A DNA stretch of 64,000 nt from Candidatus Sulfomarinibacteraceae bacterium. GTDB lineage: Bacteria > Acidobacteriota > Thermoanaerobaculia > Thermoanaerobaculales > Sulfomarinibacteraceae. Below the pieces are notes generated by a model, which was not told the origin of the DNA, searched no databases, and was given only the letters and a program-made list of their open reading frames with translations. Shown piece after piece: positions 1-64,000 of this stretch (position 1 is the first letter of the stretch; the number at the start of each line of letters is the position of its first letter). The DNA is taken from assembly GCA_963796455.1 (NCBI GenBank), contig CAWCLO010000003.1, positions 96,001 through 160,000 of the forward strand, read 5' to 3'. Both the position numbers and the translations under genes were made by a program.

Positions 1-681
1 GAAACAGCCGAACTACTCGTCCGTCGGCTCGCCTGCGCCGACCGGATCGACTTTCGTGGGCTCCTGACCCACGCCGGGCAGTCCTACAGCGCTCGCAATC
101 GCTCTGAAGCCTTCGAGGTGGCCTGCGAGGAACGCAATTTGATGACCGCCCTCGCGGCGGAACTCCGCGATCTCGGGGTCGATGTGCCCGAAATCAGTAT
201 CGGTTCGACCCCGGCCATGACCGCGATCGACGACCTTTCGGGAGTTTCCGAGGTCCGGCCCGGCAATTATCTTTTCTTCGATGCATTCCAGGCCGCCATC
301 GGAAGCTGCAGGTTCGACGAGATTGCGTTTTCGATTCAAGCAACGGTGATCAGCACCGACACCGATCGCGGGCGCGCGGTTATGGACGCGGGAGCCACAG
401 CCCTCAGCAAGGACCTCGGCCCGACCCACGTCGACCCCGATTGCGGTTTTGGTCTTCTGGTCGCAACCGACGATCAGCACCCTCTGCCGGGTCTTCAATT
501 GAAGGCCCTCACCCAGGAACACGGAACCCTGGGCGGCCCCGGGGTCGAGGCCCTGCGGCCCGGCACGCGGATTCGCATCCTGCCCAACCACTCCTGTTTG
601 TCCGCCGCTTGCTTCGACCGGTATCACGTCGTGCGCGGCACCGAGGTTGTCGACGAATGGCGACCCGTACGCGGTTGGTAG
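1..681 (+). CDS. PLP-dependent alanine-racemase-fold enzyme (DSD1/D-threonine aldolase family), 5'-truncated by window edge
   Basis: Frame open from base 1 (ETAELLVRRL...GLLTHAGQSY); motifs SIGSTP, EVRPGNY, DAGATALSKD, LTQEHG, ILPNHSC are typical of DSD1/D-TA. Confidence 0.85.
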   Translation, partial: ETAELLVRRLACADRIDFRGLLTHAGQSYSARNRSEAFEVACEERNLMTALAAELRDLGVDVPEISIGSTPAMTAIDDLSGVSEVRPGNYLFFDAFQAAIGSCRFDEIAFSIQATVISTDTDRGRAVMDAGATALSKDLGPTHVDPDCGFGLLVATDDQHPLPGLQLKALTQEHGTLGGPGVEALRPGTRIRILPNHSCLSAACFDRYHVVRGTEVVDEWRPVRGW

Positions 682-733
682 CGAGGGCCGTACCCAGGCG
701 CTGCTAAAATATGCTGGTGAAAACGACCGGAAG

Positions 734-1849
734 ATGATGCCGCAGCCGAAGACACCGTCCATCCAAACGCTCGTGATCGCCATCTCTTTGGTGCTGATGA
801 CCGCCGGCTGCTTCACCAGTCACGTGCGGACACCATCGGCAACCGCGGAGGACGTCCAGTTCACGCGATCCCTTGATCCGGCTCCAGCATTCAGTTACGA
901 GCGAAGCGACATCCCCTTCACGAACCATATCGAGAGCACCGGCGCGGCGCCGCACTACCAGTTGCGCACCCTCGAGATCCCATCCATTGGCGACAACGGC
1001 CAACCGGGCAACATGATCACCTCGCGCTATTTCCGAAGCACCCTGCCGGGTCCGCAGCCGCTGGTCATCGTCTTGCCGATCTGGGGCACCTACACCTACC
1101 CGCCGCGCAAGATCGCCAAGAGCCTGCAATACCGGGCCGAGGGAGCTGTCCACGTTCTCTACATCCAGGGAGAAACACACCTCACCGACTGGACAGGAAT
1201 GGTGGGCGCAGAAAACGAACAGGAGTTTCTCGATTTGTGGCACGAGGCCGCCGAACGGCTCCGGGTCAATATCGTCGATGTCCGGAGGCTGATCGATTGG
1301 GCCGAAACGCGGCCCGAGATCGACGCCGACCGAATCGGGTTGATCGGTTTCAGCCTCGGCGCCGTCCTCGCCGGCACCCTCGCCACCCAGGAGCCCAGGC
1401 TGGCGGCCACCGTAACAGTCATGGGCGGCAGCCACCTCCAGTCGGTGATCGCTTATTGTGACGGCAAACGAACCACCAGTGTGCAGGAAAAGGTCGCAGG
1501 ATCATTTGGTTGGAGCCGGGAATACCTCGAAAGTCAGCTCGAGCCGATCGTGGATTTTCTGGATTCCGCAAACTATCCAAACCGCGCCAATCCAGAGCGC
1601 GTACTGATCATCACTGCCAGCCGCGACAAATGTATGCCGGAGCACTCGCGGGAAGACCTCTGGCTGACGCTCGGCAAACCCGAGCGGATCAGCATGAAAT
1701 ACGATCATGCACCAGCCTTCTACAGCATGACCCCGCTCGGATTCAACTGGATGCGCTATCGGATCTGGGATTTTTTTGAGGAGAAGCTGCTCGAGTCACC
1801 ACCCTCCCCTTCCCGTCAGACGGATGAAGACAACGAAATGGGCAGCTGA
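734..1849 (+). CDS. Alpha/beta hydrolase, probable lipoprotein
   Basis: Hydrophobic N-terminus ending MTAGC; nucleophile elbow GFSLG after RIGLIG; start chosen at ATG 734. Confidence 0.7.
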   Translation: MMPQPKTPSIQTLVIAISLVLMTAGCFTSHVRTPSATAEDVQFTRSLDPAPAFSYERSDIPFTNHIESTGAAPHYQLRTLEIPSIGDNGQPGNMITSRYFRSTLPGPQPLVIVLPIWGTYTYPPRKIAKSLQYRAEGAVHVLYIQGETHLTDWTGMVGAENEQEFLDLWHEAAERLRVNIVDVRRLIDWAETRPEIDADRIGLIGFSLGAVLAGTLATQEPRLAATVTVMGGSHLQSVIAYCDGKRTTSVQEKVAGSFGWSREYLESQLEPIVDFLDSANYPNRANPERVLIITASRDKCMPEHSREDLWLTLGKPERISMKYDHAPAFYSMTPLGFNWMRYRIWDFFEEKLLESPPSPSRQTDEDNEMGS

Positions 1850-1952
1850 AGGAAGCGCAATCACCGCTGTCCAAAACAATTCCGCGGGAGACCTTGTCCG
1901 CCCGATGACACAAGGGTTACGGGTTGGTTTCGACATATCCTGTTCGCGATTG

Positions 1953-2408
1953 GCCCGTGCCCGTGTCCGCGTCCGCGTCCGAATTACAGCGACAGTGTCC
2001 AGCGTCAGCGACAGGCAACAGCGATCAGGGACAGGGAACAGCGATCAGTGTTCAGTGATCAGCGGCAGCAGTCTGGAGTTCATGCGGCGAAGTGGCCACC
2101 TCCGGGTCGTTCAAAAGAACGGGGTAGCCGGTGAGCGGCCGAATCGGTAGAGACCGGTCGAACCACTGGAGAATCGCCTACGCCTCGGCGAAAGAGGTCG
2201 ACAGCCACTTGGAGCTCCTCACCAACGCCGGGGCGATCAGCCGGAATGGAGCAAGTGAAGCGATGAAGGCCTTCGATCAGGTCCGTGCCACGACCTGTCG
2301 GTTGTTGAACCCGATAATCTGAGTGCTGTCCGCTGCCGCTGGACACTGCCGCCGTCCCTGTTCGCTGCCCCTGTACGCTATCTGAGACCCTGTATTGGAC
2401 AAGAGTGA
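1953..2408 (+). mobile_element. Copy A of four-helix-bundle-associated dispersed element (internal deletion removes the RBS, start and N-terminal half of the gene)
   Basis: Left CAGCG-rich arm, 5' half of leader hairpin (GGCCACCTCCGGGTCGTTCA, 2094-2113), C-terminal gene half, CGCTG-rich arm, terminus TTGGACAAGAGTGA 2395-2408. Confidence 0.75.
2137..2322 (+). pseudogene. C-terminal fragment of four-helix-bundle protein
   Basis: 48/61 aa identical to the C-terminus of the intact gene at 55340-55693. Confidence 0.85.
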
Positions 2409-2583
2409 AGCGCAAAACCAAATTCATCTGCATGTCCTGCAATTCCTACCGAGGTCGGCGAGGGAGAAGATCCAGCTCAGTGCGCTATCATTACAAACAC
2501 GCGCTGAGGCGCGTTCATTTTCACCCAGACGACTCAGCATGGCGTGTTATTCTGGACTCGTGAAGAGGTGTAAACGAGGCGAA

Positions 2584-4407
2584 ATGGCAGATTCCAAAAA
2601 ACAGGTCATCTACGACGAGAAGGCGATCCAGACTCTGGATGCTCTCGAGCACATCAGGCTTCGCACCGGGATGTACATCGGCCGGATCGGCGACGGCTCC
2701 AACCCCGCCGACGGCATCTACGTGATGCTCAAAGAAGTGGTCGACAACTGCGTCGACGAGTTCATCATGGGTTACGGGAAGAGAATCGTGATCAAACGGC
2801 ACGGACCGCAGATGGCGGTTCGAGACTTCGGCCGGGGCATCCCGCTCGGCAAGGTCATCGACTGTGTCTCCAAGATCAACACCGGCGGTAAATACAACGA
2901 CGATGTCTTTCAGTTTTCGGTCGGGCTGAACGGGGTCGGGAACAAGGCCGTCAATGCCCTGTCGTCCGAATTCGAGGTCGTCAGTTTCCGTGATGGGAAA
3001 TTCAAACGCGGCCTTTTTCAGCAGGGCAAGAAACTCAAGGAAAAGGGAGGCAAGGAAGCCTCCGAGAGGAACGGAACCTCGATCCGCTTCATCCCCGACC
3101 CCGAGATCTTCGGCGACTACGGTTGGCAGGAGGAGTATCTCGAACATCGGCTCCGTTACTACGCCTTCCTCAACAGCGGTCTCACCCTCGACTACAACGG
3201 CCAGAAGTTCGTGTCGAAGAATGGACTGGCTGATCTGCTGGCCTACGAACTCGGCGGTGAACCGGCGATCTACGATGCGTTCCACTGCAAGCTCGACCGA
3301 ATCGAGATCGCCTTCACCCACACCCATGCATACGGCGAGACCTATTACAGCTTTGTCAACGGCCAGTACACCAACGACGGCGGTACCCACCAGAGCGCCT
3401 TCCGCGAAGGTGTGCTCAAGGGTGTCAACGAGTTCGCAAAGAACGGTTTCGCCGGCGAGGACGTGCGCGACGGTCTGGTCGGCGCGGTCGCGGTCAAGAT
3501 CCAGGACCCGGTCTTCGAGTCGCAGACCAAAAACAAGCTCGGATCGACCGACGTCCGCTCGTGGGTGGTGAGTGAGGTCAAGGAGCAGGTCGTCCTGTGG
3601 CTCCACAAATACCCCACGGAAGCGGAAAAGCTGCTCGAGAAAGTCAAAAATAACCAACGGGTTCGTAAGGAACTGTCGGCCATCAAAAAGGAAGCCCGGG
3701 AACGCGCCAAGAAGGTTGCCATTCGGATCCCCAAGCTGATCGACTGCAAGGTTCACCTCTCGGACAGCAAGGGAAAAAGGCGCGAAGAATCGACCATTTT
3801 CTTGACCGAGGGCGACTCCGCCGGTGGCGCGATGATTCAGGCTCGGGACGTGCAGACTCAGGCGATCTACTCCCTCAAGGGCAAACCGCTCAACACCCAC
3901 GGTCTCGGGCGGGAGGCTGTTTACAAGAACGAAGAGCTCTACAACATCATGCGGGCTCTCGGTATCGAGGACGATCTCGAAGGATTACGTTACAACCGGG
4001 TCGTCATCGCCACCGACGCCGATGTCGACGGCATGCACATCCGGAACCTTCTGCTCACCTATTTCCTGCGTTTCTTCGAAGAGCTGGTGGTTTCTGGCCA
4101 CATCTACATTCTCGAGACCCCGATCTTCCGGGTGCGCAACAAAAAAGAAACGGTCTATTGTTATTCTGAGGCCGATCGAGACGAGGCCGTCGAGCGGCTG
4201 CGGAACAACGAGGTGACGCGCTTCAAAGGGCTCGGCGAGATTTCACCCAAAGAGTTCAAACAGTTCATCGCCGACGACGAGCACATGACCCGGATCACGA
4301 CCGGATCGATGGGTGATGTCAAACGAGCACTCGACTTTTTCATGGGCAAAAACACCCCGGCCCGGAAGGAGTACATCATTGAGAATCTGGTCGCGGATAT
4401 CGCGTGA
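2584..4407 (+). CDS. parE: Type IIA topoisomerase subunit B (topoisomerase IV ParE/GyrB family)
   Basis: GHKL motifs (EVVDNCVDE, DFGRGIP, GLNGVG), TOPRIM motifs (TEGDSA, DADVDG), RFKGLGE; about 607 aa; parE rather than gyrB is inferred from length and partner. Confidence 0.85.
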   Translation: MADSKKQVIYDEKAIQTLDALEHIRLRTGMYIGRIGDGSNPADGIYVMLKEVVDNCVDEFIMGYGKRIVIKRHGPQMAVRDFGRGIPLGKVIDCVSKINTGGKYNDDVFQFSVGLNGVGNKAVNALSSEFEVVSFRDGKFKRGLFQQGKKLKEKGGKEASERNGTSIRFIPDPEIFGDYGWQEEYLEHRLRYYAFLNSGLTLDYNGQKFVSKNGLADLLAYELGGEPAIYDAFHCKLDRIEIAFTHTHAYGETYYSFVNGQYTNDGGTHQSAFREGVLKGVNEFAKNGFAGEDVRDGLVGAVAVKIQDPVFESQTKNKLGSTDVRSWVVSEVKEQVVLWLHKYPTEAEKLLEKVKNNQRVRKELSAIKKEARERAKKVAIRIPKLIDCKVHLSDSKGKRREESTIFLTEGDSAGGAMIQARDVQTQAIYSLKGKPLNTHGLGREAVYKNEELYNIMRALGIEDDLEGLRYNRVVIATDADVDGMHIRNLLLTYFLRFFEELVVSGHIYILETPIFRVRNKKETVYCYSEADRDEAVERLRNNEVTRFKGLGEISPKEFKQFIADDEHMTRITTGSMGDVKRALDFFMGKNTPARKEYIIENLVADIA

Positions 4408-4418
4408 CAATTCCAGTC

Positions 4419-4499
4419 TTGAGTTTTGAGTTATGAGTTTTTAGTTCGTCGAAATTTCTACGGCCGCGCCAAGAACGAAGGACGAAAAATCCGAAATCG
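4419..4499. repeat. Short heptamer tandem (TGAGTTT-like) plus AATCCGAAATC remnant between parE and parC
   Basis: ttgagttttgagttatgagttttt at 4419-4442; same unit as 25012-25120. Confidence 0.6.
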
Positions 4500-4533
4500 T
4501 ACTTGACGCTGCTGTACCGGAGAATGAAAGCAT

Positions 4534-6522
4534 ATGACCCGAATCGCCCCCCTGATGGGCAAGAATTTCATCGAGTACGCGAGCTACGTGATCGTGGATC
4601 GCGCCATTCCCGATCTCCGAGACGGTCTCAAACCGGTGCAGCGGCGCATTCTTGCGACGCTTTCGAAAATGGACGACGGGAAATTCCACAAGGTCGCCAA
4701 TGTCATCGGCGACACGATGAAACTGCATCCCCACGGCGACGCCTCGATCGGCGATGCATTGGTGGTCCTTGCCAACAAAGACTATTTCATCGAGAAGCAG
4801 GGCAACTTCGGCAATCCGGTGACCGGCCATGCGCCTGCTGCGGCCCGTTACATCGAATGCCGGCTCACCGACCTCGCCAAGGAGACCCTCTTCCGCAAGG
4901 CCCTGACCGAATACCAGCCGAGCTATGACGGCCGCAACGAAGAACCCATCGCTTTGCCGGCCAAGCTGCCGGTACTGCTCATGCTCGGAGCGGAAGGCAT
5001 CGCGGTCGGTATGTCGACGCGGATCCTTCCCCACAATCTGATCGAGCTCCTCGAAGCACAGATCAAGATCCTGAAAAACGAAGCCTTCGAGATCTTCCCG
5101 GACTTTCCAACCAAAGGCATGGTCGATGTCAGCGAATACGACGATGGCCGGGGAAAGGTCAAGGTCCGTGCACTGATCGAAAAGCGCGATGAGAAAACGG
5201 TCGTTATCCGAGAAATCGCCTATGGAACGACCACCGAGAGCACCATCGCCTCCATCGAGGCGGCCTCCACCAAGGGCAAGCTCAAGGTCGCATCCATCAA
5301 CGATTTCACCACCGATCAGGTGGAGATCGAGGTCGGGCTCCCACGCGGAGTCTACGCCGACGAGGTCATCCCCCAGCTCTACGCCCACACCGACTGCGAG
5401 GTCTCGCTCTCATCCAACATGGTCATGATCAAAGACCGGCACCCGGTCGAGATGGGTGTCTCCGAGGTTCTCTGCTTCCTCACCGATCAACTGAGGGGTC
5501 TGATCAAAGCCGAACTGAGCTATGAGCTCGGTCAACTCGAAGACCGCAAACATTGGTTGGATCTCGAAAGGATCTTTATCGAGAACCGGATCTACAAACG
5601 GATCGAAGACGCCACCACCGCCGAACAGGTCGTGGATGAGGTGAAGAAGGGTCTCAAGCCCTTCCTGAAAGAGCTCGATCGCGAGGTCTCCGACGAGGAC
5701 CTCGAGCGTCTGCTCAAGATACCGATCCGGCGCATCTCCCAGTACGATATCGACAAGAACCGCTCTGAAATCGAAATCGCGCTCAAGGGGATCCGTCAGG
5801 TCAAGGGCAAACTCCGCAAACTCACACCGACCACCATCACCTATCTGGAGCACCTGATCGCGACCTACGGCGAGCAATGGCCGCGCCAATCGGAAATCGG
5901 AGCTTTCGAAGCGGTCAACGTGCGCGCGGTTGCGCGCCAGAACATCCGTGTGGCTTACGACCCCGACACCGGTTTCTTCGGCTCCGAGGTCAAGGGTTCG
6001 AAGTACCAGTTCACGGTCAGCGAATATGACCGGATTCTCCTTGTTTCGCGAAACGGGACCTTTCAGATCATCGCACCGGAAGAGAAAATGCTTGTTCAGG
6101 ACAAGCTGATCCATGCCGAGGTCTTCGATCAGGAAAACGGCGCCGCGTTTACCGTGGTCTACCGTGACCAGGACAAAATATCCTGGGGCAAGAAGATCCA
6201 CATCAAGGCGTTTATCCGCGACCGCGAGTACGAATTGATCAAAGGCCGGAACGGAAGGGTCGACTACCTGATCCCGGGCGACTGCAACGACACGATCCAC
6301 GTCACTTTCGCGCCCATGAAACGACAGAGAGTGCACGAAGCAGAGTTTGATCTCTCGATTCTCGAGGTCATCGGCGTCACCGCCCGTGGCCGCCGGCTGG
6401 CGCCAAAACCGGTGTCGAAAGTGAAGAGAATCAGAGCGGCCGACGAGGGCGGCTCGAATGGAGACGGCAACGAACCCCAACCAAAAGACCCTGACGATCA
6501 GCCGCTGCCTTTTGAAGACTGA
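4534..6522 (+). CDS. parC: Type IIA topoisomerase subunit A (ParC/GyrA family)
   Basis: DGLKPVQRR, HPHGD, AAARYIECRL (catalytic Tyr); 662 aa with short C-terminal domain; no recognisable GyrA-box. Confidence 0.85.
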   Translation: MTRIAPLMGKNFIEYASYVIVDRAIPDLRDGLKPVQRRILATLSKMDDGKFHKVANVIGDTMKLHPHGDASIGDALVVLANKDYFIEKQGNFGNPVTGHAPAAARYIECRLTDLAKETLFRKALTEYQPSYDGRNEEPIALPAKLPVLLMLGAEGIAVGMSTRILPHNLIELLEAQIKILKNEAFEIFPDFPTKGMVDVSEYDDGRGKVKVRALIEKRDEKTVVIREIAYGTTTESTIASIEAASTKGKLKVASINDFTTDQVEIEVGLPRGVYADEVIPQLYAHTDCEVSLSSNMVMIKDRHPVEMGVSEVLCFLTDQLRGLIKAELSYELGQLEDRKHWLDLERIFIENRIYKRIEDATTAEQVVDEVKKGLKPFLKELDREVSDEDLERLLKIPIRRISQYDIDKNRSEIEIALKGIRQVKGKLRKLTPTTITYLEHLIATYGEQWPRQSEIGAFEAVNVRAVARQNIRVAYDPDTGFFGSEVKGSKYQFTVSEYDRILLVSRNGTFQIIAPEEKMLVQDKLIHAEVFDQENGAAFTVVYRDQDKISWGKKIHIKAFIRDREYELIKGRNGRVDYLIPGDCNDTIHVTFAPMKRQRVHEAEFDLSILEVIGVTARGRRLAPKPVSKVKRIRAADEGGSNGDGNEPQPKDPDDQPLPFED

Positions 6523-6728
6523 CTGATCGTCAGCAATTCTTCTTGTTTGGTGGTGTTCCCGCTCGATGTGGCAAGCGCCGCATTGTAGGCCACGGCGTAG
6601 AGGGTCCCCGTCGTCTCGTCATTCTCCAGAAAATTGGAGTTGTAACCGGTTGTCAGCGTCGGGTTGCTGAGCACCGCGCCGGTGAGCATATCGACCGCGA
6701 ATATCGGGTTGTCTCGGACCGAATCGGG

Positions 6729-7031
6729 CTACAGTTCCACTTTTTCGAGCAAACCCAGAAATTCGTCGTACGGCAGCGCCTGCCAACTCTCGGCCGATAC
6801 GGCTCCCTCGGCGCGGGTGATCAACGACACCTTGTGGGCGGTTTCAACATCCGGAGCGTCGTAGATGTCCATGAAATCATAGGGCCCGAGGATTGCGGAA
6901 TGAGATACCCAGGTCACCTCCGGGCAGATCGCGTTGACCTTGTTCAACCAGGCCCGGCCCATCGCGCGGCGCACCTCGGCATCACGCACGCTGTCCGGAG
7001 CGAGACGGGTCATGAGTACGAATCTCGGCAT
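6729..7031 (-). CDS. GYD domain protein
   Basis: 100 aa, LGPYDF motif, GGAGG RBS upstream of ATG 7031. Confidence 0.8.
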   Translation of the reverse strand: MPRFVLMTRLAPDSVRDAEVRRAMGRAWLNKVNAICPEVTWVSHSAILGPYDFMDIYDAPDVETAHKVSLITRAEGAVSAESWQALPYDEFLGLLEKVEL

Positions 7032-7121
7032 AGAGACCTCCATAGCGCTTTTACCGTCAAGATAGTGCCTCGTGAGGTTGAATGCACACCAGATTTCTGG
7101 CTCTAGGCTATCCTGTGGCTG

Positions 7122-7970
7122 ATGATTCAAACAGATTTTATCGGCGTGCTCGCGGTGATCATGATGACGGCGCTGATTCCAGTCGCCAGGGCCGAGTCGA
7201 GTGATCGACCGACGACGATTGATGGCTTCTATGCGAAGGGAGCCCGAACGCGGGTCATCGCCCATCGCGGTTTTTCGGCTGTAGCGCCGGAAAACACCAT
7301 CGTTTCCATCCGGAAGGCCATCGACCTCGGCGCCGACATGGTGGAGTTCGATGTCACGGTCTCTGCTGATGGCCACGTGGTCGTCATCCACGACGAAACG
7401 CTGAACCGGACGACCGACGGCCAGGGGAGTGTCTCGAGTCATACATTGGAAGAATTGCGCCGGCTGGACGCCGGATCGTGGTTCGCCACCGAGTTCACCG
7501 GTGAAAAGATCCCGACTCTCGACGAGATGCTCGACACCACGAGCGGCCGGATACTCGCGAATATCGAGATCAAACCGGAGGCTGTCGAGTACGACGTTTC
7601 GGCAAAGGTCGCCAGACTGGTCATCGACAAGGGCCTCGTCGATCAGGTCGTTGTCTCCTCGTTTTCGCCGCAGGCCCTCGCCCAGATGCACGAGATCGCA
7701 CCTGAGATCCGAACCGCCTCCCTGTTCAAGAAGAAGATCCACCGCGGGATGGACCCACTCGAGATCACCTCCGAAGTCGGTGCTTCCGCCTTCAATATCA
7801 ACCACCGCTATTTGAACTCGAAGATGCGGAAATCGTGCCGCGAGAACAAAATCCCGATTGCCGTCTATACGGTCAACGATCCCAAGTTGATGCGCAAGCT
7901 GATCGACAAGGGAGTCGGTGCTTTCTTCACCGATCACCCCGATCTCCTGATGAGAGTCCTTGCTGAGTAA
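7122..7970 (+). CDS. Glycerophosphodiester phosphodiesterase (secreted)
   Basis: IAHRG, PENT, EFDV, IHD, IEIK, YTVND, FTDHP motifs; signal peptide. Confidence 0.9.
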   Translation: MIQTDFIGVLAVIMMTALIPVARAESSDRPTTIDGFYAKGARTRVIAHRGFSAVAPENTIVSIRKAIDLGADMVEFDVTVSADGHVVVIHDETLNRTTDGQGSVSSHTLEELRRLDAGSWFATEFTGEKIPTLDEMLDTTSGRILANIEIKPEAVEYDVSAKVARLVIDKGLVDQVVVSSFSPQALAQMHEIAPEIRTASLFKKKIHRGMDPLEITSEVGASAFNINHRYLNSKMRKSCRENKIPIAVYTVNDPKLMRKLIDKGVGAFFTDHPDLLMRVLAE

Positions 7971-8076
7971 AAAGGAGAAAGGGAGAAAGGGAGAAGGGGG
8001 GAAAGGGTGACCCGCCCTTCCACCCGCACCATCGAGTGGCCTCCCCCTTTCTCCCCCGCACCCTTTCTCCCCTTCA
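7971..8076. repeat. Purine/pyrimidine octamer inverted repeat (GGGAGAAA)n ... (TTTCTCCC)n
   Basis: Direct inspection; immediately after the GDPD stop; related tract at 45789-45870. Confidence 0.7.
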
Positions 8077-8119
8077 GGGCGCGAGCACGGGTTCGGCGGT
8101 TATGTGAGATCCTCTAGCT

Positions 8120-9538
8120 ATGAAACGACGCAAAACCAAGATCGTCTGCACGCTCGGTCCGGCCACCAACTCAATCGAAGGCATCACCGCTCTCATCGAC
8201 GCAGGGATGGATGTGGTCCGCCTCAATTTTTCTCACGGCGACCGGGAAGACCATCGCAAAACAATCCGTCTCATTCGCCGGGTGTCAGCTGAGGCCGGTC
8301 GGGAGATCGGCATTCTGCAGGACCTCGGCGGTCCGAAGATCAGACTCGGGATTCTCCCCGATGAAGGTGTGCGGCTCGAAGCTGGAGAGATCGTCGGGCT
8401 CGGTGTGGGCGACGATCTTCCCGACGGCGTCCTGCCCGTCACCTACCCCCATCTGCTCGAAGACGTCTCCGCCGGCGAGTCCATCCTGCTCGCCGATGGT
8501 GCGGCGGAACTCGAGGTGATCGAGGTCCTCAGCGATCGTCTGCAGTGCAGGGTCATCAACGAAGGTCTGCTCACCTCGCGCAAGGGAGTCAACCTTCCCC
8601 ACGCTGAGCTGCGAATCCCCGCAGTCACGGCAAAGGACCGCGAAGATCTCGAGATAGGGCTCGACGAAGGCGTCGATTTCGTTGCGCTTTCTTTTGTCCG
8701 CCACGAAGACGATCTCGCGCCGGTTCGAGACCGAATCCAGGGGCTCGAACACCCGCCGATGTTGATTGCCAAGATCGAAAAGCCCCAGGCCGTCGAACGA
8801 TTGTTGCCGATTCTCGAAGCGGTTGATGGCGTCATGGTGGCGCGTGGCGATCTCGGAGTCGAGATGCCGCCGGAACAGGTGCCGATGATCCAGAAGAAGA
8901 TCATCGCCGCCTCCCGCCGCGCCGGCCGACCGGTCATCACGGCAACCCAGATGCTGCGTTCAATGGTCGACAGCCCGCGTCCGCTCCGAGCCGAAGCTTC
9001 CGATGTGGCCAACGCGGTCCTGGACGGCACCGACGCCGTCATGCTGTCGGAAGAGACGGCGATCGGAAGCTACCCGAGCGAGGCCGTGCGGGTTCTCCAT
9101 CGGGTGGCCCTCGAGGCGGAGCCCCACCTCGACCACCAACGAATGCTCTCGGACGCCGCTTCGCCCTGCATACCCGAACTGACCGGCGCGATCAGCAGCG
9201 CCACCTGCGAGATGGCTGCCTCGATCAACGCCGCAGCCATCGTGACGACCACTGCTTCCGGTAGCACGACCCGCATCATCGCCCGGCTGCGACCGATCGC
9301 GCCGGTGCTCGGCCTGACTCCCCTGAAGACAGTGGCGCGACAATTGACCCTTTCATGGGGGGTCGTTTCAGCAATAGCACCAAATACCGACGACACCCGG
9401 GAGCTCGGTCGGGCCATGAAGGCCGCATTAAGAACGACCGGGCTCGCATCAACAGGAGACCGGGTGATCATCACCGCCGGGTTGCCTCTCGGTCAATCCG
9501 ATTCCACCAACATCATCCGGGTCGAAGAACTCGACTAG
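8120..9538 (+). CDS. pyk: Pyruvate kinase
   Basis: TKIVCTLGPA, RLNFSHG, AKIEK, MVARGDLGVE, ATQML, DAVMLS. Confidence 0.97.
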   Translation: MKRRKTKIVCTLGPATNSIEGITALIDAGMDVVRLNFSHGDREDHRKTIRLIRRVSAEAGREIGILQDLGGPKIRLGILPDEGVRLEAGEIVGLGVGDDLPDGVLPVTYPHLLEDVSAGESILLADGAAELEVIEVLSDRLQCRVINEGLLTSRKGVNLPHAELRIPAVTAKDREDLEIGLDEGVDFVALSFVRHEDDLAPVRDRIQGLEHPPMLIAKIEKPQAVERLLPILEAVDGVMVARGDLGVEMPPEQVPMIQKKIIAASRRAGRPVITATQMLRSMVDSPRPLRAEASDVANAVLDGTDAVMLSEETAIGSYPSEAVRVLHRVALEAEPHLDHQRMLSDAASPCIPELTGAISSATCEMAASINAAAIVTTTASGSTTRIIARLRPIAPVLGLTPLKTVARQLTLSWGVVSAIAPNTDDTRELGRAMKAALRTTGLASTGDRVIITAGLPLGQSDSTNIIRVEELD

Positions 9539-9596
9539 TACTTATTGCGAACCTTTTTTTCAAGGTTCCGTTTCCCTGTTCAGGCGGAGGGAAACA

Positions 9597-10076
9597 ATGT
9601 CCAAGGTCATTCGAATGGTGGCGATCCTCGGAGTGCTCGCATTCACGGTCTCATGCGCGAGTTCCGAAGCACAATCTGATTTCGAGCTCGACGTCGACAG
9701 CGACGAGATCCGGGTCGCGATTTCCAAGGAGGTCGCACGGGGCGTGATGGAAGGCCTCATCGGTTCGGAACTCGAATGCGACGGCGATATCGACGGTCAT
9801 ATTCGAGCGTTACTGGAAAAGTTGGACCGGGACGGACCGAGATCGCGGGCCACCTATCGTGACGATGACACGATCATCGACGCCCGTCGCCGGGGATCCA
9901 AACTCGATCTCGACATCCACGGATCGGGCTCAGGCCGTATCCAGGCCACCATGCCCTGGAAAATCGCGGATTGTATGCTCGGTCACCCGACGACCATCGA
10001 CAAAACGATGGCCTCGGCGGTCAAGGTCACAGTGACCAACGACGACGGAAAGAACTTCTCCTTTCGCATGCAATGA
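9597..10076 (+). CDS. Hypothetical lipoprotein
   Basis: GGAGG RBS; signal peptide with lipobox-like TVSC. Confidence 0.65.
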   Translation: MSKVIRMVAILGVLAFTVSCASSEAQSDFELDVDSDEIRVAISKEVARGVMEGLIGSELECDGDIDGHIRALLEKLDRDGPRSRATYRDDDTIIDARRRGSKLDLDIHGSGSGRIQATMPWKIADCMLGHPTTIDKTMASAVKVTVTNDDGKNFSFRMQ

Positions 10077-10143
10077 AAACAATAACGAAACAACACGTTT
10101 CGGATTCCGTTTTTCTATCTGATACGAGAATGGGGAGGCCCTG

Positions 10144-11067
10144 ATGCGCGCACGAAACATGATCGTGACAATCGCTGTTTTTCTACTCTTTTCCGCCGCC
10201 GCCGAAGCCGACATCGAAATTCACAAGGAACACAGTTTTGACGCCCGCGCCGGTGCGACTGTTGTCGTCGATGTGTCCTTCCACAACGTCGAGGTCACCG
10301 CGCGCCCAGGTAACACGGTCAACGTTGTCGTGGATCTCACGATCAGCGGCGACGGGAGCTCCTCAAAAAGAGCAGCGGAGGACCTGCAACCGGAGTTTTC
10401 CGATGAGGGGAAAAAACTCATCATCCGATCAACTCGCGATGGTGGGTGGTCGTGGAAGAAAGCTCGTGCGCGCGGCAAGGTCGTCATCGAGATGCCGCCG
10501 GGAATGGACCTGCTGCTCGATCTTTCGTCTGGGAGCTGCAGAATCAATGGTGATTTCGGAGATGCGGTCGTTCGTTTCGACGCCTCGTCGGGCAGCTTGA
10601 CGGCCAACGGTGCGATGCGTGAACTTCACAGTGATTTTTCTTCGGGCTCGGTCAATGCAACGGTCTATCGCCCGCTCGAGGCGTTTAGCGCCGACGCATC
10701 ATCGGGAAGCATCCGGCTCACTGGCGGTGCATTGCATGCCAAGGTGGAGACCTCCTCGGGAAGCATGAAGCTTCGAGGTCTGCGGGGAGACGCGAAGCTC
10801 GGCTCGTCATCAGGGAGCATCACCGCTCATTGGGACACGATTTCTCCAGATGCCAGCGTGAATGCCGAGGCGAGCTCGGGCAGCGTGACGCTCCAGTTTC
10901 CCACCGGCACCGAACTCGATGGCCTCGTCGAGGTCAGCTCGGGCGGGATCCACACCGACTTTCCCGGTCAAAAGGGCAAGAAGTCCCTCGCTTTGAGCGG
11001 CGGCGACAATGCCGTCATGCTGAGAGTCAGCACCTCATCGGGCTCGGTCAAGCTTCAGGCGAATTGA
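10144..11067 (+). CDS. DUF4097-like beta-strand repeat (adhesin-like) secreted protein
   Basis: Signal peptide; repeated xSSGS(I/V/L) units. Confidence 0.8.
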   Translation: MRARNMIVTIAVFLLFSAAAEADIEIHKEHSFDARAGATVVVDVSFHNVEVTARPGNTVNVVVDLTISGDGSSSKRAAEDLQPEFSDEGKKLIIRSTRDGGWSWKKARARGKVVIEMPPGMDLLLDLSSGSCRINGDFGDAVVRFDASSGSLTANGAMRELHSDFSSGSVNATVYRPLEAFSADASSGSIRLTGGALHAKVETSSGSMKLRGLRGDAKLGSSSGSITAHWDTISPDASVNAEASSGSVTLQFPTGTELDGLVEVSSGGIHTDFPGQKGKKSLALSGGDNAVMLRVSTSSGSVKLQAN

Positions 11068-11794
11068 AATCGGGACAAAACCCGAGCTGCCACGGCTGAA
11101 CGATCGATATCGAGTGTCCGGAGATGTAGTCCCGGCACGCCGGTGACGGGTCAGCAGCGCTGAGAATCATCGCGGCTGAGGCACCTCGATCGACGAGCGC
11201 CGCTCTCACCTCTCTCGCGATCGAGACGGGCACGGCGTCGCCTCCGACATGACACCTGATAAGAAGATCAGATTCACCGGTGGTGATGACCATGTCGATG
11301 CCCGTCGATTCTCGATCGAGCGCCGCTACCCGGTTCGGACAAACCTGATCGAATTTCAATCCGATTGCGGAACGAAAAGCCACCTCCCCGGCTGATCGCC
11401 ACCATTCGGGGTCGTCGGGGACAGATCGAGGCCGAGTCGATCGATCGTAGTCAGAAACCGCTTTCCGGTACGCAAGGCAGGCCCGAAGAGTCGGAAATCT
11501 CCGACACAACCACCTTTCCTCGACCCGTTCCGAGGCGCACAACACCAGCATCGCAAGCGGCAGCAGAACGACCGAACCTGCGGCGAGGATGATCGTGGTG
11601 AAAAAGAGAGCTGCCGGCCATGAACCGGCGACACGAAAGATGATGAAAGAGATCGCGGCTGCCGCAACCAGGTAGGCGACACCGAGGATGGACGGCCATT
11701 TTTCCGCAAAGAACATGCCCGGGGCGTTCGCAAGGTCTTCCTCGGAAATACCGAAGTCTTCCACCCTCGGCCCATTTGTCGTGTCCCAAATCAT
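11048..11794 (-). CDS. Membrane protein with C-terminal degenerate Mrr-like (PD-D/ExK) domain
   Basis: Two TM segments, then GIDMVI...LLIRCH...VPVSIAREV...GASAAMILS pattern resembling Mrr_cat. Confidence 0.55.
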   Translation of the reverse strand: MIWDTTNGPRVEDFGISEEDLANAPGMFFAEKWPSILGVAYLVAAAAISFIIFRVAGSWPAALFFTTIILAAGSVVLLPLAMLVLCASERVEERWLCRRFPTLRACLAYRKAVSDYDRSTRPRSVPDDPEWWRSAGEVAFRSAIGLKFDQVCPNRVAALDRESTGIDMVITTGESDLLIRCHVGGDAVPVSIAREVRAALVDRGASAAMILSAADPSPACRDYISGHSISIVQPWQLGFCPDFNSPEA

Positions 11795-11973
11795 CTCGCC
11801 GGCGAGGACCTCCTGTTGTCAAGATACGTCTCTCCGCCCTCGACCGCCATCTTTTGGCCGTTTGATCAAGCTGACAGACAGCGGTATTTTCAATCAACAA
11901 AAGGAATCCCCGAGCCACGAACTGGCCCGGGGATGAAAATGACCTCAGCAGAGAGAGCTGGTTACTGGCGGGG

Positions 11974-13614
11974 TCAGCTGGTCGGAGCCTTCTGGTTCTC
12001 CGCGCCGTTTTTCACCCTCTTTTTGACGTCCTTCTTCGGCTCCGTCGGCATCGGTTTGCGCGGCATCATCTCGTCGCGATTTGCCGCGTGCCAGATGATG
12101 GTCGCGATGACCACCGCCGATTGTTTGAGGTCGTCCGCGTGGAGATGGTCATAGGTGTCAACATTGGTGTGATGGGTTCGGCCCATGTAGTCCATCCGGT
12201 CCTGGATGAACTGGTAGCCCGGCACTCCCACCCGGTCAAAGGCCATGTGATCTGTGCCACTGGTCGTTTTCATGGTGACGGTGTCCGCTCCGAGATCGGC
12301 CAATGGGGCAAACCAGGCCTTGAAAATCGGCATCGCCGCCGCGTTCTCCTCGGTGTAGATTCCGCGAAGTCGGCCATTTCCGTTGTCGATGTTGAAATAA
12401 GCCGAAGTGGTTTTGTGGCCCGGCAGTGGTTGGATGGGCCAGGTGGTCTCGCGGGCCCATGCCGGCAGCTCCAGCTGTTCGGGATCGGTGGTCTCCGGCC
12501 GGGTCGCCAGATAACGCTCGACATAATCCCTGGATCCCAGCAGACCCTGCTCCTCACCGCTCCAAAGCCCGACCCGGATCGTACGGCGGGGTTGCAATCC
12601 CGAATCCTTGATGATCCGGAGAGCCTCCATCACCACGGCGCAACTCCCGCCATTATCGGTAGCGCCGGTGCCGGTGTGCCAGGAGTCGAGATGGGCGCCG
12701 ACCACGACGGTCTCGTTCGCGAGATCAGAACCGTGAAGGTCTGCAATGGTGTTGTAGGCCTGGCGGTCTTCGAACCAGGTCACGGCGACATCGATTTCGA
12801 GAATCGGTTCGATATCCCGGTCGATCATCCGCACCAGGCGGTTGTACTGTTCGGTCGCCATCGTCAGCGACGGGACGCCGAGGACATTCTCGGTCGAACG
12901 ATTTCCCGAGTTGCCGCTCACCCGAACGATGCCATTGTCGCGGGAACTCGGCTCAACTGTCGCCAGCACACCTTCCGTCGCATAAAATTCGGCCAACTTC
13001 TCCCGGAACATGAACCTCTTCATCCGACGCTTACGCCAATCGCCCCAGCGATCGCTCGGGACGTCATACTTCTCGAGTTCCGCGAGACCCTCTTCATCCC
13101 AGCGATGGAAGAGCTCGCCCTCGATCTGCTTGGGCTCCGCGGCGTCATCCAGGAGGACGATCGCGCCATCGAGCTTTCCGGCCCACTTTTCGAGGTCCTC
13201 ATCGTTTTCCAGATTGGCGCGAACAACGCGCCCCTGGATCGGACCATCGGTTCCGGGCGCCCACGCGGCCGAGAGCGCCTCGAGCGGCTGAACGTAGGGA
13301 GAGAGCATGCGTACCTGAACGCGGTCGGCCAGCCAACTCCTGCCAAAGTCATAGCTGTCGAGTTTTACGGTGAGACCCCACTCTTCCATCTTCGCCTTGG
13401 CCCACTCGTGGGCTTCGAGCTCCTGCGGAGTGCCGGTCAGCCTCGGCCCCACGCCTTCGGTCAGATTCCAAGCGATATCCATAACTTGAGAGTGCCGGAA
13501 GCCCTGATCGCGAATCTTGGTGACCGCGTCGAGATCGACCGGTTCGCCGCCGTATACCAGGGATGCGATCACGACGATCACGAGAATGAATCCGACAGTT
13601 TTGAGACGAAGCAT
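11974..13614 (-). CDS. M28/M20 family peptidase with PA domain (secreted)
   Basis: GAHLDSW, GATDNG, SGEEQGLLGS, GTDH, HHTNVD. Confidence 0.92.
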   Translation of the reverse strand: MLRLKTVGFILVIVVIASLVYGGEPVDLDAVTKIRDQGFRHSQVMDIAWNLTEGVGPRLTGTPQELEAHEWAKAKMEEWGLTVKLDSYDFGRSWLADRVQVRMLSPYVQPLEALSAAWAPGTDGPIQGRVVRANLENDEDLEKWAGKLDGAIVLLDDAAEPKQIEGELFHRWDEEGLAELEKYDVPSDRWGDWRKRRMKRFMFREKLAEFYATEGVLATVEPSSRDNGIVRVSGNSGNRSTENVLGVPSLTMATEQYNRLVRMIDRDIEPILEIDVAVTWFEDRQAYNTIADLHGSDLANETVVVGAHLDSWHTGTGATDNGGSCAVVMEALRIIKDSGLQPRRTIRVGLWSGEEQGLLGSRDYVERYLATRPETTDPEQLELPAWARETTWPIQPLPGHKTTSAYFNIDNGNGRLRGIYTEENAAAMPIFKAWFAPLADLGADTVTMKTTSGTDHMAFDRVGVPGYQFIQDRMDYMGRTHHTNVDTYDHLHADDLKQSAVVIATIIWHAANRDEMMPRKPMPTEPKKDVKKRVKNGAENQKAPTS

Positions 13615-13696
13615 GAGGGACCTCCATCCTTCAGATCAACGAAGTTTAACGCAGGATCAGCCCGACGGATCTGAAGAATTGTGAAGGGAGGAGGGC

Positions 13697-13848
13697 GGCT
13701 ATGGGGCTATGGGGCTATGGGGCTATGGGGCTATGGGGCAAAATGAGGCTATGGGACGACGCGGCTCTGCAACAACCCGGTGCAACAAATTCTTCTCATA
13801 GCCTCATAGCCAGGGAGCGGCGCGACCGATCATCGCCTCACAGCCTCA
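13697..13848. repeat. (GGCTATGG)5 ... (CATAGCCT)n inverted-repeat element, copy 1
   Basis: Five octamers at 13697-13736, spacer conserved with the 17001 copy, inverted arm from about 13796. Confidence 0.85.
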
Positions 13849-13910
13849 AGGGAATTGTGATGGGGAGTGGCTCTCGTTGTGACAGTAGCTGCCCTCGAGG
13901 TTGCAACGTC

Positions 13911-15260
13911 CTAGGAGTGCCCATTCATCACCGCGATCTTGCGGCCGATGTTGATTGCCATCTCGAGCGACTGTTCGTAGTTGAGCCGGGGGTCGACGCG
14001 CGACTCGTAGGCACGGTCGAGATCGACCTCCGACAAACCCCGGGCGCCGCCGACGCACTCCGTGACGTTGTCGCCCGACAACTCGAAATGCACACCACCC
14101 TGATACGAACCGAGTTCGGCGTGAATGTCGAAGCTCTGCTCGAGTTCCGAAAGAATGTTCTCGAAACGGCGGGTCTTGCGACCGCCGGGTGTTGTTTCCG
14201 TATTGCCGTGCATCGGATCACAGCACCACAGGACGGTCCGTCCGGCACGTTGAACCGCCTCCACCAGGGGTGGCAGCGATTCGGCCACACTCCCGTGACC
14301 CATCCGGTGAATCAGAGTCATCCGCCCGGGCTCGGCATCAGGGTCGAGCGCTTCGAGTAGATCGAGGAGCCACTCGGGTGTCATGGAGGCGCCGATTTTG
14401 AGCCCGATCGGGTTTCGAATTCCGCGAAAGTAATCGACGTGCGCCCCATCAACCCCGGCGGTCCGAAGTCCGATCCAGGGGAAATGGGTGCCGAGGTTGT
14501 ACCAACCCTCGCGGCGCGGTACCTGCCGCGTCTGCGCCTGCTCATAGGGCAGCAACAGGGCCTCGTGGCTGGTGTAGAAATCGACTCGACTGATCTCATT
14601 GGCCTGCGTGCCCGCCAAGGTTTCCATAAACTGCAACGAATCGGCGATACCCTCCACCATGCGCTGGTACTCCTGGGCGCGCGGTGAATGGGACATGAAG
14701 TCGACGTCCCAATACTCCGGGTGATGGAGGTCCGCAAACCCGCCGTCCACCAGCGACCGGATGAAATTGAGGGTCAAAGCGGAGTATTCGTAACCGCGGA
14801 GCATTCTCTCGGGATCCGGAATACGGTCTTCGGGAGTGAAGTCGGGGCCATTAACGATCTCGCCGCGGTAACTCGGAAGAGAAACCCCGTCCCGTTCTTC
14901 GAGGTCTGTCGACCGCGGTTTGGCGTACTGACCGGCAAAGCGCCCGACCCGGATGATCATGCGCTTGAGCCCGAAGGTCAGCACCAGACTCATCTGGAGC
15001 AGAATCTTGAGCTTGTTGGTGATCGTCTCGGCCGAACACTGGTCGAATCGCTCGGCGCAGGCACCCCCCTGAAGGAGGAATCTCTTGCCGGCGGCGGCCT
15101 CCGCGAGCTGGGAGCGAAGCCGTTCGATCTCCCACGAAGTCACGAGCGGCGGCAGCGCGGACAGACGTTCCACCGTGGCCGCAAGGTGATCCTGATCGGG
15201 ATAGGTCGGCTGTTGCGCGGCCGGTTTGTCACGCCACGATGTGGGGCTCCACTGCTCCAT
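13911..15260 (-). CDS. Class II 3-deoxy-7-phosphoheptulonate (DAHP) synthase
   Basis: AAQQP, FLLQGG, GRFAGQYAKPRS, TSHEALLL, CDPMHGNT, DPRLN. Confidence 0.95.
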   Translation of the reverse strand: MEQWSPTSWRDKPAAQQPTYPDQDHLAATVERLSALPPLVTSWEIERLRSQLAEAAAGKRFLLQGGACAERFDQCSAETITNKLKILLQMSLVLTFGLKRMIIRVGRFAGQYAKPRSTDLEERDGVSLPSYRGEIVNGPDFTPEDRIPDPERMLRGYEYSALTLNFIRSLVDGGFADLHHPEYWDVDFMSHSPRAQEYQRMVEGIADSLQFMETLAGTQANEISRVDFYTSHEALLLPYEQAQTRQVPRREGWYNLGTHFPWIGLRTAGVDGAHVDYFRGIRNPIGLKIGASMTPEWLLDLLEALDPDAEPGRMTLIHRMGHGSVAESLPPLVEAVQRAGRTVLWCCDPMHGNTETTPGGRKTRRFENILSELEQSFDIHAELGSYQGGVHFELSGDNVTECVGGARGLSEVDLDRAYESRVDPRLNYEQSLEMAINIGRKIAVMNGHS

Positions 15261-15304
15261 AAGGCGGGAAGTCTACACGAATGCTCATCCAAATTCTCGT
15301 TTCG

Positions 15305-15571
15305 TGCCCGCTGCTGTCCACGACACGGGCGGCAGCGGCAGCGAACAGGAGTCAGCGGCAGGGAGCAGCGGTCCGGGTCAGCGGTCAGTATTCAGCGGCA
15401 GCGGTCAGGGGTCCAACGCCGATGCGGCCATCCGCGGGTCGTTCAACCGAAGGAGTAGCCGCTGATGACTGAACGCTGAACCTTACTACTGTTCACTGTT
15501 TACTGTTCGCTGTCGCTGTACACCGAGCGCCGTCGCTGTCCCTGAGCCTTGTCCGAGATTGGACATGAGTG
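15305..15571 (+). mobile_element. Copy B of four-helix-bundle-associated element (empty, MITE-like)
   Basis: CAGCG-rich left arm, GGGTCGTTCAACCGAAGGAGTAGCCG (5' leader-hairpin half), CGCTG-rich right arm, terminus TTGGACATGAGTG. Confidence 0.65.
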
Positions 15572-15580
15572 TGGCGGCCA

Positions 15581-15611
15581 TTGACAATTTTTTATTTGTA
15601 TTATACAAATA
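15581..15611 (+). promoter_or_regulatory. Promoter -35 (TTGACA) and palindromic operator upstream of marR-arsM
   Basis: TTGACA 15581-15586; perfect 9-1-9 palindrome TATTTGTAT-T-ATACAAATA at 15593-15611 in an AT-rich patch. Confidence 0.7.
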
Positions 15612-15626
15612 TATTTGGAGGTTCTC

Positions 15627-16139
15627 GTGACCGAGGTTGAAACCACGACCGACACCCAGGCAAAACAACTGCGAGAGGGCATTCGATTGTTGGTACGAAG
15701 ATTTTCGCTGGCCGAACGAGCTGACATCAGCTGTTGCGGTATGACGGTGGCACAGGCGGCCACCCTGGAGGCGCTTGCAGACGGTGCGCTTCGATTGAGC
15801 GATCTCGGCACCCGGCTCGGAATTGCACCCAGCACCCTCACCCGCAATCTCGCTCGCCTCGAGGAACGAGGTCTTATAGCCAGGCAATCGGACCCGAAGG
15901 ATGGGCGCGCGCAACGAGTCGCCCTCACCGGCGAAGGTGCTGCGGCCGCTGCTGGAGTGAGACTCCAGGAAGAGATTTTTGCCCGCTCTGTCCTTGATCG
16001 CCTGCCCGCGGGCAGCGTAACCGAGACCCTGGCAACATTCGAGACTCTTTTGGCCGCGGTTCGTTCGGCCACCGAGAGCTGCTGCCCCGGAGCCTACGAA
16101 CACCTGATCACAATCTCATCCGAATCGAGGAGGAAATGA
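15627..16139 (+). CDS. MarR family transcriptional regulator with two CC motifs (probable arsenic sensor)
   Basis: wHTH LGIAPSTLTRNLARLEERGLI, DPKDGRA; SCCG and SCCP; overlaps arsM start; GGAGG then GTG. Confidence 0.85.
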   Translation: MTEVETTTDTQAKQLREGIRLLVRRFSLAERADISCCGMTVAQAATLEALADGALRLSDLGTRLGIAPSTLTRNLARLEERGLIARQSDPKDGRAQRVALTGEGAAAAAGVRLQEEIFARSVLDRLPAGSVTETLATFETLLAAVRSATESCCPGAYEHLITISSESRRK

Positions 16140-16990
16140 TGAAAAACGACCCTGATTCCTCAAAGCTCGACCCCACCGACGCCGCGGCGGTGATCGAAAA
16201 CGTCAAAGACCGATATGCGACCTTTGTCACCGTGGGCACATCATGCTGCGGACCATCCGCGAACAGTTGTTGCGGAACGACTGAGACCGTGGCCGAGAGG
16301 CTCGGCTACACAACCATCGATCTCGACCTTTTGCCCGATGGCGCAAACCTCGGGCTCGGGTGCGGCGCACCGGTCCAGTTCCTCGATCTCGAAGCGGGTG
16401 AAACCGTCGTCGACCTCGGGTCAGGGGCGGGCATCGACGCCCTGATCGCTGCCACAAAGGTCGGGGAAGACGGGCTGGTTATCGGAGTCGACATGACCCC
16501 CGAAATGATTGCCGCCGCCCGCACCAACGCCAAGACGGCCGGCGCCGAGAACGTCGACTTCCGTGAGGGTCAGCTCGACGCCCTGCCGATAGAGGACGCA
16601 ACCGTCGATGCGATCACCAGCAATTGCGTCATCAACCTGGTGCCCGACAAATCGGCGGTGTTTCGTGAGATCGCTCGTGTGCTCCGTCCCGGCGGCCGGC
16701 TCGTCGTCTCCGACATCATCCTCGACGGCGAGCTTCCGGAAACAGTTCGCGACAACCTCATGGCCTACGTCGGCTGTGTCGCCGGCGCCGAACAACGCGA
16801 AAACTATTTCAAGATGCTGTCCGAAGCCGGGCTCGGCAAAATCGAGATCCTCAAGGACGAGGATTTCCTCGAGATGACCGAAAAGGCAACCCCGACCGAA
16901 GTGGTTTCGATCATCGAGGGCGCCGGCATCGACCGTCAATCGGTCGTGGGCCTGGTGCGTTCGGTGACGTACCGAGCGACCAAAGCCTGA
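16136..16990 (+). CDS. arsM: Arsenite S-adenosylmethionine methyltransferase
   Basis: [34 protein letters not shown] conserved cysteines. Confidence 0.9.
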
Positions 16991-17000
16991 CGGGATCGAG

Positions 17001-17240
17001 GGCTATGGGGCTATGGGGCTATGGGGCTATGGGGCTATGGGGCCATGAGGCAACTAAGGCTGTGGGACGATTCGGCTCTGAAACAACCTGTTGCAACGAT
17101 TACTCCTCATAGCCTCATAGCCAGGGAGCAAAGCTACCGATCATAGCCTCATAGCCTTATTGCCAGGGAGCAAAGCGACCGATCATAGCCTCATAGCCTT
17201 ATTGCCAGGGAGCAAAGCGACCGATCATAGCCTCATTGCC
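17001..17240. repeat. (GGCTATGG)5 inverted-repeat element, copy 2, with internal 34/42/42-nt tandem amplification
   Basis: Unit TCATAGCCTCATAGCCTTATTGCCAGGGAGCAAAGCGACCGA at 17141-17182 and 17183-17224; shorter unit at 17107-17140. Confidence 0.85.
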
Positions 17241-17291
17241 CGGTCACTGATTCTGCCTCTCTTGTGAGACGATTACAGTAGACTCCTCAAC

Positions 17292-18482
17292 GTGAATCTG
17301 GATCTTGAGCTTGCACTGCGTTTTCTGCGCCGCCGGACCGGCGTGCTGCTGCGGGGAACATCCCTGGCCGCATTCGCGGGCGTTGCCCTGGCGGTAGCCG
17401 CGCTGGTTATCACCCTGGCGCTGATGAACGGATATTCAAAGGCCATCGCCTCAGCCCTGCAACGAGGCAACGCCCATATGGTGGGTTTTGTTATCGGGTC
17501 CTTACAACCGGATGAAGCTGCGGTACTCGCGGCTCGCATCGCCGAAATCGACGGCATCAAACGGGTGGCGCCGGTCACCTATCTCTCGGGCCTTCTCGAC
17601 GACCCCAACCAACCCACCAACCCGGTGCCGATCACCCTCAAGGCAGTCGCCGACCCTCCACCGTACACCGGTCTGGATTCGTGGCCGGCCGAGGGTGGTC
17701 TGGTGGCAGTGCTCGGCGAAAAATTGTCCGCCAAGATCGGCATCGGTGCCGGTGATTCCGCCACCGTCCGATTACCCCCGACCGAAGGCTCCTGGATCCT
17801 GCCTGCCTTGCGTCTCGATGTGGTCGGCACGTTCCGACTGGCATTTTCCGAATTCGACGAACAGTGGGTGACGGTCCCGTTACACGAGGTCCTCGAGCTC
17901 GTACCTTCCCTCGGGGTTGCGGGCATCGAGATCGAACTCGAGAACCCGCTCGAGGTCGACCAAGCCCGGAAAGCCCTCTCGAGTCTCGATCAGAGGCTCT
18001 TCTACACCGATTGGCGCGAAATGAACGCTTCGCTGTTCGCCGCCATCCGCTGGCAGACTCTGTCGCTCTTCGTTGTCCTCACCCTGGTGGTGGCCGTGGC
18101 ATCGTTCCAGGTCAGCTCGGCGCTGGTCGTCCTCGCCATCGACAAACAGCGATCATCGGGGATGCTGCAGGCGCTGGGTGCAACCCCTGCCCGAATCCGA
18201 AGAGTCCTGGTGATTTCCGGGCTGCTGCTGGGCGGGTCCGGGATCGCAGCCGGGATCTTTTTCGGGTGCCTCGCGAGCTGGATCATGACCATCACGAGGG
18301 CGATTCGGTTCCCACCCGGGCTGGCCCGTGTCTACATGGTGGATTCAATCCCTCTCATCCCCTCACCCCTCCATCTGCTCGCGGTTGCCGGTGTCTGTTT
18401 GCTTCTCGTCCTGGTCGCCTCCATCTGGCCGGCCTGGCGCACGTCCCGGATGGATCCGGTAGCGGCGCTGCGCGCCACCTGA
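17292..18482 (+). CDS. LolC/E-like (FtsX/MacB family) ABC permease
   Basis: GVALAVAALVITLALMNG, LQALGA, WRTSRMDPVAALR. Confidence 0.85.
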   Translation: MNLDLELALRFLRRRTGVLLRGTSLAAFAGVALAVAALVITLALMNGYSKAIASALQRGNAHMVGFVIGSLQPDEAAVLAARIAEIDGIKRVAPVTYLSGLLDDPNQPTNPVPITLKAVADPPPYTGLDSWPAEGGLVAVLGEKLSAKIGIGAGDSATVRLPPTEGSWILPALRLDVVGTFRLAFSEFDEQWVTVPLHEVLELVPSLGVAGIEIELENPLEVDQARKALSSLDQRLFYTDWREMNASLFAAIRWQTLSLFVVLTLVVAVASFQVSSALVVLAIDKQRSSGMLQALGATPARIRRVLVISGLLLGGSGIAAGIFFGCLASWIMTITRAIRFPPGLARVYMVDSIPLIPSPLHLLAVAGVCLLLVLVASIWPAWRTSRMDPVAALRAT

Positions 18483-18616
18483 CAAACCCACTCGCCCTGC
18501 GCAAATCCCACCGAAAGTGTCGGAATATTTGACGGTCACATCGTGCTACGCTGATCTGAGACGTCTCGTGCCATTCCATAAGACAGTTTGGAAGGACGTC
18601 TATTCGGTATTTTCAG

Positions 18617-19636
18617 ATGTATGAGATCCAGATTCACCCCGCAGACATCAGGAAGCAGGTCCGATACTACTTCCTCAGCCGAAAGGGATTTCGGTGGCTG
18701 ACCGTGTTCTGGGCGGCCATTGTTCTCCTGTTGGCGGCCGGGGCGGTCCTCGCTCCCGTCGGTTTGCAGTCGCTTTTCCAGACGGGAAGACTCCACACTC
18801 TGTCACAACAACACGAGCTCCAGCACGAGATACTGACGCAACGCAGCATCGCCCTGGATCGGCTCGAAAAGGAAGTCAACACGGCTCGTGCCCTGCAGCG
18901 ACAGATGAGCTTGATTCTGGGCGCCCCACAGGATTCGTTGGGTCTCGGTGGTTATCCCGAGACAGCGAAGCAGGAATTTCACGTGGCCGAGGCCCAGGCC
19001 GCTGTCCAGAGGAGCCTCAAACTCGACACCGACATGATGGCCCTGCTGACCCTTGCCGATGATCTCTCGAGTTTTGCCCGCGAGAACGACGATCTGGCGC
19101 AATCGGTGCCTTCGATCTGTCCGCTGCCAATCGGCACATTCGTTCTCACCTCGCCATTCGGGAATCGCACCTCGCCATTCACCAATTCCCTTGATTTCCA
19201 TTCCGGCATCGACCTCGCGGCGCGGGAAGGAACGCCGGTGCTCTCCGCCGGTGGCGGAAAGGTGGTCTTTGCGGGCCGCTACCCCTTGCGGCGAAATGTC
19301 AGATGGTGGCGTTACGGCAACGTCGTGGTGATATCTCACGGCGACCGCTACCTCACGATCTATGCTCACCTTCAGGAAATCACGGTCCGCCGCGGGGCCA
19401 CCTTGCGACGGGGTGAAGAGCTGGGGACGGTCGGCAACACAGGTTGGAGCACCTCGCCCCATCTTCACTACGAGGTTCGGATGATGTCGGAGACCAACGA
19501 CGACCTGGTTCCGGCGGATCCGAGGATCTATATTCTCAACTACCAGTGGACCGGGCACGAAGAGTTGCTGGTTCGCGGCCGCACGGCTCCGGCACCATCC
19601 TTTGATCCGCTGCCGTCGCGCATGCGGGGGAAATAA
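18617..19636 (+). CDS. M23 family peptidoglycan endopeptidase
   Basis: TM + coiled coil + HSGIDL, YAHL, PHLHYEV. Confidence 0.92.
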   Translation: MYEIQIHPADIRKQVRYYFLSRKGFRWLTVFWAAIVLLLAAGAVLAPVGLQSLFQTGRLHTLSQQHELQHEILTQRSIALDRLEKEVNTARALQRQMSLILGAPQDSLGLGGYPETAKQEFHVAEAQAAVQRSLKLDTDMMALLTLADDLSSFARENDDLAQSVPSICPLPIGTFVLTSPFGNRTSPFTNSLDFHSGIDLAAREGTPVLSAGGGKVVFAGRYPLRRNVRWWRYGNVVVISHGDRYLTIYAHLQEITVRRGATLRRGEELGTVGNTGWSTSPHLHYEVRMMSETNDDLVPADPRIYILNYQWTGHEELLVRGRTAPAPSFDPLPSRMRGK

Positions 19637-19640
19637 CGCC

Positions 19641-20420
19641 ATGGAAGAAGCCAAGAACTTCCCGACCATGATCATCCCGAACGGAACCGATGTCTCGGTC
19701 AACGAGAACGGACAACTTTCGATCCGGACACCGGGGAACCTCGTGATCCAGAATTCGGGTGTGTATTCGGTGATTGAGAGCGGTAACGGTTCCGTCCGTA
19801 TCGACCCAGATGTCAAGGTCGAGGCGGTTTCGGTACAAGCGGCCGAATCCTGCTTCGTTGCCGGCCAGCTGACGGCGTGGCGGGTGCGCGCCCGCACCAT
19901 CACGCTCGAACGGGGCGCCCAGGCCAACATCATGCTTCAGGAGTCCGAATCGCTCGAACTCGATCGCAATGCACGGTTGGTGGGGAACTTCGCCTCCGAA
20001 AAAGAACTCTACCTGACGCTGGGGCGTTTCAGCAGGGAGCTCCGAAACCTCCCGACCGGAGTCTTTTCCGGCGACAGCCCGGCCCGTCCCCTCGCGAGCC
20101 CGCCGGTCATTGAGTCGGTGGCCGGCGAGGGGCTCGACGAGTCTTCGGGCCCAGCTGGGGCCGAAAAAGAACCGACTGTCGAGGAGCGGCAACAAAAGAG
20201 CGAGGTCCTGTCTCTGGTTCGGGTCATCCTCGAGCGGGAAATGGGACGGGTCAGTTCCGACGGGAAGGGCCGCGAGTCGCTCGAGAAACTGCTCGAACTG
20301 GTGCGGAGCAAGGACCTCGATCAACTCCGCGAAAACTACCGCTATCTCATATCCCAGGTTGATTCCCCCACCGAAGAGCTGGAGCGGGCCCAGGACATCA
20401 TCGCAAAAATGGTGAGCTGA
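19641..20420 (+). CDS. Bactofilin-like beta-helix protein with helical C-terminal extension
   Basis: Short alternating beta repeats (VEAVSVQ...FVAGQLTAWRV...LERGAQAN...ARLVGNF); directly downstream of the M23 gene. Confidence 0.55.
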   Translation: MEEAKNFPTMIIPNGTDVSVNENGQLSIRTPGNLVIQNSGVYSVIESGNGSVRIDPDVKVEAVSVQAAESCFVAGQLTAWRVRARTITLERGAQANIMLQESESLELDRNARLVGNFASEKELYLTLGRFSRELRNLPTGVFSGDSPARPLASPPVIESVAGEGLDESSGPAGAEKEPTVEERQQKSEVLSLVRVILEREMGRVSSDGKGRESLEKLLELVRSKDLDQLRENYRYLISQVDSPTEELERAQDIIAKMVS

Positions 20421-20633
20421 CCCGATCGTCACTCCGGGTCGTTTATCGGGTCAATACCCGGTCCAAGTCTGGTTTCCTCGTCCCGTGTAATGGTAATCTG
20501 CGGCCTGACGCTGCGCCATACTCAGCATTAAAGCGGTTTTCGCAGCGCGAGCGGCGATCCAGGGTGTTTTCCATCTACGGGGGATGCCCGGCGATCAATG
20601 CGGAACGAGCGCCCGCAGAGAGGATTCTGAGCC

Positions 20634-21758
20634 ATGAACGAGCCCGGTCGAGCAGAAAGAACACCCCTGTATGAAGAACACCTTGCAGCCGGCGGCCGAA
20701 TGGTCGAGTTCGCCGGTTTCGAGCTGCCCGTTCAATACACCAGCCTGGTCGAAGAGCACCAGGCCGTGCGTCAGCGGGCCGGCCTTTTTGATGTCTCGCA
20801 CATGGGCGAGATCTTTGTCCGCGGCCCAGGCGCCCTCGATTTTGTCCAGCTTGTTTCATGCAACGATCACCAGAAGATGACGGTCGGTCGAGCTCAATAC
20901 ACCGGCCTGATGTATCCCGAAGGCACCTTCGTCGATGACACTCTGGTCCACAAAATGGCTGATGACGAGTACCTGCTCGTGGTCAATGCCGCCAACCGAC
21001 ACAAGGATTTTGCCTACCTCGCGGATCTGGCCCGCGATCGTGACGATGTGGAAGTCACCGACGCCTCGGAGGACTGGGCGCAGATCGCCATACAGGGCCC
21101 TCTGGCAGCCGAGATTCTGCAGCCGCTGTCCGATCAGAATCTCGGCGAAATCAAGTACTACCGATTCGTCAACAGCCAGGTCGCCGGTTCACCGGCCATT
21201 GTCGCCCGCACCGGCTACACCGGCGAGGACGGCTTCGAGGTTTATGTGGCCCCTGACGCCGCACCCGGAGTCTGGCGGGCCCTGCTTGAAGAGGGCCGCC
21301 CGAAGGGACTGCAACCGGCCGGTCTCGGTGCCCGCGACACGCTCCGCTTCGAAGCCGGGATGTGCCTGTACGGAAACGATATCGACCAGAACACGACCCC
21401 GCTCGAGGCCGGGCTGGGCTGGATCGTCAAATTGAAGAACAAGGGTGATTTCATAGGTCGCGACGTCATCGAAAAGCAAAAGGAAGATGGCGTCGAGCGC
21501 AAGTTGACCGGATTCGAGCTCGTCGACCGCGGCATCGCGCGGCACGGATATCCTGTCTTTCTCAAGGAAAACGACGATGACCCGGTCGCCGAGGTCACCT
21601 CCGGCACCCAGAGCCCGACCCTTGGCAAGGCGCTCGGAATGACCTATCTTCCGACGGCGTCGACCGAGATCGGGACCGAGTTCTATGTCAAAATCCGCAA
21701 TCGTCTGGTTCGGGCGCGAGTGGTGGGCCTCCCGTTCTACTCGCGGAAGAAATCCTGA
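20634..21758 (+). CDS. gcvT: Glycine cleavage system T protein
   Basis: LFDVSHMG, VVNAAN, RTGYTGEDGFE, GLGARDTLR. Confidence 0.97.
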   Translation: MNEPGRAERTPLYEEHLAAGGRMVEFAGFELPVQYTSLVEEHQAVRQRAGLFDVSHMGEIFVRGPGALDFVQLVSCNDHQKMTVGRAQYTGLMYPEGTFVDDTLVHKMADDEYLLVVNAANRHKDFAYLADLARDRDDVEVTDASEDWAQIAIQGPLAAEILQPLSDQNLGEIKYYRFVNSQVAGSPAIVARTGYTGEDGFEVYVAPDAAPGVWRALLEEGRPKGLQPAGLGARDTLRFEAGMCLYGNDIDQNTTPLEAGLGWIVKLKNKGDFIGRDVIEKQKEDGVERKLTGFELVDRGIARHGYPVFLKENDDDPVAEVTSGTQSPTLGKALGMTYLPTASTEIGTEFYVKIRNRLVRARVVGLPFYSRKKS

Positions 21759-21791
21759 CGAGTCCGTATTAACCGCAAGGAGGAGTTAACA

Positions 21792-22175
21792 ATGACCGTA
21801 CCGACAAATCTCAAGTTCGCGCGATCCCACGAATGGGCCCGTGTCGATGGCGACACAGTTGTGGTGGGCATCAGCAAATATGCCCAGGATCAGCTGGGTG
21901 AAGTGGTCTATGTGGAGCTACCCGACGTCGGCACCAGTGTCGATGCCGGAGACGAGCTCGGCACTCTCGAATCGGTCAAGGCGGTCTCGGAGTTTCTCTC
22001 GCCGGTTGGCGGCGAGGTCACCGAAATCAACGAGCGCCTCGAGGACGAACCGAATCTGATCAACCTGGCCCCCTACGGTAACGGCTGGCTGGTCAAGCTG
22101 AAGGCGACCGGAGAGAACGGTGAACTTCTCGACGCAGAAGGTTACCAGGCGTTTCTGGAGCAGGAGAACGGCTGA
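21792..22175 (+). CDS. gcvH: Glycine cleavage system H protein
   Basis: SHEW, lipoyl-Lys motif ESVKA, PYGNGW. Confidence 0.97.
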   Translation: MTVPTNLKFARSHEWARVDGDTVVVGISKYAQDQLGEVVYVELPDVGTSVDAGDELGTLESVKAVSEFLSPVGGEVTEINERLEDEPNLINLAPYGNGWLVKLKATGENGELLDAEGYQAFLEQENG

Positions 22176-23534
22176 TGCATCCATGGGTCGGGGCCGGAGA
22201 AGAAGACCGGCGGAAGATACTCTCTGAGCTCGGTCTGACCTCCATCGACCAGCTCTTTGCCACCATTCCGGGCGAGGTCTGCGTCGACAAACTCGATCTG
22301 CCCGATGCCCAGGACGAGGACAGCGTCCGTTTGAAGATGGCGCAAATGGCGATCAGCAACAAGGCAATGGATTGTGCTCCCTGCTTTCTTGGGGCCGGTG
22401 TCTATCGCCACATCCAACCGGCGGTCGTCGACGCGGTGTTGTCCCGGGCAGAGTTCTTCACCTCCTATACCCCCTATCAGCCCGAGATATCTCCAGGGCA
22501 CCCTCCAGGTCATCTTCGAGTTCCAGACCCTGATCAGCCGTCTCACAGGTCTCGATGTGGCCAACGCATCCTTGTATGACGGAGCTACGGCCCTGGTGGA
22601 GGCAATCCTCTTCAGCCACCGCGTTCTGCGCTCGAAGAGAAATGCCGTCCTGGTGGCGGAGACAGTCCACCCGATGTACCGAAGGGTGTTGCAGACCTAC
22701 GCCGAACCAGCCGGTATCGAGATCATCCTGGTGCCGCCGGGTGAGGATGGCGCGATCGATCCCGCTCACATCGATCAAAGTGATCTCGACCGTGCCAGCA
22801 GCGTGGTGATTCAGTCTCCGAATTTTCTCGGTATCGTGGAGGACCTCCCCGGTCTGGCCGAAAGAGCGCACGGCGGAGGCGCACTGGCGGTTCAGATCGT
22901 GACCGAGGCAGTTTCGCTGGGGCTGCTTGCGGGCGGCGGCGACTTCGGTTTCGACGTGGTCTGCGGCGAGGCCCAGTCTTTTGGCGTTGCGCCCGGCTTT
23001 GGCGGGCCCCATCTGGGCTTCTTCGCCTGTTCAGCAAAAAACATCCGCCAGATGCCCGGTCGTCTCGTCGGCGAGTCGATCGACGAGGACGGCCAACGCG
23101 CCTTCTGCCTCACCCTCTCGACCCGGGAGCAACACATCCGGCGCGCCAAAGCGACATCGAATATCTGCACCAACCAGGGACTGATGGCCCTGGCGGCGAC
23201 CATCTGGCTCGAGACCGTCGGCGGCTCCGGTCTGCGCGAGCTCGCGAGTTCCTGTCTGTCGCGCTCCGAAGATCTCAAGCGGAGAATCACCGAACTCGGT
23301 GATCCCTGGCGGCTGGCCTACCCGCAAAGCCCCACATTCAATGAGTTTCTCCTGCTCGGACCAGGTACAGGCACCGAGATCGTGGAGCGACTCGCCGACG
23401 AGGGAATTCTCGGCGGCGTTCCGACCACTTCATGGCAGGGCAGCTGGCCCGATGGTGTTCTGGTGGCGGTCACCGAACGCAACTCAGCGGACGAGATCGA
23501 AGCCCTCGTGGCGGCGCTCGGGAGGCTGTCATGA
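22175..23534 (+). pseudogene. gcvPA: Glycine dehydrogenase subunit 1 with a +1 frameshift near 22491-22493
   Basis: YTPYQPEIS in one frame continues as QGTLQVIFEFQ in another; ATATCTCCAGGGC carries one extra base; may be a sequencing error. Confidence 0.85.
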
Positions 23535-25015
23535 AACGCCGCGCCCTCCGCGACGAACCGCTTTTCTTCGAACGCAACCCGCAGCGCGTGCGGCGGCAGG
23601 GATATCTGATTCCGCCGCTGGATGTTCCCGAAGTGGATCCTCGGGCCGTCCTGCCCGCGAAACTCGTCCGGGAACCCGATCCCCACTTCCCCGATGTCTC
23701 GGAGCTCGAAGTGGTGCAGCATTTCCACCGCCTGAGCCAGCTCAACTACGCGGTCGACGAGGGACTCTACCCCCTCGGCTCGTGCACCATGAAATACAAC
23801 CCGAGAATCAACGAGCAGACGGCTCGTTTCCCCGGTTTTGCTTCACTTCACCCCTTCCAACCGCCTTCCCAGGTCCAGGGCGCGTTGCGCGCGATCTGGG
23901 AGCTCGAGGAAGCACTGAAGACCATCACCGGAATGCCGGGGGTCACGTTGCAGCCGGCCGCGGGCGCTCACGGCGAACTCACCGGCATCCTCATGATCCG
24001 CAAGGCCCTGGAAGCCCGTGGTGAGAACCGTGAAGTGGTCCTCGTCCCCGACTCCGCCCACGGCACAAACCCGGCCACAGCTGTTTTTGCGGGTTTCAGC
24101 TCGGTGGAAATCGCCTCCGCCGACGATGGCACGGTCAGCCTCGAGGTCCTCGACCAGGTCATGGACGAGAACGTCGCGGCCGTCATGCTCACGGTGCCGA
24201 ACACCCTGGGGGTCTTCGAGCACCGCATCGTCGAAATCTCGAAGCTCGTCCATGAGCGCGGCGGTCTGGTCTACGTCGACGGCGCCAACCTCAACTCATT
24301 CGTCGGCCGTGCGCTCCCCGGGCTCATGGGCGCCGACGCCATGCACATCAATCTCCATAAGACCTTTTCGACTCCGCACGGCGGCGGCGGTCCGGGAGCC
24401 GGCCCCGTGACCGTTTCCGAGGCGCTCCTCCCCCACCTGCCGGTGCCGCGCGTGGTTCGCACGGGCGACCGGTTCGATCTCCTGTGGGATGATCCGGAAT
24501 CCATCGGTCCAATGCGGGGCTACTACGGGAATTTCCTGATCCTGATTCGCGCCCTGACCTACATCTGGAGCCTCGGCGCCGATGGATTGCGCGCGATGTC
24601 GGATGTGGCGGTGCTCTACGCCAACCTCGTCCGCCATCGCCTCAAGGACGCCTACCACCTCAAGTACGATGCCCCGAGCATGCACGAGGTCGTCTTCGAC
24701 GACAGCCTGCAGGCGCGGCACGAGGTCCACAACACGGACATCGCCAAACGTCTTCTCGACTACGGCTACCATCCGCCTACCATGTCCTTCCCTCTCATCG
24801 TTCATGGAGCGCTGATGATCGAACCGGCCGAGAGCGCCGCCCCCGAAGAAATTGAATCCTTCTGTGAAGCGATGCTCGAAATCGCGGCCGAGGTCGAAAA
24901 CGACCCCGAGTTGGTTCGCTCAGCCCCGCACGAGACCCCGGTGCGTCGGGTCGACGAGGTTCGCGCCGCGCGCAAATTGATCACCAGGTGGACTCCGGAA
25001 AAAGAGGCTGAATGA
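23531..25015 (+). CDS. gcvPB: Glycine dehydrogenase subunit 2
   Basis: PLGSCTMKYNP, QPAAGAHGE, SAHGTNPA, HINLHKTFSTPHGGGGPG. Confidence 0.96.
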   Translation: MKRRALRDEPLFFERNPQRVRRQGYLIPPLDVPEVDPRAVLPAKLVREPDPHFPDVSELEVVQHFHRLSQLNYAVDEGLYPLGSCTMKYNPRINEQTARFPGFASLHPFQPPSQVQGALRAIWELEEALKTITGMPGVTLQPAAGAHGELTGILMIRKALEARGENREVVLVPDSAHGTNPATAVFAGFSSVEIASADDGTVSLEVLDQVMDENVAAVMLTVPNTLGVFEHRIVEISKLVHERGGLVYVDGANLNSFVGRALPGLMGADAMHINLHKTFSTPHGGGGPGAGPVTVSEALLPHLPVPRVVRTGDRFDLLWDDPESIGPMRGYYGNFLILIRALTYIWSLGADGLRAMSDVAVLYANLVRHRLKDAYHLKYDAPSMHEVVFDDSLQARHEVHNTDIAKRLLDYGYHPPTMSFPLIVHGALMIEPAESAAPEEIESFCEAMLEIAAEVENDPELVRSAPHETPVRRVDEVRAARKLITRWTPEKEAE

Positions 25016-25120
25016 GTTTTGAGTTTTGAGTGTTGAGTTTTGAGTTGAGAACCGTAGTGAGCGAGCTCGCCGGTGGGCGGGCGGAAACTCAAACCTCATA
25101 ACTCAAACCTCAAAACTGAA
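25012..25120. repeat. (TGAGTTT)n ... (AACTCAA)n heptamer inverted repeat between convergent genes
   Basis: Direct inspection; left arm begins at the gcvPB stop. Confidence 0.85.
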
Positions 25121-25408
25121 TCACGACGTGATTCTCAGCCATGGGCCATCGATGCGGCGATCGCGGCAGGACGGACAGCGCCCCGGTGGATGCAGCGCCT
25201 TCTTGCTGAAATCGAAGCCGCAAGCCAGGCATTCGGCAGTTCTGATTTCCAGCCGTTCGCCGCCTGCTTTGACGGAACGATCGATATGCCGGAGATCCTC
25301 TTCGAGAACCTTGACGGTGAGACTGAATTCATGGCGCAGCTCGTCAAACGACCACTCGCGTTCTCGTAACTGCTGGCAGAGGTCCTGCCGGCGGGTGCGC
25401 TGCCTCAT
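25121..25408 (-). CDS. HTH plus Zn-ribbon transcriptional regulator (COG3357-like)
   Basis: TRRQ...EDLRHI...CLACGF...PGRCPSC. Confidence 0.8.
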   Translation of the reverse strand: MRQRTRRQDLCQQLREREWSFDELRHEFSLTVKVLEEDLRHIDRSVKAGGERLEIRTAECLACGFDFSKKALHPPGRCPSCRDRRIDGPWLRITS

Positions 25409-25986
25409 TATTCGTCCGGGTTTTCCTCGAACCATTGCAGGATCGGAACGCCATCGATCCACAACTCCTCGAGCACGCCGAAACCGTTCTTGACTCGAAC
25501 AGTGATCGAAGCATTCCGCTGTCCCCGGGGCCCCCTCCAAACCGCGGCTTCGGCCTTCGGCGCAAGGCCTTCATCCATGTAGTAGCGGGCAAAGGGTGTC
25601 AGCGCAAGCGAAACCCAGCGCATCTCGTCAGCGTCCGAATAGACCCCGCCGCCAAGGAGTTTCAGAAAGGGTCCCTCGTCGGGTGGATCGAGGGAGACCG
25701 GGCCGAAGCCCGCATAGCCCTCACCGTCAACAATGAGAGGCACAAAGACCCACTCGCGGCGACTCAGCTCGAACGACTCAGCCGCCGGCGCCTTGTTTTC
25801 GGCCATCCGGATAGCCACATAGCGGCCGCGGAAGGCATCAACCGGATCCACCGGCTGGATCCGGAAGCGAAAGACCTCGCCCGAACGCAGCGTCGCCTCG
25901 GAGCGCAGGACGGCGCCACCCGCGACGATCAACTGGATTACTGCGACGAAAATGAAGAGCACGACACGGAGAGTGCGCCAATTCAT
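25408..25986 (-). CDS. GDYXXLXY domain protein
   Basis: N-terminal TM, PVDPVDAFRGRYVAI; downstream of DUF2157 gene. Confidence 0.85.
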   Translation of the reverse strand: MNWRTLRVVLFIFVAVIQLIVAGGAVLRSEATLRSGEVFRFRIQPVDPVDAFRGRYVAIRMAENKAPAAESFELSRREWVFVPLIVDGEGYAGFGPVSLDPPDEGPFLKLLGGGVYSDADEMRWVSLALTPFARYYMDEGLAPKAEAAVWRGPRGQRNASITVRVKNGFGVLEELWIDGVPILQWFEENPDE

Positions 25987-27314
25987 TTTCCGCCCTCCTC
26001 ATCCGATCGCATCTTCTTTGCCAGAACGACGTTCGCCAACAAAAAGCCGACGCCGATCAGGATGAAGGCGAGACCGCGGGCGACAAAACCGAGCTCCGAA
26101 GAAAAGAATCTGACAACGACCTGGATCGCGACCACCGACATCCCGAGATTGACCCTCGCCAGACTCTGTTGCCGCGCGCCGAGCGCGATGGTCCCGACCC
26201 CGACCGCAAAAAGCACCAGATTGAAGGCCAGGGCGCCGATCCACTCCTCATCGATGGCGGCGGCGATCGGCCAACTGACGGCCGCCACAGGAATTGACAG
26301 AAGCCACAGAAACTGGAGTTTGTACCGGGAAACATCGAGCCATCGAAAAGCCACGAAAACAGCCGCAACCGGCAAACCGATTGCCAGCGCCACATCCAAC
26401 CACGACGCCATCGAATGATATTGTTCCGCTGTGCGGATGTGATGCCAACCGATATGCTGCCACGGTTCGGCGAAGCTCAGGATCACCCACAGAACCATCG
26501 ATCCCAAGAACCCGACCGCCTCAAGGGGTCTTCTCCACATTCGTTCTTCGCTGTCCCGGACGGCCGCGCCGACAACGATCATGAGGGCGAAGAGACCACA
26601 GTAGACGCCGATCCACAGACCCGGGACCCGGCGCTCCAGACCGATCCCCGTCGCAAAGCAGAGAAAGATGGCCATCGCCCATTGCAGATTTGCCGCTCGC
26701 AGTCCGCGCCGGTCTTCGCGAAGCACCTGGACCGCGTGCGGTATCACCGCGAGGGCCAACGGCCAGATCATGAGCACCTGGGTGCCATCGATCGCCGACA
26801 TCCCCGCCCACCAGGTGAGGATCGCGAGATAGATCATTGCGACCGCCGTCGATCCGAGTAACCACGGCAGCGCGGCCAGCAACCAGGCCCAACGCCACAG
26901 GAAGGAATCGAGATCGCCGCCCGTATGGTAGGTCTGGTCCACAAGAGCGATGGCTGTGGCGACCGACAATGCGAGCAATGTGGCCGTTCCTTCACGCCAC
27001 GCGACCGAATCGACCCGTCGCAACAGCACCCAGACCACAAGCGCCTGCACCGCGATCAGCGGCACGAGCGCAATGGCAGCCCGCGCACCGCGACCGAGGT
27101 ACTCCCAGTTGTGCGCCAGCAGCAGGATGACACCACCCCCGATCAGGAGGGCGCCGAAGACCGCACATACGGCCAGAATCACCCTTTTCCCGACGCTTCC
27201 GGCAGATATCTCATAGTGGGAGCGAAGCCGCTCTGCAACCTCGTTGTCGATGACTTCCTCGGCCTCCAGTTTTGGAAGCTCGGAAAGAAACCAGGAAATA
27301 TTTCGTCGTCCCAT
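25983..27314 (-). CDS. DUF2157 membrane protein
   Basis: GALLIGGGVILLLAHNW; multiple TMs; usual partner of GDYXXLXY. Confidence 0.85.
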   Translation of the reverse strand: MGRRNISWFLSELPKLEAEEVIDNEVAERLRSHYEISAGSVGKRVILAVCAVFGALLIGGGVILLLAHNWEYLGRGARAAIALVPLIAVQALVVWVLLRRVDSVAWREGTATLLALSVATAIALVDQTYHTGGDLDSFLWRWAWLLAALPWLLGSTAVAMIYLAILTWWAGMSAIDGTQVLMIWPLALAVIPHAVQVLREDRRGLRAANLQWAMAIFLCFATGIGLERRVPGLWIGVYCGLFALMIVVGAAVRDSEERMWRRPLEAVGFLGSMVLWVILSFAEPWQHIGWHHIRTAEQYHSMASWLDVALAIGLPVAAVFVAFRWLDVSRYKLQFLWLLSIPVAAVSWPIAAAIDEEWIGALAFNLVLFAVGVGTIALGARQQSLARVNLGMSVVAIQVVVRFFSSELGFVARGLAFILIGVGFLLANVVLAKKMRSDEEGGK

Positions 27315-27381
27315 AAAACCAACCGGGGCGCTGGTCGCCCCGGTTAGAATTATAAACGATTGACAGATATAAATTTAAATC

Positions 27382-30300
27382 TTATCGGACTGGGTTCTCC
27401 GGACGCTCCGGGCGAAGCGGCGGGTTCTTCTCGAGAGCCGCCAGGACTTCGGCGATCGCCCGCTCGAGTTGCGGGTCACCGCCATCCACCATCAAGGACG
27501 GATCATCGATGACTTCGATATCGGGATCGACACCGTAGCCTTCCACGTCCCACTCACCATCAAGGTTGTAGAACGAAAACGTCGGAACGGTCAGACGACC
27601 GCCATCGATCAGGCCCGGTGCTCCGGTGTAACCGATGAGCCCGCCCCAGGTCCGGGTCCCGATCAGGGGGCCGAGACCGGCGGCGCGGAAATAGAACGGG
27701 AATGCGTCGCCACCCGAACCGCTCCAGGAATTGATGAGCATGGTCTTGGGCCCGTGGTGGGCAATGGTCGGGGTCTGCCACTGATTCCCCGCACGCACAC
27801 CCCAGAAGTTGTAGAGCGGCCGATTGAGGAGCTCGATGAAACGATCCGGCACCTGGCCGCCGTTGTTGAAGCGCTCGTCGATGATCAAGCCTTCCTTTGC
27901 AAACTGCGGACGGAACATCCGGTAAAGCTCGGTCTGCCCGCCGACCCCGGTGCTCGGCACATAGATGTAGCCGACCCGGCCATCGGTCGCTACGTCGACC
28001 TTGCGGCGATTGGCTTCGATCCAGGCAAGGTTGCGCAACCGCGACTCGTCGGAGAGTGTCTCGACGAGGACCTCCCGGGCTCCTTCCAGGGTTGGGCCGT
28101 CATTGACCGTGAGGATCACGGTGCTTTCGGCGAACCCTTCGAATGAAGCCCACGGATCCTTGTTCGTGTCGATCGCGACACCGTTGACCGCCAAAATATA
28201 GTCACCCTCGTCGACATCGACACCGGGCTCGGCCAAAGGCGAGCGGACCTCGGTATCCCAGGGCGCTGCAGTCACGATCTTTTTGATTCTGTAGGCCCCG
28301 TCGGCAAGCTCCCAGTCGACCCCGAGGAGGCCACCGCCGCGCCGTGCGCCACGCTCGACGTCACCTCCGCCACGGTAGGAGTGCGAGGTGTTGATTTCGC
28401 CGATGAGCTCGCCAATCACAAAGTTGAGGTCCCAGCGGGTGATCACATCCTCGAGCATGGCGCCATAACGTTCCCGCATGGCCTGCCAGTCAACCCCGTG
28501 CATCTTCGGATCATAGAAGAAATCGCGTTCGAGGCGCCACGCGTCATTGAATAGCTGCTGCCACTCCTGCGGCGGCACGATCGTCATTTTCATCGAGCCG
28601 GTATCGAGCTTTTTGTCCATCTTCTGACTGGCCGCAACCTTGACGATGGCGAATGACCCGCTCGATACCACGAGCAGGCTTTTTCCATCGGCAGAGAGCA
28701 CGTAGTCGTCGATATCATCGAGGATCGACTTTTCTTCACGTTCCTCGAGATCCCAGTAGACAAGAGGCGATTTTTCGTCGTCAGAACCCGTTCGCGGGGC
28801 CCGCTGATACAGCACCTTGCCTTTGACGGCACCGAGACTGTCGTACTGACCCGCATCGGGAGGCAGAACTACCGCCCGGGCTTCAAAGCCATCAAGATCG
28901 ATCACGAGCCTTTTCTTTTCAGCTTCCTTGTCGTCTTTTTCGTCGTTCCCGTCCTTGCCATTTTCGTCGTCGCCCTCACCCTTCTCGTCCTTTTTGTCCC
29001 CCTCCTCGATATCGTTTCGCGGCGCCAGGGGCGATGGCACATCGTCGCGCAGCGGCACGGCGACGAGGTTGGTGGTATTGGCGTAGATCCACGACGGATC
29101 GAGCTCGGCGTAGATCGGGGAGTAACTGGCGTCGGACAAATAGTAGAGATAGTCGCCCTCGGGATCGAAGACCGGCGCATAACACTCGACGAAACCCGCC
29201 GTCACCTGGTGCCGCTCGGATGATTCGGAGTCGTAGAGCATGACCACCGAAAGACGGTTGTCCAGACCTCGAGAATAGGCAAACCAGCGGCTGTCGGAGG
29301 ACCAACTGACCTCGAAAGCGTTGAGGGCGCCCTGGTACATCCAGAGACCCTGGTCCACCGTGGTCACAGTCCCCGTTGCAAAGTCGTAGAGCCGGATAAA
29401 CTGCTCGTTGTCGATGAAAACGATCTTCTTGCTGTCCGGAGACCACATCGGCGAGTAACGATAGCCCGGTCCCATGGAGGTCAGCGTTTTTTCGCCGCCG
29501 CTCCCATCGGCGGGTCGTACGGTGAGTTCATACTCACCACTGCGGTCTGAGAAGTAGGCGATGGAAGTGCCATCCGGCGACCAGGCCGGATAACGCTCCG
29601 CAAAGGCCGAACTGCGGGTCAGATTGCGGACCACACCGTGCTCGGCGGGGAGGCTGAAGACCTCTCCTCGTGCCTCGAGCACCGCCCTCTTGCCACTCGG
29701 AGAGATATCGCCGTTGACCACCCGCTGACCGACCCCGACCGTGCGCGGCCGCAAGGTCGCGCGGTCCGTGATGACCTGAACATCAACCGCTTTTGCGGTT
29801 TCGGTCGCCAGATCCATCACGTAGAGGCGGCCGCCGTTTTCAAAAACCATGTCATCGGGTCCGATCGCCGGGAAATGGGTATCGAAATCGGCAAAATGGG
29901 TCACCTGACGGAACGCGTCGGTCTCCAATTCATATGCCCAGATATTCGCACGCATATTTTTGTCGCGATCGGAAAGAAAATAGAGGGTCGATCCGTGCCA
30001 CATCGGTTGCCCATCGTTGGCATCGTTGCCCGTGATGTTCCGGGACTTTTGATCATCGAGGCCAAAAAGCAAGATTTCGGGCGCCGTCCCGCCCCGGTAG
30101 CGTTTCCAGGTGCGGAAATCGCGTGAGAGCGGTTGGTAGGCAAGCGTCTTCCCATTGGGGGAGATCGCACCGAACTCTCCATATGGCACCGGAAGGACCG
30201 TCGGCAGGCCGCCGTCGATCGATGCGCGATAGAGCTTGTTGAATCTTTGTTTTTCGCTGCTCATCCTGGTCGCGTAGAGCACCGCATCGCCACCCGGGTA

Positions 30301-30651
30301 CCAATCGATCATCCTGTCGACCCCCGGGTGGTGGGTCAGCCGGGACGGCAGACCACCGGTCACCGGCATCGCGTAGACATCGCTGTTGCCGTCGTAGTTT
30401 CCGCTGAAGGCGATCCGGGTGCCATCGGGTGAAAAACGAGGGAAGCTCTCCTCACCCTTCGGGGTGCTCAAACGGTGCGCGATTCCACCTTCTTTGGCCA
30501 CGACCCAGATATCGCCCCCGTAGACAAAGACGATCTGGTCGGCCGATACATCGGGCTGCCGCAGAAGACGGGCGTCGATCTGGGCATCTGCGACGACTGC
30601 CGCCAAACACATGATTCCCAGGACGGCTACAATTCGGAGACTGTGGTGCAT
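27382..30651 (-). CDS. Tricorn protease homolog (S41, beta-propellers + PDZ)
   Basis: PD40-like repeats, PDZ, DERFNNGG, SGSGGD, GTRTWGG. Confidence 0.95.
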   Translation of the reverse strand: MHHSLRIVAVLGIMCLAAVVADAQIDARLLRQPDVSADQIVFVYGGDIWVVAKEGGIAHRLSTPKGEESFPRFSPDGTRIAFSGNYDGNSDVYAMPVTGGLPSRLTHHPGVDRMIDWYPGGDAVLYATRMSSEKQRFNKLYRASIDGGLPTVLPVPYGEFGAISPNGKTLAYQPLSRDFRTWKRYRGGTAPEILLFGLDDQKSRNITGNDANDGQPMWHGSTLYFLSDRDKNMRANIWAYELETDAFRQVTHFADFDTHFPAIGPDDMVFENGGRLYVMDLATETAKAVDVQVITDRATLRPRTVGVGQRVVNGDISPSGKRAVLEARGEVFSLPAEHGVVRNLTRSSAFAERYPAWSPDGTSIAYFSDRSGEYELTVRPADGSGGEKTLTSMGPGYRYSPMWSPDSKKIVFIDNEQFIRLYDFATGTVTTVDQGLWMYQGALNAFEVSWSSDSRWFAYSRGLDNRLSVVMLYDSESSERHQVTAGFVECYAPVFDPEGDYLYYLSDASYSPIYAELDPSWIYANTTNLVAVPLRDDVPSPLAPRNDIEEGDKKDEKGEGDDENGKDGNDEKDDKEAEKKRLVIDLDGFEARAVVLPPDAGQYDSLGAVKGKVLYQRAPRTGSDDEKSPLVYWDLEEREEKSILDDIDDYVLSADGKSLLVVSSGSFAIVKVAASQKMDKKLDTGSMKMTIVPPQEWQQLFNDAWRLERDFFYDPKMHGVDWQAMRERYGAMLEDVITRWDLNFVIGELIGEINTSHSYRGGGDVERGARRGGGLLGVDWELADGAYRIKKIVTAAPWDTEVRSPLAEPGVDVDEGDYILAVNGVAIDTNKDPWASFEGFAESTVILTVNDGPTLEGAREVLVETLSDESRLRNLAWIEANRRKVDVATDGRVGYIYVPSTGVGGQTELYRMFRPQFAKEGLIIDERFNNGGQVPDRFIELLNRPLYNFWGVRAGNQWQTPTIAHHGPKTMLINSWSGSGGDAFPFYFRAAGLGPLIGTRTWGGLIGYTGAPGLIDGGRLTVPTFSFYNLDGEWDVEGYGVDPDIEVIDDPSLMVDGGDPQLERAIAEVLAALEKNPPLRPERPENPVR

Positions 30652-30778
30652 GAAGCTCCCCCCAACAAAAAGATACGGCCCCGACTGGCTGCCACCAACC
30701 GGAGCCCGGAGAATTGTACGGCATCATCGGACGATTGTTCTGCCGCCTGCTATAACGGATCCTAGGAGAAAGGTTGTC

Positions 30779-31759
30779 ATGACGCCACCACAACTCGATC
30801 TCGACGGCTTCCAGCGGCTTCTGTGGGGCTTTGCCAGCCACCGGGTGATCACTGTCGCGGGTCGGACCGGCATGCTCCGCCTGCTGGCAGAACGATCAGT
30901 ATCACCGGAAGAAATCGCAACGGAGCTCGACCTCGACCCTTTGGCCGCCGGAAAAATCGTGAGAGCCTTGACCTCACTCGGCATCGCCGAGTCGGATGAG
31001 GGGCGATACCACGCCGCGACGACCTTGAGAGAGTTTTTTCGCGACGGTGATCACGACGTGGTGCCCTTTCTCGAGCACTCACACTCGATGTATGAACGGT
31101 GGGGTGACACTCTCGAGCCTTGGCTTCGCGGCGAGCAATGGCCGGTCGCGGAGCGTACGCCCGATGAGATCCACCGTTTTGGCGCGGCGATGCGGGCAAT
31201 GGGAGCGCAACAGGCGCGGCGCGTCGCCGGTCTTCTGGATCTTGAAGGAGTGAACAGGCTCCTCGATGTCGGCGGCGGTTGGGGCCATTTTGCCCAGGCA
31301 CTGTGTTCGGTTCGACCGGATCTGTCCGCCGTCGTCCTCGACACACCAGCCGTCGTCGAGCAGGCACGACGGGAGCTCGTCGGTTCCGTGTTCGAGGAGC
31401 GTATTGATTTTCTCGCAGGAGATTACCTTCAGACCGACTACGGATCGGACTTCGATATGGTGCTCTTCGCCAACGTGCTGCACCAGGAAACCGCCGAGCG
31501 GGCCGCCGAGATGGTGCGGCGGGGCGTTCAGTGCCTGGCTCCGGGTGGCTGGGTGACGGTGGTCGATTTCGCGATCGACGACCGGCAGCACGAGCATGTG
31601 CTCGGAGCCCTGTTCGCCATCAACATGCGCTCCTTTGGAGATACCTGGACCGAAAAAACGATCAATGGTTGGCTGGCGGATGCCGGTCTCGGCGATTTTC
31701 AACGAACCGACGTCGGACCTGATCGATGGATTCTGAGTGGACGGAAGCCGATGACCTGA
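30779..31759 (+). CDS. O-methyltransferase (dimerisation + Methyltransf_2 domains)
   Basis: LLDVGGGWG, AGDY, NVLH. Confidence 0.88.
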   Translation: MTPPQLDLDGFQRLLWGFASHRVITVAGRTGMLRLLAERSVSPEEIATELDLDPLAAGKIVRALTSLGIAESDEGRYHAATTLREFFRDGDHDVVPFLEHSHSMYERWGDTLEPWLRGEQWPVAERTPDEIHRFGAAMRAMGAQQARRVAGLLDLEGVNRLLDVGGGWGHFAQALCSVRPDLSAVVLDTPAVVEQARRELVGSVFEERIDFLAGDYLQTDYGSDFDMVLFANVLHQETAERAAEMVRRGVQCLAPGGWVTVVDFAIDDRQHEHVLGALFAINMRSFGDTWTEKTINGWLADAGLGDFQRTDVGPDRWILSGRKPMT

Positions 31760-31784
31760 GGGGAGAGTACAGATCGCCTTCCCT

Positions 31785-31912
31785 GTCCGATCCCGATCCA
31801 TTCCCGAGAGTTCGGAGAATCGGGAAAGGGGGAAAGGGCGTCTGAAGTTCGAGTTCGAAAAAGACGGAGCGGAAAATCTCTCGCGATTTCTTTCTCCCGC
31901 TCCCTTTCCAGA
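31785..31912. repeat. Low-complexity inverted tract (TCCCGA/TCGGGA; GGGAAAGGG/CCCTTTCC) between convergent genes
   Basis: Direct inspection; degenerate. Confidence 0.45.
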
Positions 31913-31913
31913 A

Positions 31914-33107
31914 TCAGGCGGCGTCGGCGAGCACCGCCTCTTCCTCGGTGGATTCGTCATACAAAACCACTTCGGAGCCATCCCCATAGACGGCGGTGAA
32001 TCGTCCATTCTCGATGACCAGGGCTGACGGTCGTCCTTTGTAATGTGACTGCAGCATTCCCGTATCGATCAAAAAGACGCGGCCGCCAAAACGGCTGCCG
32101 ATGTTTTTGTCGCCCTGGACGGTGTGGCCGCTGACAACATGCCGGGCGCCGATTTCGTCGAGCAGGTGGGCGATCTCTTCGCCCCGGGTCGCCTCATCCC
32201 ACCTGGCAGAGCCTCGAAACCACAGCGGGCCGCCGGGGGTCTGCGAAATCCAGGCGTGAGAGCCGACGATGCCCTCGAGGGCCGGGTCCGGCCGGTTCCC
32301 CGAGCCCTCTTTGTTTTGACGAAGATAGGCATCGAGCATCACATTGAGGTCGGCGGTCACGGGGACCAGGTTCTTCTTGATCATATAAGCGCGGACCTTG
32401 TCGTATGCCGCAATTTCCGCAGCCACATCACGATTGATTTCGTCGATCGTGATCCCTTTCAGCTCCGGTCCGATCCCGGCGTGGACAAAAAGCACCCCAT
32501 CGATCAGTACCGAAACCGGCAAGGTGCGGAGCCATTTCCCATACACCCCATCGGCGCCCAGAGCGGCAATATATTCGAGATAGCCGGGGGGGTAGGTCTC
32601 CATCCATTGAGCCTTGACCTCGTTGTTGAACTCCGGAGTCCCGACACCCTCGGCCGCCGCGCGAACCTGCCAGTACTTTTTGAAATTCTTATAGCCGTCC
32701 TTACGGCGCTTTTCCGATTGATCATCCGCGAACTCGGCATAAACATCCGGATTGACGTCACGGAAAAAGCCGATCAGATTCATCGCTTCGTGGTTGCCGA
32801 GCAGACAAATCACCTTGCCCCCGGCCGCAGCGGCCTCGCCCTGGAGGCGAATCAAAAGATCCATCACCTCGCGAACATCGAGACCACGATCGAGGAGATC
32901 GCCCGTCTGGACCAGGGTCGTATCGCCACCGATCCAATGGGTATCGGAGTCAATCAACTCGGCGTGCTGCAGGATGGCGACCAGCCCTTCATAGCTGCCG
33001 TGCACATCGCCGACCGCCACAATTCGTTCACCGGCGGCGGCACCCGGTGCAAACGCGATAATTAGCGTGAGCGTCGGGAACAGAACATATTTCTTGTATT
33101 TCTTCAC
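31914..33107 (-). CDS. Metallophosphoesterase (Shewanella-like phosphatase family), secreted
   Basis: GDVHG, GDLLDRG, GNHE, HAG, GPLWFR, GHT, IDTG; start may be 33107 or 33113. Confidence 0.9.
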   Translation of the reverse strand: MKKYKKYVLFPTLTLIIAFAPGAAAGERIVAVGDVHGSYEGLVAILQHAELIDSDTHWIGGDTTLVQTGDLLDRGLDVREVMDLLIRLQGEAAAAGGKVICLLGNHEAMNLIGFFRDVNPDVYAEFADDQSEKRRKDGYKNFKKYWQVRAAAEGVGTPEFNNEVKAQWMETYPPGYLEYIAALGADGVYGKWLRTLPVSVLIDGVLFVHAGIGPELKGITIDEINRDVAAEIAAYDKVRAYMIKKNLVPVTADLNVMLDAYLRQNKEGSGNRPDPALEGIVGSHAWISQTPGGPLWFRGSARWDEATRGEEIAHLLDEIGARHVVSGHTVQGDKNIGSRFGGRVFLIDTGMLQSHYKGRPSALVIENGRFTAVYGDGSEVVLYDESTEEEAVLADAA

Positions 33108-33234
33108 GATCAAACTCCTCGAAAGTGTAACCCGTCACGTCCTCGTCGTCTTCCGGGGAATCGGATCGGCTCGGAATCCGGGCAGATCCCGCTTGCCAAC
33201 CGGTCCGCACAGAATGCCTCAACGACTCAGTGAC

Positions 33235-34695
33235 TCAGTCCTTGGTCTTGATCATCATCGACCCTACGGCCATGATGAGCGTACTGATCACGAGGGCACA
33301 GGTCGCGGGCACAGCCGGGTTGTTGTGGTAGTGGGTTATGCCGCCGTAGTACATCCCGAAATGAACCAACAGGGCCACGCTCGCCGCGATCAAGACCAAC
33401 GGTGCCGAGCTGCGACGGGAAAAGATGCCGAAAAGCACCGGCGCAAAGGTGGCGGCAAAAACAGCATAGATTCCGTTCTGGGCAAAAATGGCTACCGACA
33501 ACGGCTGATCGACGATCTGCCACCAGGCCAGAAGGAGGGTGATCGGCGCCAGGACCAGCAGAAAGATCCTCCCCACGAGGAGCAGTTGGCCGCGCAGCTT
33601 GTCCTCCGCCACCCCACGGGCCCTCGCGATGGTTCCGTAGAAGTCGTTACCAAAAATCGTCGAGAGGGCGAGGATCACGCCCTCGAGGGTCGAAAACCCG
33701 GCCGCCAGGACACCGAGCATGATGAAAGCGCGGAGACCGGGAGCAAAGCCCGCCGTAATGTACTCGGCCACCACCTGATCCGGCCGGAAATCGGCACCGA
33801 TCTCGAGCCGGGCGTAGAGCCCGACCAGCATCACCGAGGTAAAGACCGTGCCCGCAATCATCGCGGTCACGAGATAGGTGTTGACATCACGTTCAGATCG
33901 CAGATAAAGCGATTTCGAAATGATGTGTGGCTGCATGATGATGGCGAGTCCGATGATGAAGTTGGCAACAACCACCTCGAAAAAATCCCGAAACAGCAGA
34001 CTGTCCGGGTTGGTCATGCTGCCGTAGTGCGGAGCCACAGCATCCAGGGTCGAAAAGAAACCACCCAGGCCGTCGGCGAAGATCGCAGCTCCCGAAGCGA
34101 CCAGAATCAGCGCGACCGCCAGCATGGTGATGGCCTGGACACTGTTCGACCACACGTGGAGACTGGCGCCACCGAAGAGGATATATCCAAAGGTGAAGAC
34201 GACCACCATGATCAGGGCCGGCCACAAACCGATCTGGAGCACGGCCATCATCACGACGACGATCGCGGTGACGATCAGAACCAGGAAGGTGATCTGGAGC
34301 ATGCTGACGAGAGCAAAGAAGATGGTCAGCCGCCGGTCGCCAAATCTTTCGCCGAGCCACTGCGGGACGGTGAGGACAGTGAACTGGTCTCCGACCCTTC
34401 GGAAGCGCTTGCTGGTGACAACCAGACCGATGAAAATCCCGGCGGGCGCGGCAAGACCATAACCCACGATGCCGGCCCATCCATAGGCGTGGATCAGCCC
34501 CGGATTGATCACGAAGGTCGCAACAGAGGTCATGTTGGCCGCCAGGGACAAACCGACGAAGAACGGAGGCACCTGCCTCGAACCGACCGAAAACGACTCG
34601 ATGTCCGTTGAGCGCCGGCGGCCGCGCCACGCGAGCCATACGATCACCGAGGCATAAGCGATCAGGAGGGTCCAGGGGAGGAAGGTTTCGGGCAT
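33235..34695 (-). CDS. Sodium:solute symporter family protein
   Basis: About 13 TMs; TVPQWLGERF, PHII, AAGFST. Confidence 0.9.
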   Translation of the reverse strand: MPETFLPWTLLIAYASVIVWLAWRGRRRSTDIESFSVGSRQVPPFFVGLSLAANMTSVATFVINPGLIHAYGWAGIVGYGLAAPAGIFIGLVVTSKRFRRVGDQFTVLTVPQWLGERFGDRRLTIFFALVSMLQITFLVLIVTAIVVVMMAVLQIGLWPALIMVVVFTFGYILFGGASLHVWSNSVQAITMLAVALILVASGAAIFADGLGGFFSTLDAVAPHYGSMTNPDSLLFRDFFEVVVANFIIGLAIIMQPHIISKSLYLRSERDVNTYLVTAMIAGTVFTSVMLVGLYARLEIGADFRPDQVVAEYITAGFAPGLRAFIMLGVLAAGFSTLEGVILALSTIFGNDFYGTIARARGVAEDKLRGQLLLVGRIFLLVLAPITLLLAWWQIVDQPLSVAIFAQNGIYAVFAATFAPVLFGIFSRRSSAPLVLIAASVALLVHFGMYYGGITHYHNNPAVPATCALVISTLIMAVGSMMIKTKD

Positions 34696-34756
34696 TTAAG
34701 AGGTCCTCTCGTGCTGATTTACAGTGCAGTCGATTTCACTGAGTTCACGGAAAATT

Positions 34757-34880
34757 TGAGTTCGGAGTTCGGAGTTCGGAATGCTGAAGATCGGGCCTTG
34801 CGGTGCGTCACCTGTTGCCCACCATTTCGCTCTCAAGCCGGCAATCCGGCAACTCAGAATTCCGAATTCCGAACTCAACA
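34757..34880. repeat. (GAGTTCG)n ... (TCCGAAT/CCGAACT)n heptamer inverted repeat
   Basis: Abuts the holB stop codon. Confidence 0.8.
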
Positions 34881-35795
34881 CTATCCGAGCTCCCCCTGCC
34901 ACTTCATCAGACAGGAAACGATCTGCGATCGAGCATTGAGATTCAGGGCGCGGGCTCGACGTTCGACAGCCAACAGGTCCGCCGCCAGGCGGACAAGCTC
35001 TTCAGACTCTTCTTCGGCACGGGTTTCCGCCGCCATCTCCATGGCGCCGGCCGCTACCACCGCAAAGGGCCTGACCTCGGCCGGGAGCGCGTACGGGAGC
35101 TGGAGGAGCTCTTTGCTGCCCCCCTGGAGACCGGCGGATAGAGCCTTCTTGACATCCCCCACGACACTCTCGAGATCTTCAGATGATTGCGCAGACGCGA
35201 GCTCGGGTATGGCCATCTCGGCAAAAAGATCGCGGGCGATCGCGACCGGCCCGGGTAGGACGAGCTGTTGGCAACGGGAACGGATGGTCGGAAGAACGGC
35301 CATGGGGTTCGAGGCCAACAGAATCAAGAACGCGTGCGCGGGTGGTTCCTCGAGGACTTTGAGAAAGGCGTTGGCCGCCTCTTTCTGAAAATGTTCCACT
35401 TCCACACCATCGAGGATCCACACTCGCCGCCGGCCCTCGAAGGGACGCCCCGGAATGGTCGTGACGATGTCGCGGATCCGATCGATTTTAATGATGTTTT
35501 TCTTACCGCTCGGCTGCACCGCCTCCACATCAGGGTGCAGGCCCACGCGCAAACGATCGGCGCAGTTGCTCTGGGCCCACGGTTGATCCGCGCCCTCACA
35601 GGTCAGCAGAGCGGCAATTTCGACGGCCGCCAACTCGCGACCGAGACCCGGCGGGCCGATCAGAAGCAAGGCGTGCGGAAGACGGTCCCGGTCGCGCGCC
35701 CGAAGGATTTTTTCGAGCATCGGCCGCACGACTTCTCCCCAACGCTCCCGGTCGAGAGCGGCCTCACCCCACCAGGGGACCCGGTCGCCGCTCAC
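34881..35795 (-). CDS. holB: DNA polymerase III delta' subunit
   Basis: HALLLIGPPGLG, HPDV, AANAFLKVLEEPP, LPTIRSRCQ; downstream of tmk. Confidence 0.88.
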   Translation of the reverse strand: MSGDRVPWWGEAALDRERWGEVVRPMLEKILRARDRDRLPHALLLIGPPGLGRELAAVEIAALLTCEGADQPWAQSNCADRLRVGLHPDVEAVQPSGKKNIIKIDRIRDIVTTIPGRPFEGRRRVWILDGVEVEHFQKEAANAFLKVLEEPPAHAFLILLASNPMAVLPTIRSRCQQLVLPGPVAIARDLFAEMAIPELASAQSSEDLESVVGDVKKALSAGLQGGSKELLQLPYALPAEVRPFAVVAAGAMEMAAETRAEEESEELVRLAADLLAVERRARALNLNARSQIVSCLMKWQGELG

Positions 35796-36427
35796 GACAA
35801 CTCCGCGGGAATCACTCTGAGTATTCGGGTAAATACCTCATCGGGCTCACCATCGGCAGCCACGACCCGGAATCGATTCGGCGACGCTTCGGCCAATTCC
35901 AGAAAGCCCTCGCGAACGCGTTGGTGAAAGGCACTCGGCTCGTCGTCGAGTCGGCTCTCGGCGCCATCCCCGTCGGCATTTCGGACCCGCGCCCGCTCCA
36001 GACCCGATTCGTGGTCGAGATCCAGGACCACCGTCAGATCGGGCTCGAGGCCGTCGGTGGCGATCCGATTGAGATCGATGGTTCGATCGACCCCGACCCC
36101 GCGAACCAGACCCTGGTAGACGACCGATGAATCCGCAAACCGATCGCAGAGCACGACCCGCCCGAGTTCCAGCGCCGGTCGAATCACTCTCTGGACGTGA
36201 TCCCGTCGTGCCGCCTCGAGGAGAAAGAGCTCGGTCAGACCATCCGGCTCCATCGCGGGATCGAGCAGCAGCGCCCGCGCCGCCTCGGCAACCGGCGTGC
36301 CTCCGGGCTCCCGGGTGACCACCACCATCAGTCCTCGCGCACGCATATGCTCCGCCAGGAGCTCGATCTGGGTGCTCTTGCCGGTCCCCTCACCGCCTTC
36401 AAAACTGATGAACCAACCCTTGATCAT
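35792..36427 (-). CDS. tmk: Thymidylate kinase
   Basis: FEGGEGTGKST, TREPGGT, CDRFADSS. Confidence 0.96.
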   Translation of the reverse strand: MIKGWFISFEGGEGTGKSTQIELLAEHMRARGLMVVVTREPGGTPVAEAARALLLDPAMEPDGLTELFLLEAARRDHVQRVIRPALELGRVVLCDRFADSSVVYQGLVRGVGVDRTIDLNRIATDGLEPDLTVVLDLDHESGLERARVRNADGDGAESRLDDEPSAFHQRVREGFLELAEASPNRFRVVAADGEPDEVFTRILRVIPAELS

Positions 36428-36459
36428 TGAGGGATTATAGCCGCACCCCAACGTCGCAT

Positions 36460-37331
36460 CGAACCACAACGAAATCGAGGCAGAGAAACGCGGGCATCCC
36501 TCATCGCAGCCACCAAGACAAACGGGAACCAAGGCATCGCGATGCAGCGCAATTTGCCCACAGATCACGCAGATGACAGCCTGATTGCGAAGGCGTCAGC
36601 CATCTCTGCAATCGAAACGCGTCAGCTTCGGGGTTTTTCAACGCAAAGGCGCAATGGCAGCCGAACTGCTGGATCGATATTGCCAAGAGTCGTATTGAAC
36701 GCAGAGGCGCAGAGGACTTCCCGGAAGACTCCTGCGCAGTCGCGCAGGTCTCGCCTCCTTCCTCCCCCTTTCTTCAATCAAGGGAGGATGTCACCGATGC
36801 AAGGCAGATCCGGCATGCCGTAGGCTTGCCGGTCGGTGGGAAGCGGGGTGACTCCGAGCGCTGGCGATCAGAGGCGCCCCGCTTCTCACCGGCGACGGGC
36901 GATCGAAGATCGTCTGTCGATCTGCCGACACTGATGGCAACACCGCTCAATTTCGCCTACCAGACCTTGGCGTCTTTGCGACTTTGCGTTCTTTGCGTTC
37001 TTCGCGGTTCAACCATGTGCACGCGAGACGCGTGCACCACCATGGTGGTGCAGCCGTCTCGGCTGCACTCCGGTCGTGCCTTTGCGATGGCTTCTGTGTT
37101 TTTCTGTGTGTTCTGTGAGCCTTTGCGCCAGCTCTCTGTGTTCTCTCTCTCTGTGTCTCCGTGCCTCTGTGGTTTTCTTGGTGTGACGCCTTCGTGTCTT
37201 TGTGTCTTCGTGGTTGCGACGAGTATGCGATGGATCTGGGTCCATCTGGGTGATCTGTGGGCAAATCCGATCCGTTTCCTGTCGATAGCGATGATCAAAT
37301 CTGCGTTCATCTGCGTTATCTGCGGTTTCTC
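36460..37331. repeat. Nested cluster of heterogeneous short-period inverted-repeat arms around a GC hairpin core
   Basis: Purine-rich arms at 36460-36716, pyrimidine-rich arms at 36966-37331; 36552-36575 matches the reverse complement of 37243-37266 at 23/24. Confidence 0.75.
37017..37068. repeat. Pair of inverted REP-like palindromes (GTGGTGCA-nn-CGTCTCG-nn-TGCAC)
   Basis: Two covarying hairpins; same family at 45584-45634. Confidence 0.75.
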
Positions 37332-37401
37332 CTGAACAAGGATCTTCCGCATCGGACAGGAGGGCGAGCCCTGGGTCTCTGTGGCTGTCCGAAGGTGGGA
37401 T

Positions 37402-38286
37402 TCAACCCTGACCGATGACCTTCAAGAACGCTTCTTCAGCCCGGTAGGACGACCGCACGAAGGGGCCGGCGAAGATCTCCAGACCGAGTTCCGTACCGGC
37501 GGTCTCGAGTTCTGCAAACTCCTCCGGCGTCCAAAAACGCTCCACCGGCACCTGTTGTGGGGTCGGCTGGAGGTACTGACCGATTGTGACGGCCTGGCAG
37601 CCGGCCTCTCGCAAATCGCCGAGCACCTCGAGGATCTCGTCACGGGTCTCACCGAGACCGACCATCAACCCGGATTTTCGAAGCATTGTGGTGTCGCGTT
37701 CGGCAACCCGCCGTAGCACGTCGAGAGCCCACTCATATCGTCCCGACCGGCGAACCTCACGATACAACCGCGGGATGGTCTCCACGTTGTGGTTGTACAC
37801 CTCGGGGCCGGCGTCGATGATCCGATCGACAGAAGCCATGTCGCCGCGAAAATCAGGGGTCAGAACTTCAATCTTGGGGGGAGACTCGAGCTCCCGAAGA
37901 CCCTCGATGCAGGCCACAAAACCGCCGGCCCCACCATCCGGGAGATCGTCACGATCGACGGCGGTGATCACCACGTGTTCGAGCTTCATTTCGACCACCG
38001 CCTCGACCAGTTGCCGAGCTTCGCCCGGATCGATGGCGGAAGGCCGACCGTGAGCGATCGAACAGTAGGAACAATTGCGCGTGCAGACGCGGCCGTTGAT
38101 CAAGAATGTGGCCGTGCCGCGCGAAAAGCACTCGGAGCGATTGGGGCAACGGGCCTCCTCGCAAACCGTGTGCAATCCTCCCGACCGCATCCGCTTCTTG
38201 ATCTCGTGCAGCTCACCGAGCTGGAGACGGCGCGCCCGTATCCACTCCGGCAGCGCCGGTCCCGGTCCGCGGCCGCCAAAGGTCAA
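37402..38286 (-). CDS. lipA: Lipoyl synthase
   Basis: CEEARCPNRSEC, CTRNCSYC, NHNVET, GQYLQP, VRSSY. Confidence 0.96.
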   Translation of the reverse strand: MTFGGRGPGPALPEWIRARRLQLGELHEIKKRMRSGGLHTVCEEARCPNRSECFSRGTATFLINGRVCTRNCSYCSIAHGRPSAIDPGEARQLVEAVVEMKLEHVVITAVDRDDLPDGGAGGFVACIEGLRELESPPKIEVLTPDFRGDMASVDRIIDAGPEVYNHNVETIPRLYREVRRSGRYEWALDVLRRVAERDTTMLRKSGLMVGLGETRDEILEVLGDLREAGCQAVTIGQYLQPTPQQVPVERFWTPEEFAELETAGTELGLEIFAGPFVRSSYRAEEAFLKVIGQG

Positions 38287-38849
38287 GGTGAGACCACCCA
38301 GGAATCGGGGAAACCGGAAGAGCTCATCCGCTGCGCCACACGATCGGCGGACGCGCGGTCGGGGAAGGGGCCGATCCGGAGCTTGTACAGCGTCACGTTG
38401 TTGTCGTCGACGGTGGTGAGATGTTGGTGATCGCCGGCAAATCCGAGTTTTTCCAGTTTGTCCCGCGCCTGCGCGATCGGCACAGACTGCGACGACGCCA
38501 GAACCTGGACGAAGAACTCGGTCTCGACCTTCGTAGCGGTGGGCGCAGGGGTCGGGGGTCGCGTCGGTTCCGGAGTCGAGGTCGCGGTCGGCTCCGGCGG
38601 TGGTGTCGATGTCGGCCGCGCCTCAGGCTGTGGCACCTCGGTCGGAATCACGACCTCGGGAATCTCGGTTTCGGTCGGAGCCGCCTGCAGGGCGGTCATG
38701 GTTTCCGTCTGACCGGTCTCACTCGAAATGACCGACCAGGCCGCGCCATAGCCGAGAGCGAAGGCCAGAACCATCACCAGGGCCAACGCCACCAGGAGCA
38801 CGGTCAACCAGCGTGCGGTGAGTTCAATCACGTAATAGCTTCGACTCAT
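38283..38849 (-). CDS. SPOR domain protein (TM, Pro/Thr linker)
   Basis: FFVQV...YKLRIGPF...A pattern. Confidence 0.85.
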   Translation of the reverse strand: MSRSYYVIELTARWLTVLLVALALVMVLAFALGYGAAWSVISSETGQTETMTALQAAPTETEIPEVVIPTEVPQPEARPTSTPPPEPTATSTPEPTRPPTPAPTATKVETEFFVQVLASSQSVPIAQARDKLEKLGFAGDHQHLTTVDDNNVTLYKLRIGPFPDRASADRVAQRMSSSGFPDSWVVSP

Positions 38850-38913
38850 AATCAGATCTCGATTTTCCGGCGGCCGTTCTCCCGTCCCATTTCGGAGAAC
38901 AGCAGACCGCTGC

Positions 38914-39684
38914 TTATTCTTTCGTGTCCAGCATGCCCGTCAGGGCCTCCATCATCTTGATCGGCACCGGGAACACGATGGTCGTGGCGTTCTCGGTGGA
39001 GATCTCGGTCAGCGTCTGCAGGTAACGGAGTTGAATCGTGATCGGGTTGCCCTCCATGACGTCAGCCGCCTGGGCAAGTTTCTGCGAAGCCTCGTACTCA
39101 CCCGATGCGTGGATGATCTTGGCCCGCTTCTCACGTTCGGCCTCGGCCTGCTTGGCGATGGCCCGTTGCATGTCCGGCGGCAGGTCGACGTGCTTGACCT
39201 CGACCATCGAGACCTTGACACCCCACGGATCGGAGTGCTGGTCGATGATCTCCTGCAGGCGAACGTTGACCTCTTCGCGTTTGCTCAAAAGGTCGTCGAG
39301 ATCGACCTCGCCGAGCACTGCCCGCAAGGTGGTCTGGGCGAGCTGAGAGGTCGCGTAGACGTAGTTCTCCACATCCACCACCGCCTTGATCGGATTCATG
39401 ACCCGGAAATAGACCACCGCGTTGACCTTGACCGAGACGTTGTCGCGGGTGATCACGTCCTGTGGCGGGATGTCGTGAACGACGGTCCGCAGACTCATCT
39501 TGACCATCCGGTCGATCGGCCAGAAGACAAAGACGAAACCAGGGCCCTTGGGCTCTTGCAGTACGCGTCCAAGGCGGAAGATCACACCCCGCTCGTATTC
39601 GTTGAGGATGTTGATCCACTTGAAAATGATAAAAACACCGAAGAAGATCACCAAACCGAGGCCGGATCCGAGAACTCCCATCAT
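38914..39684 (-). CDS. SPFH/stomatin-like (slipin) protein
   Basis: [31 protein letters not shown]. Confidence 0.95.
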
Positions 39685-40985
39685 GCACTCCCTTTCTCTG
39701 GGTCGCCGACGGCGACCACATCTATCCGACGGTCGCGAACCGCGACCACCCGCACCTGATCACCATCGTCGATTGGCGAACCGATATTATGCGCATCCCA
39801 ATACTCACCGTGCACCACCACCTTGCCCTTGGGCGAGATGGCGCCGATCGCCCGGCCGATTTCCCCGACCATTCCCTCAGGCCCGGTCATGGGGCGCTCT
39901 CGGTGCACTTTGAGGACGCGGTTGAGCAAGAAGACCGTCAAAAAGGCCACTGCCACGGCGGTTGGGAAGACTACCCCGAAGCTCACCCGCATGGCCGGTA
40001 TGGGCCCATCGAAGAGCATCAGGGAACCAAGGACGAAGGAGATCACACCGCCGATGGTCAAGAGACCATAACTGGCAACCTTGACCTCGAGGATGAAAAG
40101 AACCACGGCCACGAATATCAGCGCCACTCCGGCCCAGCTCACCGGCAGTACCGAAACCGAATAGAGCCCCAACAACAGGAAGATGACTCCGACGACTCCA
40201 GGCAGGATCCCGCCGGGATGGCTGATCTCGACATAGAGCCCGAGAGCCCCGAGAGCCATCAGGAGGTATGCAATATTGGGGTTTGCCAGCACCGAGAAAA
40301 GCCGTTCCGCAAAGCTCGGTTCAAAATCTACGGTCTGCAGCGGAGCGATCTCCAGAGTCTCCATTTTACCGTCGAATCGCTTGACTTCGACGCCCTCGAG
40401 GCGCTCCATCAAATCCGAGAAATCGGTTGCGATGAAATCGATCAGACCTTCCTCGAGCGCTTCCTCGGCAGTCAGGGAGATGCTTTCGCGAACCGTGCGC
40501 TCCGCGGTCTCCGGGTTGCGCCCCCGGCCTTCAGCCATTGATCGCACCATGGCCGCGGCGTCATTTGTAACCTTGTCGCGGACATCCTCGGGGAGATTCT
40601 CTCCCTGTCCACCAACCGGGTGGGCGGCACCGGTGTTGGTGCCGGGCGCCATTACCGCCACGTCGGCCGAGATGAGGATGAAGAAACCCGCAGAGGCGGC
40701 CCTCGCCCCGCCGGGGGTCACATAGACGACGACGGGAACCGGCGATGTCATGATCGCGCTGGTAATGTCCCGGGTCGTGTCGATCAGCCCTCCCGGGGTG
40801 TCCAACTCCATTACGACCAGAGAGGCTTGCATCTCAGCGGCCTCACTCAGGACCCTCTCGATGTACTGTTGCGATGCCGGCTGGATCGTGTCCTCGACCC
40901 GCATCCGAACCACCTCACCGGCCAGTGCCGGAACCGAAGCAGAAAGGAGGACCAACAGGAGAAGCCACAAAATTGAACGTCGCAT
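39681..40985 (-). CDS. nfeD: NfeD family membrane-bound serine protease
   Basis: LDTPGG, AASAG, GAAHPV, C-terminal GEYW OB domain; paired with the SPFH gene. Confidence 0.92.
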
Positions 40986-41186
40986 ATCGAAGATGATAGG
41001 CCCACTCGGGGCTGGCGACAAGGACCGGGCGCCCGATCCGCGGTGTATCGAGGTTTTTCGAGCCCCGTGATTGCCTTCGATTCGCCGTTGTTCCGGCTGT
41101 ATTGCCATGACACCACCTCTCCGACAGAGTTTTTTGTTGCTATCGACTACGTTGTTGGTTGATCTGGAATTCCGCGGAGGAGCAGG

Positions 41187-43157
41187 CTATTGTTTCATCG
41201 CTTTGGCGACGGTGGCCCACAATTCGCGGACGGCCTGCCGTGGCAGCCCCGACCCATTGTCGTCGGAATAGAGTTCGCGCTCGGCCTGCCAGGCGAGCTC
41301 GGCTACCGCAGGTCCAGCCGCCGGCCACTGCGATCGGGCACGTCGTGCGATCCACCGAATGGTGGCTCGACCCGGCACCTCGACTCCGCGCCGTTGCAGT
41401 TTTCTGGCAACCCGCGCAACCGCACGAGCCGCCGGCGGGCCGACATAGCGAGCCCGAAGCCCGCGCCCGATTTTCCGACGGACGATCCAGAAGAACGCGG
41501 CACTCAACACCACGAGCGCCGCCAGCCACAGCAGGCGGCGCCATTCGAGATGCCGCACCATAAACGCCATCCCGTCTGCCGCAGCCGTCAACAACTGGAT
41601 CTGTTCGCCGAGCCCGAAAGTGAGGACATAGCGGTCCCAGCTCGATTGCACCCAGTCCCAGGCCATCCGAACCCGCTCCCGCCCCCGCGGCCTGACCAGA
41701 GCGGGCACTGCGCCTTCCGGTGTCGGGTCATACTGGATCCAGGACTTTCCAGCCCCCACCCTCGCCTCGACCCAGGCATGGGCGTTGGCTTCGCGGACGG
41801 TCGCCCCGTCGCCGGAGGAGGAGAGATCACCGCCACTGTATCCAGTCACCATTCGCGCCGGGATACCGATGCCATCGAGCATGGCGACCATCGCACCGGC
41901 AAAATACTCGCAGTGACCCGTTCGCTCCTCGAGGAGAAACCACGCCACCGGGTCGGCGCGGATATGGTTCATCCCATTGAGCGAATAACCGAAATTCAGT
42001 TGCAGATAACTTTCAATGGCTGCGGCCTTTTCGCGATCGGTCCTGAGACCCGCAACCACCTCCTCGGTGATCCGTCGAACCTCGGGGTGAAGTTCGAAGC
42101 GGGGAGGACCGGTTCGTGCCGGGTCCTTCCGGGTTGGGAATTGATCCCGCGCGACCCATACTCGATACACCATCGGCCCACGCACCCTTTGTGACAGAAC
42201 CACTCCGCCAGACGGATCGGTGAGCACGGGAACCGGCGCCGCCAGGGCGATGGTGCCCTCGGGCAGGAAGAGATATCGCCTGGGACGGAGAAGCTCGAGT
42301 TCGAGCTCCGCAGCGCCATCCAGTCGATACTCGACTCCGAGGGGCCAGACCAACCCCCCGCGGCGGACTGGAGAGAGAATAGCCCCCCGCGGAGCCCAGG
42401 AATTGTTGGTCACCCTTTCGAGTGAGGCCGCACGGAGCCGCATCCATCGGTCATCGAGTTCCCCATCGCTGATCATGCGCACCAGAATGGCCGCCTCGTG
42501 CGACTCTCTGATGGCGCCGACCCCTGCAAGATCGACGTGGCTCGAGAAACCGGTCACGCTCGAAGCACCCCCACGACCCGCGACCCACGGCGATCGCAGC
42601 CTGGGCAGGGCCAGGAAAATCGGCACTGAGAGCAATAACGCCACCATGGCGGCCGACACGACGTGGCGCGGCCGTGGCAACATCACCCGGTCGAGCGCCG
42701 GAGCGCCCTCGATCCCCGCGAGGTGGGTCCTCATGCCGACAAACCACCAGAGCACCGCTGAAAGCGTGAAATAGATGACGACCACCACGTGGGTCGAGGA
42801 CGTGAGCGCCACGACCCAGACGAGAAAGGTCGGTAACAGGGCCCCAAAGAAGGTTCGCCGGTCACTGACGACTATGGCCCGAACCGAGGTCAGGAGCAAC
42901 AGAAGATGACCGAGCGGTCGCAACGGACCCACCCGCAGTCCGCCCGCGGCAAAGACCGCCACGATAATGCCGATTCCAATCAAGTTGAGAGCCCAGGTCG
43001 GGAGCCGAATTCTGATCGCCGGCCAGAGCGTCAGGAGAGCACCCACGCACATCGCCATCACCCAGAACGGCGGCAATATGATGTACAAAAGTGGCAGCGG
43101 TGCCAAAGCCCACAAAAGCACGATCCCGAGCAGGCGGCGATAGGATTGGGCGCTCAC
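41187..43157 (-). CDS. Transglutaminase-like membrane protein (TgpA/DUF3488)
   Basis: N-terminal TMs; GHCEYFA, HAWVE, DPTP triad. Confidence 0.9.
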   Translation of the reverse strand: MSAQSYRRLLGIVLLWALAPLPLLYIILPPFWVMAMCVGALLTLWPAIRIRLPTWALNLIGIGIIVAVFAAGGLRVGPLRPLGHLLLLLTSVRAIVVSDRRTFFGALLPTFLVWVVALTSSTHVVVVIYFTLSAVLWWFVGMRTHLAGIEGAPALDRVMLPRPRHVVSAAMVALLLSVPIFLALPRLRSPWVAGRGGASSVTGFSSHVDLAGVGAIRESHEAAILVRMISDGELDDRWMRLRAASLERVTNNSWAPRGAILSPVRRGGLVWPLGVEYRLDGAAELELELLRPRRYLFLPEGTIALAAPVPVLTDPSGGVVLSQRVRGPMVYRVWVARDQFPTRKDPARTGPPRFELHPEVRRITEEVVAGLRTDREKAAAIESYLQLNFGYSLNGMNHIRADPVAWFLLEERTGHCEYFAGAMVAMLDGIGIPARMVTGYSGGDLSSSGDGATVREANAHAWVEARVGAGKSWIQYDPTPEGAVPALVRPRGRERVRMAWDWVQSSWDRYVLTFGLGEQIQLLTAAADGMAFMVRHLEWRRLLWLAALVVLSAAFFWIVRRKIGRGLRARYVGPPAARAVARVARKLQRRGVEVPGRATIRWIARRARSQWPAAGPAVAELAWQAERELYSDDNGSGLPRQAVRELWATVAKAMKQ

Positions 43158-44161
43158 CGATGAACCGTTCTTCGTGACGAGAACACGACCGTCCGTTCGG
43201 CGGCGACCTCGGCCGGATCTGCCGCGCTCATGGGCAGCGCTTCGACCTCAGCCAGCGGCCGTAAAAGGGCCGGCGCCCTGCGCGAAGACCTGACCGGTTT
43301 GACCACGATGGGGCCGACAACGACTCCAACCATGGCTCCCTCCCTCAAACGCTGCACGATTCCGGTAGCCACTTCGGAAATCATCCGTTCGAGACGTTCC
43401 AATTGCCGCGGATCGGAGGGGTCCTCGAGTCTTGGATCGAGAACGAAGTAGACCGGTTTTTCCGCTGAGCGTTGCCGTTCAACGACGACCAGCCGCTGTT
43501 GTCTGGCGGTCTGCTTCCAGTGCACCGCTCGCACGTCGTCACCCTCTCTGAAATCTCTCAGCTGGGTGACCTCCCCTTCTCGTCCCCTCGATTCGAGGGC
43601 GTCGGGTGCGCGCCGGCCGCCGCCGCGGCGAACCGCCAGCGCAGAGGTCGGCAACAAACGTGGGTAGACCAGCACCCGGCTGTTCGACGCGAGGGCCTTC
43701 GATTTGAGGAAGAACCCGAGTGGCAGGAGCACATCGAGCCGCCACGGTCCCAACTCGTGCCAGCCCCGGCTGTCCATCACGATCTCGATCGAGTGCCGAC
43801 AGCGGCTTCTCGCATTCAACAGCGACTCGATGATGACAGCGTCTCCACGTCCATCGCGAACCACGAGGCCGTAAGCCGGAAAATGCCCGGACGTGTTGTG
43901 GAGTTGAAAATCGACCATCGCCGGCCGACCCGCATAGATCTCAGGGGGCATTTCGATCTCGGCTTCGATCGCTCCAAGGACCTGGCGCGACCATGCGCCC
44001 GCGACCACGTAGCTTCCCAGGGACAGACCGAGCAGTGCCATGAGCGCGTTGTTTCCGGTGTTGACCGCGGCCATACCGAGCACCACGCACGCCACCAGAT
44101 AGCCAAAGCCCCAGCGCGTGAGACGAAGACGGAAATCGGGGAAAGATTGGGCCCAGCTCAT
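43154..44161 (-). CDS. DUF58 protein
   Basis: LVYP, LRDFREGDDVRAVHWKQTAR. Confidence 0.92.
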   Translation of the reverse strand: MSWAQSFPDFRLRLTRWGFGYLVACVVLGMAAVNTGNNALMALLGLSLGSYVVAGAWSRQVLGAIEAEIEMPPEIYAGRPAMVDFQLHNTSGHFPAYGLVVRDGRGDAVIIESLLNARSRCRHSIEIVMDSRGWHELGPWRLDVLLPLGFFLKSKALASNSRVLVYPRLLPTSALAVRRGGGRRAPDALESRGREGEVTQLRDFREGDDVRAVHWKQTARQQRLVVVERQRSAEKPVYFVLDPRLEDPSDPRQLERLERMISEVATGIVQRLREGAMVGVVVGPIVVKPVRSSRRAPALLRPLAEVEALPMSAADPAEVAAERTVVFSSRRTVHR

Positions 44162-44167
44162 CGCAGA

Positions 44168-44313
44168 ATTTCGAATTTGGAAATTGGGATTTGGGATTTT
44201 CCGCTTGCCTCAGCCGCTGATTCAGAGAAAGGCTGTCGAGACGGGGCGCCCGCCGCAACCCACAAGACTTCCGATCTACCAAATCCGAAATCCGAAATCC
44301 GAAGTCCGAAATC
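44168..44313. repeat. (GGATTTG-like)n ... (AAATCCG)n heptamer inverted repeat inside the MoxR-DUF58 operon
   Basis: Direct inspection; same unit as 46835-46921. Confidence 0.75.
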
Positions 44314-44324
44314 AGGGCGTCGGG

Positions 44325-45284
44325 TCATCTTGGGACCGGAACCGACTCCAGGACCGAGCGAACGACGGCGCGTTCGGCGCGGCTCCTCTCCCACCCGTCT
44401 CCGACCACCGGATCGGCATGCAAAAGGCGGTGGGCAAGTACCGACTCCGCTGTGTCCTGGAGGTCATCCGGCAACACGAAGGCCCTTCCTCTGACCAGAG
44501 CCAATGCCTGAGCCGACCGCTGCCACGCGAGGCAGCCGCGGGTCGACACTCCGAGCGCGAGAGCATCATGGGAACGGGTGGCCTCGACCACATCGAGGAG
44601 ATATGCAAGCAGATTGTCTGCGACGTGGACTTCGGTGACCAGACCCTGCATCTCGATCACCTCGCGGGCGTTGACCACCGGTTCGAGTTGTTCGAGTTGG
44701 GGCTCCGCTCCGCTGGTCTTGAGCAGATCGAGTTCTTCGTCACGCCCCGGATAGCCCATCGAAAGCCGCATGAGAAAGCGGTCGAGTTGCGACTCGGGCA
44801 ATGGATAGGTCCCGGTGCTCTCGACCGGATTCTGCGTCGCGACGACAAAAAACGGTTCGGCGAGGAGGTGGCGGGTCTTTTCAACCGTCACGGCATGTTC
44901 ACTCATTGCCTCGAGCAGGGCCGACTGGGTGCGGGGGGCCGCGCGATTGATTTCATCAGCGAGCACGACATTGGCAAAAATCGGCCCTTGAAGAAACTCG
45001 AAGACCTCCTGCTCCTGGCGATAGACCGAAATGCCGATGATGTCTGACGGCAGCGTGTCCGAGGTGAACTGGATGCGGTGAAAATCGAGATCCAAGGACC
45101 GCGCCAGGGCCTGTGCGAGGGTCGTTTTCCCGACTCCCGGCACGTCCTCGAGCAGGACGTGGCCGCGCGCCAGAAGGGCGGCGATCAGAGCATCGACGAT
45201 CTCCGTCTTACCGCGAATCACCCGGACGACGGATGCATGCAGACGTTCCAGACGTTTCAAAACGGTGTCCGACACTGGATTCAT
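44325..45284 (-). CDS. MoxR family AAA+ ATPase
   Basis: LLEDVPGVGKT, RIQFT, DEINR, ATQNP, LPESQLDRF. Confidence 0.95.
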   Translation of the reverse strand: MNPVSDTVLKRLERLHASVVRVIRGKTEIVDALIAALLARGHVLLEDVPGVGKTTLAQALARSLDLDFHRIQFTSDTLPSDIIGISVYRQEQEVFEFLQGPIFANVVLADEINRAAPRTQSALLEAMSEHAVTVEKTRHLLAEPFFVVATQNPVESTGTYPLPESQLDRFLMRLSMGYPGRDEELDLLKTSGAEPQLEQLEPVVNAREVIEMQGLVTEVHVADNLLAYLLDVVEATRSHDALALGVSTRGCLAWQRSAQALALVRGRAFVLPDDLQDTAESVLAHRLLHADPVVGDGWERSRAERAVVRSVLESVPVPR

Positions 45285-45398
45285 GGAATCTCCTCGTGGG
45301 AGGGGCATCCGAGACGCCCTTCTTACCAGTATACGGAAGCGGGAACATAGCGTTGCCGCTTGATTCGCCCGAGAGGGAAAGGGGGAATCGCACAGTCG

Positions 45399-45460
45399 CT
45401 CGATTCTCGATTCTCGATACTAGATGCTGGACGCTGGATGCTGGATGCTGGATGCTGGAC
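45399..45460. repeat. (CTCGATT)n grading into (GATGCTG)n heptamer tandem abutting element copy C
   Basis: Direct inspection. Confidence 0.8.
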
Positions 45461-45775
45461 TACTCTTGTCCAAGACGGTGTCTCGGAGAGCTTTCAGGGA
45501 CAGCGACGGGGAACAGGAGTCAGCGGCAGCGACCAGCGGCTGGGACAGTGAACAGCACCCATAGCTTCGGGGCTCCGACCTTGGTGGTGCGGCCGTCGCG
45601 GCCGCACGGTGTGCAGGCGAGACGCCTACACCACAACGACTGTTCCTTCCGTTGAACAACCCGGAGGTGGCCACGCCGTCACTGCACCTGGCCGCTGCCG
45701 CTGAACACTGATCGCGGTTCCCTGTCGCTGATCTCTGCCGCTGACGCTGGATACTGTCGCTGCCGCTGTGATTCC
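45461..45775 (-). mobile_element. Copy C of four-helix-bundle-associated element (empty; contains a REP-like pair)
   Basis: Terminus ACTCTTGTCCAA 45462-45473; half hairpin TTGAACAACCCGGAGGTGGCCAC about 45652-45674; both low-complexity arms. Confidence 0.7.
45584..45634. repeat. Inverted pair of REP-like palindromes
   Basis: GTGGTGCGGCCGTCGCGGCCGCAC and the reverse complement of GTGGTGTAGGCGTCTCGCCTGCAC. Confidence 0.7.
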
Positions 45776-45788
45776 CGTTCATGTTTCC

Positions 45789-45870
45789 GAAAGGAGGAAG
45801 GGAAAACAACTCCCTTGCCGGCCGAAGGCTCAATCCCCCTTCTCCCTTTCCCCCCCTTCTCCCTTTCTCC
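45789..45870. repeat. Purine/pyrimidine inverted tract upstream of xerD
   Basis: GAAAGGAGGAAGGGAAAA ... CCCCTTCTCCCTTT; related to 7971-8076. Confidence 0.55.
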
Positions 45871-45922
45871 TCGCCCCAACACTCGAAGCGGCAATGTGGC
45901 ATTTCGGGGGTACGATATCCCC

Positions 45923-46816
45923 ATGACCCGCGGAATTGACGACCACATGCACGAATTCCTCGCCCATCTGTCGATCGAGAGGAATCTCAGCCCGCGAACC
46001 ATCGAGTCCTACCGCCGCGATCTCCGCCAATTCAGCAAATGGCTCGCAGATCACGGCACGGAGCTGGCCGCGGTCGAACGTGCCACTCTCCGCGACTACC
46101 TCGGTTCACGACGGGATGCCGGTCTTTCGGCACGATCATCGGCACGCGCCCTGTCGGCTCTGCGCAGCTTTTTCAAATACCTCGTACTGACCGAGGACTT
46201 GAGCTCCGACCCCACCACCAACCTGCGATCTCCGAGCCTGTGGCAGACCGTCCCGCACGCCCTCTCCTCGGACGAGATCGAGACGCTCCTGGCCGCGCCG
46301 AATACCAAAAGTACCCTCGGCATGCGCGATCGGGCGATGCTGGAAACCTTGTATGCAACCGGTCTCAGGGTGTCGGAACTGGTCGGCCTCACCGTGGACC
46401 GGGTTCGCCTCGATCCCGGTTTTGTTCGAATCATCGGTAAAGGCCGCAAGGAACGCCTGGTGCCGCTCGGGGAATCGGCGGTTTCCTGGATCGACCGTTA
46501 TCAGGTGGGGGCGCGACCCGAATTGAATCGGAAGCGCCTCCCGGTTCTTTTCTTGAACCACCGCGGCGGCGGGCTCACCCGGCAGGGTTTCTGGAAAATC
46601 CTGCGCGGCCACGCGATCACCGCGGGGATCTCGTCGAATGTGAGCCCCCACGTGGTCCGCCATTCATTCGCGACCCACCTGGTGGAAAACGGCGCCGATC
46701 TGCGCGCCGTCCAGATGATGCTCGGACACTCGTCACTCACCACCACCGAGATCTACACCCATGTCGCGCGCGAACGGCTTCGTCGTCTTTACGACGAGAA
46801 GCATCCGCGGGCATAG
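45923..46816 (+). CDS. xerD: Site-specific tyrosine recombinase XerD
   Basis: RDRAMLETLYATGLRVSEL, GKGRKERLVP, TRQGFWK, SPHVVRHSFATHL, TTEIYTHV. Confidence 0.93.
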   Translation: MTRGIDDHMHEFLAHLSIERNLSPRTIESYRRDLRQFSKWLADHGTELAAVERATLRDYLGSRRDAGLSARSSARALSALRSFFKYLVLTEDLSSDPTTNLRSPSLWQTVPHALSSDEIETLLAAPNTKSTLGMRDRAMLETLYATGLRVSELVGLTVDRVRLDPGFVRIIGKGRKERLVPLGESAVSWIDRYQVGARPELNRKRLPVLFLNHRGGGLTRQGFWKILRGHAITAGISSNVSPHVVRHSFATHLVENGADLRAVQMMLGHSSLTTTEIYTHVARERLRRLYDEKHPRA

Positions 46817-46831
46817 CGGGAGGTCGGAAGC

Positions 46832-47575
46832 ATGGTTTTCGGATTTCAGGTTTTCCCCAGAATCTTTGGAACGGACTGCGACGGTTGGAAATCCGAAATC
46901 CGAAATCCGAAATCCGAATTCGCGTTCCTCATGATCTTGATCCTTGGCATGGCTTTTTTCCCCACTTCGGCTGACGCCAAGCTGGTTATCTTCACCGACG
47001 GCAGGGTCCTCAAGGTGGCCGACGCCCGGCTCGACGGGGCGGAACTCGTGCTCGAGTTGCGCGGTGGTGGAAGCCTCAGCGTTTCCGCGGTCCGGGTCGA
47101 TCGGGTGATCGCGGACGAGGTCGATGACAAATCGATCGACCCCTTCGAAGATCCCTCATGCCGTCACGGCTGGCGCGATGACCCCCTTCCGCCGGGTCTC
47201 CCCTTTCGCGATTCCATGACGAGAGCCGCACGGGCCGCCGGTCTCAACCCATATCTGGTGGCCGCGGTGGTCAGAACCGAATCAGCCTTCGATCCCCTCG
47301 CCGTGTCAAAAGCGGGTGCAGCGGGTCTCATGCAATTGATGCCCGCTGCAGCAGCCGATCGTGAGGTCGAGGATGTCTTTGATCCCGAAGACAACCTCCG
47401 CGGCGGCGCCGAACATCTCCGCTTGATGATCGATCGTTTCGAGTCGCTCACCCTCGCCCTGGCCGCGTACAACGCCGGTGCCACGACGGTTGAACGTTAT
47501 GGCGATATTCCTCCCTATCGCGAGACGAGGAACTACGTGCGGAAGGTGCTGGCTCTCTTCTGTCCCGAGGGATAA
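46832..47575 (+). CDS. Lytic transglycosylase (SLT domain), secreted
   Basis: VRTESAF, AGLMQLMP, LAAYNAG, ETRNYV; GGAGGT RBS before ATG 46832; alternative start 46931. Confidence 0.88.
   Translation: MVFGFQVFPRIFGTDCDGWKSEIRNPKSEFAFLMILILGMAFFPTSADAKLVIFTDGRVLKVADARLDGAELVLELRGGGSLSVSAVRVDRVIADEVDDKSIDPFEDPSCRHGWRDDPLPPGLPFRDSMTRAARAAGLNPYLVAAVVRTESAFDPLAVSKAGAAGLMQLMPAAAADREVEDVFDPEDNLRGGAEHLRLMIDRFESLTLALAAYNAGATTVERYGDIPPYRETRNYVRKVLALFCPEG
46835..46921. repeat. TTTCGGATTT ... (AAATCCG)4 inverted repeat in frame within the SLT 5' end
   Basis: Translates as ...KSEIRNPKSE... Confidence 0.75.
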
Positions 47576-47594
47576 AAAAGCGAGCCTGGATGCT

Positions 47595-48143
47595 GGATCA
47601 CTTTTGTCCAAGACAGAGTCTCGGATTGCGTACAGGGACAGCGACAGAATTCAGCGCCAGCGAACAGTCACCAGCGGCAGTGTTCAGTCATCAGCGTCAG
47701 CGATCAGCGACCGGGGCAGGGACTGAACTCGCCGAACGGATGGCCTGATCGGCTATCGACTTCAGCGGAGCGGGAACTCTCATCACGAGTTTGATCGCGA
47801 TGCCTGCTGCTTCGAGGGCTTTCGAGTGGGCAATGAGACTGGTGTTCGTGGCGGCTGAGGACATGGTCACCTCCGGGTCGTTCATGCCCATACCCACAAG
47901 CCGGTGTGGTGGCCGATGTCAAGGATGCCCTGCACCCTGCCTGTCCTTGACATCGGCCGCCCACCGGCTACCCCTTCTGTTGAACGACCCGGAGGTGGCC
48001 ACTTCGTCGCCTGCTCCTGACCGCTGCGCTCTCTCCGTCGCTGAACACTGACCGCTGTCCCTGTTCGCTGATTCCTGTCGCTGTCGCTGGACACTGTCGC
48101 TGTCGCTAGAATTCGGACACGGACGCGGACACGCGCACGGGGC
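47595..48143 (-). mobile_element. Copy D of four-helix-bundle-associated element (intact leader hairpin, C-terminal half of gene deleted)
   Basis: Terminus GGATCACTTTTGTCCAAGAC 47595-47614; hairpin 47865-48000; left end like copy A (CGTGTCCGCGTCCGTGTCCGAATT). Confidence 0.8.
47697..47864 (-). pseudogene. N-terminal fragment of four-helix-bundle protein
   Basis: 43/50 aa identical to the N-terminus of 55340-55693, then runs into flank repeat. Confidence 0.85.
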
Positions 48144-48207
48144 AACCGCAATTCAGGCACTGGAAATAGGATTCGTGGCTGGTACACTTCGCCCGAGGAG
48201 ACGGACC

Positions 48208-48663
48208 ATGAAAAATCGAAACGCGGCGCTCGTGCTTTGCGTGATGTTCGCAACTCTGACCCTTGTATCCGGCTGCGGTGAGAAAGAGACGCCCGAACAG
48301 CGCGTCGAACGAATGCGCTACAACCACGAGATCTACCCGGTTGCCGCCAAAACGCTCTATGACGCCGACGGCCAGCCAACTCTCCTGGTCGATCTTCAGG
48401 TCGCGAATCAGGGTGGCGAGCCGCTGGCGAACCTGACGGTCCTGGTCACGATTCTGGGGCCTGACGGCTCGCAGAAACACCAACAACGGGTGACACTCGA
48501 CATGGAGGGCGTCCGGCCTGGAATCGGAGCCCGGGTTTCGGCTGCGCTACAAGGTGTGGAGCTGCTCGACGACGACGAGGTGACCGTCGAGCTCGAACAC
48601 AGCCTTTCCCCCGAAGTCCTTCGTGGGCTGCCGGAATTTGCGGAGGTGTCGGGTTCTAGTTGA
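48208..48663 (+). CDS. Hypothetical lipoprotein
   Basis: GAGGAG RBS, signal peptide, lipobox VSGC. Confidence 0.75.
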   Translation: MKNRNAALVLCVMFATLTLVSGCGEKETPEQRVERMRYNHEIYPVAAKTLYDADGQPTLLVDLQVANQGGEPLANLTVLVTILGPDGSQKHQQRVTLDMEGVRPGIGARVSAALQGVELLDDDEVTVELEHSLSPEVLRGLPEFAEVSGSS

Positions 48664-48937
48664 TCGGCCCTGAGGGGAGTTCGGAAAGGCCGAAGCGTTC
48701 CATCAGAATGCTCCGCATACAGGGAAGGACGTCGGTTTCAAACACTGCCACCGCGTCCGGTGCGAGCCGCTCAACGGCCTTGTGGGTCGCCTCGATCAGA
48801 CGGAGGCCTTCGCAAAGCCGGAGATCGGGATCTTCCCGCAGCGTATTACAGGTAACATCGAGCATGAGCTCGCACCGTGCATCGACAAGCGATCGGAATT
48901 CGTCAGTGATCATTCTCAAAGCGTCCATCTCCGTCAA
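48656..48937 (-). CDS. Small hypothetical helical protein
   Basis: Plausible composition; fills the gap between the lipoprotein gene and suhB; start uncertain. Confidence 0.55.
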   Translation of the reverse strand: MTEMDALRMITDEFRSLVDARCELMLDVTCNTLREDPDLRLCEGLRLIEATHKAVERLAPDAVAVFETDVLPCMRSILMERFGLSELPSGPIN

Positions 48938-48939
48938 CC

Positions 48940-49764
48940 ATGGAGCCCAGCGTGCTATTTCAAGATCCTGAATCCTTCTTAAACGAGATCCAACGCATCG
49001 CCGAGCTCGGCGCCGACCAATTGATGGTCCACTGGCGCAACCTCACGCCGGACCAGATCAGCCACAAAGCACGAAACGATCTGGTCTCAGCCGCCGATTT
49101 CGCTTCGGAGCAGGCGATCGTCAACGCCATCCAAAAACAATTTCCCGATCACAATATTCTCTCCGAAGAAGCGGGTTGGAACGCCAGTTCGGAAAACGGC
49201 CCGACATGGATCATCGATCCTCTCGACGGAACCACCAATTTCGTTCAGGGCATCCCTCAGTTCGCGGTCTCCGTCGGCGTGGCGGTCAACGGTCGGGTCG
49301 ATTTCGGTGTGATCATCGATCCGTGTAAAAAAGACACTTTTGCGGCGGCCCGCGGTCTCGGTTTCCACTGGAATGGAAAGCGCTGCACGGTCAGCAGCCG
49401 CGCCGGTCTCGAAGGGGCGGTTCTCGCAACCGGCTTTCCATTCAAGGCACACCGGCTCCTCGACCCCTATCTGGATATTTTCCGAGACGTATTTCTCCGT
49501 TGCAAGGCAATCCGGCGCCCCGGTGCGGCCGCCCTTGACCTCGCCTATACGGCCTGCGGGCTCTTTGACGGCTTCTTCGAATTCAAGCTCTCGGCCTGGG
49601 ACATCGCCGCCGGCGCGATCATGATCGAGGAGGCCGGTGGCATCATCAGCGATATGGCGGTCGGCGGCGATTTCATGGCGAGCGGTGATGTTGTGTGCGG
49701 TTCTCCCGGGGTATATCGCCAACTGCACGAGGTCATCAGCACCCACGTCGAGAAGTGGCAGTAA
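48940..49764 (+). CDS. suhB: Inositol monophosphatase family protein
   Basis: SEE, WIIDPLDGTTNF, ATGFPF, GAAALDL, WDIAAG. Confidence 0.92.
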   Translation: MEPSVLFQDPESFLNEIQRIAELGADQLMVHWRNLTPDQISHKARNDLVSAADFASEQAIVNAIQKQFPDHNILSEEAGWNASSENGPTWIIDPLDGTTNFVQGIPQFAVSVGVAVNGRVDFGVIIDPCKKDTFAAARGLGFHWNGKRCTVSSRAGLEGAVLATGFPFKAHRLLDPYLDIFRDVFLRCKAIRRPGAAALDLAYTACGLFDGFFEFKLSAWDIAAGAIMIEEAGGIISDMAVGGDFMASGDVVCGSPGVYRQLHEVISTHVEKWQ

Positions 49765-49935
49765 CCCAAGAAACCCTTCGGACATTGGCCGTTCTCGAGC
49801 TCTGCACCTCCTGGATTCGAGCAATATCGAGAAGCCCGGACAAAAGGTGTTGTGCATCACTGTTAAAGTATTGTGAATGCTGCGCGCCAAGCTATACTTC
49901 AGCCCGTGACCGAAGCCAAACTCAGCCACGGAGCC

Positions 49936-50394
49936 ATGCGCGACAAAGTCCAAGAGGCTATTTCCTGGACGCGCAAAAGCGAATACGATCACGCCATCGG
50001 CGTTTTCGAGGACTACCTGGCGATCCTGGCATCCGATGGTGATCTCCAGAGCAAACGCTTTGCGGCGGCCGCATTCTCCTACTATGGCCTCTGTATGGCC
50101 ATGGTCCGGCATAAGTACGCTGACGCCATCAAGTACTGCAACATATCGCTCAAAGCCAACTTCATGGAGCCGGAACACCGCATCAACCTGGCCCTCGTCT
50201 ACCTCGAGCGCGACGACCGCAAGAACGCTGTCGAAAACCTCGAGGCCGGCCTCCGCTTGGCGCCCTCGAACAAGCGCATCCACTCGATCTTCGCCGATAT
50301 CGGGCGCCGCAAAGCGGTCACCTTCACCTTCCTGTCCCGAAGGAATCCCATCAACGTCTGGTTCGGTAAACTGCGCGAACCAAAACCCGAGTGA
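49936..50394 (+). CDS. TPR-containing protein
   Basis: Helical repeats (YGLCMA..., NLALVYL..., GLRLAPSN). Confidence 0.75.
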   Translation: MRDKVQEAISWTRKSEYDHAIGVFEDYLAILASDGDLQSKRFAAAAFSYYGLCMAMVRHKYADAIKYCNISLKANFMEPEHRINLALVYLERDDRKNAVENLEAGLRLAPSNKRIHSIFADIGRRKAVTFTFLSRRNPINVWFGKLREPKPE

Positions 50395-50480
50395 ACTCGA
50401 GTTGAGACCTTGATCGCAAGATCAACCGAGAACCTACAATTGCCTCTTGCCAGCAGGTCGATCGGGGTTTATCCTACGCA

Positions 50481-50498
50481 TTGTGAATTTGTTCACGT
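50481..50498. promoter_or_regulatory. Putative Rex operator upstream of nifJ
   Basis: TTGTGAA-TTTG-TTCACGT vs Rex consensus TTGTGAA-N4-TTCACAA. Confidence 0.55.
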
Positions 50499-50569
50499 AA
50501 TCTGAGATTGCGTGTCCGCTGCACCGAGTGATCTTAAGCCGCCCGCGAGACATTCCCCGGAGGTTATCC

Positions 50570-53500
50570 ATGACAAAACGACGTACCGTAATGATTGACG
50601 GCAATGAAGCGACCGCGTCGGTCGCGCACCGCATCAATGATGTCTGTGCGATCTACCCGATCACGCCCTCATCGAATATGGGTGAGTTCGCCGACGAGTG
50701 GTCGGCACAGGGCAAGACCAATATCTGGGGCATCGTCCCCGATGTCGTCGAGATGCAGTCCGAAGGTGGGGCTGCCGCGGCCGTCCACGGTTCCCTGCAG
50801 GCCGGAGCACTGACCACGACCTTTACCGCGTCACAGGGTCTGCTTCTGATGATTCCGAGCATGTACAAGATCGCCGGCGAACTGACATCGGCGGTCTTCC
50901 ACGTCTCGGCCCGAACTCTGGCGACCCACGCCCTTTCGATCTTTGGAGACCACTCCGACATCAACGCCGTCCGCCAGACGGGTTGGGGCCTGATGGCCTC
51001 CGGTTCGGTGCAAGAAGCACACGACATGGCGTGTATCACTCAGATGGCGACCCTCGCCAGCCGGATTCCCTTCGTTCATTTCTTCGATGGATTTCGGACC
51101 TCGCACGAGGTATCGAAAATCGAAATGCTCGAGGACGACGATCTGCGCGAACTGATCGACGACGACCTCATTCGGGCACACCGCGATCGGGCGCTCTCTC
51201 CGGACCGTCCGGTGGTTCGCGGCACCTCACAGAACCCCGACACCTTCTTCCAGGCCCGCGAGGCGATCAACCCCTTCTATGAGGCCTGCACCGGACACGT
51301 CATCGAAGCGATGGAGGCCTTTGCCAAGAGGATCGGTCGCGAGTACCACCTCTTCGACTATGTCGGCGCCCCGGATGCCGAACGCGTCGTGGTGATCATG
51401 GGCTCGGGTGCAGAAGCTGTCCACGAGATGGTCGATTGGATGAACGCCAAGGGCGAAAAGGTCGGTGTTCTCAAGGTCCGCCTCTATCGTCCGTTCTCGG
51501 CCGAGCATTTCCTCGCTGCGCTGCCGAAGACGACGAAGAAAATTGCCGTGATGGACCGCACCAAGGAGCCCGGCTGCCTCGGCGATCCCCTCTACCTCGA
51601 TGTCGTCACCGCCATGCACGAAGCTCGCACCATGGGCAAAAGCCCATTTGCATCAGAGCCGATCATCGTTGGCGGCCGCTACGGATTGTCGTCGAAAGAG
51701 TTCAACGACATGATGGTCAAATCGATCTTCGACAACCTCGGTACCGACGAGCCTCGCAATCATTTCACCATCGGTATCGTCGATGACATCAGCCACACCT
51801 CGCTGCCGATGGACGATGACTTCACCATTGCCGGCGACGACGTTTTCCGCGGGCTCTTCTACGGCCTCGGCTCTGACGGCACCGTCGGCGCCAACAAAAA
51901 CTCGATCAAGATCATCGGCGAAGAAACCGACAACTATGCCCAGGGCTATTTCGTCTATGACTCCAAAAAAGCGGGGGCGGTCACCGTTTCCCACCTCCGC
52001 TTCGGCCCCGAACCGATCCGTTCGTCCTATCTGATCCGCAAGGCCAAGTTTGTCGCCTGCCACCAGTGGGTGTTCATCGAGAAACTCGACATGCTCGCCT
52101 ACGCTCAACCGGGCGCGACCTTCCTGGTCAACTCGCCCTATGCGGCTGACGAAACCTGGGACCACTTCCCACGCGAGGTCCAGCAGGCAATCATCGATCT
52201 GGATCTCAAGGTCTACTGCATCGACGCCACCGAGGTCGCCCGCGAAACCGGAATGGGTCGCCGCACCAACACCATCATGCAGACCTGTTTCTTTGCCATC
52301 TCGGGCATCCTGCCCCGCGACGAGGCAATAGAAAAAATCAAGAACGCGATCAAGAAGACCTATGGCGCCAAGGGCGACGAGATCGTCCAGCTCAACTTCA
52401 ACGCGGTGGACGGCACGCTGGCCAACCTCCACGAGGTCAAGGTTCCGGACACGGTGAATGCGACCTTCACCCGGCCGCCCACCGTCTCGGATGAGGCACC
52501 CGATCTGGTCAAGAAGGTCACCGCATTGATGCTCGAGGGCAAGGGCGACCTCCTGCCCGTCTCGGCCTTCCCGCCCGATGGCACGTGGCCGCTTTCCACC
52601 ACCCAGTGGGAAAAACGCAACATTGCCATCGACATCCCGGTTTGGGATGAAGGGCTCTGCATCCAGTGCAACAAGTGCGCGTTGGTGTGCCCGCACGCGG
52701 CCATCCGCGCCAAGGTCTACGACCCGGCGGCCCTCGAGGGAGCACCGGATACCTTCAAGGCGGTCGACTACAAGGCCAAGGACTTTGCCGGCTCCAAATA
52801 CACCATCCAGATCGCACCCGAGGATTGCACCGGCTGCGAGCTCTGCGTTCGGGTCTGCCCGGCCAAAGACAAGTCGAATCCCAAACACAAGTCGCTCGAC
52901 ATGATGCCGCAGATGCCGCTCCGCGAACAGGAGCGCGAGAATTACGCCTTCTTCCTCGATCTGCCCGAGGTCGATCGCACCAAGGTCAAGCTCGACGTCA
53001 AGGGCGCACAGTTCCTGCAACCGCTCTTCGAGTACTCGGGCGCCTGCGAAGGCTGCGGCGAGACGCCCTACGTCAAACTGCTCACCCAGCTCTTCGGCGA
53101 CCGGCTCCTGATCGGCAACGCCACCGGCTGTTCCTCGATCTATGGCGGCAACCTGCCGACCACGCCGTATGCGGTGGACCAGAACGGGCGAGGCCCGGCC
53201 TGGAACAACTCCCTGTTCGAGGACGCCGCCGAGTTTTCGCTCGGTTTCCGGCTCGCCATCGACCAGACCGAGGTTGCCGCGCGGCGGCTGCTCAAGGACC
53301 AGGCCTCGGCGGTCGGCAGCGAGCTGGTTGACGAGATCCTCGTTGCCGATCAGCTCTCGGAAGAGGGGATCGCACAACAGAGGGAACGCATCGAAACACT
53401 GAAGAACAAGCTCAGCGGCATCGACAATGCTGGAGCAAACACCCTCGCACACATCGCCGACTACTTGGTTCGCAAGAGCGTCTGGGCGGTCGGCGGTGAC

Positions 53501-54148
53501 GGTTGGGCCTACGACATCGGATACGGCGGCCTCGACCACACCCTCGGCATCGGTCGCAACGTCAACCTCCTGGTGCTCGATACCGGCGTCTACTCGAATA
53601 CCGGCGGCCAGGCCTCGAAGGCGACGCCGCTCGGCGCCGTCGCCAAGTTCGCCATGGCGGGCAAGGGTATCCCCTCCAAGGACCTCGGGATGATGGCCAT
53701 GGCCTATGGTCATGTCTATGTGGCTTCAGTGGCCTTCGGCGCCAAGGACAGTCAAACCGTCCGCGCCTTCCTCGAAGCCGAGTCCTACGACGGCCCGTCG
53801 ATCATCATTGCCTACTCGCACTGCATCGCGCACGGCTACAACATGGCGGACAGCCTCGACCATCAGTTGATGGCGGTCGAAAGCGGCGCCTGGCCGATGT
53901 ACCGCTTCGATCCTCGCCGGACCGCGATGGGCGAGAACCCACTCAAGCTCGATTCGCGGGCGCCGAAAATCTCCTTTGAGGAGTACGCCCTCTCCGAGAC
54001 CCGGTTCCGGATGCTCATGAAGGTCAACCCCGAGCGCTCGAAGAGATTGCTCGAGGAAGCACAACGGGTCGTCCAGGCAAAATACGACATGTACAAACAA
54101 CTCGCCAACCTGCACTACGGCTCGAACGCCGATAGCGAAACGAATTGA
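50570..54148 (+). CDS. nifJ: Pyruvate:ferredoxin (flavodoxin) oxidoreductase
   Basis: YPITPS, EMQSEGGA, two CxxCxxCxxxC motifs, GACEGCGE, GGDGWAYDIG. Confidence 0.97.
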   Translation: MTKRRTVMIDGNEATASVAHRINDVCAIYPITPSSNMGEFADEWSAQGKTNIWGIVPDVVEMQSEGGAAAAVHGSLQAGALTTTFTASQGLLLMIPSMYKIAGELTSAVFHVSARTLATHALSIFGDHSDINAVRQTGWGLMASGSVQEAHDMACITQMATLASRIPFVHFFDGFRTSHEVSKIEMLEDDDLRELIDDDLIRAHRDRALSPDRPVVRGTSQNPDTFFQAREAINPFYEACTGHVIEAMEAFAKRIGREYHLFDYVGAPDAERVVVIMGSGAEAVHEMVDWMNAKGEKVGVLKVRLYRPFSAEHFLAALPKTTKKIAVMDRTKEPGCLGDPLYLDVVTAMHEARTMGKSPFASEPIIVGGRYGLSSKEFNDMMVKSIFDNLGTDEPRNHFTIGIVDDISHTSLPMDDDFTIAGDDVFRGLFYGLGSDGTVGANKNSIKIIGEETDNYAQGYFVYDSKKAGAVTVSHLRFGPEPIRSSYLIRKAKFVACHQWVFIEKLDMLAYAQPGATFLVNSPYAADETWDHFPREVQQAIIDLDLKVYCIDATEVARETGMGRRTNTIMQTCFFAISGILPRDEAIEKIKNAIKKTYGAKGDEIVQLNFNAVDGTLANLHEVKVPDTVNATFTRPPTVSDEAPDLVKKVTALMLEGKGDLLPVSAFPPDGTWPLSTTQWEKRNIAIDIPVWDEGLCIQCNKCALVCPHAAIRAKVYDPAALEGAPDTFKAVDYKAKDFAGSKYTIQIAPEDCTGCELCVRVCPAKDKSNPKHKSLDMMPQMPLREQERENYAFFLDLPEVDRTKVKLDVKGAQFLQPLFEYSGACEGCGETPYVKLLTQLFGDRLLIGNATGCSSIYGGNLPTTPYAVDQNGRGPAWNNSLFEDAAEFSLGFRLAIDQTEVAARRLLKDQASAVGSELVDEILVADQLSEEGIAQQRERIETLKNKLSGIDNAGANTLAHIADYLVRKSVWAVGGDGWAYDIGYGGLDHTLGIGRNVNLLVLDTGVYSNTGGQASKATPLGAVAKFAMAGKGIPSKDLGMMAMAYGHVYVASVAFGAKDSQTVRAFLEAESYDGPSIIIAYSHCIAHGYNMADSLDHQLMAVESGAWPMYRFDPRRTAMGENPLKLDSRAPKISFEEYALSETRFRMLMKVNPERSKRLLEEAQRVVQAKYDMYKQLANLHYGSNADSETN

Positions 54149-54159
54149 GGGAGGGAGCT

Positions 54160-55149
54160 ATGGACCTCAAAACCAAATATCTCGGACTCGAGCTCGCCAA
54201 CCCGATCGTCAGCGGTTCATGCCCTCTCGGCGCCAGCCTCGACACGATCCGTCATCTCGAAGATGCCGGCGCGGCCGCGATCGTCCTGCCGTCGCTCTTC
54301 GAGGAAGAAATCATGGGCGCCGTCCAGGCGCAGATGGAAATGGAATCGGCCGGAGCCGGTTTTGCCGAGGCGTCGTCCTACATGCCCAATCCGGAGGGAT
54401 ACCACGTCGGACCCGACAAGTATCTCGACCATCTCCGGGCTGCGAAGGAAGCGGTTTCGATCCCGATCATCGCCTCCCTCAACGGTTCCTCGGCGGGCGG
54501 CTGGACAAACTACGCCCAGAAGATGGAACAGGCGGGTGCGGATGCCATCGAGCTCAACACCTACTACCTCGCCACAAAGGCCGATGAGGACGGCGCCAGT
54601 GTTGAACAGCGCACCCTCGACATCGTCGCCGATGTGGCCAAGGCGGTGAAGATTCCGGTGGCCATCAAGCTGTCGCCGTTTTTCTCGTCGCTGGCGAATC
54701 TTGCCAAGAAGATCGAAGCGAATGGCGCCAAGGGTCTGGTCATTTTCAACCGCTTCTATCAGCCCGATCTCGACATCGAAGAACTCGATGTGGTGCCGAA
54801 CCTGCGCCTCTCTTCCGCCGACGAACTGCGGATGCGGCTGCGCTGGCTGGCGATCCTCTCGTGCCAGACCGAGATGTCGCTCGCCGCGACCGGTGGCGCC
54901 CACAACGCGGTGGATGTCATCAAGGCCGTGATGACCGGCGCCCATTCGGTGCAGATGGTCTCGGCGCTCTTGATTCACGGTCCCGAACACATCAAACGCA
55001 CCCTCGAGGCAATCGATTTCTGGCTGACCGAACACGAGTATGAGTCCCTCGCCCAGATGCAGGGATCGATGAACATGGCCAAAGTCCCGGATGCCGCCAA
55101 GCTGACCCGCGCCAACTACATGAAAATGCTGGACAGCTGGCAGCAGTGA
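54160..55149 (+). CDS. Dihydroorotate dehydrogenase-like protein
   Basis: YLGLELANP, VLPSLFEE, IKLSP, FNRFYQPD; family typically follows nifJ. Confidence 0.9.
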   Translation: MDLKTKYLGLELANPIVSGSCPLGASLDTIRHLEDAGAAAIVLPSLFEEEIMGAVQAQMEMESAGAGFAEASSYMPNPEGYHVGPDKYLDHLRAAKEAVSIPIIASLNGSSAGGWTNYAQKMEQAGADAIELNTYYLATKADEDGASVEQRTLDIVADVAKAVKIPVAIKLSPFFSSLANLAKKIEANGAKGLVIFNRFYQPDLDIEELDVVPNLRLSSADELRMRLRWLAILSCQTEMSLAATGGAHNAVDVIKAVMTGAHSVQMVSALLIHGPEHIKRTLEAIDFWLTEHEYESLAQMQGSMNMAKVPDAAKLTRANYMKMLDSWQQ

Positions 55150-55170
55150 CGCACTTCCAGCTGAGTGATC

Positions 55171-55197
55171 AGGGGCGGCTTCGGCCGCCCCTTTTTT
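55171..55197 (+). terminator. Rho-independent terminator
   Basis: GGGGCGGC-TTCG-GCCGCCCC followed by T6. Confidence 0.9.
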
Positions 55198-55210
55198 GAT
55201 ACTCGATGCT

Positions 55211-55965
55211 GGATCACTCTTGTCCAAGACAGAGTCTCAGACAGCGACCGGGGACAGGGACGGGTAACGGCGGACAGCGTCAGCGAACGGTTGTCAGGGT
55301 CAGCGATCAGCTATCAAAAGCAGCGACCGGTAACGGCGCTCACATTTTCGGGTTCAAGAGCCGCCAGGTCATCGCTCGGACCTGATCGAACGCCTTCATC
55401 GCGTCAAGGGCTGCTGTTCGGCTGATTGCCCCGGCGTGGGCGAGGAGCATTAAGTGGCTGTCGACCTCTTTGGCCGAGGCGTAGGCGATTCTCCAGTGGT
55501 TCAACCGGTCTCTACCGAATCGGCCGTGCCCTTCGGCCATGTTCGCAGGGACCGAACTTACCGACCGGATCACCTGATCGGCTATGGACTTCAGTGGAGC
55601 TGGAACCCTCATCACAAGCTTGATCGCGATTCCTGCTGCTTCGAGGGCTTTCGAGTGGGCAACGAGGTTGGTGTTCGGGACGGCGTTGGACATGGTCACC
55701 TCCGGGTCGTTCATGCCCATACCCACAAGCCGGTGTGGCGGCCGATGTCAAGGATGCCCTGCACCCTGCCTGTCCTTGACATCGGCTGCCCACCGGCTAT
55801 CCCTTCTGATGAACGACCCGGGGGTGAGCACTACGCCGCAGGAACTCCAGACTACTGCCGCTGCTCTCCGTCGCTGAACACTGATCGCTGCCCCTGATCA
55901 CTGATTGCTGACCGCTGTTCCCTGTCCCTGTCGCTGCCACTGCAATTCCGGCACAGGCGCGGGGG
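55211..55965 (-). mobile_element. Copy E (full-length) of four-helix-bundle-associated element
   Basis: Left arm, full leader hairpin 55694-55829, intact ORF, right arm, terminus GGATCACTCTTGTCCAAGAC 55211-55230. Confidence 0.8.
55340..55693 (-). CDS. Four-helix-bundle protein (23S rRNA IVP / bAvd-like family), 117 aa
   Basis: DQVIRSVSSVPANMAEG..R...IAYASAKEV..HL matches the family pattern; GGAGGTG RBS before ATG 55693. Confidence 0.9.
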   Translation of the reverse strand: MSNAVPNTNLVAHSKALEAAGIAIKLVMRVPAPLKSIADQVIRSVSSVPANMAEGHGRFGRDRLNHWRIAYASAKEVDSHLMLLAHAGAISRTAALDAMKAFDQVRAMTWRLLNPKM

Positions 55966-56055
55966 AACCGTGAATCGAGCACCTAGTATTGAATATCCCT
56001 TCTCGCTCGCCGCCTCCTGGCTGTGTATTGGTATTCTCCTGCAAGGGGGCAACGA

Positions 56056-57456
56056 TTGACCACTCGCGACTATTCTGCACTGCTTGCCGAACTGGCTGAC
56101 GAATTGAGGGCTCATTCGCCACGATCCGCGGCAATTCACGAGGCGGCACAGCAGCACATGATCGACGGCGGCAGCCACACCATCAGGCTCTCACAACCGT
56201 TTCCGCCCCGGATCGTCTCCGCACGAGGGGGCTGGTTAACGGATGAAGACGGACACCGGATCCTCGATCTGTGGCAGGGGCACCTGGCAAATGTCCTCGG
56301 GCACAACCCCGAGGTCGTCACCAGAAATCTGGCGGTCGCCTTTGCCGACGGCTTCGGGCTCCAGACCGGCATGGCCGATCGGCTCCAGGTCGAGGTCGCC
56401 GAGATCCTGTGCCGGCAAACCGGCGCCGAACGGGTCCGACTGACCACCTCCGGCACATTGGCCAACATGTACGCGGTCATCCTGGCCCGTGCATTCACCG
56501 GTCGCAGCAAGGTACTGAAGGTGGGCGGCGGTTGGCACGGCGGGCAACCCTGGTCCCTCAAGGGCTCGTTCTTCGACGCCCGTCAAGGTTCAGGTTTTGG
56601 AAGTATCGATTCGGAGGGATTGCCATCCTCCCTGACCGACGAAGTGATCGTCACGGGCTTCAACGATCCGCAACGGCTTCAGGACGATTTTGATCTTTGG
56701 GGAAACCAGATCGCATGCTTCGTCGTGGAGCCCCTGATCGGTGCCGGGGGTCTGATCCCGGCAAATGGTGAGTACCTGAACCTGGCCCGCGATCTCACCC
56801 AGCATCACGGAGCGCTACTGATTTTCGACGAGGTCATCAACGGATTCCGGTTTCACGCCGGCAATCTCGGGGCCTTGTACGGGATCGATCCCGATCTCAC
56901 GGTCTACGGCAAGGCAATCGGCGGTGGCATGCCGGTGGCCGCGGTGGCCGGAAGAGGCACGATCATGGACCAGGCCGGGCGGTCGCAGGGATGCAGGGTC
57001 TTCTTTTCCGGCGGCACCTACTGCGCCCACCCATCGTCAATGCTTGCGGCCAAGACCTACATGGGCCACCTCATCGAGCATGAGGCCGAAATCTACCCGA
57101 AGCTCGGGCGTCTTGGAGAGGGCATGCGATCCGCGATGGTGAAAGCCTTTGAAGACGAGGGCATCCCGACCCAAGCCACCGGTGCGAGCGGAGACCTTCC
57201 CTTCGGCAGTTCCTTGGGAATGATTCATTTCCCATACGACGAGTCCGCCGGGTTCGACACACCGGAGGCGTTGTTTGATCCCGCTCGCTCTGATGTCGCA
57301 CTCCGTGACATGGTGCTCGGCCCCGCCCTGCTCCTGGAAAACGTGAACCTCTTGGTCGGCCACGGAGCAGTTTCGACCGCCCATACTGACGAGGATATGG
57401 TCCTCCTCGAGGAGGCCTGCCGCAGCGTTGCCCGGCGTGTCAGGGTTTACCGCTGA
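56056..57456 (+). CDS. Class III aminotransferase (glutamate-1-semialdehyde aminomutase-like)
   Basis: LGHN, SGT, VEP, FDEVINGFR, YGKAIGGGMP, GGTY; start uncertain (TTG). Confidence 0.88.
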   Translation: MTTRDYSALLAELADELRAHSPRSAAIHEAAQQHMIDGGSHTIRLSQPFPPRIVSARGGWLTDEDGHRILDLWQGHLANVLGHNPEVVTRNLAVAFADGFGLQTGMADRLQVEVAEILCRQTGAERVRLTTSGTLANMYAVILARAFTGRSKVLKVGGGWHGGQPWSLKGSFFDARQGSGFGSIDSEGLPSSLTDEVIVTGFNDPQRLQDDFDLWGNQIACFVVEPLIGAGGLIPANGEYLNLARDLTQHHGALLIFDEVINGFRFHAGNLGALYGIDPDLTVYGKAIGGGMPVAAVAGRGTIMDQAGRSQGCRVFFSGGTYCAHPSSMLAAKTYMGHLIEHEAEIYPKLGRLGEGMRSAMVKAFEDEGIPTQATGASGDLPFGSSLGMIHFPYDESAGFDTPEALFDPARSDVALRDMVLGPALLLENVNLLVGHGAVSTAHTDEDMVLLEEACRSVARRVRVYR

Positions 57457-57531
57457 CGTCATTTCAGGATATGTGGAGTGGTGCCAGATGCTGCAGATCA
57501 TCACTCCGACATCGGGGCGCACGAGACGGAG

Positions 57532-57608
57532 AATCCGCAGATCACGCAGATGAACACAGATCAATTCGGGCTCGACATTCTGCGCCTATCTGCGGTATCT
57601 GCGGTTTT
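57532..57608. repeat. (CGCAGAT)-type inverted repeat between convergent genes
   Basis: CCGCAGATCACGCAGATGAACACAGAT ... ATCTGCGGTATCTGCGGTT; same arm family as 37298-37329 and 61695-61714. Confidence 0.75.
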
Positions 57609-57638
57609 GAGAAGGGTTCGGGAGGGTGACAGGGAGGG

Positions 57639-60251
57639 TCAGAGCCTCGAGCGGACCTCGGCCAGGATGGCTTCAAAAGCGGGATCACCGAGCAACAGAT
57701 CGAAATCGTCATCCTCGAAAATCCGTTGGTTGGCCCAACCGACATCGAGGGCGCGATGCAGGGTGGAGACGGCGCCGTCACCGTCACCACTGAGAGCCTG
57801 AATACAGGCCTGGTCGTAGAGGTTCCAACCAGCAGAGGGATGGTTGGATCCAAATATCTCGTTACGAATGGCAAGCGCCCGTCGGTACCATTGCAGCGCC
57901 TCGGCGTACTCCTGCTGCTGGTAGTAGTGAAATCCGAACAACTCGATGGTCCGAACCACACCCAGGTGTTTTGATCCGTGGGCCTTCTCGGCGATTTGTA
58001 GCGTCCGGTCGAGTGCCGCGCGGGCACCCTCCGAATCCCCCTGGTTGACCAAGCACAACGCATACGGCCCCAGGGTCCAGATGAGGTCGGGGTGGTCGGG
58101 ACCCAGGGAGCGCTCTCCGATCGCGAGAGCGCGCGCGAATTTCTGATTGGCTTCTGCAAGATTCCGTTTTCGTCGATCGAGTTCCGCCAAAAGGGTGAGT
58201 GGCGACATCAAATTGGGGTGATCGGGGCCGAGGGCTCGTTCCTGGATCTCGAGCGAGCGTTCAAGCTGGGTTCGTGCCTGATCGAGACGGATCGTTTCCA
58301 TATAACAACGACCGAGGGCAGCGTGGAGCCCGCCGACCGTTGGATGGTCGGGACCGTATCTCCCCTCATAGAGCTCCAAAGATCTCACGATGATCTGTTC
58401 TGCGGCGTCGTAGTCCGCCAAATCCATCAGCATGCCGGCGTACGGCCAGGCAGTGTGAACGACTATCGGGTCGTTCTCCATGCCTGCTTCGCGGAGAATG
58501 TCCATCGAGCGCTCGAAGGCCGTACGGGCAGAGCCATATTCACCGATACGTAGACAGGCGCTCCCAACGAAACCGAGACTCGAAGCCACCGCCCAGTGGT
58601 CGGGGCCCAGGGATTGTTCGTAGACAGTCGCGGCCCGTTCGAAGAGGGAACGCGCCGCCTCGTAATCTGCAGCCCAGTATTCGAGCCAACCGAGAGAAAC
58701 GCAACTTTCCGCCACCTCCGAGTGGGTGGGGCCCAGGTGCTCCTCACGGAGGGAAAGTGCGTCCTCGAGCAGAGGCCTGGCCTCTTCGTACCGGCCCATG
58801 TTTCGGTATGCATTGCCGACAGTCCCCAGCAATTGCGCTCGCATCAACGGTTGGTCTGTGAGTTCGTCCTGAATCCGCTCAACACCCCGGTCGAGCATCG
58901 CGGTGGTCGACGGGACCTGTCCCAGCTGGAACTCAGGATCGAAATCCGCAAACATTCCAACCAGCATTTCCGAGACCTTGCTTGCCGTCTCCGCCTCGCG
59001 CTGCGCTCTCACCAGACCGAAGGAGGTACCGATGACCCCCGCCACCAGGGCGAATGCAACGACAGCGCCGGCCGCCACCCCGACGCGATGGCGGCTGACG
59101 AATTTGCGCAGTCGGTACCACGAGCTCGGGGGGCTCGCCTCCACCGGTTCGTCACGCAGATACCGGCCGACGTCGGCCGCCAAACTGGATGGCGAGGCGT
59201 AACGACGCGTGCGGTCTTTCTCCAGGGCTTTCATGACGATCCAATCGAGGTCGCCACGGAGGGTCCGGGCCAGACCCTGGATGTCGGTTCGACGTCGCTC
59301 CGCCGCCAACTGTGAAGCGTTTCCGAGGCTCGTGACGCGGGTGCTCGGTCGCGGCGGTTCTTCTTCACGGATGCGCCGCCGCATCTCGTCAAAACCGGCC
59401 GTTCGGAGTTCTTCACCATCAAATGGCTGGCTCCCGGCGAGCAACTCGTAGAGGACGACGCCCAGCGAATAGACATCCGATCGGGTGTCCACATCGAGGC
59501 TCGTGAGATCGGCCTGCTCAGGGCTCATGTACTCCGGAGTCCCGATCCATTGCCCGAGTTCGGTGAAGAGTGTCCTCTCGGTGAGCCGCTGCGAAGTCGC
59601 CTTGGCGACGCCGAAATCAATGATTTTCGGAACCGCTCGGCCATCATCGACCGCCACCAGAATGTTCGAGGGCTTGATGTCTCGGTGGATCACTCCCTTC
59701 TGGTGGGCGTGCTGTACTCCATCACAGACCTGACAAAAAAGATCCAGCCGCCGTCGCATGTCGAGCCGATTGGTATCGCAGAAGCTCGTGATGGGCACGC
59801 CCTTGACGAACTCCATGGCAAAGAACGGACGGCCCTCATCGGAGGACCCCGCCTCGAAGGCCTTGGCGATATTCGGATGGTTCATCAGAACCAGCGCTTG
59901 GCGTTCCGACTCGAATCGGGCCAGTACCTCCTTGGTGTCCATCCCCCACTTGATGAGCTTGAGGGCGACCCGCCGCCTGACCGGTTGCTGTTGCTCGGCC
60001 TCCCAGACTTCTCCCATTCCGCCTTCACCGATTTTTTGCAGCAAGCGGTACGATCCAAGGATCGCCGGTGGAATCGGATCGGTCTCGGAAAAACTCGAGT
60101 CGTCAACGGCCAGCAATGCCTCGATTTCTTCCCTGAGAGCGTCATCTCCGGAGCACATCTCTTCGAGCCGGGCCGAGCGATCCTCGGTAGGGTGCTCACA
60201 CAACTCGAGGAACATCTTCTTGACCAGGGCGTGTCGTTCAGAGGAAGTCAC
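57639..60251 (-). CDS. Hanks-type Ser/Thr kinase with TM and TPR repeats
   Basis: GEGGMG, VALK, HRDIKPSN, DFG, GTPEYMSPE; GPDHP-type TPR repeats. Confidence 0.95.
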   Translation of the reverse strand: MTSSERHALVKKMFLELCEHPTEDRSARLEEMCSGDDALREEIEALLAVDDSSFSETDPIPPAILGSYRLLQKIGEGGMGEVWEAEQQQPVRRRVALKLIKWGMDTKEVLARFESERQALVLMNHPNIAKAFEAGSSDEGRPFFAMEFVKGVPITSFCDTNRLDMRRRLDLFCQVCDGVQHAHQKGVIHRDIKPSNILVAVDDGRAVPKIIDFGVAKATSQRLTERTLFTELGQWIGTPEYMSPEQADLTSLDVDTRSDVYSLGVVLYELLAGSQPFDGEELRTAGFDEMRRRIREEEPPRPSTRVTSLGNASQLAAERRRTDIQGLARTLRGDLDWIVMKALEKDRTRRYASPSSLAADVGRYLRDEPVEASPPSSWYRLRKFVSRHRVGVAAGAVVAFALVAGVIGTSFGLVRAQREAETASKVSEMLVGMFADFDPEFQLGQVPSTTAMLDRGVERIQDELTDQPLMRAQLLGTVGNAYRNMGRYEEARPLLEDALSLREEHLGPTHSEVAESCVSLGWLEYWAADYEAARSLFERAATVYEQSLGPDHWAVASSLGFVGSACLRIGEYGSARTAFERSMDILREAGMENDPIVVHTAWPYAGMLMDLADYDAAEQIIVRSLELYEGRYGPDHPTVGGLHAALGRCYMETIRLDQARTQLERSLEIQERALGPDHPNLMSPLTLLAELDRRKRNLAEANQKFARALAIGERSLGPDHPDLIWTLGPYALCLVNQGDSEGARAALDRTLQIAEKAHGSKHLGVVRTIELFGFHYYQQQEYAEALQWYRRALAIRNEIFGSNHPSAGWNLYDQACIQALSGDGDGAVSTLHRALDVGWANQRIFEDDDFDLLLGDPAFEAILAEVRSRL

Positions 60252-60847
60252 GATCGATCCCCGCTGCCGGAGAGTTCGAGCTTGAGCCAGGCCTGGGCAT
60301 GGCGCCAGTCATACTCGACGGTTCGAATGGAAACTCCGAGCACCTCGGCCACCTGATCGACCGTGAGACCGCCAAAAAAGCGCAGCGTGACCACTTTGGC
60401 TTCACGCTCATCGAGTTCAGCCAGACGCTCGAGAGCCGCGTTGAGATCGAGCAGGCTCTCCGGCTCGAGACTGCCGCCGGCAAATTCGTCAAAGGCGCCC
60501 GACAGGGTCACGCTCTGCCACCCTGCGCCACGTTTGATCGCACCGCGTTCGCGGGCGTGATCCACCAACAGGCGTCGCATGACCCGCGCCCCGACGGCAA
60601 AGAAATGGGTTCGGCCCTTCCAATCGGCCCGGGTCTGATCGACAAGTTTGAGATAGGCCTCGTGGACCAGCGCGGTCGGTTGCAGGGTGTGCCCGGGGGT
60701 CTCACGGCTCATATAGCCCCTGGCAAGGCGGCGCAACTCGTCATAGACCACGGGAAAGAGCTTCTCTGACGATGCCGAACCATCGCCGTCCCCCCGACTG
60801 AGCCGGCAGACGATCTCCGTCACGCTGGCTTTTGGGTCGACCGTCAT
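60248..60847 (-). CDS. ECF sigma factor (TIGR02999-type, kinase-associated)
   Basis: YDELRRLA, HTLQPTALVHEAY, RFFGGLT, DWRHAQAWL. Confidence 0.92.
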   Translation of the reverse strand: MTVDPKASVTEIVCRLSRGDGDGSASSEKLFPVVYDELRRLARGYMSRETPGHTLQPTALVHEAYLKLVDQTRADWKGRTHFFAVGARVMRRLLVDHARERGAIKRGAGWQSVTLSGAFDEFAGGSLEPESLLDLNAALERLAELDEREAKVVTLRFFGGLTVDQVAEVLGVSIRTVEYDWRHAQAWLKLELSGSGDRS

Positions 60848-60991
60848 CAGATGTTGCTCCAGACCCGCACATTCTATGGGAATCACCGCACTCGTCCCAC
60901 CATAGCCCACTCAGAAGTACGCGGAGAAAACCGGCACGTTGCAATTTGCAGGGTTTTTCTCGAATTTCCGCGTTAATCAGTGGAGGTGCTC

Positions 60992-61645
60992 ATGAAACAG
61001 AAAACCTGTGTCTTCGGAGTCATTGTTCTTCTTTGTATCGCCACCGCACCCGCCCAGGCTGCGGATCCCGGTTGGCGGGTGCGGGTCTTTGCCGCCGGCT
61101 TCGATCCCGATCTCGACGTCGTCGTACCCGCCGAAAACCCCGAGGAGGTCCGGGTCACCGCCGACAGTGATCTCGGATTCGGCGCCAGCCTCGAGTACCA
61201 GTTCAGCAGTCTCCTCGGGGTCGAGTTGGGGATCATGCAGGCAAGCCCAGAGATCAAGCTGACCGCCGAGGATATCCCGGGCTACGGCGACATTCACCTG
61301 ACGGACTCCATGTCGACAACCGCCGTCAGCCTCGACCTCAACTTCCATCTGACACCCAACAGCCAGTCGTTTGACTTCTATCTCGGCGCCGGTCTGGTCA
61401 ACCTGTCCTACGGGAACCTGAGCTACCTCGAACCGGACGGGGACACGTTGGTTCTCCAGACAAGCAACGATCTCGGTTATTCCGCCAAGGCCGGCATCGG
61501 GATTTCCCTCGGCAAGAACAGCAAATGGGCGGCCTTTGGCAGCCTCCGTTACATCTGGTCGGATTTGGAGGTCACGCAGGAAGAAACAGCGACCTTCGAT
61601 TTCAATATCGTGAACGTCACGGTTGGCATCGCCTACAGCTTCTGA
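60992..61645 (+). CDS. Outer membrane beta-barrel protein (OmpW/OMP_b-brl-like)
   Basis: Signal peptide, YLGAG, terminal GIAYSF. Confidence 0.85.
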   Translation: MKQKTCVFGVIVLLCIATAPAQAADPGWRVRVFAAGFDPDLDVVVPAENPEEVRVTADSDLGFGASLEYQFSSLLGVELGIMQASPEIKLTAEDIPGYGDIHLTDSMSTTAVSLDLNFHLTPNSQSFDFYLGAGLVNLSYGNLSYLEPDGDTLVLQTSNDLGYSAKAGIGISLGKNSKWAAFGSLRYIWSDLEVTQEETATFDFNIVNVTVGIAYSF

Positions 61646-61664
61646 GGACGGATCATGGGCGCGG

Positions 61665-61839
61665 GCCCGTGCCCGTGTCCGTGCCCGGACGGAGAAACCG
61701 CAGATCACGCAGATCGACGCGGATGCCAGGCTCATTGCGAAAGCATCGGCCATCACTTCAATCGAACTGCATTGGCGTCCGGGGTCCTCAACGCAACGGC
61801 GCAATCAATCGGCGGCAAGGGGCGGCTTCGGCCGCCCCT
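61665..61839. repeat. Composite repeat: copy-A-like left end + segment homologous to 36561-36655 + copy of the 55171 hairpin
   Basis: GCCCGTGCCCGTGTCCG 61665-61681 = 1953-1969; AGGGGCGGCTTCGGCCGCCCCT 61818-61839 = 55171-55192. Confidence 0.65.
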
Positions 61840-62089
61840 GTTGGGTGCAGGTTGCACCGAGCAACACAAAGTCACAATTGGTGGAATCAGTGATCTGTCA
61901 ATCGTCCTTTTCGGTCGGAGTGATAGAGGACGATTCTGCGATATGGTGGGGGTCCGACGATCGGCGTCCGAACGCTCTAGGGAGTAACGGTTTTCAACTC
62001 ACCCGAAATCTCTGGTCATCGAAGCCCAATGAAGGCTGGTCGGTCTTTCCGAGGCGCCCCCTCTGACGCCTCCGGCATAGGATAGATCC

Positions 62090-62869
62090 ATGCCGGCACC
62101 ATCCGCCACCAGCGTCTACGTTCAGAATTTCTTTGTGAGCCTGTGGTCCGCGGTGCGCGACCTGCTGCCGATTTTTGTGGTCATCGTGGTCTTCCAGGCA
62201 TTCGTCCTGCGCCAGCCTTTTCCCAACGTGGCTGAGGTACTGGTCGGAGCCTTGTTCGTGGTGGTCGGTCTGATGTTTTTCGTGCAGGGGCTGGAGATGG
62301 GTCTGTTTCCCATCGGTGAGGCGATGGCCTACGCTTTTGCGCGCAAGGGCAGTCTGACGTGGCTCCTGGTCTTTGGTTTTTTGCTCGGCTTTTCCACAAC
62401 GATCGCAGAACCGGCGCTGATCGCGATCGCCGGGGAGGCGGCGAACGTCGCGGCCGAGGCGGATTTCATCGGGTCGGACGACCGTGCCCGTTCCGTTTAC
62501 GCCCTCCAGCTGCGGCTGACCGTCGCTCTGTCCGTCGGTGTGGCGATCGTACTCGGCATATTCCGTATTCTGCGCGGGTGGCCGGTCCAGATCCTGATCA
62601 TCGGCGGATACGTCATTGTCACTCTTTTGACTTTTTTCGCACCCGCCATGATCATCGGGATCGCCTTCGATTCCGGCGGCGTCACGACGTCCACTGTGAC
62701 TGTACCGCTGGTAACCGCTCTCGGTGTCGGCCTGGCCACTTCGATCCAAGGCCGAAACCCGCTGATTGACGGTTTTGGTCTGATCGCACTCGCATCGCTC
62801 CTGCCGATGATCTTTGTGATGCTTTTAGGTATCGTCCGGTTTGGTCCTCAGATTCCAGGGGTCGGATGA
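62090..62869 (+). CDS. DUF1538 membrane protein
   Basis: GLFPIGE, TIAEPAL, AFDSGGVTTSTVTVP, DGFGLIA. Confidence 0.92.
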   Translation: MPAPSATSVYVQNFFVSLWSAVRDLLPIFVVIVVFQAFVLRQPFPNVAEVLVGALFVVVGLMFFVQGLEMGLFPIGEAMAYAFARKGSLTWLLVFGFLLGFSTTIAEPALIAIAGEAANVAAEADFIGSDDRARSVYALQLRLTVALSVGVAIVLGIFRILRGWPVQILIIGGYVIVTLLTFFAPAMIIGIAFDSGGVTTSTVTVPLVTALGVGLATSIQGRNPLIDGFGLIALASLLPMIFVMLLGIVRFGPQIPGVG

Positions 62870-62891
62870 ATAGCGGAAGGAGGGTTTTGTC

Positions 62892-63671
62892 GTGATCGAA
62901 GGCCTCTCCGGTGCGCTACTCGCGACAGCCCGTGACGTGTTCGCGGTCACCGCGCTGCTCCTGAGCTTTCAGTTCTTTGTGCTGCGGAAGCCGATTCCAC
63001 ACTTGAAACGAATGCTCGTCGGTTTCATATTCGTTGTTGTCGGGCTGGCGTTCTTCCTCATGGGCCTCGAGATGGCGCTTTTTCCCCTTGGGCAGCACAT
63101 GGCCACCGAACTATCGTCCCCGGAGTTCGTCTTCGGGACCCTTGCGACGCCCGAGTCACCGCCGTGGTGGAAGTACGGTTGGATCTACCTCTTTGCCGCG
63201 ATCATCGGTTTCTCCACAACCCTGGCGGAACCCGCCCTGATTGCCGTCGCATTCAAGGCCAATGAGGCCTCGCGAGGGACGATCCGGCCCTGGGGGCTTC
63301 GATTGGTCGTCGCCGTCGGTGTGGCCGCAGGCATTTCGCTCGGCACCTTCCGCATCGTCACCGGCACCCCGTTGGTGTGGTTCATCGCGACCGGTTATCT
63401 GGTCGTTCTGGTGCAGACCTTTTTCGCACCGAAGTCGATCATTCCGCTGGCCTACGATTCGGGCGGCGTCACGACCTCCACCGTGACGGTCCCGCTCGTG
63501 ACCGCGCTCGGCCTCGGTTTGAGCGCGACCATACCCGGCCGAAACCCCGCGCTCGACGGTTTCGGGCTGATCGCATTCGCCAGTCTGTTCCCGATGATCA
63601 CGGTCATGGGTTACGCCCAAATCGCCGGGTGGTGGGACCGCATGCGCCTGAAATACCCCGAGGAGGGATGA
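62892..63671 (+). CDS. DUF1538 membrane protein (paralog)
   Basis: TLAEPAL, AYDSGGVTTSTVTVP, DGFGLIA. Confidence 0.92.
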   Translation: MIEGLSGALLATARDVFAVTALLLSFQFFVLRKPIPHLKRMLVGFIFVVVGLAFFLMGLEMALFPLGQHMATELSSPEFVFGTLATPESPPWWKYGWIYLFAAIIGFSTTLAEPALIAVAFKANEASRGTIRPWGLRLVVAVGVAAGISLGTFRIVTGTPLVWFIATGYLVVLVQTFFAPKSIIPLAYDSGGVTTSTVTVPLVTALGLGLSATIPGRNPALDGFGLIAFASLFPMITVMGYAQIAGWWDRMRLKYPEEG

Positions 63672-63672
63672 C

Positions 63673-64000
63673 ATGAATTTCAAAGTTATCGTCGCCGCAC
63701 TCAAACCGGACGTCACCGACAGGGTGGTTGAAGCGGCAAAAGCCTGCGGCATCTCCGGCGCGACCATCGTGCCGGGCCGCGGAACCGGAATGCACGACGC
63801 CAAGACTTTTCTCGGTCTGACCCTCGAGATGCAGACCGATGTCGTCATCTTTCTGGCAGAGGAAGATCTGATCCAACCTGTGATGACGGCAATTCGCACT
63901 GCCGGCAGACTGGACGAGCACGGCACGGGCGTGGTTTTTGTTCTGGGAGTGGATGAGGTGGCCGGCATCAAGGAAGAGATCGTCCGCCGCGGGTCGGAGT
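63673..64000 (+). CDS. P-II family regulator, 3'-truncated by window edge
   Basis: MNFKVIVAALKPD...GISGATIVPGRGTG...GTGVVFVLGVDEVAG. Confidence 0.85.
   Translation, partial: MNFKVIVAALKPDVTDRVVEAAKACGISGATIVPGRGTGMHDAKTFLGLTLEMQTDVVIFLAEEDLIQPVMTAIRTAGRLDEHGTGVVFVLGVDEVAGIKEEIVRRGSE

Follow-up and report, generated by a model that had tools for sequence, protein, structure and literature searches.

The genome studied here, that of a sediment bacterium, harbors a dispersed family of foldback elements that are likely, in our assessment, to be non-autonomous transposons of the cut-and-paste type, with terminal inverted repeats (TIRs) and a 5-bp target-site duplication (TSD), which carry a module of the kind found in 23S rRNA intervening sequences (IVSs) as cargo and are probably moved in trans by a transposase encoded elsewhere. 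Read from the outside in, the element consists of TIRs, paired arms of 6-7-nt repeats, a leader hairpin of ~140 nt, and a gene for a 117-aa protein of the PF05635 family. The family was first noticed in a 64-kb stretch of the genome, the window, where five loci (A to E) lie at the positions and share the common order given in the initial annotation. All five are intergenic between protein genes, the neighbors of E being DHODH and an aminotransferase-like gene. Their parts are as follows:

1855..2414, + strand: copy A with both ends, a TIR pair and the TSD GCGCA
1855-1859 and 2410-2414: TSD GCGCA of copy A, directly flanking the TIRs
1860-1879 and 2390-2409: left and right TIRs of copy A
15305..15571, + strand: copy B, a derivative without the ORF; arms and box present, ends degenerate
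45459..45775, - strand: copy C, an ORF-less derivative with the right TIR present and the left TIR absent
47597..48143, - strand: copy D, with left arm, complete leader hairpin, first 50 codons, right arm, and right TIR
47597-47616, - strand: right TIR of copy D
55213..55232, - strand: right TIR of copy E, CTGTCTTGGACAAGAGTGAT as read on the - strand
55233..55339, - strand: right arm of copy E, degenerate 6-7-nt tandem repeats, CGCTG-rich, pairing with the left arm
55340..55693, - strand: cargo gene of copy E, an intact 117-aa ORF of the 23S_rRNA_IVP / TIGR02436 family
55691..55829, - strand: leader hairpin of copy E, 139 nt
55830..55965, - strand: left arm of copy E, CAGCG/CAGGG-type 6-7-nt tandem repeats

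Copy A, the only one in the window that passes TIR-pair scoring, runs from the left TIR through a conserved extension of ~100 bp, (CCCGNN)n repeats, and the left arm to the box, after which come the ORF's 3' half, the right arm, and the right TIR; through an internal deletion at a direct repeat, GGCCGA(T), the hairpin is now fused to the middle of the ORF. Copies E, C, and D retain only the right TIR and the ends of B are degenerate, with E being one-ended in that both its left TIR and its left extension are absent. Arrays of heptamers lie outside the right TIRs of C, as (CCAGCAT)n, and of E, as repeats of an N5+AT type at ~55198-55212. Copy D has lost the 3' half of the ORF; hence, A and D do carry opposite halves, A the 3' one and D the 5' one (43/50 identical to E), but the identity of A is 48/59 aligned positions rather than 48/61. 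Copies B and C, described as empty, indeed lack the ORF. Several features of the initial annotation are real but had to be reinterpreted: what was called the “TTGGACAAGAGTGA terminus” corresponds to the right TIR, whose left partner lies ~95-110 bp beyond the left borders drawn there, so that the interval given for A was too short on the left; the CAGCG/CAGGG-rich arms are in fact degenerate 6-7-nt tandem repeats; and the GGCCACCTCC... box forms the 5' side of the ~140-nt hairpin, whose 3' strand abuts the ATG.

The ends identify the type of element. Complete copies carry the 20-bp TIR ATCACTSYTGTCCAARACAG at both ends, and the core of this repeat (15-18 nt, at most one mismatch) has 164 matches in the genome, as against none for a reversed-pattern control. 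TIR pairs less than 1 kb apart number 65, in two size classes of 345-730 bp (42 pairs) and 786-894 bp (23 pairs). Perfect 5-bp flanking repeats occur in 24/65, with a mean match of 3.6/5, whereas random pairings of left and right flanks give a mean of 2.19/5 and 5.8% perfect matches; perfect duplications are present in both size classes (9/23 and 15/42), and genome-wide the direct-repeat signal in the flanks is seen at k = 5 only, with none at k = 2-4 or 6-9. The target consensus, S-C-W-G-S, is palindromic. The initial statement that there is no obvious target-site duplication was therefore wrong, both for A with its GCGCA flanks and for the family as a whole. Together, the TIRs and the 5-bp duplication mark this as a TIR/TSD element rather than an end-less one, and, going by established transposon biology, the fixed length of the duplication points to a staggered-cut transposase of the DDE type.

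Far from being restricted to five copies, the family comprises 213-218 loci in the 5.02-Mb genome when E is used as a blastn query. A set of 213 loci, totaling 83,988 bp or 1.67% of the genome, includes 63 with the hairpin and a whole ORF, 36 with a partial ORF (15 with only the 3' part, 3 with only the 5' part, and 18 others), and 114 without an ORF; 150 of the 213 are decayed, and copies are 80-92% identical. The genome has 70 matches to PF05635. Among the 3'-half copies of the A type, 9/10 share a common junction, yet on 190 nt they fail to group as a clade. This census supports the earlier view that the element is dispersed in many copies, with non-autonomous derivatives that lack the ORF or have it truncated, and the element itself is confirmed to contain no transposase gene. 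It shares several features with MITEs and mobile insertion cassettes, namely, TIRs, a fixed-length TSD, the lack of a transposase, multiple copies, and presence/absence between genomes.

The interior is dominated by structures that are predicted to fold. The arm repeats give autocorrelation peaks at lags 6, 7, and 13, and the complementarity of left and right arms noticed at the outset is borne out by an arm-arm duplex energy of ~-118 kcal/mol versus -76 for shuffled arms (43 copies); copy-specific coevolution of the arms was not detected, with a copy's own pair beating cross pairings in 22/43. The fold of the whole element has a z score of -8.2 and that of the leader hairpin -6.85, at -97.3 kcal/mol. 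The outer stem of this hairpin, CACCYCCGGGTCGTTCA / TGAACGACCCGGAGGTG, is invariant, and its 3' strand contains the Shine-Dalgarno sequence adjoining the ATG, burying the ribosome-binding site in the predicted fold. The inner stem covaries, with compensatory changes in 15/47 pairs as opposed to 5.9 +/- 1.5 in shuffles; these 15 two-sided changes are matched by 0/500 shuffles, and slid controls reach 0-5. Across the hairpin alignment 96.9% of cells are paired, with G-U in only 3/893 and A-C/C-A in 8, and this near absence of G-U is at least as compatible with pairing selected at the DNA level, or in both strands, as with pairing selected in RNA. Divergence between copies is 4.8% in the leader hairpin versus 22% at third codon positions. 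A scan of one full copy for sigma-70 promoters and terminators returned 0 sites, and a permissive Rfam search of 54500-56500 gave just two chance-level matches.

The 117-aa ORF of E, reported as intact, is confirmed as such by profile searches, matching PF05635 with 52.2 bits (cut-off 33.8; E 7.7e-14) and TIGR02436 with 55.5 bits (cut-off 24; E 5.6e-15); single-sequence matches to solved members of the family are weak (2GSC, E 0.028; 2RLD, E 0.34). Its membership in this family predicts a four-helix bundle, of a kind that assembles into pentameric rings, and we know of no catalytic motif in this 117-aa helical protein. The ORF is intact in 55/61 full-length copies, all 55 proteins being different, and codon comparisons (dN 0.056, dS 0.36, dN/dS 0.155) show that the gene is kept intact under purifying selection. 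Singleton changes number 38 synonymous and 60 non-synonymous (ratio ~0.5). Shared polymorphisms far outnumber singletons among the ORF copies, which suggests gene conversion between them. In the tree of intact ORFs, 54/55 from this genome form one clade and 19 from the related genome G006 form another; such lineage-specific bursts show the family to have amplified separately in two species.

When orthologous loci are compared, as the initial annotation had proposed, the element is present in some related species and absent from others at matching sites. The site after the DHODH terminator, occupied by E in this genome, has nothing in G006, G014, and G001, and in G005 and G008 holds a 300-bp element that shares the TIR but has a different interior. 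Conversely, for 11 of the 20 copies in G006, the two flanks lie on a single contig here, and the corresponding sites of this genome include 4 empty ones (gaps of 150-292 bp), 5 with family sequence, and 2 larger gaps without it. Two sites that seem to be shared have the element in opposite orientations. The TIR is present in 11/25 genomes of the genus, with 0 to >160 matches per genome, and the cargo region in 16/18 sampled ones; in the other species, the match to E is confined to the hairpin-ORF core (query 136-619), and arms and TIRs differ. Relatives also carry ORF-less elements that share these TIRs. Empty sites could not be resolved at the base level in the nearest species (~80% gene identity), whose intergenic DNA aligns too poorly. 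In a wider genome collection, among the matches listed, the TIR occurs mostly as single chance matches in unrelated taxa, and paired TIRs occur only in MAGs titled Candidatus Sulfomarinibacteraceae; a distant blastn of a full copy against a plasmid collection yielded one 76-bp chance match. In contigs of four sediment/salt-marsh runs, summed depth was 360-1770 on the ORF and hairpin versus ~0-40 in most flanking bins, and no empty-site joint for E was seen in them; among the runs listed as containing the stretch, none is an RNA run. For copy A, exact contigs in one run span both junctions, establishing an occupied site there; the empty form was not seen in that run, for which the data consist of contigs only and are uninformative on absence.

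The source of the transposase was sought with eight Pfam families across as many as 25 genomes of the genus, all of them draft MAGs, and among Y2/IS91 copies in the repeats of this genome, which were surveyed by megablast self-comparison. No parent IS with the TIRs of the element was recovered via PF01609, PF13701, PF13546, PF00665, PF01610, PF01526, or Y1 (1-25 draft MAGs each) or among the Y2/IS91 copies of this genome. The sole PF01609 gene of this genome is IS5-like with TIRs unlike those of the element, and the same is true of the TIRs of two PF01609/PF13701 copies in G006; G034, G005, G008, and G012 have no genes of these two families. A parent of the IS4 family is not supported, as these genes have other TIRs and the duplication of the element is 5 bp; IS4-type duplications are usually 8-13 bp. 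The sole rve gene here belongs to an IS481-like IS with its own ends, nested in the arm of a family member, and a TIR pair spanning 1.55 kb in G012 likewise proved to be a nested insertion. The TIR is absent from the ISL3 genes of G008 and G034 and from DDE_5 candidates, and a Tn3-family match was not found in 5 genomes. Twelve ORFs that adjoin unpaired TIRs in three relatives all proved to be ordinary genes; where two TIRs of this genome are 1-10 kb apart, the interval contains either ordinary genes or two distinct copies, and none of its contig ends has a TIR. As MAGs often miss multi-copy IS, this failure to find a transposase is weak evidence. The movers named in the initial annotation fared no better: a reverse transcriptase is not supported, with 0 RVT_1 matches in the assembly (90.5% complete), and neither is an HUH/Y1 nuclease, the two Y1 (IS200-like) genes having 35-bp TIRs (CATAACATCAATACCCCCGTACC...) unrelated to the ends of the element. 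The RNA-protein unit also envisaged there gained no direct support. Nor is the element of the REP/RAYT or TIRYT (HUH) kind, given that the ends of the Y1 genes differ and a target duplication is present. With the cognate transposase not recovered, we infer mobilization in trans rather than observe it.

Taking these findings together, we propose that a DDE-type enzyme, encoded elsewhere or lost, would cut at the TIRs. The two repeat arms would pair in RNA as a stem of ~110 bp, which RNase III would cleave as in 23S rRNA IVSs, and thereby the element would excise itself from read-through transcripts; in the same transcripts, the leader hairpin would close the ribosome-binding site, much as fold-back inhibition works in IS10. 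For the basic four-helix-bundle protein, the predicted role is to bind the folded nucleic acid of its own element and to aid the persistence or spread of that element, from which purifying selection on the ORF would follow. Some observations sit uneasily with this proposal. On a crude gene map, 5 of 43 full copies are sense and 15 antisense between co-directional genes and 14 lie between convergent genes, and this scant co-orientation with neighboring genes weakens the read-through picture. The missing promoter-like site, the rarity of G-U in the hairpin, and the lack of copy-specific coevolution of the arms count against it as well. Further, most TSDs of the family are imperfect and its copies differ by 8-18%, so that movement in this genome may have ceased; selection on ~55 dispersed copies would then be hard to explain by transposition alone.

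PF05635 genes outside the family bear on both its nature and its generality. Four others in this genome, all TIR-less, lie between inverted arrays of 6-8-nt repeats (4/4), and the flanks of the best PF05635 gene in each of 28 other Acidobacteriota genomes have an inverted repeat scoring above the maximum of 20 shuffles in 27/28, against 8/28 for control windows 600 nt further out (local-alignment score); scores of at least 20 were reached by 15 flank pairs and 0 controls. Duplex energy did not separate flanks from control in these genomes (-134 vs -142 kcal/mol).

These neighborhoods raise the alternative of a self-sufficient foldback cassette, in which the four-helix-bundle protein, along with host replication/repair enzymes, would be the factor for mobility or maintenance, the repeat arrays its binding sites, the TIR backbone one vehicle of several, and 23S rRNA IVSs the rRNA-resident members. 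That PF05635 genes lie between inverted repeats with or without TIRs speaks for it, as do the purifying selection on the ORF in 55 copies, the conservation of the hairpin-ORF core alone in other species of the genus, and the absence of a transposase with these ends from all genomes searched. Moreover, Ralph and McClelland, as quoted in PMC4990558, proposed a mobility component as the product of the IVS ORF. Nevertheless, we hold this alternative to be rather unlikely: TIRs accompanied by a TSD of constant length are the hallmark of a dedicated transposase, a known catalytic motif is absent from the bundle, and ORF-less or truncated copies give a TSD signal equal to that of full ones, indicating that the protein is not needed in cis, while the missing transposase counts for little in MAGs, which are often without multi-copy IS.

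A second alternative, that the copies are immobile and serve the host, for example as intergenic RNA-processing or termination modules like REP/BIME, with the many protein copies performing one host function, appears distinctly unlikely. It would accommodate the age of the copies implied by their divergence, the ORFs that remain intact in situ, and the many copies placed between convergent genes or antisense between co-directional ones, where long stems could, in principle, stop transcription in both directions. However, element sites differ among species of the genus, TIR matches vary widely from genome to genome, most loci are decayed, a host function has no need of 55 distinct protein variants, and A/T runs beside the ends are not enriched (14/65 vs 16% of random places). 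That the hairpin is moved by a transposase acting on single strands (HUH, Y1/Y2), or else through reverse transcription, strikes us as very improbable. The genome does have two genes combining Y1_Tnp with a DnaA_C-HTH and three IS91-type Y2 copies, and nested hairpins that avoid G-U are what would be expected of structures read as single-stranded DNA; but Y1/Y2 elements are established to give neither a fixed 5-bp duplication nor such a TIR, the Y1 genes have their own unrelated ends, and RVT_1 is missing from the assembly.

The non-autonomous TIR/TSD element favored here has several partial parallels. Mobile insertion cassettes (MICs) such as MIC231 of Bacillus cereus have TIRs, a TSD, and a passenger gene but no transposase, and the parent of MIC231 is IS231, which shares its ends. 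With these and with cargo-bearing MITEs, the present family has in common the TIRs, the TSD, the absence of a transposase, a passenger gene, many copies, and miniature derivatives; it differs from MIC231 in that its parent was not found in the draft MAGs screened and from MICs in that the cargo is a conserved structured module (arms, leader hairpin, and IVP gene) under purifying selection in 55 copies rather than a passenger of no consequence for the element. Eukaryotic foldback (FB) transposons have a 9-bp target duplication and long inverted arms of short tandem sub-repeats. The sub-repeat arms, the target duplication, and a variable or missing middle are common to both, but the present family is bacterial, measures ~0.86 kb, duplicates 5 bp, and has a defined conserved gene in its middle. 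In the fold-back inhibition of IS10/IS50, a 5' segment closes the ribosome-binding site in transcripts started outside. Here, too, a segment on the 5' side can pair with the ribosome-binding site, but the gene that would be protected encodes no transposase, and no promoter of the element's own turned up in a full copy. Avd, the basic accessory protein of DGRs, binds both nucleic acid and a polymerase; unlike a DGR, this system has no RVT_1 in the assembly and no template/variable repeat pair, and it has ~60 gene copies. Avd belongs to a homologous four-helix-bundle fold family, according to the relevant passages of PMC10053308.

The closest parallel is offered by ORF-bearing 23S rRNA IVSs, which the pertinent passages of PMC4990558 list from Leptospira, Coxiella burnetii, Xanthomonas, and Brucella, describing their mobility as long suspected and their origin and the role of the ORF protein as unresolved since the early 1990s. 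Both have a PF05635 protein encoded in the loop of a long inverted-repeat stem (PMC4990558). However, the present family lies between protein genes rather than in rRNA, has TIRs and a TSD, and numbers ~210 loci as opposed to one IVS per rrn operon, and its RNase III stem is a prediction. The 23S rRNA gene of this genome, at 3011 nt versus a model of 2925 positions, has no ORF-sized insert.

A wider generalization is possible, although we regard it as doubtful: genes of the 23S rRNA IVP family might be the protein part of widespread selfish foldback cassettes, with the gene in the loop of a short-tandem-repeat hairpin and the protein keeping or spreading the cassette via its folded nucleic acid, such that rRNA IVSs, the 60-copy TIR-borne family, and solitary Acidobacteriota copies are of one kind and heptamer/octamer arrays are its traces. 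As to the initial designation of the family as undescribed, full-text searches of the searchable literature located no description of such an element. The family represents a free-standing relative of 23S rRNA IVSs with textbook marks of transposition, to which a 5-Mb genome devotes 1.67% of its DNA, and its dozens of intact, diverged copies reveal selection on both the protein and the leader hairpin. The gene-in-hairpin layout recurs across one phylum; PF05635 genes annotated plainly as “four helix bundle protein” are probable mobile-element cargo, and through this family the mobility of IVSs and the role of their ORF become experimentally testable.

The element family to which the five copies in the window (A to E) belong is delimited by defined ends flanked by a target duplication, an observation stronger than the one made in the initial annotation. 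The genome in question (G000) is an assembly of 5.02 Mb in 10 contigs, with 60% G+C and 90.5% completeness, of which the window is C3:96001-160000, and the ends were defined by aligning 61 of its full-length copies together with 120 bp of flank. The left border originally drawn proved too short, as the copies stay similar farther out. Most of them start with ATCACTGCTGTCCAAAACAG; roughly 100 conserved bases, repeated CCCGNN hexamers and AATTGCAGCGGCAGCGACAG come next, before the arms begin. The right end, CTGTCTTGGACAAGAGTGAT, is an inverted copy of that left terminus. In some copies this terminal inverted repeat (TIR) is fused on the left straight to the arm, so that the ends are fully symmetric. 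The genome holds 275 TIR matches (up to 2 mismatches), with 65 facing pairs less than 1 kb apart, 42 of them at 345-730 bp and 23 at 786-894 bp. When the k bases immediately outside each TIR of these 65 pairs were compared for k = 2-9, the flanks matched at k = 5 only: 24 of 65 were perfect, with a mean of 3.6 of 5, versus a mean of 2.19 of 5 and 5.8% perfect for random left/right pairings at k = 5, and no match emerged at k = 2-4 or 6-9 (0-2 of 65 perfect). The 5-bp duplication is seen in both size classes, and the consensus of the duplicated pentamer is palindromic (S-C-W-G-S). The earlier statement that there was no obvious target-site duplication is hence refuted: copy A, the clean two-ended example in the window, reads GCGCA / TIR ... 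TIR / GCGCA, while C, D and E retain the right TIR only and the ends of B are degenerate.

Much else in that first description was borne out. All five loci are present with their parts in a common order, B and C lack the open reading frame (ORF), A retains residues 57-115 (48/59 identical to E) and D residues 1-50 (43/50), and E has an intact gene:

55340-55693, minus strand, ORF of copy E, 117 aa, matching the Pfam family 23S_rRNA_IVP (E value 7.7e-14)

A profile search also assigns the E protein to NCBIfam TIGR02436, "four helix bundle protein" (E value 5.6e-15). A blastn search with E recovers 213 loci in the genome when matches are merged within 400 bp (218 at 200 bp), totaling 83,988 bp or 1.67% of the genome. 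Hairpin and whole ORF are found together in 63 of these loci; the ORF is reduced to its 3' part in 15, to its 5' part in 3 and to other partial forms in 18, and the remaining 114 have arms or ends only. The corresponding Pfam profile, PF05635, gives 70 matches in this genome, versus matches in 1 of 14 control genomes.

The 117-codon frame is intact in 55 of 61 full-length copies, and the 55 proteins are all different. Across the ORF, dN averages 0.056 and dS 0.36 (dN/dS 0.155); copies differ pairwise by 6.2%, 4.8% and 21.9% at codon positions 1, 2 and 3, and by 4.8% in the hairpin. Substitutions confined to a single copy comprise 38 synonymous and 60 non-synonymous changes, a ratio of about 0.5 against the overall 0.155; thus purifying selection on the ORF is real and is weaker for the youngest changes. 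Each copy has about 24 sites at which it departs from the majority, mostly in common with other copies, and this shared polymorphism suggests exchange between copies. When the intact ORFs are placed on a tree, 54 of the 55 G000 sequences fall into a single clade and the 19 from a relative, G006, into another; hence either each species has had its own burst or copies are homogenized within species.

Each arm is built of degenerate 6-7 nt units in tandem, with autocorrelation peaks at lags 6, 7 and 13, and the duplex of left and right arms is computed at about -118 kcal/mol versus -76 for shuffled arms. There is no copy-specific co-evolution of arms, since a copy's own arms pair better than those of different copies in only 22 of 43 cases. 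Between left arm and ORF lies a hairpin of 139-140 nt (-97.3 kcal/mol, z -6.85), whose outer stem, CACCTCCGGGTCGTTCA / TGAACGACCCGGAGGTG, is invariant across nine species. Its 3' strand contains GGAGGTG a few bases upstream of the ATG, and its 5' strand starts with CACCTCC, the same letters as the anti-Shine-Dalgarno end of 16S rRNA. The whole element has a predicted fold of z -8.2, in which the arms close a multiloop around hairpin and ORF. Covariation was assessed on 19 hairpins from nine species, among them 6 of the roughly 60 copies of this genome, 5 of the 20 G006 copies that were retrieved, and a single one for each of seven other species. In this alignment 96.9% of cells are paired, and two-sided changes occur in 15 of 47 pairs versus 5.9 +/- 1.5 after shuffling; none of 500 shuffles reaches 15, and controls with partners slid by 1-3 columns give 0-5 such pairs. 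One-sided (G-U) changes are rare (3 of 893 cells; A-C/C-A account for 8), and the 19 hairpins thus give no sign of pairing selected on the sense RNA alone; selection at the level of the DNA, or of both strands, is an equally good fit.

Tandem N5+AT heptamers, which combine the duplicated pentamer (N5) with the element's terminal dinucleotide (AT), lie outside the TIRs in 35 of 65 elements. Many copies have the two flanking arrays in one common direction, and other copies have them inverted. Among those in the window are:

55198-55212, N5+AT array
45380-45460, N5+AT array

Short tandem arrays in the genome are strongly period-specific, numbering 311 for period 7, 232 for period 8, 93 for period 6, 33 for period 9 and none for period 5; of the 311, only 50 are found 150 bp or less from a TIR, and CGGAGTT, CGGATTT and CGGAATT are the most frequent heptamer units. 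One might speculate that successive rounds of insertion and excision at a single site build up N5+AT arrays. The setting of 43 full copies was judged from a crude GC3-based gene map: 14 have convergent neighbors, 9 divergent ones and 20 co-directional ones (15 antisense, 5 sense). A/T runs are not enriched near element ends (14 of 65, versus 16% at random places). Immediately to the right of copy B, an AT-rich stretch (15575-15627) with TTGACA and the palindrome TTTGTATTATACAAA precedes a gene start near 15628 and resembles a promoter with an accompanying operator. Elsewhere, a 7.2-kb segment occurs twice at 96% identity (G000:C10:770619-777833 and C2:1-7218, the latter at a contig start), and two EF-Tu genes (G000:C10:270661-271853 and 287735-288927) are 98.9% identical.

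Element DNA matches 19 of 31 sampled genomes, G000 counted (16 of 18 from the genus and 2 of 12 from the neighboring family), and most species match only positions 136-619 of E, i.e., hairpin and ORF. With no more than 1 mismatch, the TIR pattern is found in 11 of 25 genus genomes, at 1-164 matches each, and the reversed control gives none. G034 has about 40 TIR pairs of about 374 bp; in G005, G008 and G012 the pairs span about 300 bp and enclose a different interior; and G006 has gene-bearing pairs of 780-1070 bp. In a collection scan, the named records with paired TIRs among the matches listed were all Candidatus Sulfomarinibacteraceae MAGs. The site after the DHODH terminator is occupied by E in G000 and by a 300-bp element with the same TIR and junction in G005 and G008; G006, G014 and G001 have no element there. 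From 20 of about 45 listed G006 copies that were fetched, 11 had both flanks on one G000 contig: 4 of these sites are empty in G000 (gaps of 150-292 bp), 5 contain family sequence, and 2 have larger gaps free of it. At two "shared" sites the elements are in opposite orientation once aligned, and intergenic DNA is too diverged to resolve empty sites at base level. A purine-rich array of GGGAGAAGGG-type units adjoins copy C (45830-45890), and similar arrays of GGGAGAAA and CTCCTCTG fill a G000 site occupied by an element in G006.

As for the mobilizing enzyme, the reading of a transposase-less family mobilized in trans stands as an inferred one, now with defined ends. No transposase gene with the element's TIRs was found in the genomes searched, which are draft MAGs, where multi-copy insertion sequences (ISs) are often missing. 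A reverse transcriptase, suggested initially, finds no support in the assembly (no RVT_1 match), and neither does an HUH nuclease, as the two Y1_Tnp genes bear their own 35-bp inverted repeats, CATAACATCAATACCCCCGTACCTGGCACCTTTAT, and belong to a TIRYT-type element whose ends are unrelated to those of the family. Three IS91-type copies are also present. The genes concerned and the IS481-like ISs are as follows:

G000:C4:1143372-1147449 (locus L040), two Y1_Tnp (IS200-like) genes with DnaA_C-HTH, 332 aa, 3 kb apart
G000:C3 about 12600-13950 (L201 1000-2370), IS481-like IS in the CAGCG arm of a family member
G012, L056 880-2160, IS481-like IS within a 300-bp miniature of the family

The IS481-like IS (rve, 382-390 aa, doubled subterminal GGACATRGGTAACAC repeats) was rejected as source, being nested in the left arm of a G000 family member; an IS of this kind nested in a 300-bp member likewise accounts for the sole 1.55-kb TIR pair, in G012. 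Its insertion into family members in two species could reflect either a target preference for hairpin repeats or coincidence. An IS5-like gene of G000 has different TIRs, and a DDE_5 fragment lacks the element's TIR nearby. Among G006, G034, G005, G008 and G012, PF01609 is represented only by two copies of an IS1380-like type, both in G006 and with TIRs unlike those of the element; the ISL3 genes of G008 and G034 lack the element's TIR; Tn3 has no match in 5 genomes; and in three relatives, twelve ORFs adjoining unpaired TIRs proved to be ordinary genes. An IS4 origin of the family finds no support either in these searches or in the 5-bp length of the duplication.

The 23S rRNA gene of G000 (3011 nt versus a 2925-position model) has no ORF-sized insert. 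Four other PF05635 genes, not members of the element family, lack TIRs:

G000:C4:1278094-1278408, PF05635 gene
G000:C1:983149-983445, PF05635 gene
G000:C9:2726-3031, PF05635 gene
G000:C10:733004-733315, PF05635 gene

Each is flanked by inverted arrays with its own 6-8 nt repeat unit (GCAGAGGA, GGGGCTAT, GGAATTA and ATCGCT). PF05635 occurs in 69 of 121 sampled Acidobacteriota genomes, a count that takes in G060, an unpublished genome used for no other result, and the flanks, 240 nt on each side, were scored for the best PF05635 gene per genome in 28 genomes (30 loci, 2 of which were dropped as too close to a contig end). The flanking inverted repeat has a mean score of 23.7, versus 9.7 for windows 600 nt farther out and 8.3 for shuffles; it exceeds the maximum of 20 shuffles at 27 of 28 loci, versus 8 of 28 outer windows, and reaches at least 20 at 15 loci versus no controls. 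A variant that scored pairing energy instead did not pass its own control and was discarded. Given the flanks in 27 of 28 genomes, the gene-in-a-hairpin layout is the rule for the PF05635 family in Acidobacteriota, and the TIR and target-duplication backbone is an addition restricted to part of the genus. The rRNA intervening sequences share this layout, as set out in an account that also gives hypotheses on their origin and RNase III excision (PMC4990558); Avd is related to PF05635 (PMC10053308). In the full-text literature searched, outside subscription journals, no description was found of PF05635 genes carried by TIR elements or forming hairpin cassettes beyond rRNA. A non-autonomous TIR element with cargo is an already known kind; as far as we have searched, what is new is the cargo itself, its foldback packaging, the selection acting on it, and the bridge it provides to the rRNA intervening sequences.
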